Shown: positions 1 to 64,000 of the stretch, in pieces
How the letters are laid out: each line of letters starts with the position of its first letter
How positions within the stretch are numbered: position 1 is the first letter of the stretch
NCBI GenBank assembly: GCA_963715185.1
Contig: CAVQRG010000006.1
Span: 232,603-296,602 of the forward strand
Reading direction: 5' to 3'
Length of the DNA stretch: 64,000 nucleotides
Source: an uncultured Planctomycetaceae bacterium
GTDB lineage: Bacteria > Planctomycetota > Planctomycetia > Planctomycetales > Planctomycetaceae
The notes under the pieces: generated by a model
What the model saw: only the letters and a program-made list of their open reading frames with translations
The model's database searches: none
Told to the model about the DNA's origin: nothing
Translations under genes and position numbers: made by a program

Positions 1-279
1 GCGGTTCTGGTTGGGGCGTGCATTACCCGTTGTCACGCTGTTCACCGCGGTCCCACCCCTGCGGAACGTGAACATGTTGTACACGTCGTGGTAGTTGTGC
101 AGCGCCAGCCCCAGTTGCTTGAGGTTGTTCTTGCACTGCGTCCGCCGGGCCGCCTCACGCGCCTGCTGCACGGCCGGCAGCAGCAGGGCAATCAGGATGG
201 CGATAATCGCAATCACCACCAGAAGTTCGATCAGCGTAAAACCTTGCCGTTTGTGGACGCTCTTCACCGTATCAGGCAT
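1..279 (-). CDS. DUF1559 / H-X9-DG family protein with prepilin-type N-terminal cleavage-methylation signal (3' part runs off the window start)
   Basis: Reverse translation from ATG (complement of 279-277) gives [66 protein letters not shown]. This is the same N-terminus as the three other paralogs in the window. Confidence 0.85.
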
Positions 280-832
280 CGCGCCCTCCTTTCCCGTAAA
301 CAGGGACCTGCGAACCGGGGCTCACGACGAGCCTCGAACAATCACCACTGCAGATGGCCGGCCTTGACCTTCAGCGCAGACCTTGAATCCCTGGGGTTGG
401 AAGCAGGGGCCCAGACGTCGCAGACCTGAATGCCGCTCTCCGAGGGGCGGCAAGGGCAACTCCGTCGTGTATCGGTCGACCCGTCCTGGTGTGGAAGCAG
501 CCACACGGTTCAGCAAAGCGACCTGGCACGCATCTCACTAATCATATCCGTGAGCGTGCTATGGGCGAACACATAATTATTTCAGAATTTCTGGGTGGCT
601 TTGGCGAACCGAACCAGCCGCCAGTTCCGAGGTCCCCGACGGACGCTCAGAACCGGCTCCACGTCTCCCCTCTCCTCCGTCGCTTCCGGCCGATCGATCA
701 TTGCCGATCACCAGCATTGATCCGCGACTGCTAATGCAGAACGCCCCGCGGGGCCAGGAGCCTCGCGGGGCGTGTCGATCGTCAACAGGTGGCCACCGGC
801 GCGAAAGCCGGCTGCCGCTCAGCAGTCAGAGT

Positions 833-1927
833 TTAGAACTCACCCACAACCTCGCCGGCATTCTTGGTCCCCAACGCTCCCCACACGCCGAACGGACTGG
901 GACTGGAAGCCCCTTGCGCCGGAGCCGTGGCCGAGAGGTTCCCTGAGTCGATGTTCTCGCTCACAAAGCGGACGGCACCGTCAGCCATCAGGCAGTGGAC
1001 GCCCCCAACATGCAGACTGGTGGGGGGGAGCACCGCGTGCTGCGAGTCGGCGTTATAATTGGCCCCCTGTGCACAGGCCGGTCCGTTCGGCGGAATGATC
1101 GTTGTAAACCCGCACCGCTCCGCCTGACCGTCCCACAAGGAGCTGCCATGCTTGGCCTTCACGATCGCCGTGGGGGACCAGTTCGCTCCACTCACGTAGG
1201 TCAGACATTGGCCCGGGTTCGTGCCGTTGTTCAGCCCCGTGGCATTCAGGGCGATCCCTTCCACCACGCGCAGCGATGAGGGGGCCGTCGGAGGATTGTT
1301 CGGGTTGCCGAAATCAGCCCGCACGTGCTCGCTCATCGCGATCGTGTTGCTCGTGCCGTCGAGAATGTCGCCGATCTTCGTGCAGCGTTGATAGCCGAAG
1401 ATCCCGCGAACGGCCTGCGAGTCGCGCGGGTTGCGAGACGAGTCACCGATGCAGAACACGTAACTGTTGCTACGCTGTGTGTTGGCACGCAGACCATCCG
1501 ACGGACAGAGGAAGCCGGGAATCGTCACATTCCAGCCGGCCCAGCCGGCCCAGCCCTCGGGACCACCCGGGGGCGGATTGTTGTTGTTCCCACCCGCCTG
1601 GATCTGGTTGTAGAGCGGTGCCTGGTCGATGTACGGCAGCAGTCCCTTGAAGCCGCTCAGGCGGTTGGCGTTGCCGCGCTGGTTGCCCGCCGCGCCCGCA
1701 TTGTTCGTCCCCCCCTTGCGGAACGTGAACGCACCGAACACGTCGTGGTAGTTGTGGAGGGCCAGTCCCAGTTGCTTCAGGTTGTTCTTGCACTGTGTCC
1801 GCCGGGCCGCCTCGCGCGCCTGCTGCACGGCCGGCAGCAGCAGGGCAATCAAGATGGCGATAATCGCAATCACCACCAGCAGTTCGATGAGCGTGAACCC
1901 GCGCCGGAATCGTGTCGGTCTGTTCAT
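833..1927 (-). CDS. DUF1559 / H-X9-DG domain protein with prepilin-type N-terminal signal
   Basis: ORF 833..2065. The best start is the internal ATG at 1927, giving [62 protein letters not shown]. The C-terminus [23 protein letters not shown] fits H-x9-DG. Confidence 0.9.
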
Positions 1928-2296
1928 TCTTCCTCCAGTTAACCAAGAAATTGGGGGCGAAGTTGCCCGGGACCACCAGAACACAGTTACGAAGATTGAT
2001 GCATCCAGAGGTCTACGCGTATTGATGAAACAAAAAACCGCAAACTTTTCGCCGCTGCACCCCAACTCTCTTCCGGAGGACGGGCGACGACCAGATTGCG
2101 CATCATCTTCGTAGCTTTAAAGTAGAAGCGTTCTGAGCGGATGGCAAGTGTTCGCTGGCAACAGAAATGGTCGCACGCTAACATTTGTGTTGGGCCCCAG
2201 TCATCCTTCCCGGCAGGCTGGCAGGGCAGTTCCGAACGCAAGTTCCGTTCCCATCAGTCTTTTTGAATCCAAACTGCCTCACAGGGGTGTCTGAAG

Positions 2297-2803
2297 ATGA
2301 GAAATTTCCTGACCTCGAAAATTGATGCGATTTCTGGCCGGATCGCCTGGGCGCTGGTCCTGACGACGGCCGTTGCCTGCACAGGCTGTGGCGGCAGCGG
2401 TGGCGGCGACGACAATCGGCCCGACCGCACCCAGATCTCGGGCGTCGTCACGCTGGATGGGGCCCCCGTCGAGGGCGCGCTCATCACATTCCATCCAATG
2501 GATCCCGCCGGCAGCGGGGCCAACGGCCGTTCCGGAGCGGCGGGAGAGTTCGTGATGGGGACGTTTTCCGGTGACGATGGCGTCATCCCCGGGAGCTATC
2601 AGGTGACCATTTCCAAAATCACCTATCCGGGTGGGTCCGCCCAGGTGGGGGAGGACGATCCGAACTACGATCCCAACGCACCGGAGCCGAAGCCCGTCAA
2701 TGCCCTGCCCGAGAAGTTCAACGGCACGGCCACTTCGGGACTGAAAGCCGATGTCACCACCAGCGCCGTGACGGACCTGAAGTTCGACCTGACCTCCAAG
2801 TGA
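2297..2803 (+). CDS. small lipoprotein with carboxypeptidase-regulatory-like (CarboxypepD_reg) beta-sandwich
   Basis: 168 aa. Signal peptide plus lipobox-like ...LTTAVACTGCGGSGGGDD, then ISGVVTLDGAPVEGALITFHP, typical of the small lipoproteins found next to DUF1559 genes in planctomycetes. Confidence 0.7.
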   Translation: MRNFLTSKIDAISGRIAWALVLTTAVACTGCGGSGGGDDNRPDRTQISGVVTLDGAPVEGALITFHPMDPAGSGANGRSGAAGEFVMGTFSGDDGVIPGSYQVTISKITYPGGSAQVGEDDPNYDPNAPEPKPVNALPEKFNGTATSGLKADVTTSAVTDLKFDLTSK

Positions 2804-2825
2804 TTCCGCGGGCGGAGGCCGGGCG

Positions 2826-5792
2826 TCAGTCGCTTTCAATCGGCAACGGACGGGCGGCATCCTCGACAAGGATGTACGCCCGGCCCGGTGCCAGCGACGT
2901 CCAGGTTCCGGTCGCCCCAACCGGCCACCGGATGGTAATGTCGGCAGGCCCGGCCAAGCCGCCGATCAGGATCATCCGCCCGTTCGACGACTGATAGCCA
3001 TCTCCGGCGGCGACGGTTCGGACCTGTTCATTGTCTGCTGCCCGCACCGCAACCTGCGCACCGATCGCGTCGCGGGCCCCCGTGCGTCCGACCAGCCGCA
3101 GACCGATCCACCCACCCTCGGACGTGGTCCTGTTCGTCACCAGTGCTGCCGGGTCATCCAGATTGCTGACCGCAAAGTCCGGTCGCCCATCCCGGTTCCA
3201 GTCGAGCGTGGCCAGTCCCCGGCCACGGGACACATTTTCGCGGGCAAAGTAGTCGTCCGGGGTCCCGGCGTGCTGCAGCAGAAAGGTCCCGTCGCGATTC
3301 TCGAACAGTTGTGAGGGCATGCGGAGGGCTCGGTTCTCATGCGAGAAATCGTCCAGGTCACCATTGGTCACGACGATGTCCAGGTCTCCATCATGGTCGG
3401 CATCGAGCGGTTGTGTGCCGAACCCGAGCAGCGGCAGGCTTGGACGACTCAATCCGCGTGTGGCCGCCTCATCCTTGAACAACCCGCCCCCCTGACTGAC
3501 GTAGCAGGCATTCGGCTCGTTGGCGAAGTTCGTCACCAGCAGGTCGCTGCGGCCATCGCCATTGAAGTCCGCGACGGCGACTCCCATGCAGGCCTGTGGT
3601 GCGCCATCGGCCCCAAACGCGAGTCCAGCCGTCAGGGCCCGATCGACGAATCGCGGGTTTTCCCCCGGCTCCGCCTCGTTGTCGAAAAGGTTGTTCGCCA
3701 CCATGTCGTTGGCGATGAACAATTCGAGCGCGGGATCGTCATCAAAATTGGCCGCCACAATCCCCAGCCCTCTGCCGGCGGGCAGCGCAATCCCGGAATC
3801 TGTAGAGACATCCACGAACGTCCCGTCCGCCGAGTTGAGCAGCAGACGGTCGGGGCGACCGGTAAACGCCAGGGGTGAGCAGGCGCGGGGGCCTGCGTCG
3901 GTTCGGCAGATCAGCGACTCGATCCCCGGGCCCCAGACGTAGTTGACGTCGTACAGGTCGGGCCAGCCGTCACCGTTCACGTCGGCCATCGCACAGCTCG
4001 TTGTCCAGGTTGCGCCGCTCTCCGGCTCGGGGAGCGGCACTTCGACGAAGGTGCCATCGCCGTTGTTGCGAAACAGACGGTTGCCGCCGATGTTCGCGAC
4101 GTAGAGATCCGGGAACCCGTCGTTGTCGAAGTCACCGGCCGAGACCCCCTGGCTGAAGTTCGGCTCCGAGAGGCAACTGCCGTTGGTAACGTTATCGAAC
4201 GCCATCCCCCGACGGTTGCGGAAGAGCTGGTCCTGGAACTCGTCACCCGCCGAGCCGATGGGGAGTCGCGTCCCCTGTGTGAAGTACAGGTCCGGCCAGC
4301 CATCCTGATCGAAGTCGAGCGCGGCCACTCCTCCACCGGTCCACTCGAACATCCGCCGGCCTTCCGTCGACTCATCGGGACTCTCGAAGTAGCGAAAGTC
4401 GAGGCCGACATCCGCCGCGACATCTTCGAACCGGAAGCGGCTTTCGGCGTCCGCCAGGGCCGGCGCCGGTCGCTGCAGGCCGCCCGGTAATCCGTAAGCA
4501 GCAAGATCGGGCCACCGCGGGTCCCCGGTACAGAGGCCCGCGACAACGGCTTGCGCTGCCGCCCGCTGCTCCGGGGCAGTCGGCTGTTCCAGGAGCGTCG
4601 CGGGGTCGGCCCCCTGACTGACGGCCAACAGACGCCACCCTTCTGCCTCGACAGCGCGGTCCAGCGACGACATCAGTTCCGCCAGGCTCTGGCAGGCAGC
4701 GAGGCTGGGGCGTTGGGGATTGATGTTCGAGGTGACCGAGTCGACGCGGGCGAGCAACTCGGCCCGCCTCGCGAGTGGGGCTGCCTGATCGGTCTCCCCC
4801 GCCGCGACGAGACTTCTCGCGAGCCCATGCAGGGCGGGCAGGTGATCGTTGTCGAGCTGCAACGCCCGGGCCCAGCAGGTCTGTGCCGCCGAGACATCCC
4901 CGGCCCTGTCAGCGAGCACGCCATGCACATACCAGATGTCGGGCTGAAGAGCCGCGTCGGTCGGGAGCCCTCGCTGCCACGACGTCCAATCGGCGGCGTC
5001 GGTCTGCAGGAGGGCCAACCCCTGCTGGGCGGCCAGGGTGGCGGACTGACGGTCCAGGTCCCGGGCTTCCTCGAGCAAGGCGAGCGACTCGGTTGCCTGA
5101 CCACGTGCAAGTCCCAAAGCTGCCAGCCCTTCGAGGGGGGCGGCATCCGCCGGAGAGGCGGCACGGCACCCGTTCAGAAGATCGTCCACGTTGAGCACAT
5201 GGGCGGAGGACGCCAGCCAGCACAGATGCTCCGGACGCCACGCACCCGTCTCAATGAGCGCCACCAGGTGGGGCTGGGCCGCCCGGGGACGACCGACGAT
5301 GCGCAGCAGCAGACCAAGACGATCGCGGGCGACCGGGATCTCCGGGCTCAACCGGACAGCACGCTCGAAGGCTGCGATCGCCGCCGAGAGTTCACCCCGC
5401 GAACGTTGAATCTCCCCCGTCGCCACGCGTGCCACGGCCGCGTTCGGATCCGCGTCATCGATCGCCTCATACTGGTCGAGAGCACGCTCGAACTCGGCGA
5501 GGCGCGACGCCGCCTCGGCGGCAATCAGCCGCAAGTCGGAATCGTGCGGCTGCGTGACCAGTCTCTGCAGCGCAGCGCTCTCGGCCCCAGCGAAGTCCCC
5601 CGCCTGCAGGAGCTGGGCCGGGTCAGCCTCGGCGGCCGCGGGTGCTTCGACTGCACCTCGCTGCCAGGGGAACGCCCACACCAGCGCCACCAGCAGCAGC
5701 ACGCCGGCCAGAAGTAGAAGTCGATAGGGCACTGCGGATGCGGGCTCCGGCGAACGATTCGAGGGAAAGCTGCAGGATAGCCTTTCGCGCAC
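2826..5792 (-). CDS. TPR + FG-GAP/VCBS repeat + ASPIC/UnbV protein (CRTAC1-like)
   Basis: 988 aa ORF with GTG start. It has an N-terminal TM segment and Ala/Leu-rich TPR-like repeats. Repeated Ca-binding loops follow: DFDNDGFPDLYVAN, DVNGDGWPDLY, DFNGDGRSDLLVTN, DADHDGDLDIVVTNG, DWNRDGRPDFAVSN. The C-terminus GAQVAVRAADNEQVRTVAAGDGYQSSNGRMILIGG is ASPIC/UnbV-like. Confidence 0.85.
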   Translation of the reverse strand: MRERLSCSFPSNRSPEPASAVPYRLLLLAGVLLLVALVWAFPWQRGAVEAPAAAEADPAQLLQAGDFAGAESAALQRLVTQPHDSDLRLIAAEAASRLAEFERALDQYEAIDDADPNAAVARVATGEIQRSRGELSAAIAAFERAVRLSPEIPVARDRLGLLLRIVGRPRAAQPHLVALIETGAWRPEHLCWLASSAHVLNVDDLLNGCRAASPADAAPLEGLAALGLARGQATESLALLEEARDLDRQSATLAAQQGLALLQTDAADWTSWQRGLPTDAALQPDIWYVHGVLADRAGDVSAAQTCWARALQLDNDHLPALHGLARSLVAAGETDQAAPLARRAELLARVDSVTSNINPQRPSLAACQSLAELMSSLDRAVEAEGWRLLAVSQGADPATLLEQPTAPEQRAAAQAVVAGLCTGDPRWPDLAAYGLPGGLQRPAPALADAESRFRFEDVAADVGLDFRYFESPDESTEGRRMFEWTGGGVAALDFDQDGWPDLYFTQGTRLPIGSAGDEFQDQLFRNRRGMAFDNVTNGSCLSEPNFSQGVSAGDFDNDGFPDLYVANIGGNRLFRNNGDGTFVEVPLPEPESGATWTTSCAMADVNGDGWPDLYDVNYVWGPGIESLICRTDAGPRACSPLAFTGRPDRLLLNSADGTFVDVSTDSGIALPAGRGLGIVAANFDDDPALELFIANDMVANNLFDNEAEPGENPRFVDRALTAGLAFGADGAPQACMGVAVADFNGDGRSDLLVTNFANEPNACYVSQGGGLFKDEAATRGLSRPSLPLLGFGTQPLDADHDGDLDIVVTNGDLDDFSHENRALRMPSQLFENRDGTFLLQHAGTPDDYFARENVSRGRGLATLDWNRDGRPDFAVSNLDDPAALVTNRTTSEGGWIGLRLVGRTGARDAIGAQVAVRAADNEQVRTVAAGDGYQSSNGRMILIGGLAGPADITIRWPVGATGTWTSLAPGRAYILVEDAARPLPIESD

Positions 5793-5948
5793 TGTTCGTC
5801 ACACACGGCCTCCCTGCGGCATCAGCGAGTCGTCCGGCGAAACAGAAGCCACTCCAAGTTCGGGCTGCCCGCCGCGGCCTGAGGCGATAGACTGAATGGC
5901 CGGCCGACCACACAACTTCCCAACTCAGCGACGATCGACGTCACCCGC

Positions 5949-7968
5949 ATGGCCTCGTCTCCAACACATCCTGCCTCGCGCGAACCGGCAACCGTCCGAA
6001 AGCGCCGGGCACAACCGCGCCCGCTGGCCCTCAAGCTGCTGTACACACTGCTGGCCGTGGCGGTGTTCTTTGCGCTGCTCGAGGGTCTGCTGGCGATCTG
6101 CGGCGTCCGCGCATCAGCCGATCGCGCAGATCCGCTCGTCGGTTTCGCCGGGGGTCGCCCCCTGTTCGTCGAAGAGCCGGCTCCCGACGGCACCGTCGAC
6201 CTCGTAACGGCGGAGCCGAAACTCACCTGGTTTAACGCCCAGCGATTTCCGCGAGAGAAACCCCCGCAGACAAAGCGCATCTTCTGCCTCGGGGGATCGA
6301 CGACCTATGGACGCCCGTACGACGATGCCACGTCGTTCTGTGGCTGGCTGAGGGCTTTCCTCCCCGTGGCCGATCCCACACGTCGCTGGGAGGTGATCAA
6401 CGCCGGGGGCATCAGCTACGCGAGCTATCGGGTCGCGCGGCGTGATGGCCGAGCTGGCCGAATACTCGCCCGACCTGTTCATCATCTACTCTGGACACAA
6501 CGAGTTTCTGGAGCAGCGGACCTACACGATGCTGGCCGGGTCGTCCGAGGCGACCCGCCAGACGATCGGCTGGCTGAGTCAACTGCGGACGTTCGCCGCA
6601 CTGCGCTCGGTCGTGCGACCGGACCAGCCCACGCAATCCGCGCCCCCCCGGCAGAACGTGCTGCCCGCCGAGGTAGAGACACTGCTCGACAGTTCGGTTG
6701 GTCTGGATGCCTATCATCGCGACCGCGACTGGGAGCGCGGGGTGGCGGCGGACTACCGGCGACATCTCGAACGCATGCTGGACGTGGCGGAGGCGAGCGG
6801 CGTGCCCGCGATCCTGGTGGTGCCCGCATCTCAACTGCGCGACTGCAGTCCGTTCAAGAGCGAGCATGCCCCCGACCTGACCGAACCAGCGTTAACGGCA
6901 TTTCGCACGGCCTACGAGAGCGCGCTGGCAGCACAACAGCAGGGAGACCTGCCGGACGCCCTCGCGCACGTGGAGGCGGCTTTGGCGATTGATCCGCAGT
7001 ACGCCCATGCCCAGTATCTGCGCGGGACGCTGCTGTGGGAGTTGCAGCGACCGGAGGAGGCGCGAGCCGCCTTCATTCGGGCCCGCGATGAGGACATCTG
7101 TCCGCTGCGTGCGACGACCGGGATGTGTGACATCGTCCGTGAAGTCGCCCGGGCGAGACATGTCCCACTGGTGGACTTTGTCGCGCTCACACAGTCCCTT
7201 GCCGAATCCGGCGTCCCGGGGGCCGACCTGTTTCTCGACCACGTTCATCCGACCATCGAGGGGCATCGCCAGTTGGCGCTGCAACTGGTCGACAAGCTCT
7301 CGAATATCGGCGCCCTCACCCCCAGCCCCAACTGGGACGCAGCAGCCGTCGCACGTGTTACTGCAGAGGTGGAGAGCCGGATTGATCCGGAGGCCCACGC
7401 CCGGGCCCTCCTCAATCTGTCGAAGGTCCTCAGTTGGGCAGGCAAGTATGCGGAGGCAGATCGGCTGGCTCTCCAGGCTGGCGAACTGCTGCAGAGCGAC
7501 GCGGAGGCCCTCTACCAGGCCGCCGGGGCGAAGTACCGTGCAGGGGACCTGCCGGGCGCCCTGCGACTTTTCGAACAGGCGGCTGAGGTCGATCCCACAT
7601 CGGGCCCTGCCCACTACGGTGTCGGGCTGGTGCTGGCCGAAACCGGTCGACTCGACGAGGCACTGTCCGCCTATGCACGGGCAGCGCAACTCAGGCCGCA
7701 ACAACTGGAGATCCGCTTCAACTACGGCAACGCACTGAGTGACGCGGGTGACTTTTCGGACGCCGAACGGGAATATCGTGCCGCCATCCGCATCCAGCCG
7801 GACTTTGCCCCGTCGCACAACGGCCTGGGCATCGCGTTGGTGCAACAAGGCAAACTGCCGGAAGCGATCGCAGCTTTCCAGCGCGGCGTCGCGCTCGATC
7901 CCGGAGATGTCGAGACCCGCTCCAACCTGGCCAGGGCCGAGGCCCTGGCCAGCGAACGATCGCAATAG
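5949..7968 (+). pseudogene. SGNH/GDSL-type hydrolase fused to C-terminal TPR repeats, one frameshift near 6441
   Basis: ORF 5949.. gives ...KRIFCLGGSTTYGRPYDD...VINAGGISYASYRVAR. The sense continues in ORF 6442..7968 as VMAELAEYSPDLFIIYSGHNEFLEQ..., followed by TPRs. One extra nucleotide sits between the two frames. Confidence 0.8.
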
Positions 7969-7990
7969 TCCAGCCGTCCGGGCGGGCGAG

Positions 7991-8407
7991 CTAGTTGCTG
8001 CCCGTGGGCAACTTTGCAGCAAGCGCTTCCATCTGCGCAATCATGCCGCCGATCTCCTTGGCGCTGGCGCTGCCTGCCTTGGCTTGCAGCTCACCGAGAA
8101 GGTCTTCGATCTGTTGCGCGGTCGCCTGATCTTCTTCAGAAAGCTTCGACATGTCCCGGGATGCCGTGTCTTCCGTGATCGTGGTCAGTTCGCCACTCAG
8201 GGCCGATGTTCCCCCCTCGCCGGCGAGTGTTTGCTTGAGCACCGAAATCATCGACCGGTAACCATCGGCCACGCCCACATCAGCCGGGCGATCGAGATTG
8301 AACCGGGATAACTCCTGCTCATCCGCGCTCCCGCATCCCACAATCAGCAGCAGGGACAACAGCCCACAGGTTGTTAATGTACGCATTCTCATGGTGACGG
8401 TTCTCAC
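7991..8407 (-). CDS. small coiled-coil lipoprotein, paralog of 10216..10611
   Basis: 138 aa with lipobox LLLIVGCGS. It shares with the paralog the motifs SALSEE(D/A)QATA(Q/A)QI, LL(G/A)..QAKAG and Q(M/L)..LA..LP. It lies immediately downstream of a DUF1559 gene. Confidence 0.75.
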   Translation of the reverse strand: MRTVTMRMRTLTTCGLLSLLLIVGCGSADEQELSRFNLDRPADVGVADGYRSMISVLKQTLAGEGGTSALSGELTTITEDTASRDMSKLSEEDQATAQQIEDLLGELQAKAGSASAKEIGGMIAQMEALAAKLPTGSN

Positions 8408-8505
8408 GTTCCTGGTCGGCAGAGCTCAACAATGAACGACGCTGGCCCCGGGCTCCGCACGAGACCCCGGGACCATGGCGCCGTTCAGCCAATTCCGGGG
8501 GCAGG

Positions 8506-9605
8506 TCAGAATTCCCCGATCGTTTCATTGCCCTGGATCGTCAGCAGTGCACGATACTGCGGGCGGTCGATGTTCTCGCCGATGAACCGGACGGCCCCGT
8601 CGCAGAGCAACATCTGGACACCACCCTCATGGCGGCTGCGGGCGGCAACGCCCCCCTTGCCATCGTTAGTCTCGTCGAGACAACGAAGGTCCCTGTCGCC
8701 GGCACTTCCACCGCAGAATGCAGGGGAGTCGGCCCACGCCGTGCGATTCCCCGCGTTGTCCTCGGCTGGAGCATTGGGAGTGGCGATCCCGTCCGGGCCA
8801 TCCTCCGGACGCCAGGGCGCACCTCCTTGCCCTCCCGTGTAGGCACTGAAGATCGCGCCGTGGGCGAGTCCCCAGCAACCGCGGCAGTCACCGTTACTCG
8901 TATTCTCGTGCAGGATTTCACCAATGGCGACCGTATTGCTGGTGCCGTCCAGCACGTCGCGAATGCCGGCGCCCCAGCGACGGTTGCCCGTTCCGCGGCT
9001 CCCGAAGACACCGAGGTTCTTCGAGCGGGCCCAGTTTGCGGTGCCATCGATGCCGTTCTGCCCGGTGTTTTCGTTGGCGTACGCCCCACCGTAGTTGGCC
9101 CCGTAGTTTCCGCGCACGTAAACCGAACGCTGGCCATTGCTCTGTGGGGGAGGTTCAGCACCGCCGTTCCCCTGCACGAGCTGCGCTGCAAATCGCTGGG
9201 ACACATGAAGACCGCCAGAATCGCCCCGGTCACCTGCGGCTGATCCCGACTGGCACGATTGGAATCCCACAGATTGTACAGCGGGGCCTGATCTAAGTTG
9301 GGCAACAGCGAGATGGCCCACGTGGTGCTCCAGTCGGAGGCACGAAACTGCGGATCCGTGCCACAGTTGTCGTTCCAGCTCGGGCCGCCGTTGCATGCAG
9401 CCCCCAGCGGGAACTGATTGAAGACGTCGTGGTAGTTGTGCAGCGCCAGGCCGAGTTGCTTGAGGTTGTTCTTGCACTGCGTCCGACGTGCGGCCTCGCG
9501 CGCCTGCTGCACGGCCGGCAGCAGCAGGGCAATCAGGATCGCGATGATCGCAATCACCACCAGCAATTCAATCAGCGTGAATGCACGTCGCGTTAAGTTC
9601 TTCAT
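8506..9605 (-). pseudogene. DUF1559 / H-X9-DG protein with prepilin-type signal, frameshift near 9185-9200
   Basis: ORF 8541..9605 has the N-terminus [17 protein letters not shown]...[16 protein letters not shown] and then loses sense. ORF 8506..9477 carries the conserved C-terminal two thirds (...[25 protein letters not shown]...[24 protein letters not shown]...GEF). That part is collinear with the intact paralog 10757..11875. Confidence 0.85.
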
Positions 9606-9777
9606 GGACTTCCTCTAATGCGAATGAATGTGCCGCGAATGCCCTTGACCAATCGAGATGTCGGCACCTACCAATATGGCGGGCCTTGCCCGGTCCAACA
9701 ATCAGCTTCTCACGCAATCTTCGCATACCCGAAATAGCCTTTAGCTATTCCTGAGAAGCCCTGCTGAAAGACTGATC

Positions 9778-10131
9778 GTGAGATACTCCGGGAGCGCAGC
9801 CGAATTCGCCTCACCGGTCGACGAGGCGATTGGCGAATATCGTTGCGCCGTGGAACTGCTTCCTGAGCAGTTCGACATTCACTTCAATCTTGCGCTGGCC
9901 CTGGAACGCACGGGGCAACCTCAGGAGGCCGAGGTGCACTACCGGCCCTGCACCTCGCTGATCCCGGGCTACGCCCCTGCCTGGAACGGACTTGGCGTGA
10001 CGCTTGCGATGCAGAATCGCCTCGAGGAAGCCATCCTTCAGTTTGAACAAGCAGTGAAGATCGACCCCGGGTTTCAGGAGGCGCGAGACAACCTGCAGCA
10101 GGCCAGAAGGATCACAGGGTCGAACCAGTAG
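9778..10131 (+). CDS. short TPR-repeat protein
   Basis: 117 aa with GTG start. About three TPR units (HFNLALALERTGQPQEAEVHY, APAWNGLGVTLAMQNRLEEAILQFEQAVKIDP) resemble the C-terminal TPRs of 5949..7968. Confidence 0.55.
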   Translation: MRYSGSAAEFASPVDEAIGEYRCAVELLPEQFDIHFNLALALERTGQPQEAEVHYRPCTSLIPGYAPAWNGLGVTLAMQNRLEEAILQFEQAVKIDPGFQEARDNLQQARRITGSNQ

Positions 10132-10215
10132 TTCTCGTGCGATCAACGACAATGCCCGCTCCTGCTGGAACGGGCATTGCGCAAACGGTGAGGTTGGTGT
10201 TCAGCGACCGATGGG

Positions 10216-10611
10216 CTATTGCGGCAGCTGGTCGGCCAGATCGGTCATCTGCTGTAGAAGCTCCTGGGCCTCTTTCTGCTGTCCTGCCTGAGCCTTCGCG
10301 AGGAGGTCCGCGGTCAGCGCCTTGATCTGGGCGGCTGTCGCCTGCGCTTCTTCGGACAACGCGGAGGTATCGGTGCTCTCCATGTTCTCCGCCGCGGACT
10401 CGGCCTCATTCCTCAACCCGGCCATCCCTTCGCTGGCCATAGCCGACTTGAGATTCGCCACCTCGGCACGGATGCCGTTCGAGATCGCGACTTCGACATC
10501 TTGATTGACCTGGAAGCGTTCCTGGTTTTCCACCGACTCGCCCCCGCCACACCCCGTGCAGACCAGAGCCAGCGGCAGCGTTGCACGCATCAGAAGCTGT
10601 GTCACTCGCAT
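10216..10611 (-). CDS. small coiled-coil lipoprotein, paralog of 7991..8407
   Basis: Start chosen at the internal ATG 10611, giving MRVTQLLMRATLPLALVCTGCGGGES (lipobox). It lies downstream of DUF1559 gene 10757..11875. Confidence 0.75.
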   Translation of the reverse strand: MRVTQLLMRATLPLALVCTGCGGGESVENQERFQVNQDVEVAISNGIRAEVANLKSAMASEGMAGLRNEAESAAENMESTDTSALSEEAQATAAQIKALTADLLAKAQAGQQKEAQELLQQMTDLADQLPQ

Positions 10612-10756
10612 CGTGTTTACGGCGTCCTTCTTGCATTTTGAAAGAGGAATGAATCTGATCGAGTCAGGATGACGGCGCATCCGACCCTGCCAACGACCAA
10701 CCCCGGAATTCCAAGCGAATTCCGGGGCGGTCCCCGTCTTCAGGCGACTGAAAGAA

Positions 10757-11875
10757 TCAGAACTCGCCGAGGATCTCGTTGCCCTGAATGGTCAACAATC
10801 CGCGGTAGAGCACGCGGTCAATGTTCTCGCCGATGAACCGCGCGCTGCCATCCGTCAACAGTGCCTGCGCACCCCCTGCATGTCGGCTCCGCATCGCGCC
10901 GCCACCCTTCCCGTCACTGCCGCAGTCCCGGCACTCCAACTGCTGGTCGCCGCCACTGCCCCCGCAGAACGGCGGACAGTCGGCCCAAGCCGTGTAGGCA
11001 CCGTTCAGCGTGGCAGGAGCATTCGGCGTGGCGATCCCATCGGAACCATCCTGGGGCCGCCAGGGTGCGACCTTCCGCGATCCCGTGTAGGCGCTGATGG
11101 CATTCATCGGAGCGGCCCAACAACCGCGGCACTCTCCGTTTCCACCTGTATGCAGCACTTCTCCGACCGAGACTGTGTTACTGGTACCATCGAGGATGTC
11201 GCGGATGCCCGCTCCCCAGCGACGATTGCCGGAACCGCGAATCCCGAACACGCCGAGATTCTTGCTCGGGCTGGCCCAGTTGGGAGTCCCGTCCATGCCA
11301 TTCTGGCCCGTATTCTCACCGGCATACGCGCCGCCATAGTTGCCTGCGTAGTTCCCTTTATGCCACCTGGAATTGTTGCCCGAGATGTTGCCGGCCGGCA
11401 GACCGCCCCCCGACCCGTTCATCGTGTTGCCGGTAGCGATCACCACCTGCAGGTCGCTGGGGCAGACCATGGCGGTCAGCACGGCGCCGGTCACCAAGGG
11501 CTGCTCCGTGCCGGGCGAGTTGGAGTCCCACAGGTTGTAGAGCGGTGCCTGATCGAGATAGGGGAGCAGCGCAATGGCCCAGGTCGTACTCCAGTTGCCA
11601 TGGCGGAAGTTGCCTGCACACTCGTTCCAACCATTGGCATTACTTCCCGAATTGCAGGTGTCGCCCAGCGGGAACTGCTTGAAGACGTCATGATAGTTGT
11701 GCAGCGCCAGCCCCAGTTGCTTGAGGTTGTTCTTGCACTGCGTCCGCCGGGCCGCCTCCCGTGCCTGCTGCACGGCCGGCAGCAGCAAGGCAATTAGGAT
11801 CGCGATAATCGCAATCACCACCAGCAATTCAATGAGTGTGAATCCGTGACGATGCAGTCGTCGCATTGACATCAC
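10757..11875 (-). CDS. DUF1559 / H-X9-DG protein with prepilin-type N-terminal signal
   Basis: 372 aa intact ORF: [64 protein letters not shown]...[24 protein letters not shown]...GEF. Confidence 0.9.
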   Translation of the reverse strand: MMSMRRLHRHGFTLIELLVVIAIIAILIALLLPAVQQAREAARRTQCKNNLKQLGLALHNYHDVFKQFPLGDTCNSGSNANGWNECAGNFRHGNWSTTWAIALLPYLDQAPLYNLWDSNSPGTEQPLVTGAVLTAMVCPSDLQVVIATGNTMNGSGGGLPAGNISGNNSRWHKGNYAGNYGGAYAGENTGQNGMDGTPNWASPSKNLGVFGIRGSGNRRWGAGIRDILDGTSNTVSVGEVLHTGGNGECRGCWAAPMNAISAYTGSRKVAPWRPQDGSDGIATPNAPATLNGAYTAWADCPPFCGGSGGDQQLECRDCGSDGKGGGAMRSRHAGGAQALLTDGSARFIGENIDRVLYRGLLTIQGNEILGEF

Positions 11876-12122
11876 CTTTCAATCGGAGGTTCAGGAATGG
11901 AGGAACGACGGTCGGAAACAGACACTGATCAGAATCTCCTGCCCGCGAATCTGCAGGCTCAGAGAGCGATCTTTGACAGGGTTAGAAAAGTCTAACCAAA
12001 AAGATTAACATCTGTCAAATCATGACATCTTCTCGATGCGACTGAGCTCGAAGCGCATGTCCCGTCCCACGTGAACTCACTCCACGTGGGCAACTCGCGA
12101 TTCCCTTCTCCCCACGCAGCCT

Positions 12123-14138
12123 ATGAAGACCCTGATCCTGGCGATCCTGACACTCGTGGCGGGGACACTGGCACGATTCGCGCCACCGCGCTCGCCGCGC
12201 AGACGCGCATGGACCGCTCTCGCGCTGGTAAGTCTGGTGATCGCAGCGATCGGACTGATGATTCCTGCGGTGCAGGAAGACGCCGTGGTTGATCTGAACG
12301 CGAACGCCGCGGCGGATGCAGGAATTGCCGCGGAAGCTCAGGCGCTCATCGCCGCACCGCTGGCGCCGTCAGCGAATCCGGAATATGTCGGCGCCGAGAG
12401 CTGCCGCGCCTGCCACGCAGATCAGTTTCGTACCTGGCATGATTCGTATCACCGCAGCATGACCCAGCGGGCGACGCCCGAGACGGTGGTCGCTCCCTTT
12501 GAGAACGTTGTGCTTCAGTCACGCGGCCGTGAGTTTCGGCTCGCGCAGTCGGGAGATCAGTTCTGGGTCGAACTGCCCGACCCGGAACTGGAGATGTCGC
12601 TGGGTGTCCGTGCGCTTCAGACGGGGATGAGCCAGGCGGAGGTCGCCGCGGCGGTGAATCAACATCGTGTGCGACGACCGATCGTCATGACGACCGGATC
12701 ACACCAGCACCAGACCTATTGGCTGCCGGGCCCGAACGGCATGCTGTTTCAGCTCCCGTGGGTGTACCACATTCAGCACTCACGCTGGGTGCCGCGCTAC
12801 GACTCGTTCCTGTCACCGCATCGGGACGAGGCGTTCTTCAACGTCTGGAACGTCACCTGTGTGATGTGCCATAGCACCGCCGGAGCTCCCAAGCCGAATG
12901 CCGCGACACGGAGGCTCGAGACCGAGGGGGAGATGGGGATCGCCTGCGAGGCCTGCCATGGTCCCGGAAGAACCCACGTCGAGGCCCACGCCGATCCCCC
13001 CGTCACCTGGGGCAGCCTCGCCGAGCGCGCCCCCGATCCCACCATCGTCAACCCCGCCCGACTCGCCCACGTGCGTGCTTCGCATGTGTGTGGGCAGTGC
13101 CATGCCTACTTTCATCGTACTGCCGAACAGTATCAACACTGGCTGGCCCACGGGAGCACGTATCGCCCGGGGGATGATCTGGAGGACCATCGACTGCTGC
13201 TGCGGTTCGACCCCGACGCGGAGCGCGAGTGGATTCGCGACTATCTTGCCGAGAATCCTGACGCCTTTACGCATCAATACTGGCCGGACGGAACGGTGCG
13301 CACGGGCGGACGGGAGCTGAGTGGCCTGGTCGAGTCGGCGTGCTATCAGGTCGGGGAGATGTCGTGTCTCTCCTGCCATTCCATGCACAACAGCGACCCC
13401 ATCGACCAATTGGCCGCCGGGCGGGAGGGGAATGAAGCGTGCACGCAATGTCATGGCGAGTCCCAGTACACGTCAGAGATCAGCGATCACACGCACCATG
13501 CGGCCGGTTCCAGTGGCAGCCTGTGTTACAATTGCCATATGCCCCATACGACTTATGTCCTGATGGGTGCGGTCCGCAGTCACCGGATCGCGATCCCCGA
13601 GGTCGTCAGCGGTGTCCGCGGGGCACGTCCGAACGCCTGCAATCTGTGCCACCTCGACCAGAGCCTCGCCTGGACATCACGGCAGCTGAACGTGTGGCAT
13701 GGGACCCCTGAGGTCGAGGTCACCGACGAAGAGCGCGAGATCGCGGCCAGCCTCCTGTGGCTGATCAAGGGAGATGCGACACAGCGGCTGATGGCGGCGT
13801 GGAGCATGGGCTGGCCTCCGGCCCAGGAAGCCTCGGGCACCGAGTGGATGCCACCGTTTCTGGCGATGCTGCTGCCAGACCCCTACTCGGCCATTCGGGA
13901 CATTGCGCACCGTTCCCTGAAGACGCTGCCGGGATACGAAGACGTCCGTTTCGACTTCCTGAGCGACGAGAGCCATTTTGAGTCCGTCACAGATGCCGTG
14001 CGTGAACGATGGAAGAACCGCGAGCCGACGAGCGCAGAATCGCGGCTGATGATGACGCCAGACCGCGCCCTCGATACAGCGCGGATCGACATGTTGTGGC
14101 AGGAGCGAGACAATCGGCCGATCGAGATCTCGGAGTGA
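12123..14138 (+). CDS. multihaem c-type cytochrome (8 CXXCH) with helical-repeat C-terminal region
   Basis: 671 aa with an N-terminal TM/signal segment. Eight haem-binding motifs: CRACH, CVMCH, CEACH, CGQCH, CLSCH, CTQCH, CYNCH, CNLCH. Confidence 0.85.
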   Translation: MKTLILAILTLVAGTLARFAPPRSPRRRAWTALALVSLVIAAIGLMIPAVQEDAVVDLNANAAADAGIAAEAQALIAAPLAPSANPEYVGAESCRACHADQFRTWHDSYHRSMTQRATPETVVAPFENVVLQSRGREFRLAQSGDQFWVELPDPELEMSLGVRALQTGMSQAEVAAAVNQHRVRRPIVMTTGSHQHQTYWLPGPNGMLFQLPWVYHIQHSRWVPRYDSFLSPHRDEAFFNVWNVTCVMCHSTAGAPKPNAATRRLETEGEMGIACEACHGPGRTHVEAHADPPVTWGSLAERAPDPTIVNPARLAHVRASHVCGQCHAYFHRTAEQYQHWLAHGSTYRPGDDLEDHRLLLRFDPDAEREWIRDYLAENPDAFTHQYWPDGTVRTGGRELSGLVESACYQVGEMSCLSCHSMHNSDPIDQLAAGREGNEACTQCHGESQYTSEISDHTHHAAGSSGSLCYNCHMPHTTYVLMGAVRSHRIAIPEVVSGVRGARPNACNLCHLDQSLAWTSRQLNVWHGTPEVEVTDEEREIAASLLWLIKGDATQRLMAAWSMGWPPAQEASGTEWMPPFLAMLLPDPYSAIRDIAHRSLKTLPGYEDVRFDFLSDESHFESVTDAVRERWKNREPTSAESRLMMTPDRALDTARIDMLWQERDNRPIEISE

Positions 14139-14219
14139 GGCGTCGCAGACGACCGACGCGGGCCCGGAACACACAAGTGACGGGAGCACGTTGCCGTCGC
14201 TCCCACCAGGAAGCCGACG

Positions 14220-15634
14220 ATGCAGCCCCCCAACATTCTCTGGATCTGTACCGACCAGCAGCGCTTCGACACGATTCTGCGCTGGGGAATCCGCATATCC
14301 GCACGCCGCACATCGACCGGCTGGTGGCGGAGGGAGTCGCGTTCACCGAGGCCTTTTGCCAGTCACCGGTCTGCACCCCCAGCCGGGCGTCGTTTCTCAC
14401 CGGCCGTTATCCGCGCACCACGCGGTGCCGCCAGAATGGTCAGACGATTCCCGCCGACGAACGTCTGCTGCCGCGCATCTTCGCCGATGCGGGATACGTC
14501 TGCGGATTGGCGGGGAAGCTGCACCTGGCCTCCTGTTCGGACGGCAAGGTCGAAGAACGAATCGACGATGGCTACTCCGACTTCCACTGGTCGCATCATC
14601 CACAGCCCGACTGGCCGGAGAACGCCTATCAGCAATGGCTGGCGGCACAGGGGGTGACCTGGCAGGAACTGTATGCGGGACCAGAGCGGCAGTACGTCAA
14701 AGCGGGTGTGCCCGCCCGCTACCACCAGACGACGTGGTGCGCCGAGATGGCCATCGACTTTCTGAGAAAACACACGTCGACGCCCTGGCTGTTCTCAGTC
14801 AACCTGTTTGCTCCGCATCACCCTTTCGATCCGCCGGCCGAGTATCTCGACCGTTATGACCCGGCGACACTCCCCCTGCCGAAGTACCGGGAAGGGGAGC
14901 TCGACACCAAGCCGCGGTTTCAGCAGCTCGACCATCACTGGGCGCACAATCGCCCGGGATCGATGGAGGTCGCGTCGCTGACAGACGACGACAAACGACG
15001 CATCACCGCCGCCTACTATGCCATGATCGAGCAGATCGACGACCAGGTCGGCCGGATGCTGGCGGCACTCGATGCGACGGGGCAGCGGGACAACACGCTC
15101 GTCATCTTCATGTCGGACCATGGGGAACTGCTGGGGGACCATGGCCTGTACCTGAAGGGACCGCACTTCTATGACGAGTCGGTGCGGGTCCCACTGGTGC
15201 TGCGCTGGCCCGGCACGTTTCAGGCCGGGCTGCAGTCCGACGCCCTCGTCGAACTGACCGATCTGGCCCCGACGCTGCTGGCTGCGGCGGGCCTCGATCC
15301 CGAGCCACAGATGCAGGGGCGATCGCTGCTCCCGTTGCTGCGGGGGGAGGCCGACCCGCACCAGCATCGGGACTACGTCTTCAGCGAGTACTACAATGCG
15401 TGGTCCCATCCGCACTCGTACGGCACGATGCTGCGGACGCGCGACGAGAAGATCGTCACCTATCACGGCAGCGAGCCGGGCGAGTTGTACGACCTCAAGA
15501 CCGATCCGGACGAGTTCGTCAACCTGTGGGACGACGACAGGCATTCCGCACGGAAATTGCGGCTGCTCAAGCAGTCGTTTGATGCCAGCGTGTTCACGCT
15601 GGACCCCCTGCCGGTCCGTCGTGGAGAATTCTGA
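14220..15634 (+). pseudogene. sulfatase (arylsulfatase family), frameshift near 14278-14285
   Basis: ORF 14220.. opens with the canonical MQPPNILWICTDQQRFDTI. The rest is in ORF 14009..15634: ALGNPHIRTPHIDRLVAEGVAFTEAFCQSPVCTPSRASFLTGRYP (C-x-P-x-R active-site box) ...FMSDHGELLGDHGLYLKG. Confidence 0.85.
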
Positions 15635-15854
15635 GACGGGGCCGCATCGTCGGACACCCGGACACGCGATAAGATGAGTCGTGGGCCGTCGGCATCGAAA
15701 TTCCGACGGGGCCCGCCTCACATCCTCGGTGACACGGACGTAACGAAGTAACACGGTGGCCACTCCGCAATCCGGCAGACCGAGCCCCGCATCGGGTCTC
15801 TGCGAGCGAGCTGCCGAATTCGAAGTGCTCCGTCAAGATGGCTGCCACAACTTC

Positions 15855-17169
15855 ATGGCCGATTCCTCCCCGGGTGATCTGCGATTCGTGACGGTGGTGT
15901 GCCGCGTCTGCGGGACCCGCCTCGATGAGCGCGTGGCCCGCACCGCCCGGGAGGTGACGTGCCCCGACTGCTTCTCCCCCTGCCGCGTCCCGCCCCTGTC
16001 CGAGATTCCTGATCCGCCACCGGCCCGGAAGCTGGGTGATGCGGGCACGTATCAGCTTCAGCATCCGCAATCCGATCGGTCACCATCGATGGATCGCCCC
16101 CGGGTGGATCGCCCGGATCCGTCGCAGCCGGGGGCCACCGTGCTCGTGAAGTGCCCGACCTGCCTGACAAGGATTGACGAGATCCCACACGGGCTGCCGC
16201 GGATGGTCCGGTGTCACGACTGCCACGAACCGGTACGGATTCCCTCCCGGGAAGAAGTCGAGGCACGGCGGGAACGGGAGCAACAGCGGCAGACCTATCG
16301 ACCGCCACCCGTCGAGGCACTGCCGGTTCCCGCTGCTGGAGCCCTCCCGGAGTTGCGAACCGGGTTTATCGAGAGCCAGGCCCAGATTCGGCGCGAACGG
16401 GATGCCCCTCCCCCCAACTGGACGTTTTTCTCGCGGGTGTACACCCTTCCCTGGCATGCGGAGATGTGGGGACGCTGGGTCGGCCTGTCGCTGGGGCTGA
16501 CGGCGATGACCCTGCTGGGGGCGTTGATCGTGTCGCTGACCCAGCAGGCTGGGTCGCCCATGTACTTGTTCATCGCATTTCTGGGCCTGCCAATGGTCTG
16601 GATTACGCTGTGGACCGTATCGTATGCGGCCGCCTGCTGCCTGGTGATCATCGAGGACACGGCCAATGGCAATGACCGGATCGTCAGCTGGGGGGAACAG
16701 AACTGGCGTGAGTGGCTGCTGAAAATGGCCTTTCTGGGAGCTCAGTGGTTGCTCGCTGTGGTTGTCGGCGACCTCACCGCTCGGACGTTGTCACTCGCCG
16801 GAGTCCCCTTTCTCCCCACTCTGGTAACCGTGACCTGGATCGCGTTTCCGGTCTTTCTGCTCTCGACGCTGGAGGGGAATTCGGTATTCACGCCACTCAC
16901 CTGGCCGATCCTACGCAGTCTCTGGACCAGTGCCTGGGGCTGGGCTCTGTATTTCCTGCTCGCGACGGGGGTGGTGTTCGGATTGGAGGCCGCCCTCTGG
17001 ATGCTGCAGCAATGGCTGCCCGGTCCCGTGGTGGCGCTCCCTGTTCGGGCCGGTTACGGCGGCAGCCCTGTTCATCTGGGCGAGACTGCTGGGTCGGCTG
17101 GGTTGGGTGATTGTCGCAGGATCACGCCGCACACGGGCCCGTCCGCCCCGTCCGATCGAAGACGACTGA
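15855..17169 (+). pseudogene. polytopic membrane protein with two N-terminal zinc-ribbon motifs, probable frameshift near 17040
   Basis: CRVCGTRLDE...VTCPDCFSPCRVP and VKCPTCLTRIDE...VRCHDCHEPVRIP, then several TM helices. After ...QQWLPGPVVALP the sense continues in ORF 16930..17169 (LFGPVTAAALFIWARLLGRLGWVIVAG...IEDD stop). The start could also be GTG 15756. Confidence 0.6.
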
Positions 17170-17305
17170 CGCCTGTGATCGCTGCAGGGTGCGCCGCGGC
17201 TGGGGGGGAAAGTCGCGTGTGCATTTTCGGCGGAGTTGGCGCGGGCCGGATTGCCTCTATGCTACGCGCAGGACGTTCCCCGGTTACCGCCATTTCGAGT
17301 CTCCC

Positions 17306-18940
17306 ATGTACCGCGTGCTGATTACCGACAACCTCTCCGCCGCCGGCCTGAGCGTGCTGGAGAACACTCCCGGCATCCAGGTCGACGTACGCTCGGGACT
17401 GACCCCGGCGGACGTCCGCGAGGCTCTCAAAGAGGCGGATGGCATCATCATCCGCAGCGGAACCACGCTCACCCCCGAGATTCTCGAGGGGCAGCAGCGA
17501 TTGAAGGTGATCGTGCGGGCCGGCGTGGGCGTCGACAACATCGATCTGCCGGCAGCCACGCGGGCGGGCATCATCGTGATGAACACCCCGGCCGGCAACA
17601 CCACGAGCACCGCCGAACATACCGTCGCCATGCTGCTGGCACTCTCGCGAAACATCGGCCCCGCCGCGCAGAGCATGCGGGAGGGACGCTGGGACCGCAA
17701 GAAGTACACCGGCACGCAACTGGCCGGCAAGACGATCGGCGTGATTGGCCTGGGTCGCATCGGGCAGACCGTCGCCAGTCGCTGTCGCGGCCTGCAGATG
17801 ACCGTCCTCGGCTACGATCCCTTTCTGGCTGAAGAGAAGGCGGCCGAGCACGGGATCGAGCTGTATCGCGATGTTGACGAACTGATCGGCCGCTGCGACT
17901 TCTTGACGGTGCATACCCCGTTGACGGACGAAACGCGCAGCCTGCTCAATGCCGACCGACTGCAACGCTGCAAGCCCGGGGTCCGGATCATCAACTGTGC
18001 CCGTGGCGGGATCGTTGACGAAGAAGCACTGGCCGATGCCATCGAATCGGGACACGTCGCCGGTGCCGCGATCGACGTGTTCACTTCAGAACCTCCGGCC
18101 GCCGAATGCCGATTGACGAAACTGCCGCAGGTACTCTGCACACCGCACCTCGGCGCCTCGACCGACGAGGCGCAGGAACAGGTCGCGGTCGAGGCGGCCG
18201 AGATCATCACCGCGTTTCTCACGCGCAACGAAGTCCGCTACGCCGTCAACATGGCGCCGATCTCGGCACAGGAAGTGGCGGGACTGAAGCCTTATCTCGA
18301 CATCGGCTATCGTCTGGGACTGCTGCTCGGGCAGTTGAATGGCTCGTCCGCCATTCGCGGTGCGCAACTCGAATTTCGCGGCGAGGCCGCCTCGAAGCCG
18401 ATGAAACTGATCGCGTCGGCCTTCACTTCCGGCCTGCTGTCCCAGGCGCTCGAGGAGAACGTCAACATTATCAATGCCGAGATGATGGCCCGCGAACGAG
18501 GCCTTCAGATCACCGAGTCGGGGACGTCGGAGGTCGGCGCCTTCGCCACGCTGGTAGCCGCCACCATTCAGACCGACCAAGGGCCTCGCTCCGCCGCCGC
18601 CACCATGTTCGGCAACGACTTTCTCCGCCTCGTTCGGCTGGGAGAGTTTCAGCTCGATGCCTATCTTGATGGCCTGATGCTGATCTACCGGCACCTCGAT
18701 GTACCGGGACTGATCGGGGCCATCGGCACCGTGTTCGGGGAGCATCAGGTCAACATCTCGCACATGGCCCTGGGGCGTGAGAAGAGCGAACCCGGAGGCG
18801 ATGCGGTCGCCATCCTGAACCTTGACAACGAACCATCAGCCGAGGCGCTGGCCCGGGTCTCGGCCCATCCCCATGTAACCGGAGTGCAGCTCGTCCGCCT
18901 GCCGCCCCCCGGTGCCCCGCTCCCCTGGCTGGGAATGTAG
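17306..18940 (+). CDS. serA: D-3-phosphoglycerate dehydrogenase (long form with ASB/ACT C-terminal domains)
   Basis: Internal ATG 17306 gives MYRVLITDNLSAAGLSVLEN...GKTIGVIGLGRIGQTVA (NAD fold) ...NCARGGIVDEEAL...TPHLGAST... and a C-terminal regulatory domain. Length 544 aa. Confidence 0.9.
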   Translation: MYRVLITDNLSAAGLSVLENTPGIQVDVRSGLTPADVREALKEADGIIIRSGTTLTPEILEGQQRLKVIVRAGVGVDNIDLPAATRAGIIVMNTPAGNTTSTAEHTVAMLLALSRNIGPAAQSMREGRWDRKKYTGTQLAGKTIGVIGLGRIGQTVASRCRGLQMTVLGYDPFLAEEKAAEHGIELYRDVDELIGRCDFLTVHTPLTDETRSLLNADRLQRCKPGVRIINCARGGIVDEEALADAIESGHVAGAAIDVFTSEPPAAECRLTKLPQVLCTPHLGASTDEAQEQVAVEAAEIITAFLTRNEVRYAVNMAPISAQEVAGLKPYLDIGYRLGLLLGQLNGSSAIRGAQLEFRGEAASKPMKLIASAFTSGLLSQALEENVNIINAEMMARERGLQITESGTSEVGAFATLVAATIQTDQGPRSAAATMFGNDFLRLVRLGEFQLDAYLDGLMLIYRHLDVPGLIGAIGTVFGEHQVNISHMALGREKSEPGGDAVAILNLDNEPSAEALARVSAHPHVTGVQLVRLPPPGAPLPWLGM

Positions 18941-19125
18941 AGCCACGGCGCGAAGCATCCGCCGCCAAGGCGAGCCGTTTCTCATTGCCTGCAATGAGGC
19001 CGCCACGATCACGGCCCGCACGTGGCTGATCGGGGATCTCACGTGCGGAGTTCGGGAATTCGCGAGTTTCGTGAACCTCGTACCACCGAGGCGCGACTCA
19101 GTGTTCAGCCACGCGAGTCAAAGCC

Positions 19126-19560
19126 ATGCCCCGATCGGCCGATGAGATCTACAATGAACTCCTTGTGCTGCGGTGCCAACGTCGCGATCCCAACGCCTGG
19201 CGAGAACTGATCGATCGGTATCACGATCGACTGTACTACTTCGTCCGCAGACTGGTCGACGACGACGAGCACGCCATGCACCTGATGCAAGATGTGTGGC
19301 TGATGGCGCTTCGCGGCATTGGCTCGCTGCAAGACGCGAGTCGCTTCGCACCTTGGATCTATACCATCGCACGGCGTGCGGTCATGAGCAGTCTGCGGCT
19401 GCACTACAGAAACCGCGAACAGACTGTCACTGAGCCGACGGAACCTGCCAAGCCGGATGAGGCGAACGAGACACTCGCCTTCGAAAACGCCGAACTTAAC
19501 GTCAAGGAGCACCTGCTGCGGATCGAGCTGCAACTGGCCGAATCGTCCCGACAACCGTAG
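19126..19560 (+). CDS. ECF-type sigma-70 family factor, apparently truncated before region 4
   Basis: Region 2 is clear (RYHDRLYYFVRRLVDDDEHAMHLMQDVWLMALRGIGSLQDASRFAPWIYTIARR). The ORF stops at TAG 19558. See the finding on the in-frame continuation. Confidence 0.7.
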   Translation: MPRSADEIYNELLVLRCQRRDPNAWRELIDRYHDRLYYFVRRLVDDDEHAMHLMQDVWLMALRGIGSLQDASRFAPWIYTIARRAVMSSLRLHYRNREQTVTEPTEPAKPDEANETLAFENAELNVKEHLLRIELQLAESSRQP

Positions 19561-19703
19561 TCCCTGCGGGGACAGCGCGTATGGACCGCGCCGAAGCTTG
19601 CGCCGTGACTCCACCAACGCTGGCCGACGGTCGCCTCAGCGCGCTAGAATGACAGGTCCTCACCAAAGTTCTCATTCCACGGGCCACGGGACCGGAGACT
19701 CTG

Positions 19704-22700
19704 ATGCACGCTTGCCGCCCGGAGACCATGCTCGGATTGCTCGCGACGTGTGGCGCGCTGTTGGGCCTGCCGGCGATGGTGCAGGCGGCGAAAGACACAT
19801 CACCGTTGGCGCAGACCGGCGCCGAGGCCCCCCCGATTGACTTCGTTTCGAACGTCCGGCCCCTCCTGTCCAATCGCTGCTTTCACTGTCACGGACCGGA
19901 TGAGAGTTCACGGGCGACGGAGTTGCGACTCGACACCAAGACTGGCGCGTTCGCCGATCTCGATGGTACGTCGGTCATCGTCCCCGGCGATCCCGAGGCC
20001 AGTGAACTGTGGCGGCGGGTGAGCGCACAGGACCCCGATGTGCGGATGCCACCGGCCGATGCGGACCAGCAGGCGCTGACGCCCGCCGAACTGAACACGG
20101 TCCGGCGCTGGATCGAGGAGGGTGCCAACTGGGAGGAGCACTGGGCGTTCGTGGCGCCCGTCCGCCCACCGCTGCCGGATGTCAAAGACTCCTCGTGGCC
20201 GGTCAACGAGATTGATACGTTCACTTTGAGAGAGATGGAAGTCCGCGGATTCGCCCCCTCGGCCGAAGCCTCGCGCGAGACACTGCTGCGGCGCGTTACG
20301 CTGGACCTCACGGGCCTGCCGCCGACCATCGAGGAACTCGACGCGTTTCTGGCCGACGATTCCCCGGATGCGTACGAACGGGTCGTCGATCGCCTCCTGC
20401 GGTCTCCACGATACGGAGAGCAGATGGCGCGTGGCTGGCTCGACGTGGCCCGCTACGGAGACACCCACGGACTGCACCTGGACAACGAAAGATCGATCTG
20501 GCCTTACCGGGACTGGCTGCTCAACGCCTTCAATGAAAACCGGCCGTTCGATCAGATGACGATCGAACAGCTGGCGGGGGATCTGCTGCCGGACGCCACC
20601 ACCTGGCAGCGGGTCGCGACGGGCTTTATCCGGTGCAACGTCAGCACGAACGAAGGGGGAGCCATCGAGGACGAGGTGCACGTCCGCAATACCGTCGACC
20701 GTGTGGAGACTTTTGCGACCGCGTATCTCGGGGTGACGCTCGGGTGTACCGTCTGCCACGACCACAAGTTCGACCCGTTTACGCAGCGGGAGTTCTATGG
20801 CCTGTTTGCGTACTTCAACAGTCTCGAACCGAAGGCCATGGATGGCAATGCCCTCCTGCATGCCCCGTTTATCGAGGTCCCTTCTCCGGAACAGCGGAGC
20901 CGCCGCGAGGAACTCGAAGGGGCGATCGCGGCGGTGAACCAGGAGATTCAGCAGACCATCGATGGTCTCGAATACACCGATCCGCACGCCGACGAGGATC
21001 CGGAGAAGCTGCCCAGTGAGGACTTCGTCTGGATCGACGACGATGTCCCCTCGGAAGCCCAGCTTCAACAGGACGGACACCCCTGGGAATGGGTGACCGA
21101 GCCGGTCCACTCCGGAACGCGGGCCACGCGGCGGAGTGTGGATGCGCTGGGTCAGCATTTCTTCACCGGGGCCACGCCGCCACTCATTCTCGGCCGGGGA
21201 GACAAGCTGTTCGCCCATGTCTATCTGGACACGGAGAATCCACCGAACGCCATCATGCTGCAATGGAACGACGGTACGTGGGAGCACCGGGCGTACTGGG
21301 GCACCGCCCAGATTCCTTACGGCAATCACAACTCTCCCGGCAAGCGGCGGATGGGCCAGCTTCCCGCGACCGGCCAATGGGTGCGACTCGAGGTACCCAT
21401 TGACAAGGTCGGGCTGACGCCGGGAGCCACGGTGCATGGCTGGGCATTCACCCAGTTTGGGGGGACCGCGTACTGGGACACGGCGGGTGTGATGACCCGG
21501 ACTCCGCAGGGGAGCCAGGCGTTTACGTCGCAGCGGCTGTGGGAACTGGCGCGCCGGAGAGGGGGCCAGCTTGCCGAAACCGGTCCAGCAGGCGATCAAG
21601 GTGGCTCCTGCAGCTCGGAATGACAAGCAGCGGGCCCTGCTGCGCCAGTACTTCCTCGAGAACATCTACCTGGACACTCAGGGGAGACTGCAGCCGCTGA
21701 CCCAGAAGCGCGTGGCACTGGAAACCGCGCTGACTGAACTGAACGACGAAATCCCCAAGACCATGGTCGCGGAGGAAATGACCGAGCCGCGACAGGCTTA
21801 CTTTCTCAATCGCGGTGAGTACGACAACCGCGGTGAAGCGGTGGAGCGCCACCTGCCCGCCGTGCTTGCCCCCCTGCCTTCGAACGCCCCGGAAGACCGC
21901 CTGGGTCTGGCGCGCTGGCTCGTCGATCCGTCGCACCCGCTGATGACTGCGCGTGGTCGTCAACCGCTGGTGGCAGCGCTACTTCGGCACCGGGATCGTC
22001 AAGACCCCCGAGGACCTCGGCATTCAGGCCGAGCCGCCGTCACACCCCGAGCTGCTCGACTGGCTGGCGACCGAATTCCTCAGTTCCGGCTGGGACGTCA
22101 AGCATATGCAGAAGCTGATCGTCATGTCCGCGACGTATCGGCAGTCGTCGCAGGTGACCAGTGAGGCCCTGCAGCGCGACCCGGCCAACCGCTGGCTCGC
22201 GCGGGGACCGCGCTTTCGCATGCCGGCGGAGATGATCCGCGATGCGGCCCTGTCCGTGAGCGGACTGCTCGTCGAAAAGCTGGGCGGACCGAGCGTGAAA
22301 CCCTATCAGCCCGACGGACTCTGGGAGGCGGTCGGCTACACCGACAGTAACACGGCGAACTTCGCCCAGGATGACGGGGAGAACCTGTATCGGCGCAGCC
22401 TGTACACCTTCTGGAAGCGAACCGCTCCGCCCCCCGCGATGAGCACGTTCGACGCGCCGTCGCGCGAGGCCTGCACGGTCCGCCGCGCGCGGACCAATAC
22501 ACCGCTGCAGGCGCTGACGCTGATGAACGACAGGCAGTTCGTCGAGGCATCGCGGCACTTCGCCGCTCGGATGCTGGCAGAGGGGGGAGAGACGCCGGAT
22601 GCGCGTTGACGTGGGGATTCCGTCTGGTCACCGCCCGGACACCGGACGAGCACGAGCTGTCGGTGCTGCAACATGTCCTCGAGGATCATCTCGCCGAGTT

Positions 22701-22863
22701 CAACGCCAACCCCGACGCCGCCACGCGACTCATCGATTCGACGACCACACGGCTGCAACCCGATCACCTCGAGCGGGACAAGTCACACGATGCGGAACTG
22801 GCCGCGTGGACGATGATCGCCAACCTGCTCCTCAATCTCGACGAAACCGTGACCAAGGGGTGA
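19704..22863 (+). pseudogene. PSCyt1 (planctomycete cytochrome c) - DUF1549 - DUF1553/PSD1 protein, at least 3 frameshifts
   Basis: Four ORF pieces in different frames: 19704.., 21571.., 21953.., 22606..22863. Motifs are [99 protein letters not shown] and [18 protein letters not shown]. Breaks are near 21550-21570 (includes a G5 run), 21950 and 22600. Confidence 0.9.
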
Positions 22864-22868
22864 CGACG

Positions 22869-24337
<1,469 letters not shown>

Positions 24338-24398
24338 GACCTGCGGACATCCGCCGCGCGGTCTTCATGGGTCGCCGCGACAGGCCACGAGGAGCAAC

Positions 24399-24739
24399 AT
24401 GAGGCTGTTCGAGGGGACCCCGTTTGACAGACCGCCGCACTGCGAGCGGTGCGGTGAGCCTGAAGAGCAGTGCACCTGCCCGCCACCTGTGCCGACTCGG
24501 CTCCCCCCCGAACGACAACTGGCAAAGCTGTCGATTGAGAAGCGAGGCAAGGGGAAACGCGTGACCGTACTCCGCGGTCTGTCGGCCCCGGATACCGACC
24601 TGCCCGAGCTACTGACGCGGTTGAAGTCCGCCTGCGGCGCCGGGGAACGCTCAAGGACGATGTCCTTGAAATCCAGGGGACGCAACTCGAAGCCGTCCGC
24701 GAGTTCCTCACGCGGCTGGGATACCGCGTGAAAGGATGA
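24399..24739 (+). pseudogene. translation initiation factor SUI1/YciH family, one frameshift near 24643
   Basis: MRLFEGTPFDRPPHCERCGEPEEQCTCP...KLSIEKRGKGKRVTVLRGL...LKSACGAG, then shifting one frame gives GTLKDDVLEIQGTQLEAVREFLTRLGYRVKG stop. The break sits at a GGGG run where GGGGG restores the frame. Confidence 0.8.
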
Positions 24740-24800
24740 TCGCGCCCCGGCAGCAATCGCGGCAACGTCCCGGCTGACATCGCTGCGTCCTGAAACGCCA

Positions 24801-24830
24801 AACACCCGGCCCCTTGCAGGGTCGGGTGTT
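24801..24830. terminator. bidirectional stem-loop between convergent SUI1 and HU genes
   Basis: AACACCCGGCCC cttgca GGGTCGGGTGTT: a 12-bp stem with one G-U pair and a 6-nt loop. T/G-rich tracts flank it on both sides. Confidence 0.55.
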
Positions 24831-24913
24831 CGTGTTGTCTGCCTCGCCTAGGTACCGGGCTCAGTGTGCAGGCGTTCTGCTGGCGACACGCCGGCGCTGC
24901 ATCCTCTTGTACG

Positions 24914-25237
24914 TCAGACTCTGTCTTTCAGGGCCTTCAGGGGGAGGATCTTCACAGCGTTGCGGGCCGGCTTGGCCTTGAACATCTGCTCTTCACCGGT
25001 GAATGGATTGAGGCCCTTGCGCGCCGGCGTTGCCTCCTTGCGAACGACCTTCACCTTCATCAATCCGGGCACGTTGAAGACACCGGGCCCCTTCTTGCTG
25101 AGCTGCTTGCCGATCAGTTCACCCATGGCGTCGAGAACCGCCCCCACCTCTTTCTTCGAGACGCCCGAAGCCTCGGCGAGTGAGGTCAGGACCTCGGTCT
25201 TACTCAATGCCTTTCCGTAGGTCTGCTTCTTTGCCAT
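24914..25237 (-). CDS. HU/IHF family nucleoid DNA-binding protein
   Basis: 107 aa: MAKKQTYGKALSKTEVLTSLAEASGVSKKEVGAVLDAMGELIGKQL...FNVPGLMKVKVVRKEATPARKGLNPFTGEEQMFKAKPARNAVKILPLKALKD. This shows the HU fold signature including the beta-arm R-x-G-x-NP. Confidence 0.9.
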   Translation of the reverse strand: MAKKQTYGKALSKTEVLTSLAEASGVSKKEVGAVLDAMGELIGKQLSKKGPGVFNVPGLMKVKVVRKEATPARKGLNPFTGEEQMFKAKPARNAVKILPLKALKDRV

Positions 25238-25589
25238 CGTCTGTCCTTTCCGGTGTTTTCATTCAAATCTGGCGGCGTGGGCCTCCATTACACGGTGTAA
25301 GTAAAGCGGCGGGAAAACAGGTTGTCAATTCCCGCAAGTGGTTCCATTCTGCAAAAAACCCTGCAATTTTCGGGTTTCTGTGCCTCTGCGGGGCCCCAGC
25401 TGCACGGTTTGGCCCGACCGAGGCGGACCCGCGCCCCCCGGGGAAGGAGGGGCGCGTTCTGGCGGAACTCCCAGATCGATCGCGCCGTCCTCACGCCCCT
25501 TCGCACGGGGAGGACTTCGCCCCGTCTCCTCAAGGATGGGAAGCCCCTGCGCCAATTCTGGGAATTCTCATCCGCCCAAAACCACAGCT

Positions 25590-25618
25590 TTGACTTCACT
25601 TTCGACCACTACTAAACT
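25590..25618 (+). promoter_or_regulatory. candidate sigma-70-type promoter of the atp operon
   Basis: TTGACT (25590-25595), a 17-nt spacer, then TAAACT (25613-25618), about 110 nt upstream of the first atp-associated ORF. This is a sequence match only. Confidence 0.3.
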
Positions 25619-25728
25619 CCGACCACAACTGAGGGGCCAATCCCTGTTTGCGGAACTGAAACGGCGGTCATTCCCTCCTGTTACCTGACCAGCCAGAGAC
25701 CGACCAGACTTCTGACCGCCCACCCCCC

Positions 25729-25968
25729 ATGGCGGCCGCCATGGAGTGGGTCAGTCGCGTGCTGGCGATCGTGTTCTTGATGTTGGCTCCTGGCCTCTTC
25801 GGACAGTGGCTGGACGCCAGGTGGGGCACAGAGGTGTTGGGGCTGTTAGGCTTTGCCATCGGTTTGACGCTGGGAATCACCTCCCTGGTTACGATGACGA
25901 AATCACCGCAGTCAGATTCCACGAAACGACCACGGTCGACGAACAGCGACTCGAACCGGCACAAGTAG
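25729..25968 (+). CDS. AtpZ/AtpI-family small membrane protein (putative F0F1-ATPase accessory subunit)
   Basis: 79 aa with two TM helices (VSRVLAIVFLMLAPGLFGQWLD, LGLLGFAIGLTLGITSLV). It is the first gene of the atp cluster. Confidence 0.7.
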   Translation: MAAAMEWVSRVLAIVFLMLAPGLFGQWLDARWGTEVLGLLGFAIGLTLGITSLVTMTKSPQSDSTKRPRSTNSDSNRHK

Positions 25969-26002
25969 AGCAGCATCCTCAGCAAGTCGCGGGTCACACA
26001 AA

Positions 26003-26470
26003 GTGGCAGAACAGACAGAGACAAGTCGATCGACGGGCGCTCCAGTCGCTGGGGCGATCCTCCAGCTTTGTCTGGTGCTGCTGGTGACCTGGGCCGTTGT
26101 GGCGGGAACCGTTTACGACTCTGAAGGGGCCCCGGGCATTATCGCCGCCACCTTGGCCGCGACAGTCTGTCTCGGCGCCGGGATCGCCGCCTTGCTCATT
26201 ACCCAACGATTCGCCAATACGCGGGACGCCGTCTCGGGTGTTCTCGGCGGCACACTGGTTCGCACGGGGATCCCGATGGCAGCCGCCGTGCTGATTTCCA
26301 ACAACAGTCCGACGTTGGCGAGCGCCGGCGTGTTCGGCAAGTTCGTCATTTTCTTTCTGGTCACGCTGGCTGCGGAAACCTGGCTTTCCGTCTCCCTTGT
26401 CAACGCCAGTCCCTCTCGCAGGAACCGGACAACTGCCGGAGGATCACTCCACTCGGCAGGCACTCCTTAA
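26003..26470 (+). CDS. atpI: ATP synthase protein I-like membrane protein
   Basis: 155 aa with four predicted TM helices, located between the atpZ-like gene and atpB. The call rests on position and topology. Confidence 0.55.
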   Translation: MAEQTETSRSTGAPVAGAILQLCLVLLVTWAVVAGTVYDSEGAPGIIAATLAATVCLGAGIAALLITQRFANTRDAVSGVLGGTLVRTGIPMAAAVLISNNSPTLASAGVFGKFVIFFLVTLAAETWLSVSLVNASPSRRNRTTAGGSLHSAGTP

Positions 26471-26484
26471 CACACGCGGCATCG

Positions 26485-27410
26485 ATGGCGGACCCTGTCC
26501 TTCACATTAAAGACAGCTATTTCTTCGAGGTGCCGAAGTTTCTTCGTGCCGTCACTGGGATGACCTCGAAGACGTGCCGGCCTTCCTGCGCGAGCAGCAC
26601 CCAGAGGAGAGCCTCGAGCAGTTCAACACGGATCTCTCGGGGAAGATCCTGATCCCGCAACCCTTCGGCACGCTGAGGAACCTGTACGAGCCGGAGTCGG
26701 GCTTCTGTATCTCCCGGTTCATGATCGTGCAACTGGCCGTGGCGTTGCTGCTGGTCTGGCTCTTCAACAAGCTGGGCAAACGGATGAGCCAGGGTGGCCC
26801 GCCCGAGGGCAAGTTCTGGAACGCCTTCGAGGCCATGCTGCTGTTTGTGCGGGACAACATTGCCCGCCCGGCGATCGGGCACGGTGCCGACGACTTCGTG
26901 CCGCTGCTCTGGACGCTGTTCTTCTTCATTCTCACGCTGAACCTGATGGGGCTGGCCCCCTGGGTCGGGACGGCAACGGGGGCATTCGGCACCACGCTGG
27001 CATTGGCGTTCGTGACGTTCATTGCTGGCTTCATCGCCGGTGTGGCCAAGCTGGGCTTCGTGGGTTACTGGAAGAATCTGGTCCCGCCGATGGACCTGCC
27101 GTGGTACATGGCGCCGATCAAGGGCATCATCTTCCTGATCGAGGTGCTGGGCCTGTTCATCAAGCATGGTGTGCTCGGCATTCGACTACTGGCGAATATG
27201 GTGGCCGGTCACCTGGTTCTGTTTGCGATTCTCGGGATGATCGCCACGGCGGCGACCGCCTCGTTCGGCACCTGGCTCACGACGGCTTCGGTCAGTGTCG
27301 TGGGAGCAACACTGTTCTGCCTGCTGGAACTCCTGGTGGCTTTTCTGCAGGCCTACATCTTCACCTTCCTGTCGGCGTTGTTTATCGGCTCGGCCATACA
27401 CCATCACTGA
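26485..27410 (+). pseudogene. atpB: F0 ATP synthase subunit a, probable frameshift near 26555 in the N-terminal extension
   Basis: ORF 26574..27410 carries the conserved core (LNLMGLAPWVGTATG..., GIRLLANMVAGHL, ...LVAFLQAYIFTFLSALFIG). Upstream, ATG 26485 gives MADPVLHIKDSYFFEVPKFLRAV, and adding one nucleotide joins it to HWDDLEDVPAFLREQHPEE. The alternative is an intact gene starting at GTG 26574. Confidence 0.85.
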
Positions 27411-27465
27411 GATGGGGCCCGAGCCCGCAGCGTGACAGGGCCTACGACAATTAGGAGAGATTTCC

Positions 27466-27765
27466 GTGACCAAGACTCTGCGAATGGCTTATGTCCTGTT
27501 TGGAGTCCTGCTGATCAGTGCCACTCCGGTGCTGGCTCAGAGTGGCACCTCGATCGAGTTCTCCGGCGCCTTCGGCGCGGGTCTCGTCGCCATCGGTGCC
27601 GCCTATGGCATCGGTAAACTCGCCTCAGCCGCGCTGGAGAGCATGGCTCGTCAGCCTGAAATCGCGGGAAACATTCAGACCGCGATGATCATCGCCGCGG
27701 CCCTGATTGAAGGCTTTACGTTTTTTGCCATCTTCGTGTGTATGCAGCAGAATCCCTGGCGTTAA
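27466..27765 (+). CDS. atpE: F0 ATP synthase subunit c with N-terminal hydrophobic extension
   Basis: 99 aa with the hairpin GAGLVAIGAAYGIGKLASAALESMARQPE...IIAAALIEGFTFFAIFV, which includes the conserved carboxylate E. Confidence 0.9.
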   Translation: MTKTLRMAYVLFGVLLISATPVLAQSGTSIEFSGAFGAGLVAIGAAYGIGKLASAALESMARQPEIAGNIQTAMIIAAALIEGFTFFAIFVCMQQNPWR

Positions 27766-27926
27766 TCGCCTGCCATTGGTCCGACAACAAGCTGCGGGCT
27801 GTTGCCTGGCTTTGTGTGGCGAAATTGTCCCGGTGCCCGTTGATCGTGACCCTCAATGACCCTCAATGAAGTGTCGCACTAAATCAATGGCCGCCATCAT
27901 CAGTCCGCAACTACGAGGATGAATCG

Positions 27927-28640
27927 GTGATGTTTCCCACTCGACCTGTGCTCACCTCGATCGTGGCCGGCAGCCTGCTGTTGGCCATCGTGCCGAGGCT
28001 GGTTTGCGCCCAGCACGACGATCCCGCCGGAGGGCTCGAGCATGCACCGGCGGCACCGGCGGACGATCATGCCTCCGATCCCGGTGCGGTCCACGCCGAT
28101 GACCATGGTGACCATGCGCATATCGGCGAAAGGGACGTCAACCGGCAACCCCAGGAGTTTCGAGCCGACCTCGCCATCTGGACGCTGGCGGTCTTCGCTC
28201 TGCTGTACTTCGGCCTGAAGAAGTTCGCCTGGCCCAAGATCGAGGCGGCGCTGGAGGCCCGGGAGTCGGGCATTCGCCAGGCCGTCCAGGATGCGGAAAA
28301 TGCCCGACGGGACGCTCAGGCGCTCGTCGCCGAGCACAAGGGGCGGATGGAAGCCATTGACGAAGAGGTCAAGGCGATCATCGCGGAGGTGCGCCGGGAT
28401 GCCGAGCGAACCAAGACCGACATCATTGCCTCGGCGGAATCGGAAGCCCGTGCGATCAAGGATCGTTCGATCGCCGAAATCCACCGGGCGCGTGACCAGG
28501 CACTGGACGAGCTGTTCGGCACCATGGCCTCCCAGGTGACTGCGGCCACCGAGCACGTCGTCGGCAAAGGCGTCTCGGTCGCCAACCAGGACCAGCTCAT
28601 CGACGAAGCGTTGCGCGAGTTTGCCGCACAGCGTTCCTGA
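27927..28640 (+). CDS. atpF: F0 ATP synthase subunit b with long N-terminal extension
   Basis: 237 aa. After the TM helix LAIWTLAVFALLYFGLKKFAWPKI comes the typical charged coiled coil: EAALEARESGIRQAVQDAENARRDAQALVAEHK... Confidence 0.85.
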   Translation: MMFPTRPVLTSIVAGSLLLAIVPRLVCAQHDDPAGGLEHAPAAPADDHASDPGAVHADDHGDHAHIGERDVNRQPQEFRADLAIWTLAVFALLYFGLKKFAWPKIEAALEARESGIRQAVQDAENARRDAQALVAEHKGRMEAIDEEVKAIIAEVRRDAERTKTDIIASAESEARAIKDRSIAEIHRARDQALDELFGTMASQVTAATEHVVGKGVSVANQDQLIDEALREFAAQRS

Positions 28641-29260
28641 CCGGAATAGTTCGAAACACGACTGACCCATGAGCGATTCGCCGCTGCCCACACGACCCTC
28701 GCATGTGCTGGAAGACCCCAGCGCTAAGGCGGTGGCCACTGTCTATGCGCGGTCGTTCCTCGAGGCGGCAGCCTCCGCGGGACTGGAAAACCCGCTGGAG
28801 GAAATGTCCTCCTTCGTCGAGGAGTTGCTGCACGACAACCCCCGGTTCGAACGGCTGCTGCTCACCGGGGCGACCGGACGCGAAGAAAAACTGGGAATCA
28901 TCGACCGGGTCGTTGCGCCCCGTGCACCGGCAGTCTTCACGAACTTCCTCAAAGTCCTCGCCAACCGCGAGCGAATGGAACTTCTGCCGCTGATTCTGGA
29001 TGAGACGCGACTGGAGCACGAGCGGCAGACAGGAAGAAGACGGGTGTTGATCACGAGTGCCGTCGAGCTCAGCAGCAGCCAGTTGCAGCGGATCGAGGAG
29101 CGCCTCCGGGAATCGCTGCCGTTCCAGCCGGTGGTCATGACGGACGTCGACCCGTCGTTGCTCGGCGGAATTGTGATTCAGATTGGTGACACGGTTTACG
29201 ACAGTTCATTGCGCGCTCGGCTGCAGACGCTGAAGCACCGACTGCGCGAAAGGTACCTCC

Positions 29261-30808
<1,548 letters not shown>

Positions 30809-30994
30809 CCGTCACGATCAACGTTCGCAGGCCGGGCCCGCCTGGCCTGGGCAGCGTCGGTTCCGACATCTGGTTCATCGGGTGCCCACCTGACAACGAC
30901 AACCACTGACGCACCAGACTGAGAGTCAGGTGGTGCCTGATGAACCCCGCAAGACAAACTTCTGAAAGAGCGGCCTGAACGACGGCCTTCACCT

Positions 30995-31873
30995 ATGGGA
31001 AAGACACGAGCCCTCGCCAAACGCCGCAAGGCGGTCCGCAACATCCGCAAGATTACGCGGACGATGGAGCTGATCGCGACCGCTCGCTTCAAGAAAGCGA
31101 TGGACCGGGCGTCCGAAGCGGCTGCCTACACCCGCAAGATCAACGAGATCGTCGCCGACCTCGCGCAGGCCAATCTGTCGTTCTCGCACCCGCTGCTGCA
31201 GCAACCGGCAGAAACCACGAACGTCACACTGCTGCTGCTCACTTCGAATCGCGGGTTCTGCGGCGGTTACAACGGGAACCTGGCCCGGACGGCACTGGCC
31301 AGGGTCCGGGAATGCCAGGAGGCCGAACAGAACATCACACTCGACGTCAGCGGCAAGCGCGGGCTGAACTTCATGCGGTTCGAGGGGGTTGCGGTCGACC
31401 GGCCCTACACGCAGTTCGAGGACCAGCCCGGCTTCGATGAGGTGAACGCGATCGCATCCCGTTATGTTGAAGACTTCATTGCCGGGCGACTGCATCGGCT
31501 CGACGTGGTGTACCAGAAGTTTCTGTCGGCAGGACGCCAGTCACCCGTGGTGGAAACACTGTTGCCAATCGGCGATCTGGCCCCGGCATCCCAGGCTGGT
31601 GGCAGCGTCACGACCATCGACTACGAGTTCCTGCCCACGGCACAGGAGATCCTCGAGGAGATCGTGCCGGCCGCCTTCAAGGCTCGGTTCTTCAAGTGCT
31701 TCCTGGACTCGGCCGTCGGCGAGCAGATCGCCCGCCGCGTCGCCATGAAGGCCGCCACCGAGAATGCCGACGAGATGATTCGAAACATCTCCCGCGAATA
31801 CAACCGTGCCCGCCAGACACAGATCACGAGTGAGCTGGCGGAAATCATCGGAGGGGCCGCCGCCCTCGAGTAG
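30995..31873 (+). CDS. atpG: F1 ATP synthase subunit gamma
   Basis: 292 aa: MGKTRALAKRRKAVRNIRKITRTMELIATARFKKA...ITSELAEIIGGAAALE. Confidence 0.95.
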   Translation: MGKTRALAKRRKAVRNIRKITRTMELIATARFKKAMDRASEAAAYTRKINEIVADLAQANLSFSHPLLQQPAETTNVTLLLLTSNRGFCGGYNGNLARTALARVRECQEAEQNITLDVSGKRGLNFMRFEGVAVDRPYTQFEDQPGFDEVNAIASRYVEDFIAGRLHRLDVVYQKFLSAGRQSPVVETLLPIGDLAPASQAGGSVTTIDYEFLPTAQEILEEIVPAAFKARFFKCFLDSAVGEQIARRVAMKAATENADEMIRNISREYNRARQTQITSELAEIIGGAAALE

Positions 31874-31939
31874 GCAGACATCGGCAGCATCGTGAGGCAT
31901 TCCTCACGGCGATGCAATTCGAAGACCGCAGACCACTGA

Positions 31940-33415
<1,476 letters not shown>

Positions 33416-33459
33416 TCGCCGCCAGAGTCCCTACCCGGTCCGACAACGAATGACTGACC

Positions 33460-33867
33460 ATGATCGCTCCGACTGAACTTCGCCTCGTGCTCGTGACACC
33501 GGAAACCACTCTCGTGGACGAGCCGGTGCACTCGCTGCGGTTCCCCCTGTTCGACGGCCAGATGGGGGTGCTCCCCGGACGGGCTCCGGTCGTGGGTCGT
33601 CTGGGAGCGGGACCGCTGACGCTGCGGACAGACCGGGGCGAGACGGTCTACTTCATCGACGGCGGGTTCGTGCAGATCAAGGGATCAGTGGTCTCCATCC
33701 TCACCCACCGTGCCATCCCGGCCGACGAACTGGATCTGACTCAGGCCCAGGCCGATCTGGACGAGGCCTTGGCCCGTGTGCCAACGACAGACGCCGATTT
33801 CCACGACAAGCAGCTCGCACAGGAGCGGGCTCGCAAGCGGATTTCCATGGGGCGTCGTCTCAAGTAA
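33460..33867 (+). CDS. atpC: F1 ATP synthase subunit epsilon
   Basis: 135 aa, the last gene of the operon: LRLVLVTPETTLVDEPVHSLRFPLFDGQMGVLPGRAP... Confidence 0.9.
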   Translation: MIAPTELRLVLVTPETTLVDEPVHSLRFPLFDGQMGVLPGRAPVVGRLGAGPLTLRTDRGETVYFIDGGFVQIKGSVVSILTHRAIPADELDLTQAQADLDEALARVPTTDADFHDKQLAQERARKRISMGRRLK

Positions 33868-34081
33868 CGGCCCCTTGGCAATCCACGCAACTGGGGTGGC
33901 CTGCGCCCCCAGGCGATCTGGCGTCTGGATCGACGACCCTCGCGGCTAAGCTGGGTCCGGCCCCTGCGGCTCAGCGCTGACCGACACCGGCTTTGCGGAC
34001 TGTTCCGCCTTCGCCCGTCGAAACGCTCATGACGACACGGCCGAATTGTCGAAGAAGTAGCTGGATCCTTCGGTTTCAGGT

Positions 34082-34738
34082 ATGCGGGACCAGTCACGGA
34101 TGACACGAATCCGCCACGATGCGGCGCACCACACGGCGCCAGCAACTCAACACGTCTGGCTGGAGATTCAGCGAGGCCGGACCCGGTTTCCCCGGCGACC
34201 GGTGTCGAGCGAACGCACGTTGATCGGTTGCGGGAGCACCTGCCACCTGCAGCTGGGGGGCGACGGCATCCCGATGGTACACAGCCTCATCGTCCAGCAA
34301 GCAGACGAGCTCAGCATCGAGGCTCTGGTGGCCGAACCGCCACTCATCGTCAACGATGCCCCCTGCCGTCGATCGACATTGCAGGCGGGAGACACGATCA
34401 GCATCGGTCCGTTTCAGTTCACGCTCGTGATGCACGATCACGAGTGCCCGGGTAGCCGCAGCGGCGTACCGTCCGACCGTCGCGACTGCGCCGACGATGC
34501 GGAAGAGAGCGACGCCGGGGAACTGTCCGTCGAGGCGCTCGTCGACCAGTTGGAAACCGACATGCAACTCGTGGAGGACTTCGAAGCAGGAAGGCGCCGT
34601 GGTCTGGCCCGCTTGCTTCGTGCCGCGCGGTCACAGGCGGCCGACCAGGAGAAGTTGCCGGCCCCCCAGGTACTCCGCCTGTCCGATCATCGGCCGGAAG
34701 ACGCGTCGCCCGCCGTGGATTCGCGGAAAGCCGCCTGA
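34082..34738 (+). CDS. FHA domain protein
   Basis: Contains RTLIGCGSTCHLQLGGDGIPMVHSLIVQQADELSIEAL...PLIVNDAPCRRSTLQAGDTISIGPFQFTL, followed by an acidic C-terminus. The exact start is uncertain. Confidence 0.7.
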   Translation: MRDQSRMTRIRHDAAHHTAPATQHVWLEIQRGRTRFPRRPVSSERTLIGCGSTCHLQLGGDGIPMVHSLIVQQADELSIEALVAEPPLIVNDAPCRRSTLQAGDTISIGPFQFTLVMHDHECPGSRSGVPSDRRDCADDAEESDAGELSVEALVDQLETDMQLVEDFEAGRRRGLARLLRAARSQAADQEKLPAPQVLRLSDHRPEDASPAVDSRKAA

Positions 34739-34778
34739 GTCCGGACGGGCGGTGATCCTGTCGCACCGAGTCAGCCGC

Positions 34779-35621
34779 TCACTCACAGCCACAGTTCCAC
34801 CCGTTCCTTGAGCCCGGGCGGCAAGCGCTTTCGATGGCGCGGCGTGTCTGCGCTTCGTGATAGCGTGTGCTGAAATGGGCCAGAATGATCAACTCGTTCT
34901 GGAACTTCTCGGCCCGTTCCAGAATGTCGTCGAGATGTGTGTGTCCGAACTTGTGAATCTTGTCCTTGCGGTGCTCGGGCCGAAAGAAGGTAAGCTCCGT
35001 GATCAGGACCTGTGACTCATAGACCGCCGGGCAGTTGTCGAGCCCCTGCGGGGCCGTGTCGCCCGTGTAACACACAATCGGTACACGCACTTCGGCACTG
35101 ACCTCGTTTCCAGCCAGCCTGAGGTCGCGGATCTGATCGCCACTGAGCCCCTGGTACTCGGGCTTCAGTTTCCGGCGGCGGTCCCAGATGACGTATCCGA
35201 CGGACGGGACCGTATGCTTTGTGGCAAAGGGAGTCATCACATGCTCCCGGGACAGTTCATGGTCCTCGCCGGGAGCGACGCCGATCAACTGACACAGCAT
35301 GCGGCCGCGATCGAGTCGCTGCCAGCTGTGCAGCATCTTCTCGACCGGTTCAACGATCTCGGCGGGCAGATAGATCGTGGGGGGATCCATCTTCATCATC
35401 CTTCGACGTGCCACGTAGGCGGGCAGCGCGGCGAGATGGTCGAGGTGGCCGTGCGTGATGAGAAAGGTCTGTGTCCCCATGAAGGACCAGGGGCTGCCCC
35501 CCATGTCGAAACCCACCTTGAGCTCCGGAATCCGCCAGTAACTTTGAACGGCCGCGCGAGAGTAGCCTTCGATCGTCAGACCGTCGTGCGTCAGTGTCTT
35601 GAGCGGTAGGTTGTCAATCAT
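34779..35621 (-). CDS. MBL-fold metallo-hydrolase (RNase Z/BN-like)
   Basis: 280 aa with HxHxDH motif [18 protein letters not shown] and further metal ligands (...CYTGDT..., ...ILAHFSTRY). Confidence 0.8.
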
Positions 35622-35721
35622 GAGGAGTGGTGTGTCAACGTGGCGGAGCGCGGCAGGTGGAGTCGCTGGTGAGGAAGACGTCGCGTCTGGGCCGGTCGTC
35701 CGGCCGACGGCACCAGGAGAC

Positions 35722-36111
35722 TCAGCTCAGCATGGGCGCCGACCGCTTGACCAGCTGCAGGCACAGGCCCCAGGGATCTCGCAGCAGGGCAAACTCGTCG
35801 CCATGGGGCTGATGTTCGACCTGGCCCTCGAGCTGGCAGCCGGCCCGAATCAGACGTTCCGCATCCCCCAGGACATCCTCGGAGACAAGTGCCAGATGCA
35901 GGGTGGCCGGATGCTGAGTGCGGTAGTCGGGCACCGGGACATCCTGTCGGCCGTAAATTTCGATCATGGTCTGACCGGTTCCATCCACCAGGAAGTGCCC
36001 CCAGGGGGCCTCGATGCCTCGCCTCCGGACTTCGAAGCCGAGGTGCTCCACATACCAGCGAGCCATCGCCAGTGGATCAGCAACGTTGATCGCGACGTGT
36101 TCAATGCGCAT
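35722..36111 (-). CDS. VOC/glyoxalase-bleomycin resistance family protein
   Basis: 129 aa: [28 protein letters not shown]...[10 protein letters not shown]...[10 protein letters not shown]. Confidence 0.8.
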
Positions 36112-36258
36112 AACGGATATTACTTGCCGGGCTGTTCGATCGCACGATAGTCTCGCGACGCACGAGCGATTAAGATACTGTGAACACTACAGATCGGCCA
36201 CACCGCTGGAATTGTCCAGTCGCAGGGCCAGTCGCTTCTTCATCGACTCCGACAGTCC

Positions 36259-36804
36259 ATGAGCATCGGCGGGGCGATTATTCATCGCGTCCTGATCGTC
36301 GAAGACGATCCCGACGAACGGGAGTTCCTGAAGGGATTCCTGACGCGGAAGCGGTACGACGTGGACGTCGCCCGCGACGGCGGACAGGCCCATTCGGCCT
36401 TCACGATGCATCAGCCGGATTTTGTGATCCTCGACCTCATCCTCGCCCGCGAGAGCGGCTTTGAGGTCTGCGAGCGGATGAAGCAGATCAACCAGAACAT
36501 CCCGATCCTGATTCTGACGGCCATCGACATGGACGATGCCCGCGATCTGGCCTTCCGGGTCGGCGCGGACGGGTACATGACCAAACCGTTCGATCCGGAG
36601 GAACTCGTCACCCGGATGACAGAGATTGGCGACCAGGTCTGGCGGAAGTCGCATGGCCTCGAGAGCAGCCGGGTTTCCGACGACCGCGTCAAGTTCCACT
36701 GCCCGGAGTGTGGCAAACGGATGAAGGTGAAAGCCGTCCATCGTGGTCGGACCTTGAACTGCCCGCAGTGCGGACAACCGGTCGTTGTCCCACGACATGA
36801 CTGA
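36259..36804 (+). CDS. response-regulator receiver domain fused to a C-terminal zinc ribbon
   Basis: VLIVEDDPDEREFLKGFL...PDFVILDLILARESGFEVCERMK...ILILTAID...GADGYMTKPFDPEEL, then KFHCPECGKRMKVKAVHRGRTLNCPQCGQPVVVP. Confidence 0.85.
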   Translation: MSIGGAIIHRVLIVEDDPDEREFLKGFLTRKRYDVDVARDGGQAHSAFTMHQPDFVILDLILARESGFEVCERMKQINQNIPILILTAIDMDDARDLAFRVGADGYMTKPFDPEELVTRMTEIGDQVWRKSHGLESSRVSDDRVKFHCPECGKRMKVKAVHRGRTLNCPQCGQPVVVPRHD

Positions 36805-36834
36805 CAAGATTCAGGGAGCAAGCGCGGATTGAAC

Positions 36835-37446
36835 ATGTGGTATCTGGTCGTCAGGTCCGAGAAGCATCACGGTAAGAAGATCCGTCTGGTTGCCGGGCCG
36901 TTCATCATCGGTCGAGGCGATGAGGCGCAGGTCCGGATCGGGTCGGAAGAGGTCAGCCGCTCGCACTGCGTGCTCGAGCCGGGAGAGGACCGGGTCACGT
37001 TACGCGATCTGGAAAGCCGTAACGGCACGCTCGTCAATGGCGTGCGGATCTCCGGCGAGACGCAGCTTGACTCCGGCGCCATGATCGAAGTGGGGCCGAT
37101 GAAGTTCGAACTGATTCGCCAGGAGGCTGCGCCCGCACCGGCATCGGCCCCGCGCATCAGGGTTCCCCGCAAGGCGGACTCACAGAAGCTCTCCGACGAG
37201 GACGAGATCGCCAGTTGGCTGTCGGACTCCGAGATCATGGCGGGCGCCGACACCACCATCAGCGGAGCGCCGGAACAACCCACCGCGACTGAACAACCGG
37301 TCGAAGCTGCACCACCCGGGCTGCGGCCACCCCCGCCGAGCAAACAGCGGTTCGACTCCATCGCCGAAGAGGCGGCGGACATCATCCGTCGGCATCGGGA
37401 GTACCTCAAGCTGCTGGAGGAGGCCGAGTCAGATCCGGAAGGCTGA
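36835..37446 (+). CDS. FHA domain protein
   Basis: FIIGRGDEAQVRIGSEEVSRSHCVLEPGEDRVTLRDLESRNGTLVNGVRISGETQLDSGAMIEVGPMKFELI. The ATG at 36835 lies just inside the tracked ORF 36829... Confidence 0.8.
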   Translation: MWYLVVRSEKHHGKKIRLVAGPFIIGRGDEAQVRIGSEEVSRSHCVLEPGEDRVTLRDLESRNGTLVNGVRISGETQLDSGAMIEVGPMKFELIRQEAAPAPASAPRIRVPRKADSQKLSDEDEIASWLSDSEIMAGADTTISGAPEQPTATEQPVEAAPPGLRPPPPSKQRFDSIAEEAADIIRRHREYLKLLEEAESDPEG

Positions 37447-37622
37447 CGCTGCGGACACACCAGCTGGTGCCCGCGGGCGAAATCGCTCACCCCCGCGGCC
37501 ACTCGTCCCGCACACCTCAGCCTCTGACAGAGGCGGTTGCGCGGCAGGCCGGAATTGAGGTTCTCCCCCGATTGTTCCAACCCATCGCAGACTCTGCGGA
37601 GTCTCAGTCAGACAGCGCCATT

Positions 37623-38267
37623 ATGCGAATCGTTGCCGGAAGATACCGTCGCCGCAAACTCAAGACGAATCCCGGTCTGACGACGCGCCCGATCACCGAT
37701 CGGGCCAAGGAGACGCTGTTCGAACATCTCGGAGGACAGCTCGAGCAGCCCCGCGTGGCGGATGTGTTCGCCGGCACGGGCACATTGGGACTGGAGTCAT
37801 TGAGCCGCGGCGCACGCAGCGTTGTCTTCGTGGAACAGGATGCGCGGGCGATCGATCTGCTCAAGGACAACATCGCGATGCTGGGCGTCGGGGACGAATG
37901 CCTGTGTTGGCGGACCGACGCCCTGCGTAGCTCGTTCCGACCTCGGGGGGTGCCCGACTTCCTCCCGTTCGACCTGATCTTCTTCGATCCCCCGTTTCGC
38001 ATGGTGGCCTCGCTGCACCCGCGCTTGCCGATTTTTCGCAGTCTCGAGCGACTGTCACGCTTGGATGTTTCAGCTGAGGATGCCATTCTGTGTCTGAGGA
38101 CTCCGCCAGACGCCGAATTCGAGGTCCCTGAGGTGTGGGAGCCGATTCGCACGATTCACCAGTCGGGCATGGACCTGTTTCTGTACGAAAAGGTCCCACC
38201 GTCGGCGGAAACTCCTGCTCAAGTTCTCGTTGTCGACGACACTCCAGAAGATGACTGTGAGCCCTAG
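37623..38267 (+). CDS. rsmD: 16S rRNA (guanine966-N2)-methyltransferase
   Basis: Internal ATG 37623: MRIVAGRYRRRKLKTNPGLTTRPITDRAKETLFEHLG...VADVFAGTGTLGLESLSRGARSVVFVE...DLIFFDPPF. Confidence 0.85.
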   Translation: MRIVAGRYRRRKLKTNPGLTTRPITDRAKETLFEHLGGQLEQPRVADVFAGTGTLGLESLSRGARSVVFVEQDARAIDLLKDNIAMLGVGDECLCWRTDALRSSFRPRGVPDFLPFDLIFFDPPFRMVASLHPRLPIFRSLERLSRLDVSAEDAILCLRTPPDAEFEVPEVWEPIRTIHQSGMDLFLYEKVPPSAETPAQVLVVDDTPEDDCEP

Positions 38268-39354
38268 CCCCTCGCCGAGCCCCGGCACACTCCGCTGGTC
38301 AGGAGACGCGGCGACGGGGTGCCTGCGACTCCTGGATCAGACCCGGCTACCCGCGGAGTGCGTGGAGATCGATTGCCGGACTGTGGAACAGGTCTGGGAA
38401 GCCATCCGTTCGCTGCGCGTGCGGGGCGCACCGGCGATCGGCGTGGCCGCTGCCTATGGTCTCGTCGTAGGTCTGCAGAGCGCCGCCCGTGGCACGGACC
38501 GTGTCCTGTTCGATGCGCGACTGCAGGAAGTGAAGAACTCACTGGCGAGCAGTCGTCCCACAGCAATCAATCTGTTCTGGGCACTCGATCGCCTCGAGGC
38601 GCGGGCTCAGCGAGAGCCTCAGGCAGATCCGGCGTCTCTGCTGGCAGCCCTGTGGGACGAAGCACAACAGATCGAATGCGAAGATCGGGAGATGTGCGCC
38701 GTGATCGGTCGCGTTGGTGCCGGACTGCTGAACGATCACAGCAGTGTGCTCACTCACTGTAATGCCGGGGGACTGGCGACCGCTGGTGACGGCACGGCCC
38801 TGTCGGTCATCTTTGCCGCCGCCGCCCAGAACAAGCAGATCCAGGTTTACGTCGACGAAACGCGCCCTCTGCTCCAGGGCGCACGCCTGACGACCTGGGA
38901 ACTGCTGCAGCGCGGTATTCCCGCCACGCTGATCTGCGATTCCATGGCCGGCTGGGTGATGAAGGAACGCCGCGTGGATGCGGTGATCACAGGCGCGGAT
39001 CGCATTGCGGCCAACGGAGACGCGGCCAACAAGATCGGGACCTATTCCGTGGCCCAGCTCGCACGGGCGCACGGACTCCCATTCTATGTCGCCGCCCCGT
39101 CCAGCACTTTCGACCTGTCGCTGGCGTCTGGCGATCTGATTCCCATCGAGGAACGGGCTCCCGAAGAAATCACGCTGGGCTTTGGCCGGCAGACCGCACC
39201 TAGCGGCATCGCGACCTACAATCCGGCCTTCGATGTGACCCCGGCGGCACTCATCACGGCCCTCATCACCGAACGTGGCCTGATTCGTCCCGTCAACCGG
39301 GAAACGATCGCCGCAGTTCTGGGATTCGATCTGGCGGACACGGTGCCGTCATGA
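38251..39354 (+). CDS. mtnA: S-methyl-5-thioribose-1-phosphate isomerase (eIF-2B alpha/beta/delta family)
   Basis: LRLLDQTRLPAECVEIDCRTVEQVWEAIRSLRVRGAPAIGVAAAYGLV...SRPTAINLFWAL...THCNAGGLAT...VYVDETRPLLQGARLTAWEL...ADRIAANGDAANKIGTY. The start is either ATG 38251 or TTG 38230. Confidence 0.9.
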   Translation: MTVSPSPSPSPGTLRWSGDAATGCLRLLDQTRLPAECVEIDCRTVEQVWEAIRSLRVRGAPAIGVAAAYGLVVGLQSAARGTDRVLFDARLQEVKNSLASSRPTAINLFWALDRLEARAQREPQADPASLLAALWDEAQQIECEDREMCAVIGRVGAGLLNDHSSVLTHCNAGGLATAGDGTALSVIFAAAAQNKQIQVYVDETRPLLQGARLTTWELLQRGIPATLICDSMAGWVMKERRVDAVITGADRIAANGDAANKIGTYSVAQLARAHGLPFYVAAPSSTFDLSLASGDLIPIEERAPEEITLGFGRQTAPSGIATYNPAFDVTPAALITALITERGLIRPVNRETIAAVLGFDLADTVPS

Positions 39355-40906
39355 GGACGACTGCCACTTTGCCGCGCCGATTCGCCCTGCTCGGTGACGA
39401 CGAGGGCTGTGTTCCGCTCGTGAACGCCATCCTCGAGAGTTCCGACCACGAGTTGGTCGCGGCCGCCCTCACCGGCCCGCTGCTCGCGGCGTGGGAGCAG
39501 GCCGCGGCGCCGCGGACCGAGACCCCCGACTGGCAGGACTGGCTGCACGATCCCGATGTCGAGGGCGTCATCATTGCCGGACAGACGTCTTCCCTGCAGG
39601 AAGCGGCCCGTCAACTGGGGGCGGCCGGGAAATGGGTCGTGCTGTTTCCGCAGGCCGAGATGGGCGGCGTCTTTGCCACCGAACTGGCGCTCGATGATGC
39701 GGAACGGCCGCAAGCTCTGCTCCCGGTCTTTCCGGCCCGGCGCAGCCGGCGCTGCTCGAACTGCAGCAACGCGTCCGGGCGGGTGAGCTGGGACGCCTGC
39801 TCAACATTCAACTGGAACGTTCCGGGATCTCGCCATTCACCGACGACGGCATTCCCCTGTTACCTCTCGCGCTGGTCGATCACCTGCTACTGCCCGACCT
39901 CGACTTCCTGCGGACCATCGGGGGCAACTACAACCAGGTGACAGCGCTGCGCACCGGCGCGACTGATTCCGGTGTGCACGCGACCACGGTGCAACTGGGC
40001 GGCGCGGGTTTGCCCGACGCCACCTGGACAGTGCGTGCCGCGCGAGATTCCGCGGACTGGCAACTGACCGTGACCGGCCAGCAGCAACGGGCGGTGCTCC
40101 GTTCCCGCACGGAGACGTCCGACTGCGAACTGCGAATCGATCAGGAGGTTGCCTCACGACATCCGTGGCAGAGTCGCGCCGACGGGCAGAACCAGTTGTG
40201 GCTGCTCGACGCCTCCGCGCAACGTCAGCCGCAGTCCCCCACCTGGACCGATGTCGTGCGGGCTTTCAGCCTGCTGGAGGCAACGCATCGCTCAATTCGT
40301 CGCCGCCGCACCATCGATGTCCATTTCGAAACGGCCTCCGAGCGGAGCGAGTTCAAGACCCAGATGGCCGCGATGGGCTGTGGTGTGCTGTTGTTTACAG
40401 CACTGGGCTGGGTGCTGCTGCTTGTGGCGGGAGCAGCGTTCGATCCACGTGATGCGGTGCAGCGCGAGGCCGAGGCCGCAGGCGCAGTGTTTCTCGCGGA
40501 AGACTTTCATCCCGCGACCCACGAACTGACTGACAGCAGCCGACAACGAGCACTTCAACTGGCGGAGATGCTGCCCGAGTTCACGGGGGTCGTGATTGTG
40601 GAGCCGACGGAGGCGGGAGACCCGGAGCCGGCCAGACCCGATGCGATCGCCTCGCGACGCGCGGACAGCGTGCAGCAGGCGATGGCCGATGCCGGGTTCC
40701 AGAGCACCGGTGCCCGCGTTGTCTCCCGGCCGGTGGTGGGCCGCTGGTTCCGCAGGGGCATGATTCTGGCCCGCGCGCTGCTGCTGGCGCCGCTGGGCCT
40801 GTTTCTGCTGATGCAGTGCCTGCTGGTGCTCACGCGCGGTCCGTCTCGCCCCGGTGGTGAGGCATCGTCCTCCACCACCGGAACACCCTCGGGCAGAAGT
40901 TCGTGA
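39351..40906 (+). pseudogene. Gfo/Idh/MocA-like N-terminal domain fused to a two-TM C-terminal region, one frameshift near 39743
   Basis: ORF 39351.. (RFALLGDDEGCVPLVNAILESSDHELVAAAL...VIIAGQTSSLQEAARQLGAAGKWVV...LLPVFPARR) continues after a 1-nt gap in the frame of ORF 39938..40906 as QPALLELQQRVRAGELGRLLNIQLER.... TM helices MGCGVLLFTALGWVLLLVAGAAF and MILARALLLAPLGLFLLMQCLLVL follow. Confidence 0.6.
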
Positions 40907-41154
40907 GAACCCCGACAATCCGCTGAACTCACAGGGTCGCGCCAGCCGATAGGAATCGCATAGGCCGGCGACTCCCTGACCTCATGCTCAGCTTGCGCCG
41001 TCGCTGACCAGACGGAGGAGGACTTCCTGACGCGGAGCGGACAACGCGAGAGCCAACGGGTCGCACGAGCCACCCCTGCCCGCTGTTTCGGGCCGTGACC
41101 GGCCGCAGATCGATGGAGCCACAAGGGACAAGAGTCGAGATCGCCGGGATCCAC

Positions 41155-41829
41155 ATGCGAAGAATCGAGAGATTCCTGCTCAGACCTGTACAGAACGTCC
41201 TGTTGCGGACAGGGTCAGCATTCCTCGTCTTGGCACTGGCGGGTTGCGTGCAGCCGGGAGCGGACCTCAGACATGCCCTGTTCGAGTCTCGGGCCCGGCC
41301 TTGGGGCAATTCCGAGACACCGTCCGAGACGACCGTTGCCTGGAAACAGAACGCCATCCCACGTCTGATCGGTGATCATCGCGATCTCGGCGACCTGCTG
41401 CACCGTTGCCAGTCAGTTCTGACGGGCAGGCGGCGCGGTTGCCGGTCCGCAGCTCCAGCGAGAACCGACGTGATTCGGGCCCATTATCTTGCCGCGCAAG
41501 ACGACGGTGAGACCTCGGCGTTCGTGCTTCAGTCAACCGACTTCATCGAGGGGAAGGACGAACTGACACCCGCCGGTTGCGACAAGCTGCTGGAGATCGC
41601 CTGCCAGATGCGGTGTCTTCCCCTGCCGATCGTCATCGAGCACTCGCCGAGTGACCAGGACCGGACGCTGGATGCACAACGGCGTGACCTCGTGACACAG
41701 CTGCTGACCGATCTGGGCAACTTCGATGCCTGCGACCGGACGCAGCTCGAAGTCGATCCGCAGGACGCCACAGGGGGCGAGATGAACATGGCAGCCCGGT
41801 TCCCGAGCGGGTCAGCCTCGACCTTCTGA
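41155..41829 (+). CDS. hypothetical lipoprotein
   Basis: ATG 41155 gives MRRIERFLLRPVQNVLLRTGSAFLVLALAGCVQPG (lipobox). No family recognised. Confidence 0.5.
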   Translation: MRRIERFLLRPVQNVLLRTGSAFLVLALAGCVQPGADLRHALFESRARPWGNSETPSETTVAWKQNAIPRLIGDHRDLGDLLHRCQSVLTGRRRGCRSAAPARTDVIRAHYLAAQDDGETSAFVLQSTDFIEGKDELTPAGCDKLLEIACQMRCLPLPIVIEHSPSDQDRTLDAQRRDLVTQLLTDLGNFDACDRTQLEVDPQDATGGEMNMAARFPSGSASTF

Positions 41830-42137
41830 TCGCCGTTCGGCAAATTTCGCAGGACCGGGACAGCTCCCCGGTCGCGGCTCACGGACTCTCCCGGGCCAGC
41901 AGTTGCCACACAACCTCTTTTCAGACAAGAGGATCCGGCACCTGCTCCGGTTGAATTGGGCGCCCCTGCTCGCACCGACGAGTCCGAGCCCGGACAAGTC
42001 CCTCTCGACACGGTCGATGCCGCTCCATAGACTCCCGCCCCCTGCGGGCCATTCCTTTCGTCCCTTCCCCCCTTCACTTCGAAGTTCGCTCGTGCAGCTC
42101 TCGAGTACGAGCGAAGTCGTACCGACTCCCCTTCGAG

Positions 42138-44400
42138 ATGGGGCATGCCATGCCATTGCGTTACAAGTGTTTCCTGGCGCTGCTGGTCGTGCTGACAGGT
42201 TGTCAGTCCACGCAGAATCTGTTGGGGCGTTGCGCCCTGACGTCCAACGAGCGCTCGGGTAACGCAGAAGAATCTCCGCCCAAGACCGAAACGGCCGGCC
42301 TCCCGCAACCCACGGATGCCGATCCCCCCCAGACATCGTCGCCGGCGCTGTCCACGGCAGAGGATCATCTCCGTCTGGGCGAGAAGGTGCTCGAGCAGAA
42401 TCGGTATGCGCAGGTGCAGGAGCACTTCGAGCAAGCATTGCGCCAGGATCCGGCGCTCGCACGGCGCATCATCGACTGGCCGTCGTCGCCGACAAGCTCG
42501 AGCAATTTGACGAGGCCGAACGGCACTACCTCGCCGCCCTCGAAGTGGACAGTCGCAACGCCTCCGTCCTCAGTGATCTCGGGTTCTCCTACTGGTTGCA
42601 GAAGCGCGCTACCCGGAAAGCGAGCGTTTCCTCAAACAGGCCCTGCGTGTCGATCCCGACTTCCAGAAAGCGATCGCCAACCTCGGCCTGGTGTATGGCA
42701 CAATCGGTCGACGCGATGAAGTGCTGGCCCTGCTGAAGCAGGTGGGCACCGAAGAGCAAGCTCTGTCGATGCTCGAGCAACTGGCCGCTATGCCCGACAA
42801 GGGTGGGAACCCGGTCGCCCAGCAGGCCCCCAATCGGGCCGCCGCTCTGCCAGACATCAATCCGCGAGCGGGTGATGCGACACTCAAAAATCTGACCCGC
42901 GAACTGTTCGATCGTGAGGCAGGCTCACCACAGATCGCAGCCAACGGCCGTGATTCCCAGTCCAGTCCGTTCGACGAGGCTGCACCATCCCGATCACGTC
43001 TGCCGTCGTCCAGCGAAGCGGGTGTGCCAGCCGGCCGCCTGCCGGAGATCGTTGCCGATGCCTCGGCCGGCGGAGTCAGCCCGTTCGACACTCAGAACGG
43101 TGCCACACCTCCGTCCGAGCGACGCTTTACCGACGACGCTCAATCACCACGGTCAACGGCAGTGGCTGATGCTGCTGCCGATCTGCCGCGGAATCTCCCA
43201 ACCGATCGCAGTTCCCCCTTCGTCACAAACGACCAGGGCTCGAAGCAGTCTCTGCTGTGGGAACAACAAGGGCGTGAGACCGACACCGCGCAAGTTGCCA
43301 GTGCCCATCCCCTGCACGCCACCCCGGCGAGTTCCTCACTGGCAGAAGTGACACCCGAGCGATCCGCGATGGCGCAAGCGTCTGCCGCCAACCCGAACGT
43401 CTGGCCACCACGAAACGTCGCTCCCCCATCAGCCGCGCAGCCATCGGAAGCAACACACATCCTGCAGGCTGGCGGGGTCGACCACGCCGACGAGCGACTG
43501 GCCGTCCGACAGCATCCGCTGGATTCGGCCCAGGGTCAGCCTCACCGCTTTGCTCATCATGAAGAGGCCGCCGGGACACCGGCGGGCATCGAGCAAACGC
43601 GAGGCTCCGTGTCGCCTCACAGCATGCCTCCCGTCGCCATGAACTCATCCGACGCCCTGGGACAGCACGCCAGCTGCAATCTGCAACAGACGAAGGGGCT
43701 CAATGCCTTCACCCAGGCACGACAGCAGGCCGCACTGCTGGGACTGGGCGCAGGAACGGCCTACCTCTCCCCGTCCCTGACTCGCTCCGAAGCGAGTCGC
43801 CCAGCGGCGGATCCCGGAGCCACCGGCAACCCCGCCCATAGTCCTTGGCCTTCCCGCGGGGAGCTGGTGACACCAGACGCTGACCGCCGTGCGGAACATC
43901 GCATGGAGATCAATCCTCAGCAGTCCACGACTTTGGCCGAAGAGGCCTTCGGGAAGACAGGGCGTCCGGACTCAGGTGCACCGTTCGCGATGGAAGGAAT
44001 TTCGTCGCCGGCAGACAGAGAATTCCCGGCACGCCCCCCGTCTGAAGATCTGTATTCCGACGCCAGTCTAACGCCGGCGGGCCGGAGCGCCGAACTGCCC
44101 CCTCAGACAGCCGCCAGCCGCGAGAGTTTCCGCCGGCCAGGCATCCCGACCGACACGGCCGCGGCTGCCACGGAATTCGATGCACGGTCTTCGCAGCGAG
44201 TGGGGATCATCCAGCCGGAACCGTATCCCTACCGCCCTCAGAGTGGCAGCTCCGACCTGCCCCCAAGGCAATCGCAGGCGGCCGCACCGTGGGGTGTCGA
44301 GCAGCAGCCGACGATCGTACCCCGGGGGACGCTAGCGCCCCGGCCCTGCTCGTCCGGATGGCGCCGGCGCGAGTCATCGCCCCGCGCTACCCGGTCTTGA
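42138..44400 (+). pseudogene. TPR lipoprotein with long Pro/Ser/Ala-rich low-complexity C-terminus, two frameshifts (near 42465 and 42607)
   Basis: MPLRYKCFLALLVVLTGCQS...HLRLGEKVLEQNRYAQVQEHFEQALRQDPALAR, then AHHRLAVVADKLEQFDEAERHYLAALEVDSRNASVLSDLGFSYWLQKR, then YPESERFLKQALRVDPDFQKAIANLGLVYGTIGRRDEVLALL.... These pieces lie in three successive frames. Confidence 0.7.
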
Positions 44401-45775
44401 GCTGCTGTTCCAGTGACTCCACGACCTCGCGGATAGGCCAGGACTGAGCCGCGATCTTCAGTGTTGCTGCGTCGGAGATCAGACTCCGCACCTTGCGTTC
44501 CGCCGACATCACAGTGCTATGGTTGCGACCGCCGAAGTGCTCGCCAATCTCGCTGTAGGCACACTGTGTGAGTCGCCGCGCCAGATACATGGCCAGCATT
44601 CTCGGCTGACTGACCGATCGCGCACGCCGGGCAGACCGGAGTTCGTCCGGTGACACACCAAACAACTTGCTCACCGCCTCCTCGACATCGGTCAGCCGGA
44701 TGATCCGGATACAGTCGCGCTCTCAGCCGTGCCAGGATCTCGCGCGCCATCCGCCGCGACACGGTCTGGTTCGACATGGTCTGGTACGCATGCAGGCAGT
44801 TGATGGCCCCTTCCAGCTCGCGGACGTTGTTCTGAAACCGGTCCGCGACCAGCCGCAACGCATCCTCGCTGATCGAGAGCTGAAGTTGCCGGGCCCGGCG
44901 ACAGACCAGCTCATGACGGGTGCGGGCATCCGGCGACTCCAGCCGACAGACCATCCCCGACAGAAACCGCGTGACCAGCTCGTCACTGAGGCGGGTGAGC
45001 AATCGCGGGTGCCGGTCGGCGGAGAACACCATCTGCCGCCCGGTCGACTCCAGTGTGCGCACTGTGTGCAGCAACTCCTCCTGCAGGCCCTTCTTGCCAT
45101 CGAAGAAGTCCACATCATCCACCAGCAGTACATCGACGCCGCGAAACTTCTGATGGAAGCTGGGAAGCGTTCGCTCCCGCAAGGCCTGCGTGAAGGCGTT
45201 GGTGAAGTTCTCGGCCGTCAGATACAGAACCTGGAGTGCCGGCTGCGTCTGGCGGACTTCCCGGTAGATGGCTTCGAGCAGGTGGGTCTTGCCTGAACCG
45301 ACGCCACCGTACAGAAAGAGCGGATTGAACTGGCCGTCAGGGGACTCAGCCACGCGACGAGCCGCAGTCGCTGCGAGATCGTTGCAGGATCCGACGACAA
45401 ACTGGCGGAAGTCGGCAAAGCGGCGCCGTGGTGCCGCCTTCCCCGCCGATGCAACCCGCTGGCCCGCCCCGACGTCTTCCGCGCGGGCTGTCGCGTCTCC
45501 GAGTCGGACGAAGGCTTCCCGGCGAGACTGGGATCGACATCCAGCCTCAGCCGGGCTCCGGTCCCGAGCACCGCATGCGCCACATCCGTCAGCTCATGCT
45601 GAAACTGACGTTGCAGCCAGCTCTGCAGGTACGGGCTGCCGACGTAGAGCACCAGTTCGTCCCCCTGCGTTTCGAACCGTGTAACCTGCCGGAAGAACTT
45701 TTCATGTTGTCGTTCTCCGAGGCGCTCTCGGAGTTGCCCATCGATTTCCGCGACACATGCAGCGTCGAGTTCCAT
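44387..45775 (-). pseudogene. dnaA: chromosomal replication initiator DnaA, at least two frameshifts as sequenced
   Basis: Three ORF pieces. 45218..45775 holds domain I (MELDAACVAEIDGQLRERLGERQHEKFFRQVTRFETQGDELVLYVGSPYLQSWLQRQF). 44517..45353 holds the AAA+ domain (RFADFRQFVVGSCNDLAATAARRVAESPDGQFNPLFLYGGVGSGKTHLL...VLLVDDVDFF...VFSADRHP). 44387..44674 holds domain IV (CIRIIRLTDVEEAVSKLFGVSPDELRSARRARSVSQPRMLAMYLARRLT...FGGRNHSTV). Breaks are near 45415 and 44723, the latter a single extra base that creates TGA. Confidence 0.95.
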
Positions 45776-46207
45776 GCTGGTCTGCCTCTTGCGACCCCTC
45801 GGGCGCGTAACACGATCGCACCCGAAACCGTCTTGGCTTCGTCAACGTCACCGGGTAACCCCACCGTCGACACCGAGTTCGCATCGCAGGATGCGCTGGC
45901 TGCGCGATGGGCAATGAAGTGCGGATCCGAAAGAGGCTCACCCGGCCGGTGTGTACCGCAGCAACGCGCGAAGTCTCACCGCGCACGACATTCCAGCAGG
46001 GTTCGCCTGCGGAAATCCGGCGCCGCGAAAGACTCACGGGTTTGGCAATACACTCCAGCCTGGACAGCGACATCCGGGTTGGCCGTTCACTCACTCAGTG
46101 GTCGCGATACTACCCGCCTCGCGCCGGGAGTCAAATGTAAAGCTGTGATTAATTCGACCCTCCCATCGGCCGGCCTGAATTGCGAGAAATCACGCGCTGT
46201 ACAACGT

Positions 46208-46603
46208 TCACTGCCTGTCAACAAGCTGTCGATTCCCTGCAGCGCGGTGCCGTGCGCGATTGCACCGGCTGACCACGAAACTCGCGAGATTCCACGAGAA
46301 ATCTGCCACATCGTGATACCGGCACCGATCGTGAACTGCACACGGGGATCGCCAGCCCGGCCGCGTTACGCCCCAGTGGGCAAGCGACAGCACGCGGGAC
46401 CACACGGCGCCTTCGCCCGGTGGGCAAGAGCCGTTGCTGGTGATCGGCAACGACCGGCCGCTCGCCACGGGCGATGAAGGTGTACTCATCAGCCGTTGCA
46501 GGCGGCTTTCGCCGCAGGCGGGACATTGAATGGATTCGCTTCCGCGAACCAACTGCTCGAATTCACCCCGACAACTGGGGCAGCGAAACTCAAAGAGCGG
46601 CAT
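46208..46603 (-). CDS. FmdB-family putative regulatory zinc-ribbon protein
   Basis: MPLFEFRCPSCRGEFEQLVRGSESIQCPACGESRLQRLMS. The C-terminal half looks non-native, so the end point is uncertain. Confidence 0.65.
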   Translation of the reverse strand: MPLFEFRCPSCRGEFEQLVRGSESIQCPACGESRLQRLMSTPSSPVASGRSLPITSNGSCPPGEGAVWSRVLSLAHWGVTRPGWRSPCAVHDRCRYHDVADFSWNLASFVVSRCNRARHRAAGNRQLVDRQ

Positions 46604-46612
46604 TGGCGGCTT

Positions 46613-47131
46613 TCACTCGAAACGACCATCAAAGCGGTGCAGCGACCTGTCCGGGAAGTCAGCCGGCGCCTCCTCGCGCAAGCCCTGTGCCGGACGCGCC
46701 TCCCAAGGCCCCCCTGCATGACCCCGCAAGGAAATCGGATCGGCAACCGGAATCGGCATCGTCAAAGCTGACGGCCCCCGCATCACCGGAGCCTGCGGGT
46801 CAGGGCGTTCATTCACCACAAGCATCAGCGTCAGGCAGGCAGCCGTCATCGCCACGAACGGCATCCAGCCGTTGAAACGGCTGAGCGGCGCCATGCGGTG
46901 CGGCTGTGCAATCCGTGTGGCCACGGCGGGCCAGAGACTGTCGCCGGACTGGAACGTGGGCTCCTGATCGGCCCGTTCCAGCAACTGGTACGTCCGCTTC
47001 ATCCGCCGGAAATGCTGATGACAGTCGACACATTCTGCGAGATGGCTACGCAATTCGACACGTCGTGTGACATCGTCCAGATCCTGACCGACCCAGAGTG
47101 CAATATCCCGCCTGGCCTGTGAACAATTCAT
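46613..47131 (-). CDS. anti-sigma factor (zf-HC2, single TM)
   Basis: MNCSQARRDIALWVGQDLDD...LRSHLAECVDCHQHFRRM (H-x3-C-x2-C) and TM helix WMPFVAMTAACLTLMLVV. It lies directly downstream of the ECF sigma gene. Confidence 0.8.
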   Translation of the reverse strand: MNCSQARRDIALWVGQDLDDVTRRVELRSHLAECVDCHQHFRRMKRTYQLLERADQEPTFQSGDSLWPAVATRIAQPHRMAPLSRFNGWMPFVAMTAACLTLMLVVNERPDPQAPVMRGPSALTMPIPVADPISLRGHAGGPWEARPAQGLREEAPADFPDRSLHRFDGRFE

Positions 47132-47182
47132 GATGACTGACTTCCCTCCATCCCCGCGGGATGCTGACTTCCCTGATGCCTG

Positions 47183-47821
47183 TCAGGAGTTGTTGGAAAC
47201 CGCAGTGTTGTCTGTCGCGTCACGCTGACGCTTTTCCCACAACGACTGGAATCGATTACGCGCCTCAGCCAGGCGCCAGCGAATCGTCGCTTCTTTCCGG
47301 TCCAGGATCGCGGCAATTTCCGACGTCGAAAACTTCTCGAGATCCCGCAGCACCAGCACCGTCCGATACTTCTCGGGGAGCTGGTCGATCACCATGTGCA
47401 CTTCCTGCTGCAGGTCGAGCACCGGCCGCCCATCCGCGACCGCCGGATCGGGCCAACGATCCGTTCCGGCGTCGGTGAACAAACCGACCCACAGGCCACG
47501 CTTCCGTTTGCGCAGGTGATCCAGTGTGATGTTGACGCCCACCCGAAACAGCCAGGGGCCGAAGCGTCGAGACGAATCAAACTGATCCAGCCGCTCGTAA
47601 GTCCGCAGAAACGTTTCCTGGGCCAGATCCTCCGCCAGATCGGGGTCTCGCACGAATCGTTGAATGACCCGCAACAGGCGCACTTCGTAACGACGCACCA
47701 ATTCGCCGAACGCATCCGGCTCGCCGCGTCGCGCCTCTTCCACCAGGCGCGCATCACCAACCCGAGATTCGGCCCTAACCGTCTCTCTGACAAGGGCTTG
47801 CTGTTCTTCGCTTGAGGGCAT
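47183..47821 (-). CDS. ECF sigma factor (sigma-70 regions 2 and 4)
   Basis: 212 aa: FGELVRRYEVRLLRVIQRFVRDPDLAEDLAQETFLRTYERLDQFDSSRRFGPWLFRVGVNITLDHLRKR...LPEKYRTVLVLRDLEKFSTSEIAAILDRKEATIRWRLAEAR. Confidence 0.9.
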   Translation of the reverse strand: MPSSEEQQALVRETVRAESRVGDARLVEEARRGEPDAFGELVRRYEVRLLRVIQRFVRDPDLAEDLAQETFLRTYERLDQFDSSRRFGPWLFRVGVNITLDHLRKRKRGLWVGLFTDAGTDRWPDPAVADGRPVLDLQQEVHMVIDQLPEKYRTVLVLRDLEKFSTSEIAAILDRKEATIRWRLAEARNRFQSLWEKRQRDATDNTAVSNNS

Positions 47822-48080
47822 CGCCGATTCACTCCACCTCTCTAGGGGGATGTTCCAGATCCCCGGTTCCCATTCTACGAAGTAACGCGGAAATTCGCTG
47901 GATCTTCCCCCCGAATCCGGGCGAGATTCCCCCCATTACGCCTCTTTCATGGCAGCGGCCCGACCTCTTCTTTGGCAGCCCGTGGGCACCAGGCCGTCGG
48001 AGTTCCACGCAGGACACGATCGAGCCGAGCCACGCGCTCGCCAACCGACCAGTGCGCCTGCCGCCGGGGCAGACGAGATC

Positions 48081-49108
48081 TCACGGCTTGTGCCGGTTGG
48101 TCCAGGTCACGAATCGATCGAGGAGCGCCGCCGCTCCACCACTGTCGAGGGCTTCGCGAGCGCAGACGACCCCCTCGGCGGGCGAGTTGACCCGGCCGGC
48201 CACGATGAGCCCCGCGGAGGCATTGGCCAGCACGATGTCGGCGCCGGGCCTGCCTGCCCCGAGAACACCTGCCGAATCGTCTGTGCGCTCTCCAGGGGCG
48301 TCGCCACCTGCAGGTCGAGGGGTGAGCACTCGTCGAGCCCGAACGAGGCGGCGGTCCAGACATCGTGGTGGAGAACACTCTCTTGTACATCGAAATAGCT
48401 GGTCTGGCCCCAGAGCGCGACTTCGTCCAACTGATCGGCCCCGCAGACCACGATGGTGCGCAGCGTACCGAGGCGCCGCGCCGCATCGGCAATCAAGCGG
48501 GCCGATTGCCGGCTGTTCGCCCCGATCAACTGCCGCTCTGCGCCGGCGGGGTTCGTGAGTGGCCCCAGCAGGTTGAAGATCGTCCGGAAGCCCAACTGCT
48601 GCCTCACCGGTGCCACGTACTTCATCGCCCCATGCAGATTGCGGGCGAAGCAGAAACCGATGCCCAGTTCGTCGATGCCGCGGCCGATGTCGTCCGGCCC
48701 CAGATCAAGGCAGACCCCCAGCGCCTCGAGCACGTCCGCGGATCCGCTCGAACTCGAGACGCTCCGATTTCCATGCTTGGCGACCGGTACACCACAGGCG
48801 GCCACCACGAAGGCGGTTGCGGTGCTGATGTTAAACGTCCGCAGACAGTCCCCCCCCGTTCCGCAGGTGTCGACCAACCCGGCAACATTCGGCCGCACCG
48901 GGGTCACATGATTGCGCATGGCCCGCGCGGCACCGACCAGTTCGTCGACGGCCTCTCCTTTAGTGGCCAGCGCCGTCAACATCGCAGCGGTTTCCACCTC
49001 GGTACAGCGTCCCTGCATCAGGGCCTCGACCGCGGATTGCATGGATTCGACCGGCAGTGACTTGAGCTTCAGGAGCCGTTCCAGGCGCTCGGCTGATCTC
49101 TGGTTGCA
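48081..49108 (-). pseudogene. trpD: anthranilate phosphoribosyltransferase, frameshift near 48245 and probably another in the first codons
   Basis: ORF 48107..49042: ...AMLTALATKGEAVDELVGAARAMR...VDTCGTGGDCLRTFNISTATAFVVAACGVPVAKHGNRSVSSSSGSADVLEALG...NLLGPLTNPAG.... The C-terminus continues in ORF 48081..48329 (GADIVLANASAGLIVAGRVNSPAEGVVCAREALDSGGAAALLDRFV), with the break at a CC run where CCC restores the frame. The in-frame upstream sequence SAERLERLLKLKSLPVES has no start codon. ATG 49108 is one nucleotide out of frame. Confidence 0.9.
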
Positions 49109-49341
49109 TCGCCCTTCCCAGTTCGCGTGGCCGCAACGGTCGTCCGACCGATGGAATCGTCAGAAACCGGCCGGGCTGACAACCTGACCGGACGGTGCCG
49201 CCGATTGTATCGCGGGCCCGCCGGACAAGTCAGGCAGGCAGAATCCAATTGACCACCTGTGGTGCAAAACCTAGCATCGCCGACAGTGGGGTCGGCTAGA
49301 CCCGCGACAGGCAACGACACCTCAGTTCTTCGAGGAGTCTC

Positions 49342-50292
49342 TTGGCTCACAAGCTGATCATTGATGCAGATCCCGGGATTGGCGATGCACTGACCATTGC
49401 CTTGGCGCTGATGGACCCGGAGGTGGACGTCCTGGGCATCACGCCTACGGCGGGTTGTCTCTCGGGCGAGCAGGCCTCGCGAAACATCCAGTCGATCGTG
49501 GCCATGCTCGATCCGCCGAAGTGGCCACGCACCGCGTGGACCAACGGGCATCCCTGCACATCGACGCTGCTGGGGGGGCCCAATCACATGGTCCTCAATG
49601 GCCGCGGGGGACTGGGTGACCTGAAGGCGTTCGTTCCGGAGCCACACCAGCCCTACGAGCCGGCCAAGGTGCTCGTCGATCTCGTTCGTGCACAGCCTCA
49701 CGAGATCACGCTGATCTCGCTGGGCCCTCTGACGAATATCGAGCTGGCCCAGGAACGTTTCCCCGAGTTCCTGGGACAACTCAAGGACTTGGTCATCCTT
49801 GGGGGAACGGTCGACTCCGGCGGAGACGTGACAGCGGCGGCCGAGTTCAACATCTACGCGGCGCCCGAATCGGCCCGGGCCGTCATCAACTCGCCGGCCA
49901 CAAAGACGCTGGTCCCCCGCGATGTCAGCAGTCGGGTGATCCTCTCCTACGACCTGTATTCCCGGCTCGATCCGGATGTTCGGCGGCCTTTTGGACAATT
50001 TCTGGAGCAGACCCTCCCCTTTGCGCTGCGGGCTCATCATGAACATCTGGGCATGGAAGGGTTCCCGCTGAACGAGGTCGTGGCGCTGGCGGCCATGACG
50101 CAGCCTCAGGCCTTCGAGCGGAAGACCTACTTCGCCGATGTGGAGACACAGGGCGAATTGACACGGGGAGCCGTCGTCGTCGATCGGCGCCGCAGTTCCC
50201 GGACCCCTCCCAACATCGATGTGCTGACCGAAGTGGACCCCCAGGCGGTGCTGGACTATTTCACCGGTGTCATCAGGCTCGCGGCTGAATGA
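49342..50292 (+). CDS. nucleoside hydrolase (IUNH family)
   Basis: 316 aa with TTG start: KLIIDADPGIGDALTIALALMDPEVDVLGITPTAG (Asp cluster) ...ITLISLGPLTNIELA...EFNIYAAPESA... Confidence 0.85.
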   Translation: MAHKLIIDADPGIGDALTIALALMDPEVDVLGITPTAGCLSGEQASRNIQSIVAMLDPPKWPRTAWTNGHPCTSTLLGGPNHMVLNGRGGLGDLKAFVPEPHQPYEPAKVLVDLVRAQPHEITLISLGPLTNIELAQERFPEFLGQLKDLVILGGTVDSGGDVTAAAEFNIYAAPESARAVINSPATKTLVPRDVSSRVILSYDLYSRLDPDVRRPFGQFLEQTLPFALRAHHEHLGMEGFPLNEVVALAAMTQPQAFERKTYFADVETQGELTRGAVVVDRRRSSRTPPNIDVLTEVDPQAVLDYFTGVIRLAAE

Positions 50293-50588
50293 GGCCCTCA
50301 GGCGACGCTGCGACTCCTCCGACCTGTGTCGCCGGCTGATGGCTGTCCCGCGGCGGAGCGTCGCATTCCGCACAATCGCAGCCTTCGGGACACCCGTTGG
50401 GAAGAGCGAGTCCGGCCGTCGGCGGTATCTGTGGCACGACGGGAGCGGCATGGCTGTTACGTCCGTTGCTCCCTGCAATGATCGCGGCCATCCAGCTCTC
50501 TCCACACAGAAAGGTTTGCCAAACTTTCCCCGTCCCCCCGATATCGTTCATGGCCCAGACGGCAGACTCTTGATCGCCCTCCCACGAA

Positions 50589-51113
50589 TTGGCACCCCGA
50601 TCCCTTCAGGAAGCACACGTGAGTCACTCCCACTTGTCCGTTCGTCACTTCCTCAATCAACTCAATGAGTCCGGCGAGCGCACGCAGCCCCGATCACAGA
50701 CCCGACGACTCCCCCCTTGGCTGAACCGCTTCCTGCAGCAGGCGGCCGACCGCTTCGACCCGCAGGAGGACACGGCCCGCGTCGGCTATGTCTGTCGCTG
50801 CGACGATGGGGAGTGGACCCTCGCTCTCTACCTGGGGGAGATCGAGCACGTTGGGGGCCCTGATGATGGGGCGACTTACCTCATGAACTTCGTGTTCGAT
50901 ATCGACGGAATCTGCGGTCTGTTCACTTCTGTCGACCATGTGCGCTGGCACGCCGTCCCACAAGCGCTCGGCCAGCAGGAAAGCGGATCGACCCTCGTCG
51001 TCCATGGATGGGTGAGCTCCCATCCCCTGTGCGTCCAGGTGCATATGTGCCCTCCCAGGTGCGCAGGCCCGGGGATGAAACGCTATCCCAGCGGTCATAT
51101 CGTGCTGATGTGA
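50589..51113 (+). CDS. hypothetical protein
   Basis: 174 aa ORF with coding-like composition (DTARVGYVCRCDDGEWTLALYLGEIEHVGGPDDGATYLMNFVFDIDGI). No family recognised, and the start is uncertain. Confidence 0.4.
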   Translation: MAPRSLQEAHVSHSHLSVRHFLNQLNESGERTQPRSQTRRLPPWLNRFLQQAADRFDPQEDTARVGYVCRCDDGEWTLALYLGEIEHVGGPDDGATYLMNFVFDIDGICGLFTSVDHVRWHAVPQALGQQESGSTLVVHGWVSSHPLCVQVHMCPPRCAGPGMKRYPSGHIVLM

Positions 51114-51269
51114 TGACGCGGAGCCGACGGTGCCCGGCCCGGTCATCGGACGACAGGTCGACCGGCACAGGTGAGGAGATCGCAAGGGTTGTGATATGCT
51201 CAGGCCCTCGCGGCTGTCCTGAAGTCGGGGCAGCCTATCCCTCACACATCTCCGCAACGGGGACACGTC

Positions 51270-53318
51270 GTGATGGCTGGCGGCAGTCAACGGACAATCG
51301 CCCTGGCATTGCTGCTGGGGATGACCGCACAGGGGCGTTCTGCCGACGATCTCGTCCAGCATGGCGCTCTCAGCGGCATCGCCGTGCGACTGCCGGTTGA
51401 GGGGCGGTGGTCGATCGCGACGGACTGGCAGCAGGCATGGCCGACCGACTGGCAGCATGCGGATGCCCGGACGACTGAGGTCGTCGGCCCCTGGACAATC
51501 TCCGCGGGTCACCTGGACCTTCCCGCCGGAAGATGGCTGCTGCGCGATGCGATCCGCGAACATCAGCCCGGGCTCATCGAATGTCGAAGACGCTGGGAAT
51601 GGACGGGAGAGCAGACCCTCGACCGGGCCACGCTGTCGATACGCTGGCGCGTGGAATGTGACGAGTCCCGCCCTTTCCTTCCAGCCATCAGCTATTACGA
51701 CAACCCGGCGGGTCAGTCGGTCGATCCTGCGCGGATCCCGGTGATCGGCGAATCCCCCGGGTGTCGCGGATTCTATGAAGAGCATCGGTTCCCGATGCCG
51801 CTCGCCGCGATGGAAGCGACACGCGGTGATCAGTTGTTTGTCGCGGCGCTGCACAGTCTGCCGAGTCCGCTGCGTTTCGGGCATTACGACGATCAATGGT
51901 GGTCGCTGGGACTGGAGCGGACCGACACCGGGTTTGAACTGGCGCTGCTCAGCGGGGCGGTCGCCACGAATGGCCGCACCGGCATCATCAAGGCCAAACA
52001 ACGCAACTTTCTGGACTATCCCGACGGTTACCTCACGGTGGCACCCGGCGCCATCATTGAGAAACGCTGCTTCGTGCAACTTGCTCCCGCGGAGCAGCGC
52101 GGCTCGGGGTTCCGCCCGGCCGTCTGGCAGTCTGTCGAACTCTTCGATCCGTTCGACTTTGATGGCTTTCCTCCTGCCGAGGAGATCAGCCGGCTGAAGT
52201 TCCTGGACACAGCACGGCGCTGGCGGGAAGACGAGCAGTTCGCCGGCATCGATGCGTTCCCCGACACGGGCGGACAGCGGCGGGACTGGATCGACCTCGG
52301 CTGGGCGGGCCAGTCGGAGGCAGCCGCGTATCCCCTGCTGCTGTTGGGGGAACCAATGGGAGTGTCGAATGCTGCCGACATGGCACGGAAGTCGCTGGAC
52401 TTCATCAGCACGTCCCCTTTCGACGACGGTGGCTTCGCGATTCGCTACGACTACGGTTCGCATGAGTGGCAGGCACGGCGCAACCCGCTGTCACAGGCGC
52501 AGACCATGAACAACATGCTCAACGCCTTGCGCGTGGCCCGTGAACAGGAGCGTGGAGATGCGGCACAGTGGGAGACCTTCCTGCAGGCCGCCTGTGACTT
52601 CCATGCCGCACGTGTCCTCGCCGAAGACTGGCACCCGGCCTCGACGAACGAGGGGTTCCTGATGGCGCCGCTGGCGCAGGCCTCTGCGCTGCTGAAGAAC
52701 CGGCGTGCGCTCGACGCGGCCCGGAAGGCCGCCGATCACTACACGGACCGCCATCGAACGATGGACGAGCCGTACTGGGGCGGGACGCTGGATGCCCGCT
52801 GCGAAGACAAGGAAGGGGCCTGGGCCGCGCTGCAGGGGTTTCTCGCCCTGTATGAAGCCACCGGCGAAGAGACGTATCTCGATCTGGCCTCGCATGCGGC
52901 CGACGTTGTCATCAGCTACGTCTATGTCTGGGATGTGCCGCTCCCACCAGGACGCCTGAGCGACCATGCCTTTCGGTCGCGGGGCTGGACAGCGGTCTCG
53001 GTTCAGAACATGCATCTGGATGTGTATGGCGTGGTCTGTGCCCCCGCGTTGTGGCGGCTGGGAGAGCTGACCCGGCACCCTGAGTACCAGCAGATGGCGC
53101 GGCTGATGTTCGTCACCTGCGGACAGCTCGTCGATGCGACCGGCGGCCAGGGCGAACAACTGCACCAGACCAACTACGCGCAGCATTACGATGTCCGCGA
53201 GCTGGCGGGCGTCCGCGGCGACTACGTGGAGAGCTGGAACGTCTACTGGATCTCGGCGCACTTCCTCACCGCCGCTGCGCAGTTTGAGGAACTCGGTGTC
53301 GACTGGCGTACGTGGTAG
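51270..53318 (+). CDS. secreted hypothetical protein, C-terminal half possibly an (alpha/alpha)6-type glycoside-hydrolase-like fold
   Basis: 682 aa with signal peptide MMAGGSQRTIALALLLGMTAQGRSAD. The Trp/aromatic-rich helical C-terminus (GAWAALQGFLALYEATGEETYLDLASHAADVVISYVYVWD) is why I suggest that fold. The fold call is a guess. Confidence 0.5.
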   Translation: MMAGGSQRTIALALLLGMTAQGRSADDLVQHGALSGIAVRLPVEGRWSIATDWQQAWPTDWQHADARTTEVVGPWTISAGHLDLPAGRWLLRDAIREHQPGLIECRRRWEWTGEQTLDRATLSIRWRVECDESRPFLPAISYYDNPAGQSVDPARIPVIGESPGCRGFYEEHRFPMPLAAMEATRGDQLFVAALHSLPSPLRFGHYDDQWWSLGLERTDTGFELALLSGAVATNGRTGIIKAKQRNFLDYPDGYLTVAPGAIIEKRCFVQLAPAEQRGSGFRPAVWQSVELFDPFDFDGFPPAEEISRLKFLDTARRWREDEQFAGIDAFPDTGGQRRDWIDLGWAGQSEAAAYPLLLLGEPMGVSNAADMARKSLDFISTSPFDDGGFAIRYDYGSHEWQARRNPLSQAQTMNNMLNALRVAREQERGDAAQWETFLQAACDFHAARVLAEDWHPASTNEGFLMAPLAQASALLKNRRALDAARKAADHYTDRHRTMDEPYWGGTLDARCEDKEGAWAALQGFLALYEATGEETYLDLASHAADVVISYVYVWDVPLPPGRLSDHAFRSRGWTAVSVQNMHLDVYGVVCAPALWRLGELTRHPEYQQMARLMFVTCGQLVDATGGQGEQLHQTNYAQHYDVRELAGVRGDYVESWNVYWISAHFLTAAAQFEELGVDWRTW

Positions 53319-53342
53319 GTCGCCACCACGAGGCGCGTGCGA

Positions 53343-54467
53343 CTAGGCGGGGTTCCGCATCCGCCGATAGCTCTCATCGCGCAACGTGGAGATCCGCCCC
53401 TGCTGCACCGCCTCCTTGACGCGGCAACCCGACTCGTGGGTATGGGTACAGTCAGGGAATCGGCAACGAGCCAGAAAGGGACGAAACTCCACGAAGTACG
53501 CTTCCACCTCTTCGGGTGCGATATCCCACAACTCCAACTGACGCACGCCCGGCGTGTCGACGACCCACCCCCCTCCGGTGAGGGGGAGCAGTTCGGCCAC
53601 GCGCGTGGTATGCCGACCTTTGCCGGTATCCACGGAGACTTCCGATATCTCCCGCGCGAGCCCGGGCTGCAGGGCATTCAGCAGGGACGACTTCCCCACC
53701 CCACTCTGGCCGGCGAACACCGTCTCCTTCCCGACCAGCAGCATGCGCAGTCGATCGATCCCCTGACCCCCGAGCGTACTGGTGAGCACCACCTCACACC
53801 CCAGACGTGCGTACAAGCCAAGCATCGGTTGCAGGCGGACCGGATCCGCCAGGTCGGCCTTGTTGATGCACACAATCGGCTGGACACCCCCCCGGGCGGC
53901 ACTGGCGAGGAACCGATCAATCAGCGGCGGCTTGAGGGCCGGCTCCGCGGCCGAACCGACGACGACCAACTGCTCCACGTTCGCCACAATCACATGCTGG
54001 TACTGTCCACTCCCCCGCGACAGCGTGCTGCTGCGCGGGTCAACCCGCTCGATCACACCCTCCTGCGGGCCCACCCGGCGGACGAGCACCCGATCGCCGG
54101 CCACGACCGCGTTGCGCGCGTCGCGGAGCAATGTGCGGAGCACGCGACGCACCGTGCAGGGCAGTACGGCTCCCCCCTCGAGTTGAACGTCACACCGGTT
54201 GGCACCGATGGCGCGCAGCACGCGGGCCGCGGTGCACTCGGTCTCGTCAACATCCCGCAGGATGAAGCCCTCGGACCCCTCGCCCTCGACACCGATAATG
54301 GTGCGATGCCGGGTCAGCCCCCCCTTGCCCGAAATCCGTTCGGTCGAGACGACCTCGTCGACGGCCAGATCCTCAAGCGCCTCGGAGGTGAGGTCGCTGG
54401 TACGCGTCCGGCGCGCACGATTCTTGCGGAACGCCACGCGGAACTTACGGGGACGCTTCTTCGCCAT
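53343..54467 (-). CDS. rsgA: ribosome small-subunit-dependent GTPase A
   Basis: 374 aa with circularly permuted GTPase motifs (CINKADL, then FAGQSGVGKSSLLNAL) and the zinc knuckle CRFPDCTHTHESGCRV. Confidence 0.9.
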   Translation of the reverse strand: MAKKRPRKFRVAFRKNRARRTRTSDLTSEALEDLAVDEVVSTERISGKGGLTRHRTIIGVEGEGSEGFILRDVDETECTAARVLRAIGANRCDVQLEGGAVLPCTVRRVLRTLLRDARNAVVAGDRVLVRRVGPQEGVIERVDPRSSTLSRGSGQYQHVIVANVEQLVVVGSAAEPALKPPLIDRFLASAARGGVQPIVCINKADLADPVRLQPMLGLYARLGCEVVLTSTLGGQGIDRLRMLLVGKETVFAGQSGVGKSSLLNALQPGLAREISEVSVDTGKGRHTTRVAELLPLTGGGWVVDTPGVRQLELWDIAPEEVEAYFVEFRPFLARCRFPDCTHTHESGCRVKEAVQQGRISTLRDESYRRMRNPA

Positions 54468-54487
54468 GCGGTCCCCCCTGCCCTCGG

Positions 54488-55000
54488 TCAGTCGTCAGAC
54501 AGCCATCCCATGACCTGGTCGTCTTCATCGTTGCCGTTCGAGGGAGGATCGACCGGTCGGACGGGCGGCGGCATCCGGTGGGACGATTCTTCACGACGCT
54601 CGGGACGTCGCGACAGTCCCGCCTTCTCCATCAGGCTGAGGGCAAACGGGTCCTCTTCAGGCGGAGGCGGCTGATCACCTGTGGGTGTATACCGAATCTC
54701 GAAGCGATGCTTGGCAACCGACAGTTCGTCACCGGGCAGAATCCACTTCGAGTCGCTGCGCTCCCCATTGATCTTGATGCCGTTGCGACTGCCCAGGTCG
54801 CGAACATGCCAGTAACCGTTGATCAGTTCCAGCTCACAGTGCTGGGAGGAGACGTTGGGAAATCTCAGGGAGACATCACAATTGCTGCGACGCCCGATCA
54901 GCAGTTTCGCGCAGCAAGGGAATGGGATCACCGCCGCCACAAGGGACGAGTTCTCCGAGAATTGACCGCTGTTCCATGAGCTGAACCTGCTTGCCAGCAC
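54488..55000 (-). CDS. FHA domain protein
   Basis: LLIGRRSNCDVSLRFPNVSSQHCELELINGYWHVRDLGSRNGIKINGERSDSKWILPGDELSVAKHRFEI. Confidence 0.8.
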   Translation of the reverse strand: MLASRFSSWNSGQFSENSSLVAAVIPFPCCAKLLIGRRSNCDVSLRFPNVSSQHCELELINGYWHVRDLGSRNGIKINGERSDSKWILPGDELSVAKHRFEIRYTPTGDQPPPPEEDPFALSLMEKAGLSRRPERREESSHRMPPPVRPVDPPSNGNDEDDQVMGWLSDD

Positions 55001-55306
55001 GCATCTTCAACTTGACCAGCCTGAACGCACACGGCAGTGACAACCCTCGATCACACGTCGCGATCCGTCAATGCTGCGAACATCCGTTTCCCAGGAAGAA
55101 CCACAACGACCCCGTCCGCAGTCGTCCGAGTTGCTGAGGGGCCGCAGAGAACCTTCGACGTGATGTCTGTGCCATTAATCTACCGCTGTGGTCAACCCCC
55201 GTCAATTTGCGGTCCTGCCCGAACGGCACGGCCGCGATCGATCGGGCACGAACGAACTCGACCGGCGTGACCTTCTCCCGGGAGATCATTTGCGTATGAT
55301 AGGCGT

Positions 55307-55675
<369 letters not shown>

Positions 55676-55699
55676 TTTTTCACACCTCACCCTTCCGCT

Positions 55700-56576
55700 C
55701 GCCGCCCTCTGCTGGGTGGCTGGGTTCGGAGCGCAGCGACGCCCCCAGGATCCCGAGCAACCGGGGACTCGTCTGCGGCTCGACTCCAGCCACTCTCTCA
55801 GCATCGGGTAGCACCGGTTGCCCCAACCGGTGCCGCGCAGCGGCAGGAAGCTCTGCATGTCGCACTGCTGCACCTGCCAGACAGGTAGGGCCGACTATCG
55901 CCGTCCCTACAGGGCTGAGTCGGCAGATCACACCTCGTCCGCTCGCGGTCTCATGGCTCACGCCTGGCACCCTCCCGGGCTCTCTCAGCGAGAAGTTCTC
56001 CGCTTTCCGCAGTCGTTAACGGAGCGCCCGACATTGCAGCCAGAGTGTGATCCTGTTTGAATGGTAGCCAGCCCCGTCCTCTGTACCCACGGCGAGGTGC
56101 CGACCATGACAGTCGCCACTCAGCATCGGTGCGCACCACTCGGCCTGTTTCCCGACAGGCCCGAGCCGCGTCTCTACCAGGCTGTTGAAATACAAGCCCG
56201 AAGCGCCAGCGAGGGAATCCTGGAGGACCAATCACCCGCGAATCTGGGCTCCACTCGCTCGCGCGTCGTGCCGGTATCCGATGATTCAACGGGTTGCAAC
56301 GACCGCACCATCGAAGTCCTGCGAGTCCACCATGACCGCCGGCGTACGAAGCAGGCATCGGACCATCGACGCCTGAAGGTGTCCCGCTCTGGACTCTCGG
56401 CACTCGCCCCTCGGCTCTGTGACGACATCCGCACTGTGCAGGAGTTGCTCGGCCACAGCGACGTTCGGACGACGATGATCTATACTCACGTTTTGAACAA
56501 GGGTGGACGCGGTGTCCGCAGCCCGCTGGAGCGGATTCGAGAGTTGCTCGCGCGGAGCGAACGGATAAACGACTGA
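55700..56576 (+). pseudogene. intI: decayed integron-integrase (IntI-type tyrosine recombinase), N-terminally truncated at rnpB, multiple frameshifts
   Basis: The C-terminus [36 protein letters not shown] is a near-canonical IntI end. Upstream, spread over three frames but collinear with the intact IntI at 60979..61980, are W.R., [43 protein letters not shown] (matching LYGSGLRLM), RHSASVR (matching RHTIHVR) and ...LP. Confidence 0.8.
55805..55891 (+). repeat. 87-nt direct repeat copy R1 (inside the decayed intI)
   Basis: CGGGTAGCACCGGTTGCCCCAACCGGTGCCGCGCAGCGGCAGGAAGCTCTGCATGTCGCACTGCTG...GCCAGACAGGTAGGGC. 80 of 87 positions are identical to 59561-59647. Confidence 0.9.
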
Positions 56577-56612
56577 GCGTTATCGAGAAACGTCGTTCCG
56601 GATAACGCTCAG
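56573..56612 (+). terminator. perfect 12-bp hairpin overlapping the stop codon of the decayed intI
   Basis: CTGAGCGTTATC, a 16-nt loop, then GATAACGCTCAG. It could be a terminator or a protein-binding palindrome. Confidence 0.4.
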
Positions 56613-56735
56613 CCGACTCCTCCACGCATTTGCCGCAACGAATGACTTCGATTACACTTACAGCCGCCTGACCGACCTCGGCCATGCGCGGTATCCGCAA
56701 ACGCCCGCGGATTATACAGATCTGCATAAACACTA

Positions 56736-56742
56736 GTTAGCT
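56736..56742 (+). other. candidate attI/first-cassette recombination core GTTAGCT
   Basis: AAACACTA-GTTAGCT-GCC lies 160 nt after the intI stop and 31 nt before the first cassette ATG. It is the same core type as GTTCGCC (57472) and GTTAGCC (58259; minus strand at 60811-60805). Confidence 0.45.
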
Positions 56743-56766
56743 GCCAGGTAACATAGAGGGGCTACC

Positions 56767-57378
56767 ATGCCGGACGACTTTCCCAAATGGGCCTCGCCGG
56801 AAATATGCGATCAACTTCCAGGCATCCGGGAAGCCGGTGAATCGACTAACGTCGACTTCAAAGAGTCATTTCCCGATCAAGCGCATCGGCTTGGCAAGGA
56901 GATTGCTGCGATGGCAACATCCGGTGGCGGGCGCATCTTTATCGGTATCGACGACGACGGCGGTCTTCACGGAGTCGATGCATCAAACGGTGATGAGCGG
57001 GACGACATCGCAGAACGCGCACACAACATCGCCCTGACGGTGAAACCCATTCCAAACGTGAACCTGATGTTTGCCGTCGAGTCCGGCAGGACTGTCCTGG
57101 TCGTTGATGTCCCAAAGCAGTCGGATCCGGTCTACTATTACGATTTCCGCCCGTATGTCCGCGATGAGCGGCGAGCAAGACCGGCAGAGCCCGACGAAGT
57201 CGTTGAGCTGGTATGGGCACATCCAAGCTCCGGACACAAGAAGGAAATGGAACGAATTCTGCAACACCAAATGCAGAACTTCATCGACCACAATCGCGAA
57301 CTCGATAAGATCTCCGCAGACCAAATGCGTGCCTTCAACGAAACAATGAACGCTCCAAGACGCAACATGGGGCGGTAG
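56767..57378 (+). CDS. AlbA_2 (Schlafen-type putative DNA-binding) domain protein; candidate cassette 1
   Basis: 203 aa: GESTNVDFKESFPDQAHRLGKEIAAMATSGGGRIFIGIDDDGGLHGV...VLVVDVPKQSDPVYYYDFRPYVRD, then a short coiled coil. RBS GAGGGG sits 6 nt upstream. GC is visibly lower than in the flanks. Confidence 0.75.
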   Translation: MPDDFPKWASPEICDQLPGIREAGESTNVDFKESFPDQAHRLGKEIAAMATSGGGRIFIGIDDDGGLHGVDASNGDERDDIAERAHNIALTVKPIPNVNLMFAVESGRTVLVVDVPKQSDPVYYYDFRPYVRDERRARPAEPDEVVELVWAHPSSGHKKEMERILQHQMQNFIDHNRELDKISADQMRAFNETMNAPRRNMGR

Positions 57379-57385
57379 CCAACAA

Positions 57386-57478
57386 GCCAGCTAACAACCG
57401 ATTGCAACCGAGCGGCGGGGCGGGGCGTTCCTGAAGTCAACGGTTCTTCGCCGCCGCCGGGTTACCTTGAGCGTTCGC
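57386..57478 (+). other. candidate attC site A (imperfect palindrome)
   Basis: AGCTAAC (57389-95) pairs with GTTCGCC (57472-78). The inner stem is GCGGCGG (57412-18) with CCGCCGC (57451-57). The central loop TTCCTGAAGTCAACGG is shared with site B. Confidence 0.5.
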
Positions 57479-57637
57479 CACCTCAGGCGGCAAACGTTGC
57501 GGATGAGCCGTGAGGGTCACCCGCAATGCGACGGTGGGTTCCCCCACCACAGAGCCCGGGACGCCGGCGCCACCCGGCGTCGTGCCGGGGGCTCATCCGA
57601 AACGTTATCTCACGACATCCAGAGGACATTTCCACCA

Positions 57638-58168
57638 ATGGCTGATGTGACGATCCGAGAGCTCGCATCTGACTTGGAGATTGATCGCAGCCAGCTGCGC
57701 AAATGGGTCATCAAGCAACTGCCCGAAGTTTCGATCCACAAGATTCGTGATCCGAATGGTAGTGGTCTCGAAGTGATGGCCGTGTCATCTGGCGAGGCAG
57801 ACAAGATTCGCGAAGCTCGTACGAACTGGGACGGAAGCCGCGTTGCCAGAAGTGGTACTGATCAAACGCAGTTCGGCGTCTTCTATGCCATTCAATTGCT
57901 GCCGGAAATCTATCCGACCCGCATTAAGTTTGGGTATGCGACGGACGTAGAAGATCGCCTGATGACACACCGCTGTACGTGCCCAAATGCCGTCGTCCTA
58001 AGAACGTGGCGCTGCGATCCCAAATGGGAGCAGACGGCACTTGCTGCGGTTCGGAATCTCGACGAATCCGTTCTTGTCGGCGGCGAGGTGTACGACTGCA
58101 CGTCATTCGATCTCGTCGCTGAGCGACTCGATTCATTTTTCTTAATGCTTACCCCAACTGAAGAATAG
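57638..58168 (+). CDS. T5orf172/MUG113 (GIY-YIG-like) domain protein with N-terminal HTH-like segment; candidate cassette 2
   Basis: ATG 57638 gives MADVTIRELASDLEIDRSQLRKWVIKQL...FGVFYAIQLLPEIYPTRIKFGYATDVEDRLMTHRCTCPNAVVLRTWRCDPKWEQTALAAV...VGGEVYDC. Confidence 0.7.
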   Translation: MADVTIRELASDLEIDRSQLRKWVIKQLPEVSIHKIRDPNGSGLEVMAVSSGEADKIREARTNWDGSRVARSGTDQTQFGVFYAIQLLPEIYPTRIKFGYATDVEDRLMTHRCTCPNAVVLRTWRCDPKWEQTALAAVRNLDESVLVGGEVYDCTSFDLVAERLDSFFLMLTPTEE

Positions 58169-58177
58169 ACCGTGGCA

Positions 58178-58265
58178 TTGCAAACCGTTCCACACGGAGC
58201 CGCGGGCCGCGCGGGTTCTGAAATCAACGTCGTTCGCCGCGGCCCGGTGAACGGTGACGTTAGCC
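58178..58265 (+). other. candidate attC site B (imperfect palindrome)
   Basis: TGCAAAC (58178-84) pairs with GTTAGCC (58259-65). Further stems are ACCGTTC (58184-90) with GAACGGT (58249-55), and CGGGCCGCG (58203-11) with CGCGGCCCG (58238-46). The loop is GTTCTGAAATCAACG. Confidence 0.5.
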
Positions 58266-58295
58266 ACCAATGGTCTGAAGCGTTCGGATGAGTTC

Positions 58296-59456
58296 ATGCT
58301 TACGAAGCCGGCGGCGTCCAATGTGGTCGAGGTCATCTGCCAGGGTTCCCCCAAGGAGATGGGCTTGGCTCAAGGCGCGGGCGTACAGAACAAGATACAT
58401 GCTGCACGCCAAGTTCTTACCAAGCTGGAGGCGTTTCGCCTACAGCAGCCTTGGTGGCTACCCTATCGTGTCTACCGCTGGCTAGCCGAATACAAGGCGT
58501 CGCGGTTTCTTGCGCACTGCGACAACCCGGAAATGAGCCAACGCTTGGCAGGCATCGCAGAGGGAGCCGGCGTCAGTCTCAAGGCCATCTGTCTCTTTAA
58601 TGCCTTGGAGCCGCTCCTGTCGTCCGTGGGCGGTTGCACTGCGTGTCCTGGGGCGTGCTCGGCGGTTGCAGTGCGGGGCCGGCGCTCGGCGCACGGGAGA
58701 ACCCATCGTCGCCCGTAACTTTGATTACCTGCCACTGGTCCAGCCCTTCTACCTTGTGCGGGAGAGCCGATCACAAGGCAAGTTGCGGGCGTTCGAATTT
58801 ACGACCGCTCCTTTGGCCGGTGCCGTCGACGGCATGAATGAAGAAGGGTTGTGTATCACGTACAATTATGGCTTCACTACGGACGAGCCATCTGCCCCCG
58901 CTGCCCCGATCTCGATGGCCATTTCCGAGGCCCTGGGGCGCTGCGGAACCGTCGCTGAGGCGGCTGACTGGATTACCTCAAGGCCGCGCTGGGGTGGCGG
59001 GTTGCTCATGCTTTGCGATGCGAGCGGCGACATGGCCTCCCTGGAGTTATCGAGTACACGAAGCTATCTGCGCCGACCAGCCTCGGATGAAGATGTGCTG
59101 TTCCACACCAATGCGTTCTCCAGCGCCCCATGCGCGAAGTCCAGGTGCCGTGGAACGCGCTTTACACGAATTATGCTCCCACTGCCTTGCGTGGGCGGAG
59201 GCTCCATCAGTCATCGGAGTTACGAGACCGACGGTTCAAACAACTTCTGGCCGAGGTTGACGTTCTCGACGGCAGTCGGCTGGGGGCCATCATGGCTGAT
59301 CACGGCTCAGATGGCACCCCAAGTGATGACACGCCCTGCGTTCACGGTTCGTACTGGTATACAACAGCCTGTTTACAGTTTTTTCCAAAAGAGCGGCGGA
59401 TGCGCGTTGCCTACAACACTGCTTGCCGCGCGAATTTCGAAGATGTGGTTTTGTAG
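58296..59456 (+). pseudogene. peptidase C45 / acyl-CoA:6-APA acyltransferase family protein, two frameshifts; candidate cassette 3
   Basis: MLTKPAASNVVEVICQGSPKEMGLAQG...LLSSVGGCTA (Ntn nucleophile G-C-T), then GEPIVARNFDYLPLVQPFYLV...AVDGMNEEGLCITYNY...LMLCDASGDMASLELS, then MREVQVPWNALYTNY...CVHGSYWYTTACLQFFPKERRMRVAYNTACRANFEDVVL. Breaks are near 58690 and 59128 (a C4 run). Confidence 0.75.
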
Positions 59457-59560
59457 CCGCATCGCCCAGGGCTTAACGCAGGCGTCTATCTCGCTGGCAG
59501 ATGCGCCAGCGGCTAACCATCGCATCCACCGGAGCGACGGTGGCCAGCCGATTTTCAAAC

Positions 59561-59647
59561 CGGGTAGCACCGGTTGCCTCAACCGGTGCCGCGCAGCGGC
59601 AGGAAGCTCTGTATGTCGCACTGCTGGCCAAGCCAGACAGGTCGGGC
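59561..59647 (+). repeat. 87-nt direct repeat copy R2 (displaced fragment of the intI N-terminal region)
   Basis: 80 of 87 positions are identical to 55805-55891. Weaker similarity extends about 40 nt upstream and about 100 nt downstream. Confidence 0.85.
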
Positions 59648-59900
59648 TTTGCCTGACGACACGCATCGCCCTGACGACGTCTGGTTCAACGTCCGATGCG
59701 GGTAAGGAATCGGCTGACGCCCGTGCATGGCACCTTCACGCCGGGTCGTCATGCGGAGCATGACCAACGTCACATCCGCCTTCCGTCCTCAACTCCTTAC
59801 TCCCAGCGTGTCCCCACAGGTTGACTTCACCACACAGTCACGGAGACACTGGGGCGAATTCTCCTCCGTGCTGTCTGCAACCCTGCCAGGTGCTTCCCCG

Positions 59901-60340
59901 ATGCGAATCCCCGTTCTCTCCGCCTTTGTCATCAGTCTGCTTCCACTCTCGGCACCCGCCGATGACACCACGTACGACGTCGTCATCTACGGAGGCACGT
60001 CGGCCGGGGTGATCGCCGCCGTCCAGTCGACCCACATGGGGAAGTCCGTCGTCATCGTGGCCCCGGAAACTCACCTCGGCGGGTTGACTGCGGGGGGCTG
60101 GGCTGGACCGACAGCGGCCGCAAGGAAGTGATCGGCGGACTGTCGCGCGAGTTCTACCAGCGTCTCAAGGTGCATTACGATCAACCTGCCGCCTGGCGAC
60201 AGCAGCAGCCCGCAGAGTATCGCCTGTATCGACCCGATGACGACGCCATGTGGGTCTTCGAGCCCCATGTGGCCGAACAGACCTACGACGCCTGGATCGC
60301 GGAGCTGCAGATCCCGGTCGTCCGCGACGCCTGGCTCGAT
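59901..60340 (+). pseudogene. FAD-dependent oxidoreductase (PF12831-like), N-terminal fragment only, one frameshift near 60097
   Basis: [66 protein letters not shown], then [29 protein letters not shown]...WVFEPHVAEQTYDAWIAELQIPVV. The break is at a G6 run where G7 restores the frame. Family similarity is lost after about 60340. Confidence 0.7.
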
Positions 60341-60383
60341 ACCCGCACCGCGAGGGCCTTGTACCTCAATGCTGTGACGAGGG

Positions 60384-60426
60384 GGCCAACAACCTCTTCG
60401 CGACAGCAGCAATTCCTTGTTAGACC
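60384..60426 (-). other. candidate short attC-like palindrome ending the minus-strand cassette
   Basis: On the minus strand: GGTCTAACAAGG ...22 nt... GGTTGTTGGCC. The stems are GGTC/GGCC and AACAA/TTGTT with one bulged T. GTCTAAC fits RYYYAAC, and GTTGGCC is of the GTTRGCC type. At 43 nt it is shorter than typical attC sites. Confidence 0.35.
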
Positions 60427-60804
60427 GCGGACAGGTTGCGGGCGGTCCCCGACAAACCCATCGCCCGTGAACTCTGCGAGGTCCAGTTTGAGCAGCCCCG
60501 AAACCCCGCCCGGCGACTCGGGGACCGCCCGTTCAGGCGCTCGGAGGACGCCCTTCCCTTGATCGGGACAGCGGACGCCGTGCTCTTGGATGACGGTTGG
60601 CGAGGCGTGCCCGATCTGGGATCGCGCGGACGGAGAAGCGCCGCACCTAGCCGATGCGAGCCAGCCTGGGCGCCCTCGTGAGGTTCGCGGCGCCGCGTAC
60701 TGAGCGAAGCCCCAGTTCAACGCTTTTCAAAGCAGTTGTGGAGTCCAGAGTCACGAACCGAGCGAGGATCTCTGTCGTGGCGAGCGAGGCAGGGACGACC
60801 CACG

Positions 60805-60811
60805 GGCTAAC
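60805..60811 (-). other. candidate attI recombination core GTTAGCC (minus strand)
   Basis: The minus strand reads GAATCAGA-GTTAGCC-CGTG, 168 nt after the stop of the intact intI. This is the same geometry as 56736 in the decayed locus. Confidence 0.4.
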
Positions 60812-60978
60812 TCTGATTCAACTGACCCACGCCGCACTATCGCGCGCCGCGGGGCCGTCCATGTATTCACTCCCCAGGGACGCGGGGCAACTGCCCTCTG
60901 CGGACGGACGATGGCGCCATTTTGGTGTCGCCCCCACCCTGGCTGCGTACGCGGGTCCGCATAACCTCCCCGGCCATC

Positions 60979-61980
60979 CTACAGCCGATCCAGCGGGCTC
61001 CTGACCCCGGCGGGCCCGTTCATCAGCACGTGGGTATAGAGCATGGTTGTCTTGAGGTCCCGGTGCCCGAGGAGCTGCTGGACGGTCCGAACGTCCACTC
61101 CGTCCTCCAATAGATGGGTGGCGAACGAGTGCCGGAACGTGTGGCAGGTGGCATGCTTGGCGAGGCCGGCGCGACGCACGGCTTCCTTCACCGCCCGCTG
61201 AAGGATCGAGGGGTCGCAGTGATGCCGGCCCTGACGGCCGGTCCTGGGGTCCCGCCATCGGCTCCGCTGTGGAAAGACCCACTGCCACCCCCACTCCGTC
61301 ACGGCTTGGGGATACTTCCGCGCCAGGGCTTCGGGTAGGTCGACCCGCCCGTGCCCTTCGGCCAGGTCCTCCCTATGCGTCTCCTTCACCACGGCCAGGT
61401 GGTGCTTCAGCGCTTCATCCAGACTCTGCGGCAACATGGTGGCTCGGTCCTTGGCGCCCTTGCCGTCCCGCACGTGGATGGTGTGGCGTCCGAAGTCCAC
61501 GCTCTGGACCCGCAGCCGCAGGCACTCCATGAGCCGCAGTCCGGATCCATACATGAGCCGCGCCATGAGTTGCGTGTCGCCGTCCATGTGCTGGATCACG
61601 TCCCGGACCTCCCGGCGCGTCATCACCACCGGGATCCTCTCCGGCATCCTGGCCCGCGCGACCCCGTCCAGGTCGCCGAGGGAACGCCCCAGGACGTGCC
61701 GGTACAGGAACAACAGGGCGCTGAGGGCCTGGTTCTGCGTCGAGGCGCTCACCCCCTGGTCCACGGCAAGGTGCGAGAGGAACGCCCCGACCTCCTCCGC
61801 CCCCATTTCGTCGGGGTGACGAAGACCGTGGAACCGCACGAACCGGCGCGTCCACAGCACATACGCCTTCTCCGTCCTGACGCTGTAGTGGCGCGACCGC
61901 AGTGTGGCCCGGAGTCGCTCCAGTAGTTTCGGTGCGGGGGCCATGTCCCGGAGATCGCGCCTCGGGGTGGGCGCATCCAT
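60979..61980 (-). CDS. intI: integron integrase (IntI-type tyrosine recombinase), intact
   Basis: 333 aa: [64 protein letters not shown]...[17 protein letters not shown]...[15 protein letters not shown]. It carries the IntI-specific insertion [40 protein letters not shown]. The end is [52 protein letters not shown]. Confidence 0.92.
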
Positions 61981-62002
61981 GGCCCCTGGGACGAACTGCG
62001 AC

Positions 62003-62586
62003 CTAGCGCACGATCTCCACGATCTCCGCCCGAACCTCGCCGTCGTCTCCGACCCGGACCTTGGCCACCGTCACCGGAAGGGTGAACCGCCTCGGTCCGG
62101 CACTCCCGGGATTGAGATAGAGCACCCTGCCCCACCGTTCGTTCAGCGGCTTGTGCGTGTGCCCGCTCACCACCAGGGCGATCCCGGCGGCTTCGGGATC
62201 CAACTCCAGCTCCCGGTCGCCGTGATGGACGTACGCCAGCGGCCCCGTGGGCACGGGTGCGCCGGACCCTTCTGCGATCCGTCCGTCCGGGGCTCCCAGG
62301 TCCACCACCACGCTCCGGGGCAGCCCGCTCCGCAGCGCTCCGTAGTCGGTGTTCCCGTGCACGGCAAACACCGGCGCGATCCGCTCCAGGGCTTCCAGAA
62401 TGGCCGGGTCGCCCACGTCCCCGGCATGGAGGATGAGGTCGCTTCCCCGAAGTGCCTGCAGCGGCTTCCGGACGCAACAGCTCCGTGGGTGTCCGAGATC
62501 ACGCCGATGGTCTCGCACCGTTCCCTTCGCCTCTTGGTTCCGCTTGCCGCTGGGTGGATCCGGGACCCAGCTTTGGGCTCGTCCAC
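62003..62586 (-). pseudogene. YfcE/MJ0936-type metallophosphoesterase, two frameshifts near 62460-62485
   Basis: ETIGVISDTHG, then LLRPEA, then LQALRGSDLILHAGDVGDPAILEALERIAPVFAVHGNTDYG...LVVSGHTHKPL...YLNPGSAGPRRF, in three frames. The stop is 23 nt upstream of the intI start on the same strand. The 5' end is uncertain. Confidence 0.75.
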
Positions 62587-62610
62587 TCCTCCGGCTACCC
62601 CGAGGTCCCC

Positions 62611-63283
62611 GTGTCGTGCGCCCAGTGTAACGGTATCGTCCAGGAGTTCGACGACCGCCTCGCCCGGCGCGAACTACGGCGCTACCGGCGACGCGGCCCG
62701 TCGGGCACGACGCGGATCGACTCCTGGACGCCTCCGCGACCGGGGCGTGGAGGGGCGCTCGTTCCTCGACGTCGGGGGTGGCGTTGGTGCCGATCCAACA
62801 CGGGCTCATGGCCGCGGGCGCATCCCATGGTACCCATGTGGACGCGTCTCCCGCCTACCTGGCGGCGGCCAGCGACGAGGCCGTGCGCCTGGGCCATGCC
62901 GACCGCGTGCGCTACGTGGAGGGGGACGTCGTGACGCTGGCTCCCTGAGCTCGAACTCGGCCGACGTCGTCACCCTCGACCGGGTGGTGTGCTGCTACGA
63001 CGACATGCCTGCCCTGGTGGACGCCTCTGCGTCCCGTGCCCGCCGGCTCTACGGGCTGGTCTTACCCCGGGAGCACCTTCCAATGCGCCTGGCGTTCATC
63101 GGCACTCAACCTCATCCAGCGCATCCGCGCGCCGTCCCTTCAACGTCTTCCTCCACGGCACTGCGGCGGTGGAGGCCCGCGTCCGCCGCCACGGCTTCCG
63201 TAAGATCTTCTCACGCCCACTCTCCCCTCTGGCAGATCCACCTCTACCGCAAGGACGACGGGACCGCCCCCGCCGCCTCCTGA
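62611..63283 (+). pseudogene. class I SAM-dependent methyltransferase with N-terminal CxxC, about six frameshifts
   Basis: Readable only by frame hopping: (V)SCAQCNGIVQEFDDRLARRELRRYRRRGPSGTTRI, LLDA, RDRGVEGRSFLDVGGGVGA and IQHGLMAAGASHGTHVDASPAYLAAASDEAVRLGHADRVRYVEGDVVTLAP. It continues NSADVVTLDRVVCCYDDMPALVDASASRARRLYGLVLPRE, LNLIQRIRARPFNVFLHGTAAVEARVRRHGFRKIF and PLWQIHLYRKDD. Confidence 0.7.
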
Positions 63284-63288
63284 CCATC

Positions 63289-64000
63289 ATGGACCTCTCC
63301 GTTCTCCACCCTCGACGTCTTCACGGATCACACCTTCGGCGGCAATCCCCTGGGCGTCTTTCCCGACGCGTCGCATCTGCCTACCGACCTCATGCAGCGC
63401 GTCGCCCGGGAGATGAACCTCTCCGAGTCCGTCTTCCTGGGGCCGCCCGAATCCGACGAGGGTGCGGCCCGCGTCCGCATCTTCACGCCAGGTATCGAGG
63501 TGCCCTTCGCGGGCCACCCCACCGTGGGCTCCGCCATCTACCTGGCCGCCCTCCTCCCCGACCCGCCCACCGAGGGGACCGTGACGCTGGTCCTGGACGA
63601 GAACGTGGGGCCCGTTCCCGTGGACGTCCGCTTCGAAGACGGGGTTCCGGTCTTCGCGCGCTTCACCACGGCCCTCCTCCCTGAGCACCGGCCTTCGACC
63701 GTCCCCGACGCCGACCTGGCGCGCATGGTGGGGCTCGACGCCTCGGATCTCCACCCGGACGCTGCGCCCGGAGATGGTGTCGTGCGGCCTTCCTTACTAT
63801 GTGGTCCCCATCGCGTCCCTCGAGGCCATCCGCCGGGCGGTCCTGGACACCGCCCTCTGGCAGCGCCTGGTCGCGCCGCTCTGGGCCGACCATGTCTACC
63901 TCGTCTGCCCCGAGGCCGAGTCCCAGGGAGTAGACATGCACGTGCGCATGTTCGCGCCGGCGGCAGGCGTGCCCGAGGATCCGGCCACGGGTTCTGCTGC
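63289..64000 (+). pseudogene. PhzF-family isomerase, two frameshifts, 3' end beyond the window
   Basis: ATG 63289 gives MDLS. One frame over reads FSTLDVFTDHTFGGNPLGVFPDASHLPTDLMQRVAREMNLSESVFLGPP...RVRIFTPGIEVPFAGHPTVGSAIYLA. After a break near 63752 it reads LRPEMVSCGLPYYVVPIASLEAIRRAV...VDMHVRMFAPAAGVPEDPATGSA. Confidence 0.8.

Follow-up and report, generated by a model that had tools for sequence, protein, structure and literature searches.

Introduction

Chromosomal cassette arrays can persist as fixed relics beside a housekeeping gene once their integrase is no longer functional, as seen in the ilvD-linked integrons of Xanthomonas, in which intI is inactivated. Clusters of attC sites without an integron integrase have been named CALIN, and a minority of them adjoin intI pseudogenes (Cury et al., 2016, PMC4889954). 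Integrons with an inverted integrase gene are also on record, as the Treponema denticola type and as an "inverted IntI" sub-clade of the soil/freshwater clade (PMC4889954, PMC8352920).

The locus described here lies in a window of 64,000 nucleotides of planctomycete DNA, in which positions 56421-59560 are most likely what remains of a second chromosomal integron, "inverted-type" and of a lineage distinct from that of the resident one. Such a CALIN-like remnant, next to a resident integron that is also of the inverted type, is ordinary for the field and no new system; the kind of relic is a known one, since an intact integron of another lineage lies about 4 kb away. As in CALIN, the array is short, two of its attC sites being complete and the other two atypical or truncated, its cassettes have non-resistance functions, its integrase is lost but a recognisable IntI C-terminal remnant lies nearby, and the genome encodes an intact IntI elsewhere. 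It differs in that the stub, at about 12% of the IntI profile, would fail the rule of >50% profile coverage for intI pseudogenes (PMC4889954). Furthermore, as the intact intI lies within 4 kb, the clustering step of IntegronFinder would probably report one "complete" integron, despite a convergent, non-functional geometry.

Both platforms of this locus share with three related integrons (L014, L017, and L019) an intI transcribed towards cassettes on the same strand, and an attI some 160-260 nt downstream of the intI stop. Unlike other inverted-type integrons, however, the relic platform is reduced to a stub, while the resident one carries just one cassette, and its truncated attC runs into a broken housekeeping gene. 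The likeness to the Xanthomonas case is that of an array outliving its integrase, although the phylum, orientation, and neighbouring gene are different, the integrase is truncated here rather than point-inactivated, and a second, intact integron stands alongside. Genomic islands at stable-RNA genes also come to mind: a foreign block of lower GC sits by rnpB, with an 87-nt direct repeat on either side and an integrase remnant towards its RNA-proximal end. Here, however, repeat and RNA gene do not overlap, the remnant comes from an integron-type integrase, an enzyme that does not carry out integrations of this kind, and neither an empty site nor a second instance is on record.

The integrase stub and its attI

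What is left of the integrase gene is a 3' stub (56421-56576, plus strand) that encodes the final 38 conserved residues and a 13-aa tail and ends with the stop codon at 56576. When the six frames of 55600-56800 were searched with every filter disabled, a profile of 121 IntI sequences matched it at 56421-56534 (HMM positions 297-334, 60.7 bits), and found no IntI segment upstream of it in any frame. TIGR02249 aligns over positions 277-315 with 64.8 bits, versus 33.9 bits for XerC, which bears out the IntI-type C-terminus recognised in the first-pass annotation. Many IntI have C-termini that share 82-92% identity with the stub.

The region that follows (56577-56742, plus strand) is the putative attI of this platform. 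It ends in the crossover G|TTAGCT (56736-56742), which had been pointed out earlier and can be read directly from the sequence, 159 nt after the stub's stop versus 167 nt for the attI of the intact neighbour. Its GTTAGCTG is the exact complement of the attC1 R'' CAGCTAAC. No homologue of this attI was found among 100 loci. Nor was a sigma-70-like promoter found, and both results count against the relic-integron reading.

The cassette array

Four plus-strand cassettes begin at this G|TTAGCT (56736). Cassette 1 (56737-57473, 737 nt) carries an AlbA_2 ORF (56767-57378; PF04326, 66.6 bits) behind a 30-nt leader, and has attC1 at 57389-57479 (R'' AGCTAAC; R' GTTCGCC, 57473-57479). Cassette 2a (57474-57604, 131 nt) has no ORF and is essentially a single long palindrome (57489-57610), with a fold energy of -41 kcal/mol (z = -4.6; 0/200 shuffles as good). 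Its attC (R'' GGCAAAC; R' GTTATCT, 57604-57610, placed by comparison with metagenome contig L102) is atypical, being without an unpaired spacer. Cassette 2b (57605-58259, 655 nt) encodes a 176-aa protein (57638-58168) behind a 33-nt leader; in its attC2 (58174-58265), R'' is degraded to GGCATTGC and R' is GTTAGCC (58259-58265). The protein had been called T5orf172, a name unsupported at Pfam thresholds: the sole Pfam match is MUG113, at 15.1 bits (E = 0.037). Cassette 3 (58260-59560) holds a C45 acyltransferase ORF (58296-59456; NF040521, 104.6 + 45.7 bits; PF03417, 54.7 bits) with a 36-nt leader. This ORF changes frame twice, at GGG and CCCC homopolymer runs, which suggests an assembly prone to indels at this place. 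Of attC3, only the 5' half is present (R'' GGCTAAC at 59511-59517, extending to about 59560, plus strand); it aligns with attC1 and attC2 up to the loop, and is cut exactly at the start of the second copy of the 87-nt repeat.

The first-pass annotation had correctly seen a same-strand cassette array after an intI remnant, with AlbA_2 and C45 ORFs on the plus strand, two imperfect palindromes with these GTTCGCC and GTTAGCC ends, a partial third, and a lower GC content (0.53-0.58 over 56650-58300 versus 0.63-0.70 in the flanks). Its three units are in fact four: the additional GTTATCT crossover splits the second unit, and so removes that unit's odd 160-nt leader. The three leaders of the ORF-bearing cassettes are uniform in length, and each contains a Shine-Dalgarno-like motif. 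The R'' of cassettes 1, 2a (start GTTCGCC), and 3 (start GTTAGCC) are complementary to the first bases of their own cassette at 8/8, 6/7, and 7/7 positions, a rule that holds across the whole of the real array L014. Homology also links attC1, attC2, and the half attC3 with one another and with a bona fide attC of that array.

Recognition of the attC sites

In this GC-rich window, a generic descriptor (AAC...GTT plus a hairpin) gives about 150 matches, therefore palindromes alone are not diagnostic. A covariance model, R3, was trained on 75 attC sites, all from other integrons. Its top two matches in the whole window (128 kb of strand searched) fall on the attC sites proposed earlier, at 58175-58265 and 57377-57479; each is a plus-strand match that ends at the predicted R'. 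The scores are 19.4 bits for attC2 (E = 0.004 in 55600-61000) and 18.4 bits for attC1 (E = 0.081 window-wide, 0.0068 in the 5.4-kb region), with E-values that rest on a shortened calibration. Control planctomycete DNA (89.6 kb) gives no more than 16.9 bits, and the rest of the window no more than 13.7 bits. At 18-19 bits these are weak scores, real attC elsewhere reaching 22-78 bits with model R2; two narrower models leave the relic sites below significance, and R3 gives no match to the attC of cassette 2a.

Further evidence comes from contig L102, which carries cassette 2b at 89% amino acid identity. The 3' homology stops exactly at the predicted crossover G|TTA, and the flank beyond is unrelated. 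The L102 copy of the attC scores 27.5 bits with R3, and there are five compensatory pairs between it and attC2. On the 5' side, GTTAT stands 33-34 nt upstream of the ATG in both. Because the leaders are only about 60% identical, this boundary rests mainly on the R'' of L102, GGCATAAC, the exact complement of its own cassette start GTTATGCC.

Direct repeats and flanking backbone

The RNase P RNA gene rnpB (55307-55679, plus strand; Rfam RF00010, 288.6 bits, full length) is present as first annotated, as context outside the integron. The structure had been said to start about 25 nt from it; it does not, since the IntI match is limited to 56421-56534, and 741 nt separate the rnpB 3' end from the stub. 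Within this interval lies the first copy of the 87-nt direct repeat (55805-55891, plus strand), with a fold z-score of -2.6 and a 10-bp hairpin, GCACCGGTTG-CCCC-CAACCGGTGC. The second copy (59561-59647, plus strand) is 92% identical, and the homology stops sharply at both ends of the 87 nt. Together they frame the relic block and the 529 nt of unassigned DNA upstream of it (55892-56420), which gave no IntI match in any frame, no Pfam match on its ORFs, and no match in 100 loci. These repeats, like the intact integrase and its own attI, had been overlooked in the first-pass annotation.

On the far side, the chromosomal backbone resumes with the 5' fragment of a gene for an FAD-dependent oxidoreductase (59727-60400, plus strand). 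It is truncated and frame-shifted, matching positions 1-112 of the 416 of PF12831 only, with 86% DNA identity to the closest genome (L001) over 59959-60276. In that genome, other genes occupy the interval between rnpB and the oxidoreductase gene, an interval that differs among relatives; the three ORFs of the earlier annotation are not ancestral at this position.

The resident integron

The intact intI (60979-61980, minus strand), which faces the relic array, is the resident integron integrase of the lineage. It encodes 333 aa, matches TIGR02249 over its full length (469.6 bits, cutoff 265), and has relatives at 97-65% identity. Its adjacency to a Metallophos_2 gene (Metallophos_2->intI), with PhzF upstream, is kept in L012 and L020, the methyltransferase gene between them being seen in L012 only; in L016, a Metallophos-like gene is still beside intI. 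The resident attI (60805-60978, minus strand; crossover GTTAGCC at 60811->60805) is conserved in L016, L012, and L014 as far as AGAG|TTAG, beyond which the sequences diverge at once.

Between this crossover and a half attC lies a single 385-nt cassette (60426-60810, minus strand), with a 14-bp perfect inverted repeat, but no convincing ORF and no Pfam match. The half attC (60400-60425, minus strand; GTCTAACAAGGAATTGCTGCTGTCGCG) is the 5' half of a resident-family site, fused to the antisense of the oxidoreductase fragment. Over R''-spacer-L'' it follows the consensus of models R1-R3, and its R'' is complementary at 6/7 positions to the cassette start GTTAGCC. That the relic's intI points towards its cassettes had been noted at first as a minority arrangement; the orientation stands, while the arrangement is the rule among the relatives of this IntI (L014, L019, and L017).

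Origin of the relic

How else could this locus be read? That a full-length intI decayed in place by frameshifts (about 55700-56576, abutting rnpB), as proposed when IntI motifs were reported in three frames, is highly improbable. The C-terminus is genuine and the indel-prone region makes frame scattering conceivable, but the maximum-sensitivity profile search recovers positions 297-334 only, and tblastn with the neighbouring 333-aa IntI finds residues 296-333 only. All 86 tblastn matches of the stub to other IntI start at the same residue, and a repeat copy sits inside the proposed gene. To the sensitivity of HMMER, nothing outside the last 50 aa aligns to IntI, and the full-length gene is rejected. 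There is next to no chance that the palindromes are ordinary terminators or REP-like repeats following ancestral genes, with coincidental GTT motifs: the abundance of generic-descriptor matches would favour this, but it is contradicted by the first and second model ranks at the predicted sites, the L102 attC score and compensatory pairs, the R'' complementary to cassette starts, the L102 flank that becomes unrelated exactly at G|TT, and the absence of the genes from the closest genome.

The two integrons might also be a single one, split and inverted by rearrangement. They are 2.7-4.4 kb apart, both arrays end in half attC sites facing one another, with about 860 nt of backbone in between, and the 4-kb clustering rule of IntegronFinder would merge them (PMC4889954). 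We consider this very unlikely, however, given that the stub's last 38 residues share only 68% identity with the intact IntI, the two attI regions bear no relation to each other, the resident half attC belongs to another sequence family (the L014c/L019c consensus) than attC1-3, and the stub shows that the relic had its own integrase. Unlikely, though less so, is the entry of the whole 3,756-bp repeat-bounded unit (one repeat copy, the 529 nt, stub, attI, and cassettes) downstream of rnpB as a circle, by Campbell-type recombination, the 87-nt sequence serving as an att-like or homologous site. The relic would then have arrived already truncated, with no decay in place. Such a discrete element would account for repeats that bracket the foreign block exactly, for attC3 being cut where copy 2 starts, for the proximity of a stable-RNA gene, a classic island site, and for the variable interval in relatives. 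On the other hand, the repeat begins 125 nt past rnpB without overlapping it, no integrase is present that could use such a site, the repeat was found nowhere else in the window, nor in 100 loci, 5.8 billion proteins (six-frame peptides), or viral contigs, and a local duplication would give the same picture.

The preferred reading, a relic integron of a second lineage, suggests the following course of events. Four cassettes (AlbA_2, ORF-less, the rare 176-aa gene, and C45 acyltransferase) would each at one time have entered this platform, IntI recombining attI x attC at the G|TT bond, and may be expressed. The integrase gene would have been deleted down to its last 156 nt, the platform's recombination junction surviving as the G|TTAGCT beyond its stop. 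With the R'' of attC2 mutated and attC3 cut in its loop, the array is now non-autonomous and partly degraded. Any further cassette movement would need an integrase in trans, for which the obvious candidate is the resident IntI, 4.4 kb off on the opposite strand.

The integrase stub downstream of rnpB

Downstream of the RNase P RNA gene rnpB (55307-55679, +), the relic integron keeps only a 156-nt 3′ stub of its integrase gene (56421-56576, +) rather than a decayed full-length copy. In the 171-aa ORF ending at 56576, TIGR02249 scores 64.8 bits, a match confined to positions 277-315 of the 315-position model, while the XerC and XerD models reach about half of that score; the “almost canonical IntI C-terminus” of the first-pass annotation is therefore genuine. 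The same annotation had also read IntI motifs dispersed across three frames, beginning at about 55700, and this part has to be abandoned. An IntI profile made from the neighbouring intact IntI and 120 database homologues, run with all heuristic filters off on 55600-56800 translated in six frames (stop codons masked), gives a single match (profile positions 297-334, at 56421-56534), and tblastn with full-length IntI as query recovers residues 296-333 only. Both searches thus reach the C-terminus alone, the outcome that the annotation itself had named as speaking against its reading. When the stub is compared with other integron loci by tblastn, 86/86 matches start at one identical residue. Nor does the structure abut rnpB as proposed: 741 nt of unrelated DNA lie between that gene and the stub, and the 529-nt stretch upstream of the stub has no homologue in the 100 fetched loci. 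The relic consequently lacks the full intI of a complete integron, its match covering HMM positions 297-334 only. The intact neighbouring intI (60979-61980) is full-length, and its orientation is wrong for serving the putative attI of the relic.

The putative attI site and the four cassettes

The motif GTTAGCT, found where it had been placed (56736-56742, 159 nt past the stop of the stub), is the exact complement of the attC1 R″; no homologue of this putative attI exists in the 100 fetched loci. The cassette array that follows is real and holds four cassettes. Imperfect palindromes of about 90 nt follow the AlbA_2 ORF and the second ORF, and terminate as described in GTTCGCC (57473-57479) and GTTAGCC (58259-58265). 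They align with each other over 62/98 identical columns, with complementary changes in the stems, and both are also homologous to the 5′ half-site after the C45 acyltransferase gene, as well as to a genuine attC in the array of a relative. The third site, already described as partial, is indeed only half kept, this attC3 remnant being made of R″ GGCTAAC (59511-59517), the spacer, L″ and part of the loop.

The first-pass annotation counted three units, but a crossover site at 57604-57610 divides its second unit in two. The first part, cassette 2a (57474-57604, +), has no ORF, is 131 nt long and is made of a single very stable palindrome (57489-57610, 122 nt, -41 kcal/mol, z = -4.6) carrying AACGTT at both ends. 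This palindrome has no usual unpaired spacer and is not detected by the attC model; it is interpreted as an atypical attC belonging to this cassette without an ORF, with GGCAAAC as its R″. Cassette 2b (57605-58259, +) carries a 176-aa gene whose true start is the ATG at 57638. With this split the leaders measure 30, 33 and 36 nt, so that the short leaders reported for units 1 and 3 stand (30 and 36 nt), while the anomalous leader of about 160 nt in unit 2 disappears. The attC sites begin 6-55 nt downstream of the stop codons and one cassette has no ORF; the array thus displays the cassette anatomy of integrons, with short leaders, one orientation and an attC right after the stop. A promoter scan found no sigma-70-like promoter inside the cassettes. 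Complementarity between R″ and the start of its own cassette, a rule kept throughout the authentic array of an IntI relative (L014), is 8/8 for cassette 1, 6/7 for cassette 2a and 7/7 for cassette 3; for cassette 2b it is 4-5/7 in the window vs. 8/8 in its orthologue on a metagenome contig (L102).

As for the cassette genes, the name T5orf172 given to unit 2 is unsupported, its sole match being MUG113 at 15.1 bits. PADLOC and PHROGs returned marginal matches only on the cassette ORFs, and the 100 fetched loci contain no homologues of the cassette proteins. A nucleic-acid-targeting function is likely for the AlbA_2/Schlafen-like gene and for the GIY-YIG-like gene of cassette 2b, which enlarge the planctomycete cassette pool.

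The C45 gene contains two frame changes, both at homopolymers (GGG at about 58696 and CCCC at about 59125). Nearby FAD-oxidoreductase, Metallophos_2, SAM-methyltransferase and PhzF genes are also frame-shifted, forming a cluster over 58260-64000, and still share up to 92% protein identity with relatives; the intI at 60979-61980 is intact amid this cluster, and over the first 55 kb most genes appear intact. This pattern points to sequencing indels rather than decay, and the cassette genes are therefore not treated as pseudogenes. Outside the integron region, a DUF1501 gene (22599-24402) is matched only over positions 1-116 of its 390-position profile, and no match was obtained for the ORF that overlaps it next; this may be another frame change.

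Covariance models of attC

The attC sites of the relic, which are divergent or eroded, yet not due to chance, were sought with covariance models made from 86 integron loci, collected via IntI relatives. Sites were harvested under the rule that R″ be complementary to the crossover site at the start of their own cassette. Neither R1 (7 seeds from close relatives) nor R2 (23 sites) gave a significant match at the proposed attC sites; R1 was judged too narrow, because it missed most of the real attC sites of the 86 loci. R2 then gathered 75 attC sites from these loci, from which R3 was rebuilt with no window sequence in the model. Run unfiltered on the 64 kb and both strands, R3 finds its best match at 58175-58265 (+; 19.4 bits, E = 0.049) and its second-best at 57377-57479 (+; 18.4 bits, E = 0.081). 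Both end precisely at the predicted R′, and the third-ranked match has E = 0.79. Limited to 55600-61000, the same model gives E = 0.004 and 0.007 for the two sites. The scores are weak, at 18.4-19.4 bits vs. 22-78 bits for attC in other arrays, but they lie above all controls, the maximum in 89.6 kb of integron-free planctomycete sequence being 16.9 bits. The first two attC sites proposed in the first-pass annotation thus rank first and second, and the relic has, with these weak scores, the model-detected attC of a complete integron. A generic descriptor (AAC...GTT plus a hairpin, with complementarity of 5/7 or better) was also tried and rejected as not discriminating, since it fits about 150 places in the window.

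A second copy of cassette 2b, on contig L102

Only two relatives of the 176-aa protein of cassette 2b occur among 5.8 billion proteins. The closer one, 89% identical, is encoded on L102, a 736-nt metagenome contig. On the 3′ side, similarity between the two DNAs ends exactly at GACG/TTA (window 58259/58260) and the sequences are unrelated beyond. The 5′ boundary is more blurred: identity falls to about 60% in the 33-nt leader, and the sequences are unrelated upstream of G/TTAT (window 57604/57605), whose counterpart in L102 is GTTATGCC. In the L102 attC, R″ (GGCATAAC) is perfectly complementary to the opening bases of its cassette, which fixes the 5′ start in L102; the window has GTTATCT at the homologous position. 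With R3 the L102 attC scores 27.5 bits, and the lower score of the window attC2 is explained by the mutation of its R″ to GGCATTGC. Five compensatory base-pair changes distinguish the two orthologous attC sites, vs. 0-2 in slid controls. Occurrence in two contexts with G/TT boundaries, the mark of cassette mobility, is shown for cassette 2b, the one cassette examined in this way, by comparing the window with L102.

The second relative is more distant (57% aa identity) and lies at 10001-10540 of a 25.7-kb metagenome contig with a phage-like genome (portal, terminase, DnaB), as a stand-alone gene in opposite orientation and with no attC beside it. One rare gene thus exists in both forms, as a phage gene and as a cassette. 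The phage-borne copy apparently has its own promoter and a hairpin downstream.

A resident integron on the opposite strand

The first-pass annotation did not include a second integron, made of intI, attI and one cassette. Its integrase gene (60979-61980, -) matches TIGR02249 over the full length with 469.6 bits. The adjacency of Metallophos_2 and intI, with PhzF upstream, is repeated at two loci of IntI relatives (L012 and L020); L012 additionally shares the methyltransferase between PhzF and Metallophos_2, and a third locus (L016) retains a Metallophos-like gene beside its intI. This conserved neighbourhood identifies the gene as that of the lineage's resident chromosomal integron. Past its stop, the DNA is conserved in L016, L012 and L014 up to AGAG/TTAG and diverges right after, a break which places the attI at 60805-60978 (-) with crossover at 60811/60810, 167 nt past the stop. 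Contigs with a 97%-identical IntI end about 80 nt beyond the gene and are uninformative on this point. The single cassette (60426-60810, -) is ORF-less and 385 nt long; it holds a perfect 14-bp inverted repeat (60439-60452/60518-60531) with a 65-nt loop. Beyond it lies only a 5′ half-site from the resident attC family, GTCTAACAAGGAATTGCTGCTG (60425 to 60400, -), joined to a truncated FAD-oxidoreductase gene in antisense.

The stub and the resident IntI share 68% identity over 38 residues, and their attI regions and attC families differ; two integron lineages therefore stand tail to tail. Both arrays end in a half attC, and these flank about 860 nt of chromosomal backbone.

Classification of the locus

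The relic has the clustered attC sites (at least two) of a CALIN, an attC cluster lacking an integron integrase: attC1 and attC2 are found by the model, and the 2a palindrome and half attC3 add to them. The further rule that no intI lie within 4 kb, the clustering distance of IntegronFinder, does not hold, the intact intI being 2.7 kb from the attC2 R′. This gene is near, but biologically separate, being of a different lineage and on the opposite strand. Tools that cluster by distance would probably report it and the foreign attC sites, which have the opposite orientation, as a single “complete” integron.

As first described, the relic integrase points towards its cassettes, the stub (+) preceding plus-strand attC sites. 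The resident integron has the same inverted-integrase layout on the minus strand, with intI before attI and cassette, and so do L014, L017 and L019. Integrons in Planctomycetes and an inverted-integrase sub-clade are already established (PMC8352920, PMC4889954), CALIN arrays beside intI remnants are known (15/279; PMC4889954), and several intI genes occur in 20% of integron-bearing genomes (PMC4889954). The locus belongs to this known kind, a CALIN-like array beside an intI remnant in a multi-intI genome, and leaves the present understanding of integrons unaffected. What stands out, modestly, is that it is paired convergently with a live integron, that an annotation trap results from this, and that a pair of 87-nt repeats is present. 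It also offers a worked example of integron death, in which the integrase is cut to a stub and the attC sites are eroded (one R″ mutated, one site halved) while the cassettes persist. The adjoining living integron, which is of another lineage, may still be capable of acting in trans on the relic.

The 87-nt repeats and the rnpB site in relatives

At 59561 the attC3 sequence switches into an 87-nt element containing a 10-bp hairpin (59561-59647), which is 92% identical to a direct copy between rnpB and the stub (55805-55891). The two copies exactly bracket the 529-nt stretch, the stub, the attI and the cassettes. No further copy is present in the window, the 100 fetched loci or the viral contigs; six-frame peptides of the repeat have no match among 5.8 billion proteins, and Rfam at relaxed thresholds returns nothing. 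Neither copy is the 3′ end of the RNA gene, as one would be in a stable-RNA-linked genomic island: copy 1 begins 125 nt past the end of rnpB.

The closest genome in the collection, a Planctomycetaceae MAG (RsgA 78% aa identity), is collinear with the window to the last base of rnpB, then again from the FAD-oxidoreductase gene. Between these points it carries 2.7 kb of other genes on the opposite strand, with no attC match and no 87-nt element. The three ORFs of the relic are therefore not ancestral here, in line with the first-pass annotation. This relative offers no exact empty site of the kind which that annotation had looked for: the relic ORFs are missing from it, but its rnpB is not directly followed by the FAD-oxidoreductase gene.

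Several origins are possible for the repeats: a 3.76-kb circle may have inserted in the Campbell manner, the element may have been duplicated locally, or the assembly may have produced the pattern. A more elaborate reading, which we regard as a long shot, is that the 3.76-kb block would be, or have been, a mobile unit in its own right, which brought a miniature integron (attI and cassettes) to a position downstream of rnpB, through recombination at the hairpin-bearing 87-nt sequence acting as an att-like site, the inward-facing half attC sites being scars. If true, it would represent an undescribed route by which entire cassette arrays pass from one planctomycete chromosome to another.

Two observations concern the relatives themselves. 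In the closest MAG, the RNase P RNA match (8439-9064, -) spans 626 nt vs. 373 nt in the window, with an extra segment of about 225 nt between the equivalents of window positions 55559 and 55591. In a Pirellulales MAG (L002), two inverted Acido-Lenti-1 RNA matches exceed the Rfam threshold (5908-5953, +; 5993-6038, -), and about 600 nt away, at 6645-6734, lies the sequence that gives the attC model its top control score of 16.9 bits.

Follow-up and report, generated by a model that had tools for sequence, protein, structure and literature searches.

Two similar elements, A and B, lie in a stretch of DNA of 64,000 nucleotides (the window) from an uncultured Planctomycetaceae bacterium, and a first-pass annotation read them as attC sites. 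The question is whether they are such sites, to which integron they belong, and in what state that integron is. In an attC it is the bottom strand that forms the hairpin, in which an R box, an unpaired spacer, and an L box carrying extrahelical bases lead up to a variable loop. IntI reads the shape of this hairpin and not its sequence, and the strand is cut and exchanged between the G and the TT of R'. Each cassette therefore starts with TTNNNN that complements its own R'', and as a footprint of the G|TT crossover, R'' reads as the reverse complement of the R' before it. This complementarity signature is directly shown in the window. A and B are very probably attC sites, A at the end of cassette 1 and B at the end of cassette 2, in a chromosomal integron that is small and partly decayed and represents an ordinary case of a well-known system.

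Two integron platforms and their cassettes

From left to right, rnpB is followed by a left module on the plus strand in the order truncated intI, attI-like site, cassette 1, A, a hairpin named A2, cassette 2, B, cassette 3, and a degenerate attC named C, and this module faces a second, intact integron platform with intI and attI on the minus strand. A and B are thus flanked by an intI remnant and an attI-like site 0.8 kb to the left and by a full-length IntI 2.7 kb to the right, and the proposed connection with integrase genes holds. The intI remnant (56424-56576) keeps only the last ~38-50 codons and is transcribed towards the cassettes. It matches positions 277-315 of 315 in TIGR02249 (E 8e-18) and corresponds to amino acids 296-333 of the full IntI at 68% identity (tblastn), and the same tblastn search with the full IntI gave no match further upstream. 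The crossover of the left, decayed integron, GTTAGCT at 56736-56742, is located ~160 nt 3' of the remnant's stop, as is attI in relatives, and cassette 1 starts at 56737. This attI-like site aligns to ...GAATCAGAG|TTAG of intact relatives, and is a candidate attI on the grounds of that conservation and of the junction rule stated above. A sigma-70-like promoter (cassette Pc) was not found by a scan that is possibly unsuited to Planctomycetes.

The full-length IntI (60979-61980, minus strand, 333 aa) is transcribed towards its own attI in the "inverted", Treponema-type layout. It covers positions 1-315 of 315 in TIGR02249 with 469.6 bits (cutoff 265) and contains PF13495 and PF00589; it is thereby a full-length tyrosine recombinase of the integron type with the additional domain specific to IntI, and the left copy is a C-terminal stub. 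The protein has no exact match on record. Relatives at 72-90% identity have in common the order Metallophos_2-intI-attI-cassette and carry co-oriented cassette arrays 3' of intI. The predicted attI crossover of the intact integron, GTTAGCC (60805-60811, minus strand), lies inside the motif GTTGAATCAGAG|TTAGCC, which is conserved 3' of intI on the contigs L013, L001, L016, L003, and L017. The right-hand integron also includes a canonical attC of which only the 5' half is left (GTCTAACAAGGAATTGCTGCTGTCGCG..., 60385-60427, minus strand) and which abuts a truncated FAD-oxidoreductase gene. This half-site ranks 1st among 128,000 by a PWM built from 22 unrelated attCs, scores 11.7 bits with R1, a covariance model from 14 attCs beside the closest intact relatives of the window IntI, and is nearly identical to the 5' halves of the attCs on L042.

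Cassette 1 contains an ORF of 203 aa (56767-57378) with a Schlafen AlbA_2 domain (Pfam PF04326, E 3.6e-18), and cassette 2 an ORF of 176 aa (57638-58168) without a family match in Pfam, NCBIfam, PADLOC, or PHROG. Only two homologues of the latter are on record, one on a 736-bp contig (90% identity) and one within a phage structural module (57%), and the phage contig is without attC-like flanks. PADLOC and PHROGs yielded nothing useful for the cassette proteins. The cassette 3 gene (58295-59500, with an approximate 3' limit) encodes a frameshifted C45-family acyltransferase/hydrolase; its NF040521 match is divided between two frames, and it has a 32-bp tandem duplication at 58629-48 and 58661-80. 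The frameshift reflects either a pseudogene or a sequencing error. Cassette 3 is followed by attC C (59511-59556), which consists of R'' GGCTAAC, spacer CATCG, and L'' CATCCACCGGAGCG..., is internally shortened, and has R' changed to GATTTTC.

The hairpin A2 (57489-57610), between A and ORF2, is composed of 17-nt arms (57493-57509/57590-57606) and a branched interior, and is strongly folded (DNA z-scores -4.4 and -5.2). Its left arm, and no other part, recurs 3' of B. A2 is recognised neither by the covariance models nor by Rfam, which at a permissive threshold gave no match over 55680-61000, and its arm returned a chance match only in a scan of the viral contig collection. It is possibly an ORF-less cassette or a second attC type, which is unproven.

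Elements A and B and their family

A spans 91 nt (57389-57479) with the crossover at 57473|57474, and begins 11 nt past the ORF1 stop. It comprises R'' AGCTAAC, spacer AACCG, L'' ATTGCAACCGAGCGGCGG, a loop with CTGAAGTCAACG, L' CCGCCGCCGGGTTAC, spacer CTTGAGC, and R' GTTCGCC, and its bulged bases are A11 and a G/C. B also spans 91 nt (58175-58265) with the crossover at 58259|58260, and begins 7 nt past the ORF2 stop. Its 5' part comprises a degenerate R'' GCATTGC, spacer AAACC, L'' GTTC[C]AC[A]CGG[A]GCCGCGG with C, A, and A bulged, and a loop with CTGAAATCAACG; its 3' part comprises L' CCGCGGCCCGGTGAAC, spacer GGTGAC, and R' GTTAGCC. The loop, end, and stem motifs that had drawn attention to the pair are where the annotation placed them: the loop is CCTGAAGTCAACG at 57430-57442 in A and TCTGAAATCAACG at 58218-58229 in B, the end is GAGCGTTCGCCACC and GTGACGTTAGCCACC, respectively, and the stems are GCGGCGG/CCGCCGC (57412-18/57451-57) in A and CGGGCCGCG/CGCGGCCCG (58203-11/58238-46) plus ACCGTTC/GAACGGT in B. 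Both elements have the attC spacing, with 5 nt between R'' and L'', 6 to 8 nt between L' and R', and a total within 57-141 nt, and each follows the 3' end of an ORF of its own orientation, within an array that adjoins intI and attI.

The local alignment of A with B scores 64, against 15.7±2.3 (maximum 32) in 2000 shuffles, and no other 140-nt window on either strand of the 64 kb exceeds 29 apart from those overlapping A or B. The homology is collinear and longer than had been stated, and the true 5' limits are 57389 (A) and 58175 (B). It runs from the R''-L'' spacer (57396/58183) to CGGATGAG (57507/58292), ~35 nt beyond the GTT, and the part past the crossover is unpredicted by a simple cassette model.

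A scan of the viral contig collection with the loop and R' motifs recovered L055, a contig unrelated to the window that carries 11 attCs of the same family between unrelated small genes. These attCs are 89-98 nt long from R'' to R' and are all that the contig and the window have in common by blastn; no intI was seen in the 9.4 kb of L055 that was covered. B is 92% and 85% identical to the L055 attCs V2 and V3, and the 5' half of attC C is like V4. The family has the conserved loop motif CTGAARTCAAC and the R' consensus GTTMNNC (GTTACAC, GTTATGC, GTTCGCC, GTTAGCC, and others), which agrees with the suggestion of a lineage-specific attC flavour. Searches of genome contigs (a species-representative set, evidently without the source genome) with the exact motif CTGAARTCAACG…CGTTMGCCAC, and of metagenome contigs with a three-block motif, returned chance matches in coding DNA only and no further members.

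Scoring with covariance models, as had been recommended, gave a divided outcome. R2, a model built from eight L055 sites alone, has exactly two significant matches in the window, both on the plus strand: B with 68.6 bits (E 4e-17) and A with 36.6 bits (E 5.6e-8). The next match in the 128 kb of both strands has 11.3 bits, the minus strand of A 10.9, and attC C 8.2 only. R2 also matches an attC beside an intact intI (L003:11898-11996, 27.9 bits). On the other hand, R1 misses both elements, with 5.3 bits for A and a best match of 2.8 bits in the region of B that does not correspond to B. R1 detected 8 untrained attCs elsewhere, and its ten best matches in L055 are all attCs on one strand. With the PWM, the 5' end of A and the 3' end of B each rank 2nd among 128,000, and the 5' arm of A is identical at 22 of 26 positions to the attC L038:11860-11963.

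The R box, the spacers of 5 nt and 6-7 nt, and the bulged L box agree with bona fide attCs and are backed by covariation. In the recommended bottom-strand folding, the energy alone is not significant (z +0.77 for A, -0.8 to -1.6 for B). Since the undoubted members on L055 score only -0.8 to -2.5, folding z is uninformative for this GC-rich family. Two sequences are insufficient for the "compensatory stems" that had been claimed, and the claim is borne out by ten family members, in which 96% of the cells of the L-box/stem helix are paired and 10 of 16 pairs are changed on both sides; slid controls are paired at 32-47%. In the top strand, each of the extrahelical columns (21, 25, and 29) falls in the 5' (R''-L'') arm, a polarity that agrees with the attCs of L003, L042, and L055, and the AAC/GTT pair is present in 9-10 of the 10 members.

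Junctions, decay, and alternative readings

At all ten junctions in L055, R'' and the R' before it are exact reverse complements (7/7 each). In the window, attI GTTAGCT is followed by R'' AGCTAAC of A, and R' GTTAGCC of B by R'' GGCTAAC of C, each at 7/7; the chance of two such junctions is about (1/256)^2. The junction between A and A2 is kept at 6/7, with GGCAAAC at 57489-95 against the reverse complement of the R' of A. The junction from A to B fails at 2/7, with GGCGAAC expected and GCATTGC found. Full-length integrase, intI remnant, attI-like site, junction rule, and R2 all agree with the attC reading.

The R'' of B lacks the inverse core: AAC has become TGC, compared with GCATAAC in its closest relative V3. 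With a canonical R' and this change in R'', B descends from an attC, and its R box is damaged. Two other parses of B, with R'' as TGCAAAC and a 1-nt spacer or with a 9-nt deletion, are superseded by the collinear alignment to V3.

The left array, as we infer its present state, looks like a relic, since only ~40-50 codons of its intI are left, AAC is gone from the R'' of B, the outer L box of A is unpaired, C carries an internal deletion, and cassette 3 has a frameshift. It is doubtful, though conceivable, that A and B are instead fully functional and in current use by the IntI at 60979-61980, the left side being an active, CALIN-like satellite array that feeds the right-hand attI. Within 4 kb there is an IntI that is intact and full-length, IntI is tolerant of diverse attCs, and integrase-less cassettes may be mobilised in trans (PMC4889954); moreover, in A the AAC/GTT of the R box is intact and an inner stem of 10 bp remains. 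Against this, the TGC of B leaves one broken and one wobble pair beside the cleavage site, 4 of 6 pairs in the outer L box of A are broken, the third attC and the third cassette are damaged as described, and the attC families of this IntI clade, as modelled in R1, differ from that of A and B. The present-day activity of A and B is therefore doubtful because of the R'' of B without AAC and the degraded outer L box of A. If any site is still usable, it is predicted to be A, on which the intact IntI, at a distance of 3.5 kb, would act in trans.

A and B might also be composites, each of one and a half attCs, with a short inner attC and the 3' half of another left after a cassette deletion; the inner attC would then end at an R'-like GTTCTTC (57443) or GTTCGCC (58232), and the "loop" would be an attC 3' end. 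Both the composite origin and this placement of the inner ends are highly improbable. The loop CTGAAGTCAACG-GTTC of A does resemble the 3' end CTGAAGCCAAC-GTTCGG of the attC L038:11860-11963, and the inner ACGTCGTTCGCC of B ranks 15th among 128,000 by the 3'-end PWM. On the contrary, the L055 members hold the central motif within one collinear attC of 90-91 nt with outer R''/R' junctions at 7/7, the covarying helix spans the inner site, and the inner versions, at 61 nt, fold less well than shuffles (z +0.7 to +1.4). The 61-nt parse was rejected on the fold and on the collinearity of the family members as single sites.

That A and B are generic palindromic repeats of the REP/BIME kind or factor-independent terminators, near the integrases by accident, is scarcely credible: they are GC-rich hairpins directly after stop codons with unremarkable thermodynamic z-scores, and the inspection spanned 64 kb of the genome only, but just two copies occur in these 64 kb, both inside the integron, terminator and promoter scans gave nothing relevant and no terminator-like T tract at either element, and the 7/7 junctions, the strand-specific bulges, the spacing AAC-5 nt-GTT...AAC-6 nt-GTT, and the cross-recognition with attCs beside intact intI all speak against it.

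Comparison with known integrons

As partly decayed attC sites, A and B are closest to the attCs of sedentary chromosomal integrons, such as the Vibrio VCRs and those of the Planctomycetes model (PMC8352920). Like these, they have an imperfect R''/L''/L'/R' hairpin with bulges on one arm and a variable loop, are alike within a lineage, lie 3' of a promoterless ORF, and cross over at G|TT; the present host belongs to the Planctomycetaceae. In contrast to the textbook R' GTTRRRY, the A/B family has GTTMNNC together with the loop motif, and the copies in the window are partly degenerate in the R'' of B and the weak outer L box of A. That attC families can be specific to a taxon is documented, and one such family is that of the Planctomycetes (Ghaly et al. 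2021, PMC8352920).

Both platforms in the window share the layout of inverted integrons (Treponema denticola type; the "inverted IntI" sub-clade within the soil/freshwater clade; PMC3607928, PMC8352920), which is also seen in the relatives L003, L016, L038, and L042. The window differs in having two such platforms that face each other within 6 kb, of which one has only a stub of intI and the other keeps no more than a single cassette-like segment plus half of an attC. The left array further resembles a CALIN, a cluster of attC sites without an integron integrase, beside an intI pseudogene in having at least two co-oriented attCs and its own integrase pseudogene (Cury et al. 2016, PMC4889954), and intI pseudogenes were reported near 15 of 279 CALINs in that study. 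Here, unlike in a CALIN, an intact intI lies within 4 kb, and A and B are on the strand opposite to the array of that integrase; because of this proximity, the clustering of IntegronFinder could merge everything into one "complete integron". REP/BIME elements and intrinsic terminators are likewise GC-rich hairpins just 3' of genes, whereas junction complementarity, strand-specific bulges, AAC/GTT boxes, and a link to an integrase are found in A and B and not in them.

The left module (intI stub, attI, and three cassettes with A, B, and C; 3.76 kb) lies between direct repeats of 87 nt with 92% identity (55805-55891 and 59561-59647), just 3' of the RNase P RNA gene, and the repeat gave nothing in a scan of the viral contig collection. 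It is very unlikely that recombination between these repeats once brought in the entire platform, or can still release it, as one unit. As unlikely, and along similar lines, A2, which follows A and in truncated form B, would be a second, so far unrecognised type of recombination site that goes with each attC. If true, repeat-mediated transfer would be a form of mobility for a "sedentary" integron that is independent of a transposon or plasmid.

The understanding of integrons is unchanged by these two sites, and their relevance is to the annotation of integrons in environmental genomes, where general attC models or those of a foreign family can miss such sites and a lineage-specific model finds them cleanly. 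For the Planctomycetaceae, the sparse integron record gains an attC family, with R' GTTMNNC and the loop CTGAARTCAAC, as well as a case of integron decay.

Integron context and inverted layout

The hairpin repeats A (57389-57479, +) and B (58175-58265, +) lie in a 56-60 kb segment with a G+C content of 58-60%, against about 64% elsewhere in the window, directly right of the bacterial class A RNase P RNA gene (55307-55679; 288.6 bits). This gene stands immediately left of a decayed integron, whose integrase gene intI retains only its last ~38-50 codons (56424-56576, +). An attI-like GTTAGCT (56736-42), ~160 nt after the stop codon of this stub, aligns with the attI crossover of relatives. Further right, a full-length integron integrase IntI is encoded at 60979-61980 (-; TIGR02249 469.6 bits, cutoff 265; PF13495 and PF00589). 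Its attI, GTTGAATCAGAG-TTAGCC, has the crossover before TTAGCC (60811 to 60805, -). Past it come 383 nt and then the 5' half of a canonical attC (60427 to ~60385, -), which adjoins a truncated FAD-oxidoreductase gene. The head-on meeting of both arrays at ~60380-60430 is a rearrangement scar, cutting an attC and a gene. The FAD-dependent oxidoreductase gene (59901-60430 region) encodes a signal peptide, has a frameshift near 60125 and is cut off near 60380. In addition, the entire left integron is flanked on both sides by an 87-nt direct repeat (55805-55891 and 59561-59647, 92% identity) that includes the hairpin GCACCGGTTGCCYCAACCGGTGC. The first copy is 125 nt past rnpB; the second begins 5 nt beyond the degenerate attC C. 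The window has no further copy, and a scan of viral_contigs detected none either. The repeats could be a sign that the whole module was inserted or duplicated. The host itself belongs to the Planctomycetaceae, judging by the RsgA protein that the window encodes.

Relatives of the intact IntI at 68-90% identity were compared together with their flanking DNA. As in the window, a Metallophos_2 gene lies upstream of intI in the same orientation in four of the relatives (L001, L014, L015 and L017). In the relatives, some 170-260 nt separate the intI stop from the attI downstream, and the sequence GAATACATG...GAATCAGAG|TTAG is conserved; the order 3' of intI is TTACRYGGAYCCGGATAAG right after the stop, GAATACATG, ~35-40 nt, and GAATCAGAG|TTAG. 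This conservation is seen in the window (60790-60978, -) and in L001, L003, L013 and L015-L017. Where the contig continues beyond attI (L003, L016, L038, L042), a co-oriented array of small genes follows. In the Treponema-type organisation intI is transcribed towards attI (PMC3607928), and the IntI clade of the window shares this direction. The attCs of L003, L005 and L016 (e.g. L003:12734-12849, L016:9062-9180) have a common central loop, TCGGCTTGCACCTC, closed by differing stems such as GGCCGC/GCGGCC and GGTTGT/ACAACC. Other arrays of the clade thus show the same pattern of conserved loop and covarying stem as was first seen in A and B.

The attC family of A and B

A and B each start a few bases 3' of the stop codon of a plus-strand ORF (56767-57378 and 57638-58168, respectively). 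The first-pass annotation read them as attC sites from a shared loop and end combined with stems of different sequence, and these features are present as described: the loop CTGAARTCAACG and the end CGTTMGCCACC are common to both, and each contains GC-rich inverted repeats whose sequences differ between the two. Their local alignment scores 64, compared with 15.7±2.3 (maximum 32) for 2000 shuffles, and across both strands of the 64 kb, 140-nt windows other than those overlapping A or B reached at most 29. Collinear homology extends from 57396/58183 to 57507/58292, ending ~35 nt past GTT.

Scans of genome and metagenome collections for exact copies of the motifs gave chance matches only. A scan of a viral collection recovered L055 (9.4 kb out of a 47-kb IMG/VR contig). 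Its minus strand carries 11 attC sites of 89-98 nt between unrelated small ORFs (11-cassette array, 355-6733), with the form xxxxAAC-5 nt-GTTxxACC...(stem, loop)...GxxAAC-6 nt-GTTxxxx. The sites fall into two sub-families, the B-like V sites and the GTGTAACAATGCGTTCAACCGAAGCGGGG... W sites. B is 92% identical to V2 over 85 nt and 85% identical to V3, and the window and L055 show no resemblance beyond the attC sites. One L055 cassette carries a gene for an ankyrin-repeat protein. The 9.4 kb contain no intI, and a lambda-type portal gene (7753-9231) flanks the array. At 10/10 L055 junctions, R'' is the 7/7 reverse complement of the preceding site's R', the mark that crossover at G|TT leaves when a cassette is inserted. 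The R' box itself varies (GTTACAC, GTTATGC, GTTCTGC, GTTCGCC and others); the GTTMGCC core, suggested earlier as a possible lineage-specific flavour, is simply the variant of this family.

A covariance model, R2, was built from eight L055 sites only, with R-box and L-box pairs, and run unfiltered on both window strands. Exactly two matches were significant: B (58170-58270, +; 68.6 bits, E 4e-17) and A (57384-57484, +; 36.6 bits, E 5.6e-8). The next best was 51097-51164 (+; 11.3 bits, E 0.92), and the opposite strand of A (57384-57484, -) scored 10.9 bits (E 1.2). Moreover, R2 gave 27.9 bits to L003:11898-11996, which is an attC next to an intact intI. Another model, R1, was trained on 14 attCs from arrays adjacent to intact intI genes. 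It detected 8 more, untrained attCs in those arrays (20-84 bits), and its ten best L055 matches are attC sites on one strand throughout. In the window, R1 gave A 5.3 bits only (aligned R''=GCTAAC, R'=GTTCGCC) and did not detect B. Weight matrices from 22 attCs of arrays beside intact intI were applied to both strands (128,000 positions). The 5'-end matrix ranked the minus-strand half-site 60413-27 first and the R'' end of A (57387-57401) second, and the 3'-end matrix placed the R' end of B (58254-65) second and its inner GTTCGCC 15th. The 5' arm of A is identical to that of attC L038:11860-11963 at 22/26 positions.

When A, B and the eight L055 sites are aligned on the canonical architecture, the L-box/stem helix of 16 pairs is 96% paired across the ten sequences, and 10/16 pairs show changes on both sides (e.g. 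C-G to or from A-T in columns 22/90, G-C to or from C-G in columns 32/82). Sliding the 3' partners by 1-3 columns drops pairing to 32-47%. AAC/GTT pairing holds in 9-10 of 10 sequences, and the unpaired columns 21, 25 and 29 all lie on the R''-L'' arm, the same polarity as in canonical sites folded as bottom strands. The bottom-strand folding energy of the two elements is unimpressive by itself (A, z +0.77; B, z -0.8 to -1.6). These weak scores are uninformative because bona fide L055 attCs are likewise modest (-0.8 to -2.5).

Cassettes and junction footprints

The R'' of A, AGCTAAC (57389-95), matches the attI-like GTTAGCT as complement at 7/7 positions, and GGCTAAC (59511-17), which opens attC C, complements the R' of B, GTTAGCC (58259-65), also 7/7. 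The window array therefore comprises three cassettes. The A-to-B junction breaks the rule, with GCATTGC found versus GGCGAAC expected. attC C has the spacer CATCG and an L055 V4-like L'', CATCCACCGGAGCG; it is internally shortened, ends 3' in GATTTTC and scores 8.2 bits with R2. Cassette 1 (56737-57473) encodes a Schlafen AlbA_2 protein, cassette 2 (57474-58259) a 176-aa orphan, and cassette 3 (58260-~59556) a C45 acyltransferase/hydrolase. A 32-bp tandem duplication at 58629-58680, close to the predicted autoproteolytic GC(T) site, splits the C45 gene (58295-59500) into two frames; either the gene is a pseudogene or the assembly is in error. The only distant homologue of the cassette 2 gene, ORF2 (57%), lies on a phage-like contig (L043, 10001-10540), which suggests a phage accessory ('moron'-type) gene also captured as an integron cassette. 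The homologue is a lone, oppositely oriented gene between portal/terminase and structural modules.

The leader of cassette 2 contains A2, a branched, very stable 114-nt hairpin (57493-57606; DNA z -4.4 and -5.2; 57489-57610 with flanks) with 17-nt arms AACGTTGCGGATGAGCC and GGCTCATCCGAAACGTT. The A-B homology past the crossover reaches its left arm, and only this arm of A2 recurs after B (58279-58292). GGCAAAC, a 6/7 complement of the R' of A, lies 5' of A2, and GTTATCT lies 3'. A2 matches no known Rfam family and is recognised by neither R1 nor R2. A2 could represent a cassette without an ORF, or a site of another type.

State of the sites

V3 and B align without indels (V3 GCATAAC AATGG GTTGCACACGGAGCC... 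and B GCATTGC AAACC GTTCCACACGGAGCC...), and the R'' of B has therefore mutated from AAC to TGC. The R box of B has one broken and one wobble pair adjoining the cleavage position. In A, the R box and an inner stem of 10 bp are retained; 4/6 pairs of the outer L box are broken (GTT to ATT; GGGTTAC replacing GxGAAC), and the 3' spacer measures 7 nt. This damage, together with the reduction of intI to a stub, the deletion within attC C and the frameshift in cassette 3, makes the left array look like a relic. The intact IntI might still be able to act on A.

It is already documented that the attCs of one integron are more alike than those of different integrons and that CALINs are found beside intI pseudogenes (PMC4889954); taxon-specific attC models exist, including one for the Planctomycetes (PMC8352920). 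The attC interpretation of the first-pass annotation is supported: A and B belong to a lineage-specific attC family, and the chromosomal integron that carries them has the inverted layout.

Follow-up and report, generated by a model that had tools for sequence, protein, structure and literature searches.

A probable sedentary chromosomal integron of inverted geometry, with an intact integrase gene, one ORF-less cassette and a truncated attC site, in a Planctomycetaceae-like bacterium

The minus strand of the window (the whole 64-kb stretch of DNA that was analysed) carries an intact integron integrase gene, intI, at 60979-61980. Its 333-aa product was delimited with the TIGR02249 profile, Pfam domains, an alignment to the structure 2A3V and the catalytic residues. 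The protein scored 469.6 bits against TIGR02249 (cut-off 265), covering profile positions 1-315 of 315, and the scores of the XerC and XerD profiles fell far under their own cut-offs. Two Pfam domains were recognized, an N-terminal SAM-like domain (Phage_int_SAM_4) and the catalytic domain (Phage_integrase). Residues 20-333 align to the Vibrio cholerae integrase VchIntIA (2A3V) with E = 1.9e-86 and one single-residue gap, and the IntI-specific insertion (residues 213-245, with WGWQWVFPQ) aligns to it gap-free. Across 20 aligned IntI sequences (A1), residues W230, W232, Q233, W234, F236 and P237 do not vary. The catalytic residues R149, K174, H280, R283, H306 and Y315 are likewise invariant in this alignment and are matched in 2A3V. 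An initial annotation of the window had proposed an intact 333-aa IntI with all of the expected hallmarks, and the profile score, the insertion and the R/K/H/R/H/Y set bear this out. The alternative that it had considered, a XerC/D-like or phage-like recombinase without the IntI insertion, conflicts with the gap-free alignment of the insertion to 2A3V. On its sequence, the protein is an integron integrase encoded by an intact open reading frame, with predicted recombination activity.

Environmental homologues of the window IntI number in the thousands, the closest being 97%, 90% and 82% identical. No IntI more than 67% identical was found in the scan of GTDB, and a look-up of the exact protein sequence gave no record. 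In an estuary metatranscriptome, two contigs match intI (100% and 98%); they are a weak hint of expression of the gene and may represent DNA carry-over or a close relative. A scan for promoters and terminators found no promoter-like site and no terminator. Immediately upstream of intI, in the same orientation, lies a gene for a Metallophos_2/YfcE-type phosphodiesterase (62003-62515, upper end approximate, minus strand; TIGR00040, PF12850). The same Metallophos_2-intI order occurs in the L003 contig, whose IntI is 82% identical to that of the window, and this common order indicates that the integron lies in a conserved chromosomal context.

The putative attI region, a conserved non-coding stretch that extends from the intI stop to the crossover (60805-60978, minus strand), was recognized by comparison with related loci. 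On the minus strand the heptamer GTTAGCC occupies 60811-60805, at 168 nt past the intI stop, and the corresponding stop-to-crossover distances in relatives are 175-260 nt. Conserved blocks, TGAATACATGG ... GGGTC.GTTGAATCAGAGTTAG, are common to the window and to the L087, L003, L001 and L005 loci. Over the 60 nt before the crossover the window is 80% identical to L087 and 82% identical to L003, and over the 60 nt after GTTAG identity drops to 60%, with a shuffle mean of 0.55. A 634-nt contig from an estuary metagenome (X1) matches window positions 60807-61146 and then continues with 283 nt of unlike sequence past 60807, and a contig from another metagenome run (X7) starts at 60807. Conservation up to GTTAG followed by its loss, together with contig divergence at 60807, places the predicted attI crossover at G|TT, between 60811 and 60810 of the minus strand. 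The earlier proposal that GTTAGCC marks the attI crossover is consequently sustained by comparison of loci and not by the heptamer alone. The first cassettes differ among L087, L003 and the X1 contig, differences that show turnover at this attI among relatives.

Past the crossover lies a segment of about 385 nt (60426-60810, minus strand) that begins with the TT of the crossover, ends immediately before the R'' box of an attC and has a homologue in another array. The window sequence from 60806 to 60433 is 81% identical over 378 nt to positions 2746-3130 of the L189 contig, where the copy sits behind an ordinary 117-nt attC of another array. The L189 unit starts with GTTAGACCGCGG, the exact reverse complement of the window R'' and its flank, CCGCGGTCTAAC, and the start of the window cassette, GTTAGCCCGTGG, matches GTTAGACCGCGG at 10 of 12 positions. 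What defines a gene cassette is a discrete unit that recurs in different array contexts and has its limits exactly at G|TT. Because the unit follows attI here and an attC in L189, with its boundary exactly at G|TT, the comparison identifies the segment of about 385 nt as a true mobile gene cassette. Exactly one cassette follows attI, as the description of a one-cassette array had stated.

This cassette does not look protein-coding, and we regard it as ORF-less, either non-coding or decayed. A single promoterless open reading frame is usual in cassettes, and it is not obligatory. A minus-strand frame that ends with the TAA of the GTCTAAC box is present as had been annotated, but no ATG, GTG or TTG start gives at least 40 aa, and comparison with L189 reveals no coding signature. 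Where the window and L189 copies differ, the mismatches fall evenly on the three codon phases (13/9/14 in the longest block without gaps, 204 nt), the indels measure 4, 1, 1, 1 and 1 nt, none a multiple of three, and every frame of the cassette has stops in the window or the L189 copy. The profile of GC content by codon phase is flat across 60400-60800. Four candidate translations were searched, and Pfam gave no match for any cassette frame. Rfam gave no match at E <= 1 on 60300-61000, and the fold z-scores of the cassette RNA, -1.57 and +0.17 for the two strands, were unremarkable. Two unrelated arrays, that of the window and that of L189, carry copies of the cassette that are 81% identical. 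It could be read as a conserved mobile non-coding element (e.g., a regulatory RNA, promoter or binding-site cassette), a reading that we consider rather unlikely. As part of it, the element may circulate in environmental integrons that use the attC family described below, and it may have become fixed in the window through loss of the 3' half of its attC.

The cassette is followed by a truncated attC of which only the 5' half is present (60342-60425, minus strand), recognized from a family consensus and from alignments to complete attCs. It consists of the R'' box GTCTAAC (60425-60419), which fits RYYYAAC as previously claimed, an AA spacer (60418-60417) between R'' and L'', the L'' box GGAATTGCTGCTG with an extra-helical G (60416-60404) typical of the attC family, and the start of the variable region (60403 to about 60342), identified by short matches to family members. 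Neither the L' partner (CAGCAGAATTCC) nor R' is present at the window site. The sequence CTAACAAGGAATTGCTGCTG (60423-60404, minus strand) is an exact match to a 20-nt degenerate consensus that was derived only from three L001 attC left halves, and 0.01 chance matches to this consensus are expected in the window (dinucleotide-shuffle control). In metagenomes the degenerate 20-mer also meets chance matches in unrelated genes, and for this reason we relied on the expectation at the level of the window and on members with both halves. Metagenome contigs yielded 69 distinct complete members of the family, 87-185 nt in length and none shorter, with the general form R''-AA/CA-GGAATT(G)CTGCTG ... CAGCAGAATTCC-N5-GTTAG and with the right half present in every one.

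Several comparisons connect the window site to these complete members. The remnant shares exact 15-16-mers with the family at equal offset from R''. After L'', TCGCGGAAGAGCTGATGG in L137 and L134 aligns to TCGCGAAGAGGTTGTTGG in the window; farther on, AAGGCCCTCGCGGTGCGGG is common to the window and to the L144 and L206 attCs (164 nt), where its offset from R'' is equal. Similarity to the complete attCs of L137, L144 and L206 extends as far as CCCTCGCGGTGCGGG and is lost beyond it, at about 60342. Note that the exact matches in the variable-region remnant (60403-60342) are short, with E = 0.01-0.04, and that its extent is less certain than that of the R''-L'' core. A 35-nt core (60398-60432) recurs in many contigs of four metagenomes between unlike flanks, and the matches include 31-nt unitigs of high depth, a recurrence that we take to be the behaviour of a repeated attC core.

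The attC remnant meets a remnant of a host gene. Positions 59901-60340 of the plus strand hold the 5' fragment of a gene for a secreted FAD-dependent oxidoreductase, oriented opposite to the array, which matches only positions 1-112 of 416 of PF12831. The reading frame of this pseudogene is shifted by 1 nt in a G6 run (60092-60097), and it lacks the 3' two-thirds of the gene. Its homology to P0122 (73% identical) stops at ...VVRDAWLD, which corresponds to 60340, and full-length FAD relatives extend hundreds of residues past that point. Since homology to the attC family ends at 60342, the two remnants meet within 1-2 nt, at about 60341, and the ends of both homologies define a fusion junction at 60340-60342. 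In L210, whose RsgA is 77% identical to that of the window, the RsgA, FHA, rnpB and FAD genes are syntenic with those of the window; no integron is present in the retrieved L210 stretch, and the window from 60341 to its end finds no match there. The RsgA-FHA-rnpB-FAD synteny in L210, in a stretch without an integron, indicates that the FAD gene is ancestral. Other best matches of the window RsgA are proteins of Planctomycetaceae, Maioricimonas and Planctomicrobium, at 58-65%; the Planctomycetaceae-like nature of the host is drawn from RsgA, as GTDB gave no closer IntI than 67%. Because the attC is cut and fused to the FAD gene, the array is a truncated one and not a functional one-cassette array.

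Could the fusion at about 60341 be a chimeric assembly join, so that the real genome would hold a complete attC, a longer array and, elsewhere, an intact FAD gene? Cassette arrays break assemblies, and many related contigs end at attI or attC; moreover, the C45 gene and the G6 homopolymer of the FAD gene both show frameshifts, which point to an error-prone consensus, and no public contig was found to span 60336-60398. The position of the join, however, lies about 60 nt past the repeated 35-nt core, in variable sequence that is not repeated, and the 5' part of the FAD gene is in its ancestral place beside rnpB. Truncated or degenerate attCs of the same family also occur in metagenome contigs (e.g., L120, L182, L128 and L170). 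We therefore find an assembly artefact quite unlikely, and favour a genuine truncation of the array.

The initial annotation had taken a 43-nt bulged palindrome at this place for the attC. Under that description the locus would be a complete one-cassette integron with a short site that can still recombine and with R' within the right arm, GGTTGTTGGCC. The R'' box indeed fits RYYYAAC, nine base pairs and one bulge can be drawn between the arms, and a low-depth contig (X3) has the same left half with GTTAGCC after 21 nt, so that such short junctions do occur. The structural evidence points the other way. The fold of the 55-nt stretch is no better than that of shuffled sequences (z = +0.43), and L'' is left without an L' partner. 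The right arm aligns to the variable region of the L137 and L134 attCs and not to R'; the two candidates for R', GTTGTTG and GTTGGCC, both align to the variable region and neither fits GTTRRRY. The shortest of the 69 complete family members, furthermore, measures 87 nt.

Covariance models were also applied to the site. We used two surrogate models of our own, R1 and R2, in place of the attC model of IntegronFinder, and set their attC structures by hand because the RNAalifold consensus of four L001 attCs was poor. The general model R1 finds many held-out attCs and misses L001 attC2 and attC3; over the window it returned nothing above 12.5 bits (E = 1.1) and no match at the attC site. Since R1 had missed true L001 attCs, its silence at the site is uninformative, and the family model R2 was built for this reason. 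R2 scored the site (60384-60425) at 7.7 bits (E = 9.1), compared with 31-98 bits for held-out complete members, among them all four L001 sites and the long sites of L144, L206, L092 and L114. The palindrome thus fails as an attC with the family model, and neither R1 nor R2 detected a complete attC in the 64-kb window. Our own scanner for YTAAC...GTTAR pairs with a stem, which is noisy in GC-rich DNA and served to harvest training sites, also found none anywhere in the 64 kb. A recombinable short attC is on this evidence very improbable; the alignments identify the 43-nt palindrome instead as a 5' half, with R''-L'' and the first part of the variable region, from a site that normally measures 87-185 nt.

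A second intI, represented by a C-terminal stub, lies on the plus strand at 56421-56576 (tblastn, hmmsearch). The stub is 68% identical to the intact IntI over 38 aa (tblastn) and matches only positions 289-326 of the 327 positions of the profile, with no match in any other frame (hmmsearch). The initial annotation had described a decayed integrase here, convergent with the intact one and 4.4 kb from it. The convergent arrangement and the distance stand, the plus-strand stub ending at 56576, as does the existence of a second, different intI; of that gene, though, only the 38-aa C-terminal stub remains. More than one integron is found in about 20% of integron-bearing genomes (PMC4889954). Sharing of the attI of the intact locus by the stub locus was considered and ruled out, as the DNA that follows the stub could not be aligned to it. 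Three plus-strand units follow the stub, with degenerate attC-like sites of another type.

The half-site could also be read on the plus strand, as the L'-R' end of an attC in the array of the dead integron (CAGCAGCAATTCC-TT-GTTAGAC), which would leave the intact intI as a pure In0. The plus-strand genes between both intI do look like cassettes of the stub integron, and by design the left half of an attC, when read in reverse, looks like the right one. We nevertheless find this reading hardly credible. In the right halves of the family, GTTAG is preceded by a 5-nt spacer and the extra base is lacking, whereas the window site combines a 2-nt spacer with an extra G, both typical of left halves. 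The attCs of the stub array are of another type, the L189 homologue is in minus-strand orientation with a start that pairs with the window R'' flank, and 60806-60433 is itself a mobile cassette.

On the array side of the intact integron, the crossover lies 168 nt past the intI stop, with the cassette and the remnant of its attC likewise on the minus strand. The claim of co-oriented geometry, with attI and cassette 3' of intI on the same strand, is therefore upheld, and it agrees with the closest relatives that have detectable arrays, in all of which the array is downstream of intI on the same strand. In the L001/L002 contig (IntI 72% identical), for example, housekeeping genes lie upstream of intI, and short toxin-antitoxin cassettes separated by attCs lie downstream of it on the same strand. 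When array geometry was surveyed with the general attC model R1 over 80 loci of GTDB genomes, the attCs of 17 loci lay downstream of intI in the same orientation, and those of 14 lay upstream in divergent arrangement. In a neighbour-joining tree, a distance tree that carries no support values, the window IntI groups with L087, L003, L001 and L005. The clade that contains it comprises 15 loci, all with co-oriented arrays, and the 14 loci of divergent geometry fall elsewhere. The IntI phylogeny proposed with the initial annotation consequently places the window integrase in the co-oriented, or 'inverted', clade. This geometry is known in chromosomal integrons as the 'inverted integron-integrase group' of the Treponema denticola type (PMC4889954; PMC3607928), and that of the window is not new.

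Taken together, the locus is probably a sedentary chromosomal integron of inverted geometry, with an intact intI, an attI, one ORF-less cassette and a truncated attC that is fused to the remnant of a FAD gene. The earlier description of a one-cassette integron holds for intI, attI, the geometry and the single cassette, but not for a complete attC, a cassette open reading frame or a functional array. IntI, if expressed, could still capture circular cassettes by recombining their attC with attI at its G|TT. The resident cassette would no longer be excisable, because the folded bottom strand of its attC would lack the L' and R' arms required by IntI. The remainder of the array may have been lost through a deletion or rearrangement that had one end in the attC and the other in the FAD gene. 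In operational terms, the locus would then behave as an In0-like platform accompanied by one frozen cassette.

The locus is an ordinary, partly decayed case of a known kind of integron, with little novelty, and it leaves the understanding of integrons unchanged. It adds a well-delimited chromosomal integron of inverted orientation in a Planctomycetaceae-like lineage. The mapping of its attI crossover by comparison is useful, since the attI sites of most environmental integrons are unknown. The locus also illustrates array decay, in that an attC is cut midway and fused to a truncated host gene beside an intact integrase and a frozen cassette, and automated tools would call it an In0. Finally, the analysis describes a large attC family from the environment, with sites of 87-185 nt, and a cassette without an ORF that occurs in two arrays.

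Comparison with known systems places these features in context. The window IntI shares with VchIntIA/IntI4 of Vibrio cholerae (PDB 2A3V) the full-length alignment, the catalytic residues and the IntI-specific insertion, but is oppositely oriented with respect to its array and is associated with a different attC family. The environmental attC family CTAACAAGGAATTGCTGCTG ... CAGCAGAATTCC-N5-GTTAG (L001, L137, L144, L206 and others) shares with the window site the R'', the spacer, the L'' and the start of the variable region; its complete members measure 87-185 nt, whereas in the window the 3' half, with L' and R', is missing. With the inverted integron-integrase group (PMC4889954; PMC3607928) the window has in common a chromosomal, sedentary setting and the clustering of its IntI. 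It differs from that group in an array of one ORF-less cassette and half an attC, in its Planctomycetaceae-like host, and in the second intI stub that faces intI at a distance of 4.4 kb. In0 elements, defined for IntegronFinder as intI without recognisable attC (PMC4889954), resemble the window locus in an intact intI and attI with no attC that passes a covariance model. In contrast to In0 elements, however, the window locus keeps a recognisable cassette and the 5' half of an attC, and is thus a truncated array rather than an empty platform.

The variable, integron-bearing segment begins directly downstream of the RNase P RNA gene, a bacterial class A gene (288.6 bits) at 55307-55679 on the plus strand, and the segment from rnpB to the FAD gene is completely different in the relative L210. 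An 87-nt direct repeat occurs there at 55805-55891 and 59561-59647, the copies being 92% identical and the only two in the window. They flank on both sides the intI stub and its three cassette-like units on the plus strand; a Campbell-type insertion and a duplication are both possible sources of the repeat.

What remains of the stub integron's array (56736-59520, plus strand) opens with G|TTAGCT at 56736, followed by a Schlafen/AlbA_2 ORF (56767-57378) and a degenerate attC (57390-57479) whose R'' box, AGCTAAC, pairs with the start of its unit. The second ORF ends at 58168 and is followed by a degenerate attC homologous to the first, with a terminal GTTAGCC at 58259. Both sites score only 9-10 bits with the general attC covariance model. 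Next comes a frameshifted C45/AAT acyltransferase pseudogene (58254-~59500), split over two frames, with GGCTAAC at 59511 beyond it. The FAD-oxidoreductase fragment is likewise disrupted, by a 1-nt frameshift within a G6 homopolymer (60092-60097). These two frameshifted genes could be real pseudogenes, or the frameshifts could be assembly consensus errors.

Within the family of the truncated attC beside the intact intI, a subfamily of unusually long sites, 164-185 nt, was observed in four contigs (L144, 1103-1266; L206, 264-427; L092, 167-351; and L114, 1457-1640). These sites share conserved internal motifs (e.g., CCCTCGCGGTGC), and the family model gives them 51-62 bits. A single low-depth contig of 151 nt from metagenome run X3, aligned to window 60398-60432, carries the left half of the attC and directly after it TCGCGA and GTTAGCC, so that only 21 nt separate R'' from R'. 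Such a short arrangement could have arisen by deletion or through recombination. In L189, the metagenome contig with a homologue of the ORF-less cassette, inverted copies of CCCTGATGGGTGACAG flank this homologue together with its preceding attC (2560-3250). The attC that belongs to the homologue itself looks interrupted immediately after R'', perhaps by insertion of a small mobile element into this attC.

Upstream of the intact intI, past the Metallophos_2 gene, lies a SAM-dependent methyltransferase-like reading frame (62560-63283, plus strand) with the motif LDVGGGVG, apparently spread over more than one frame. The order methyltransferase, Metallophos_2, intI is the same in L003, the contig whose IntI is 82% identical to that of the window.
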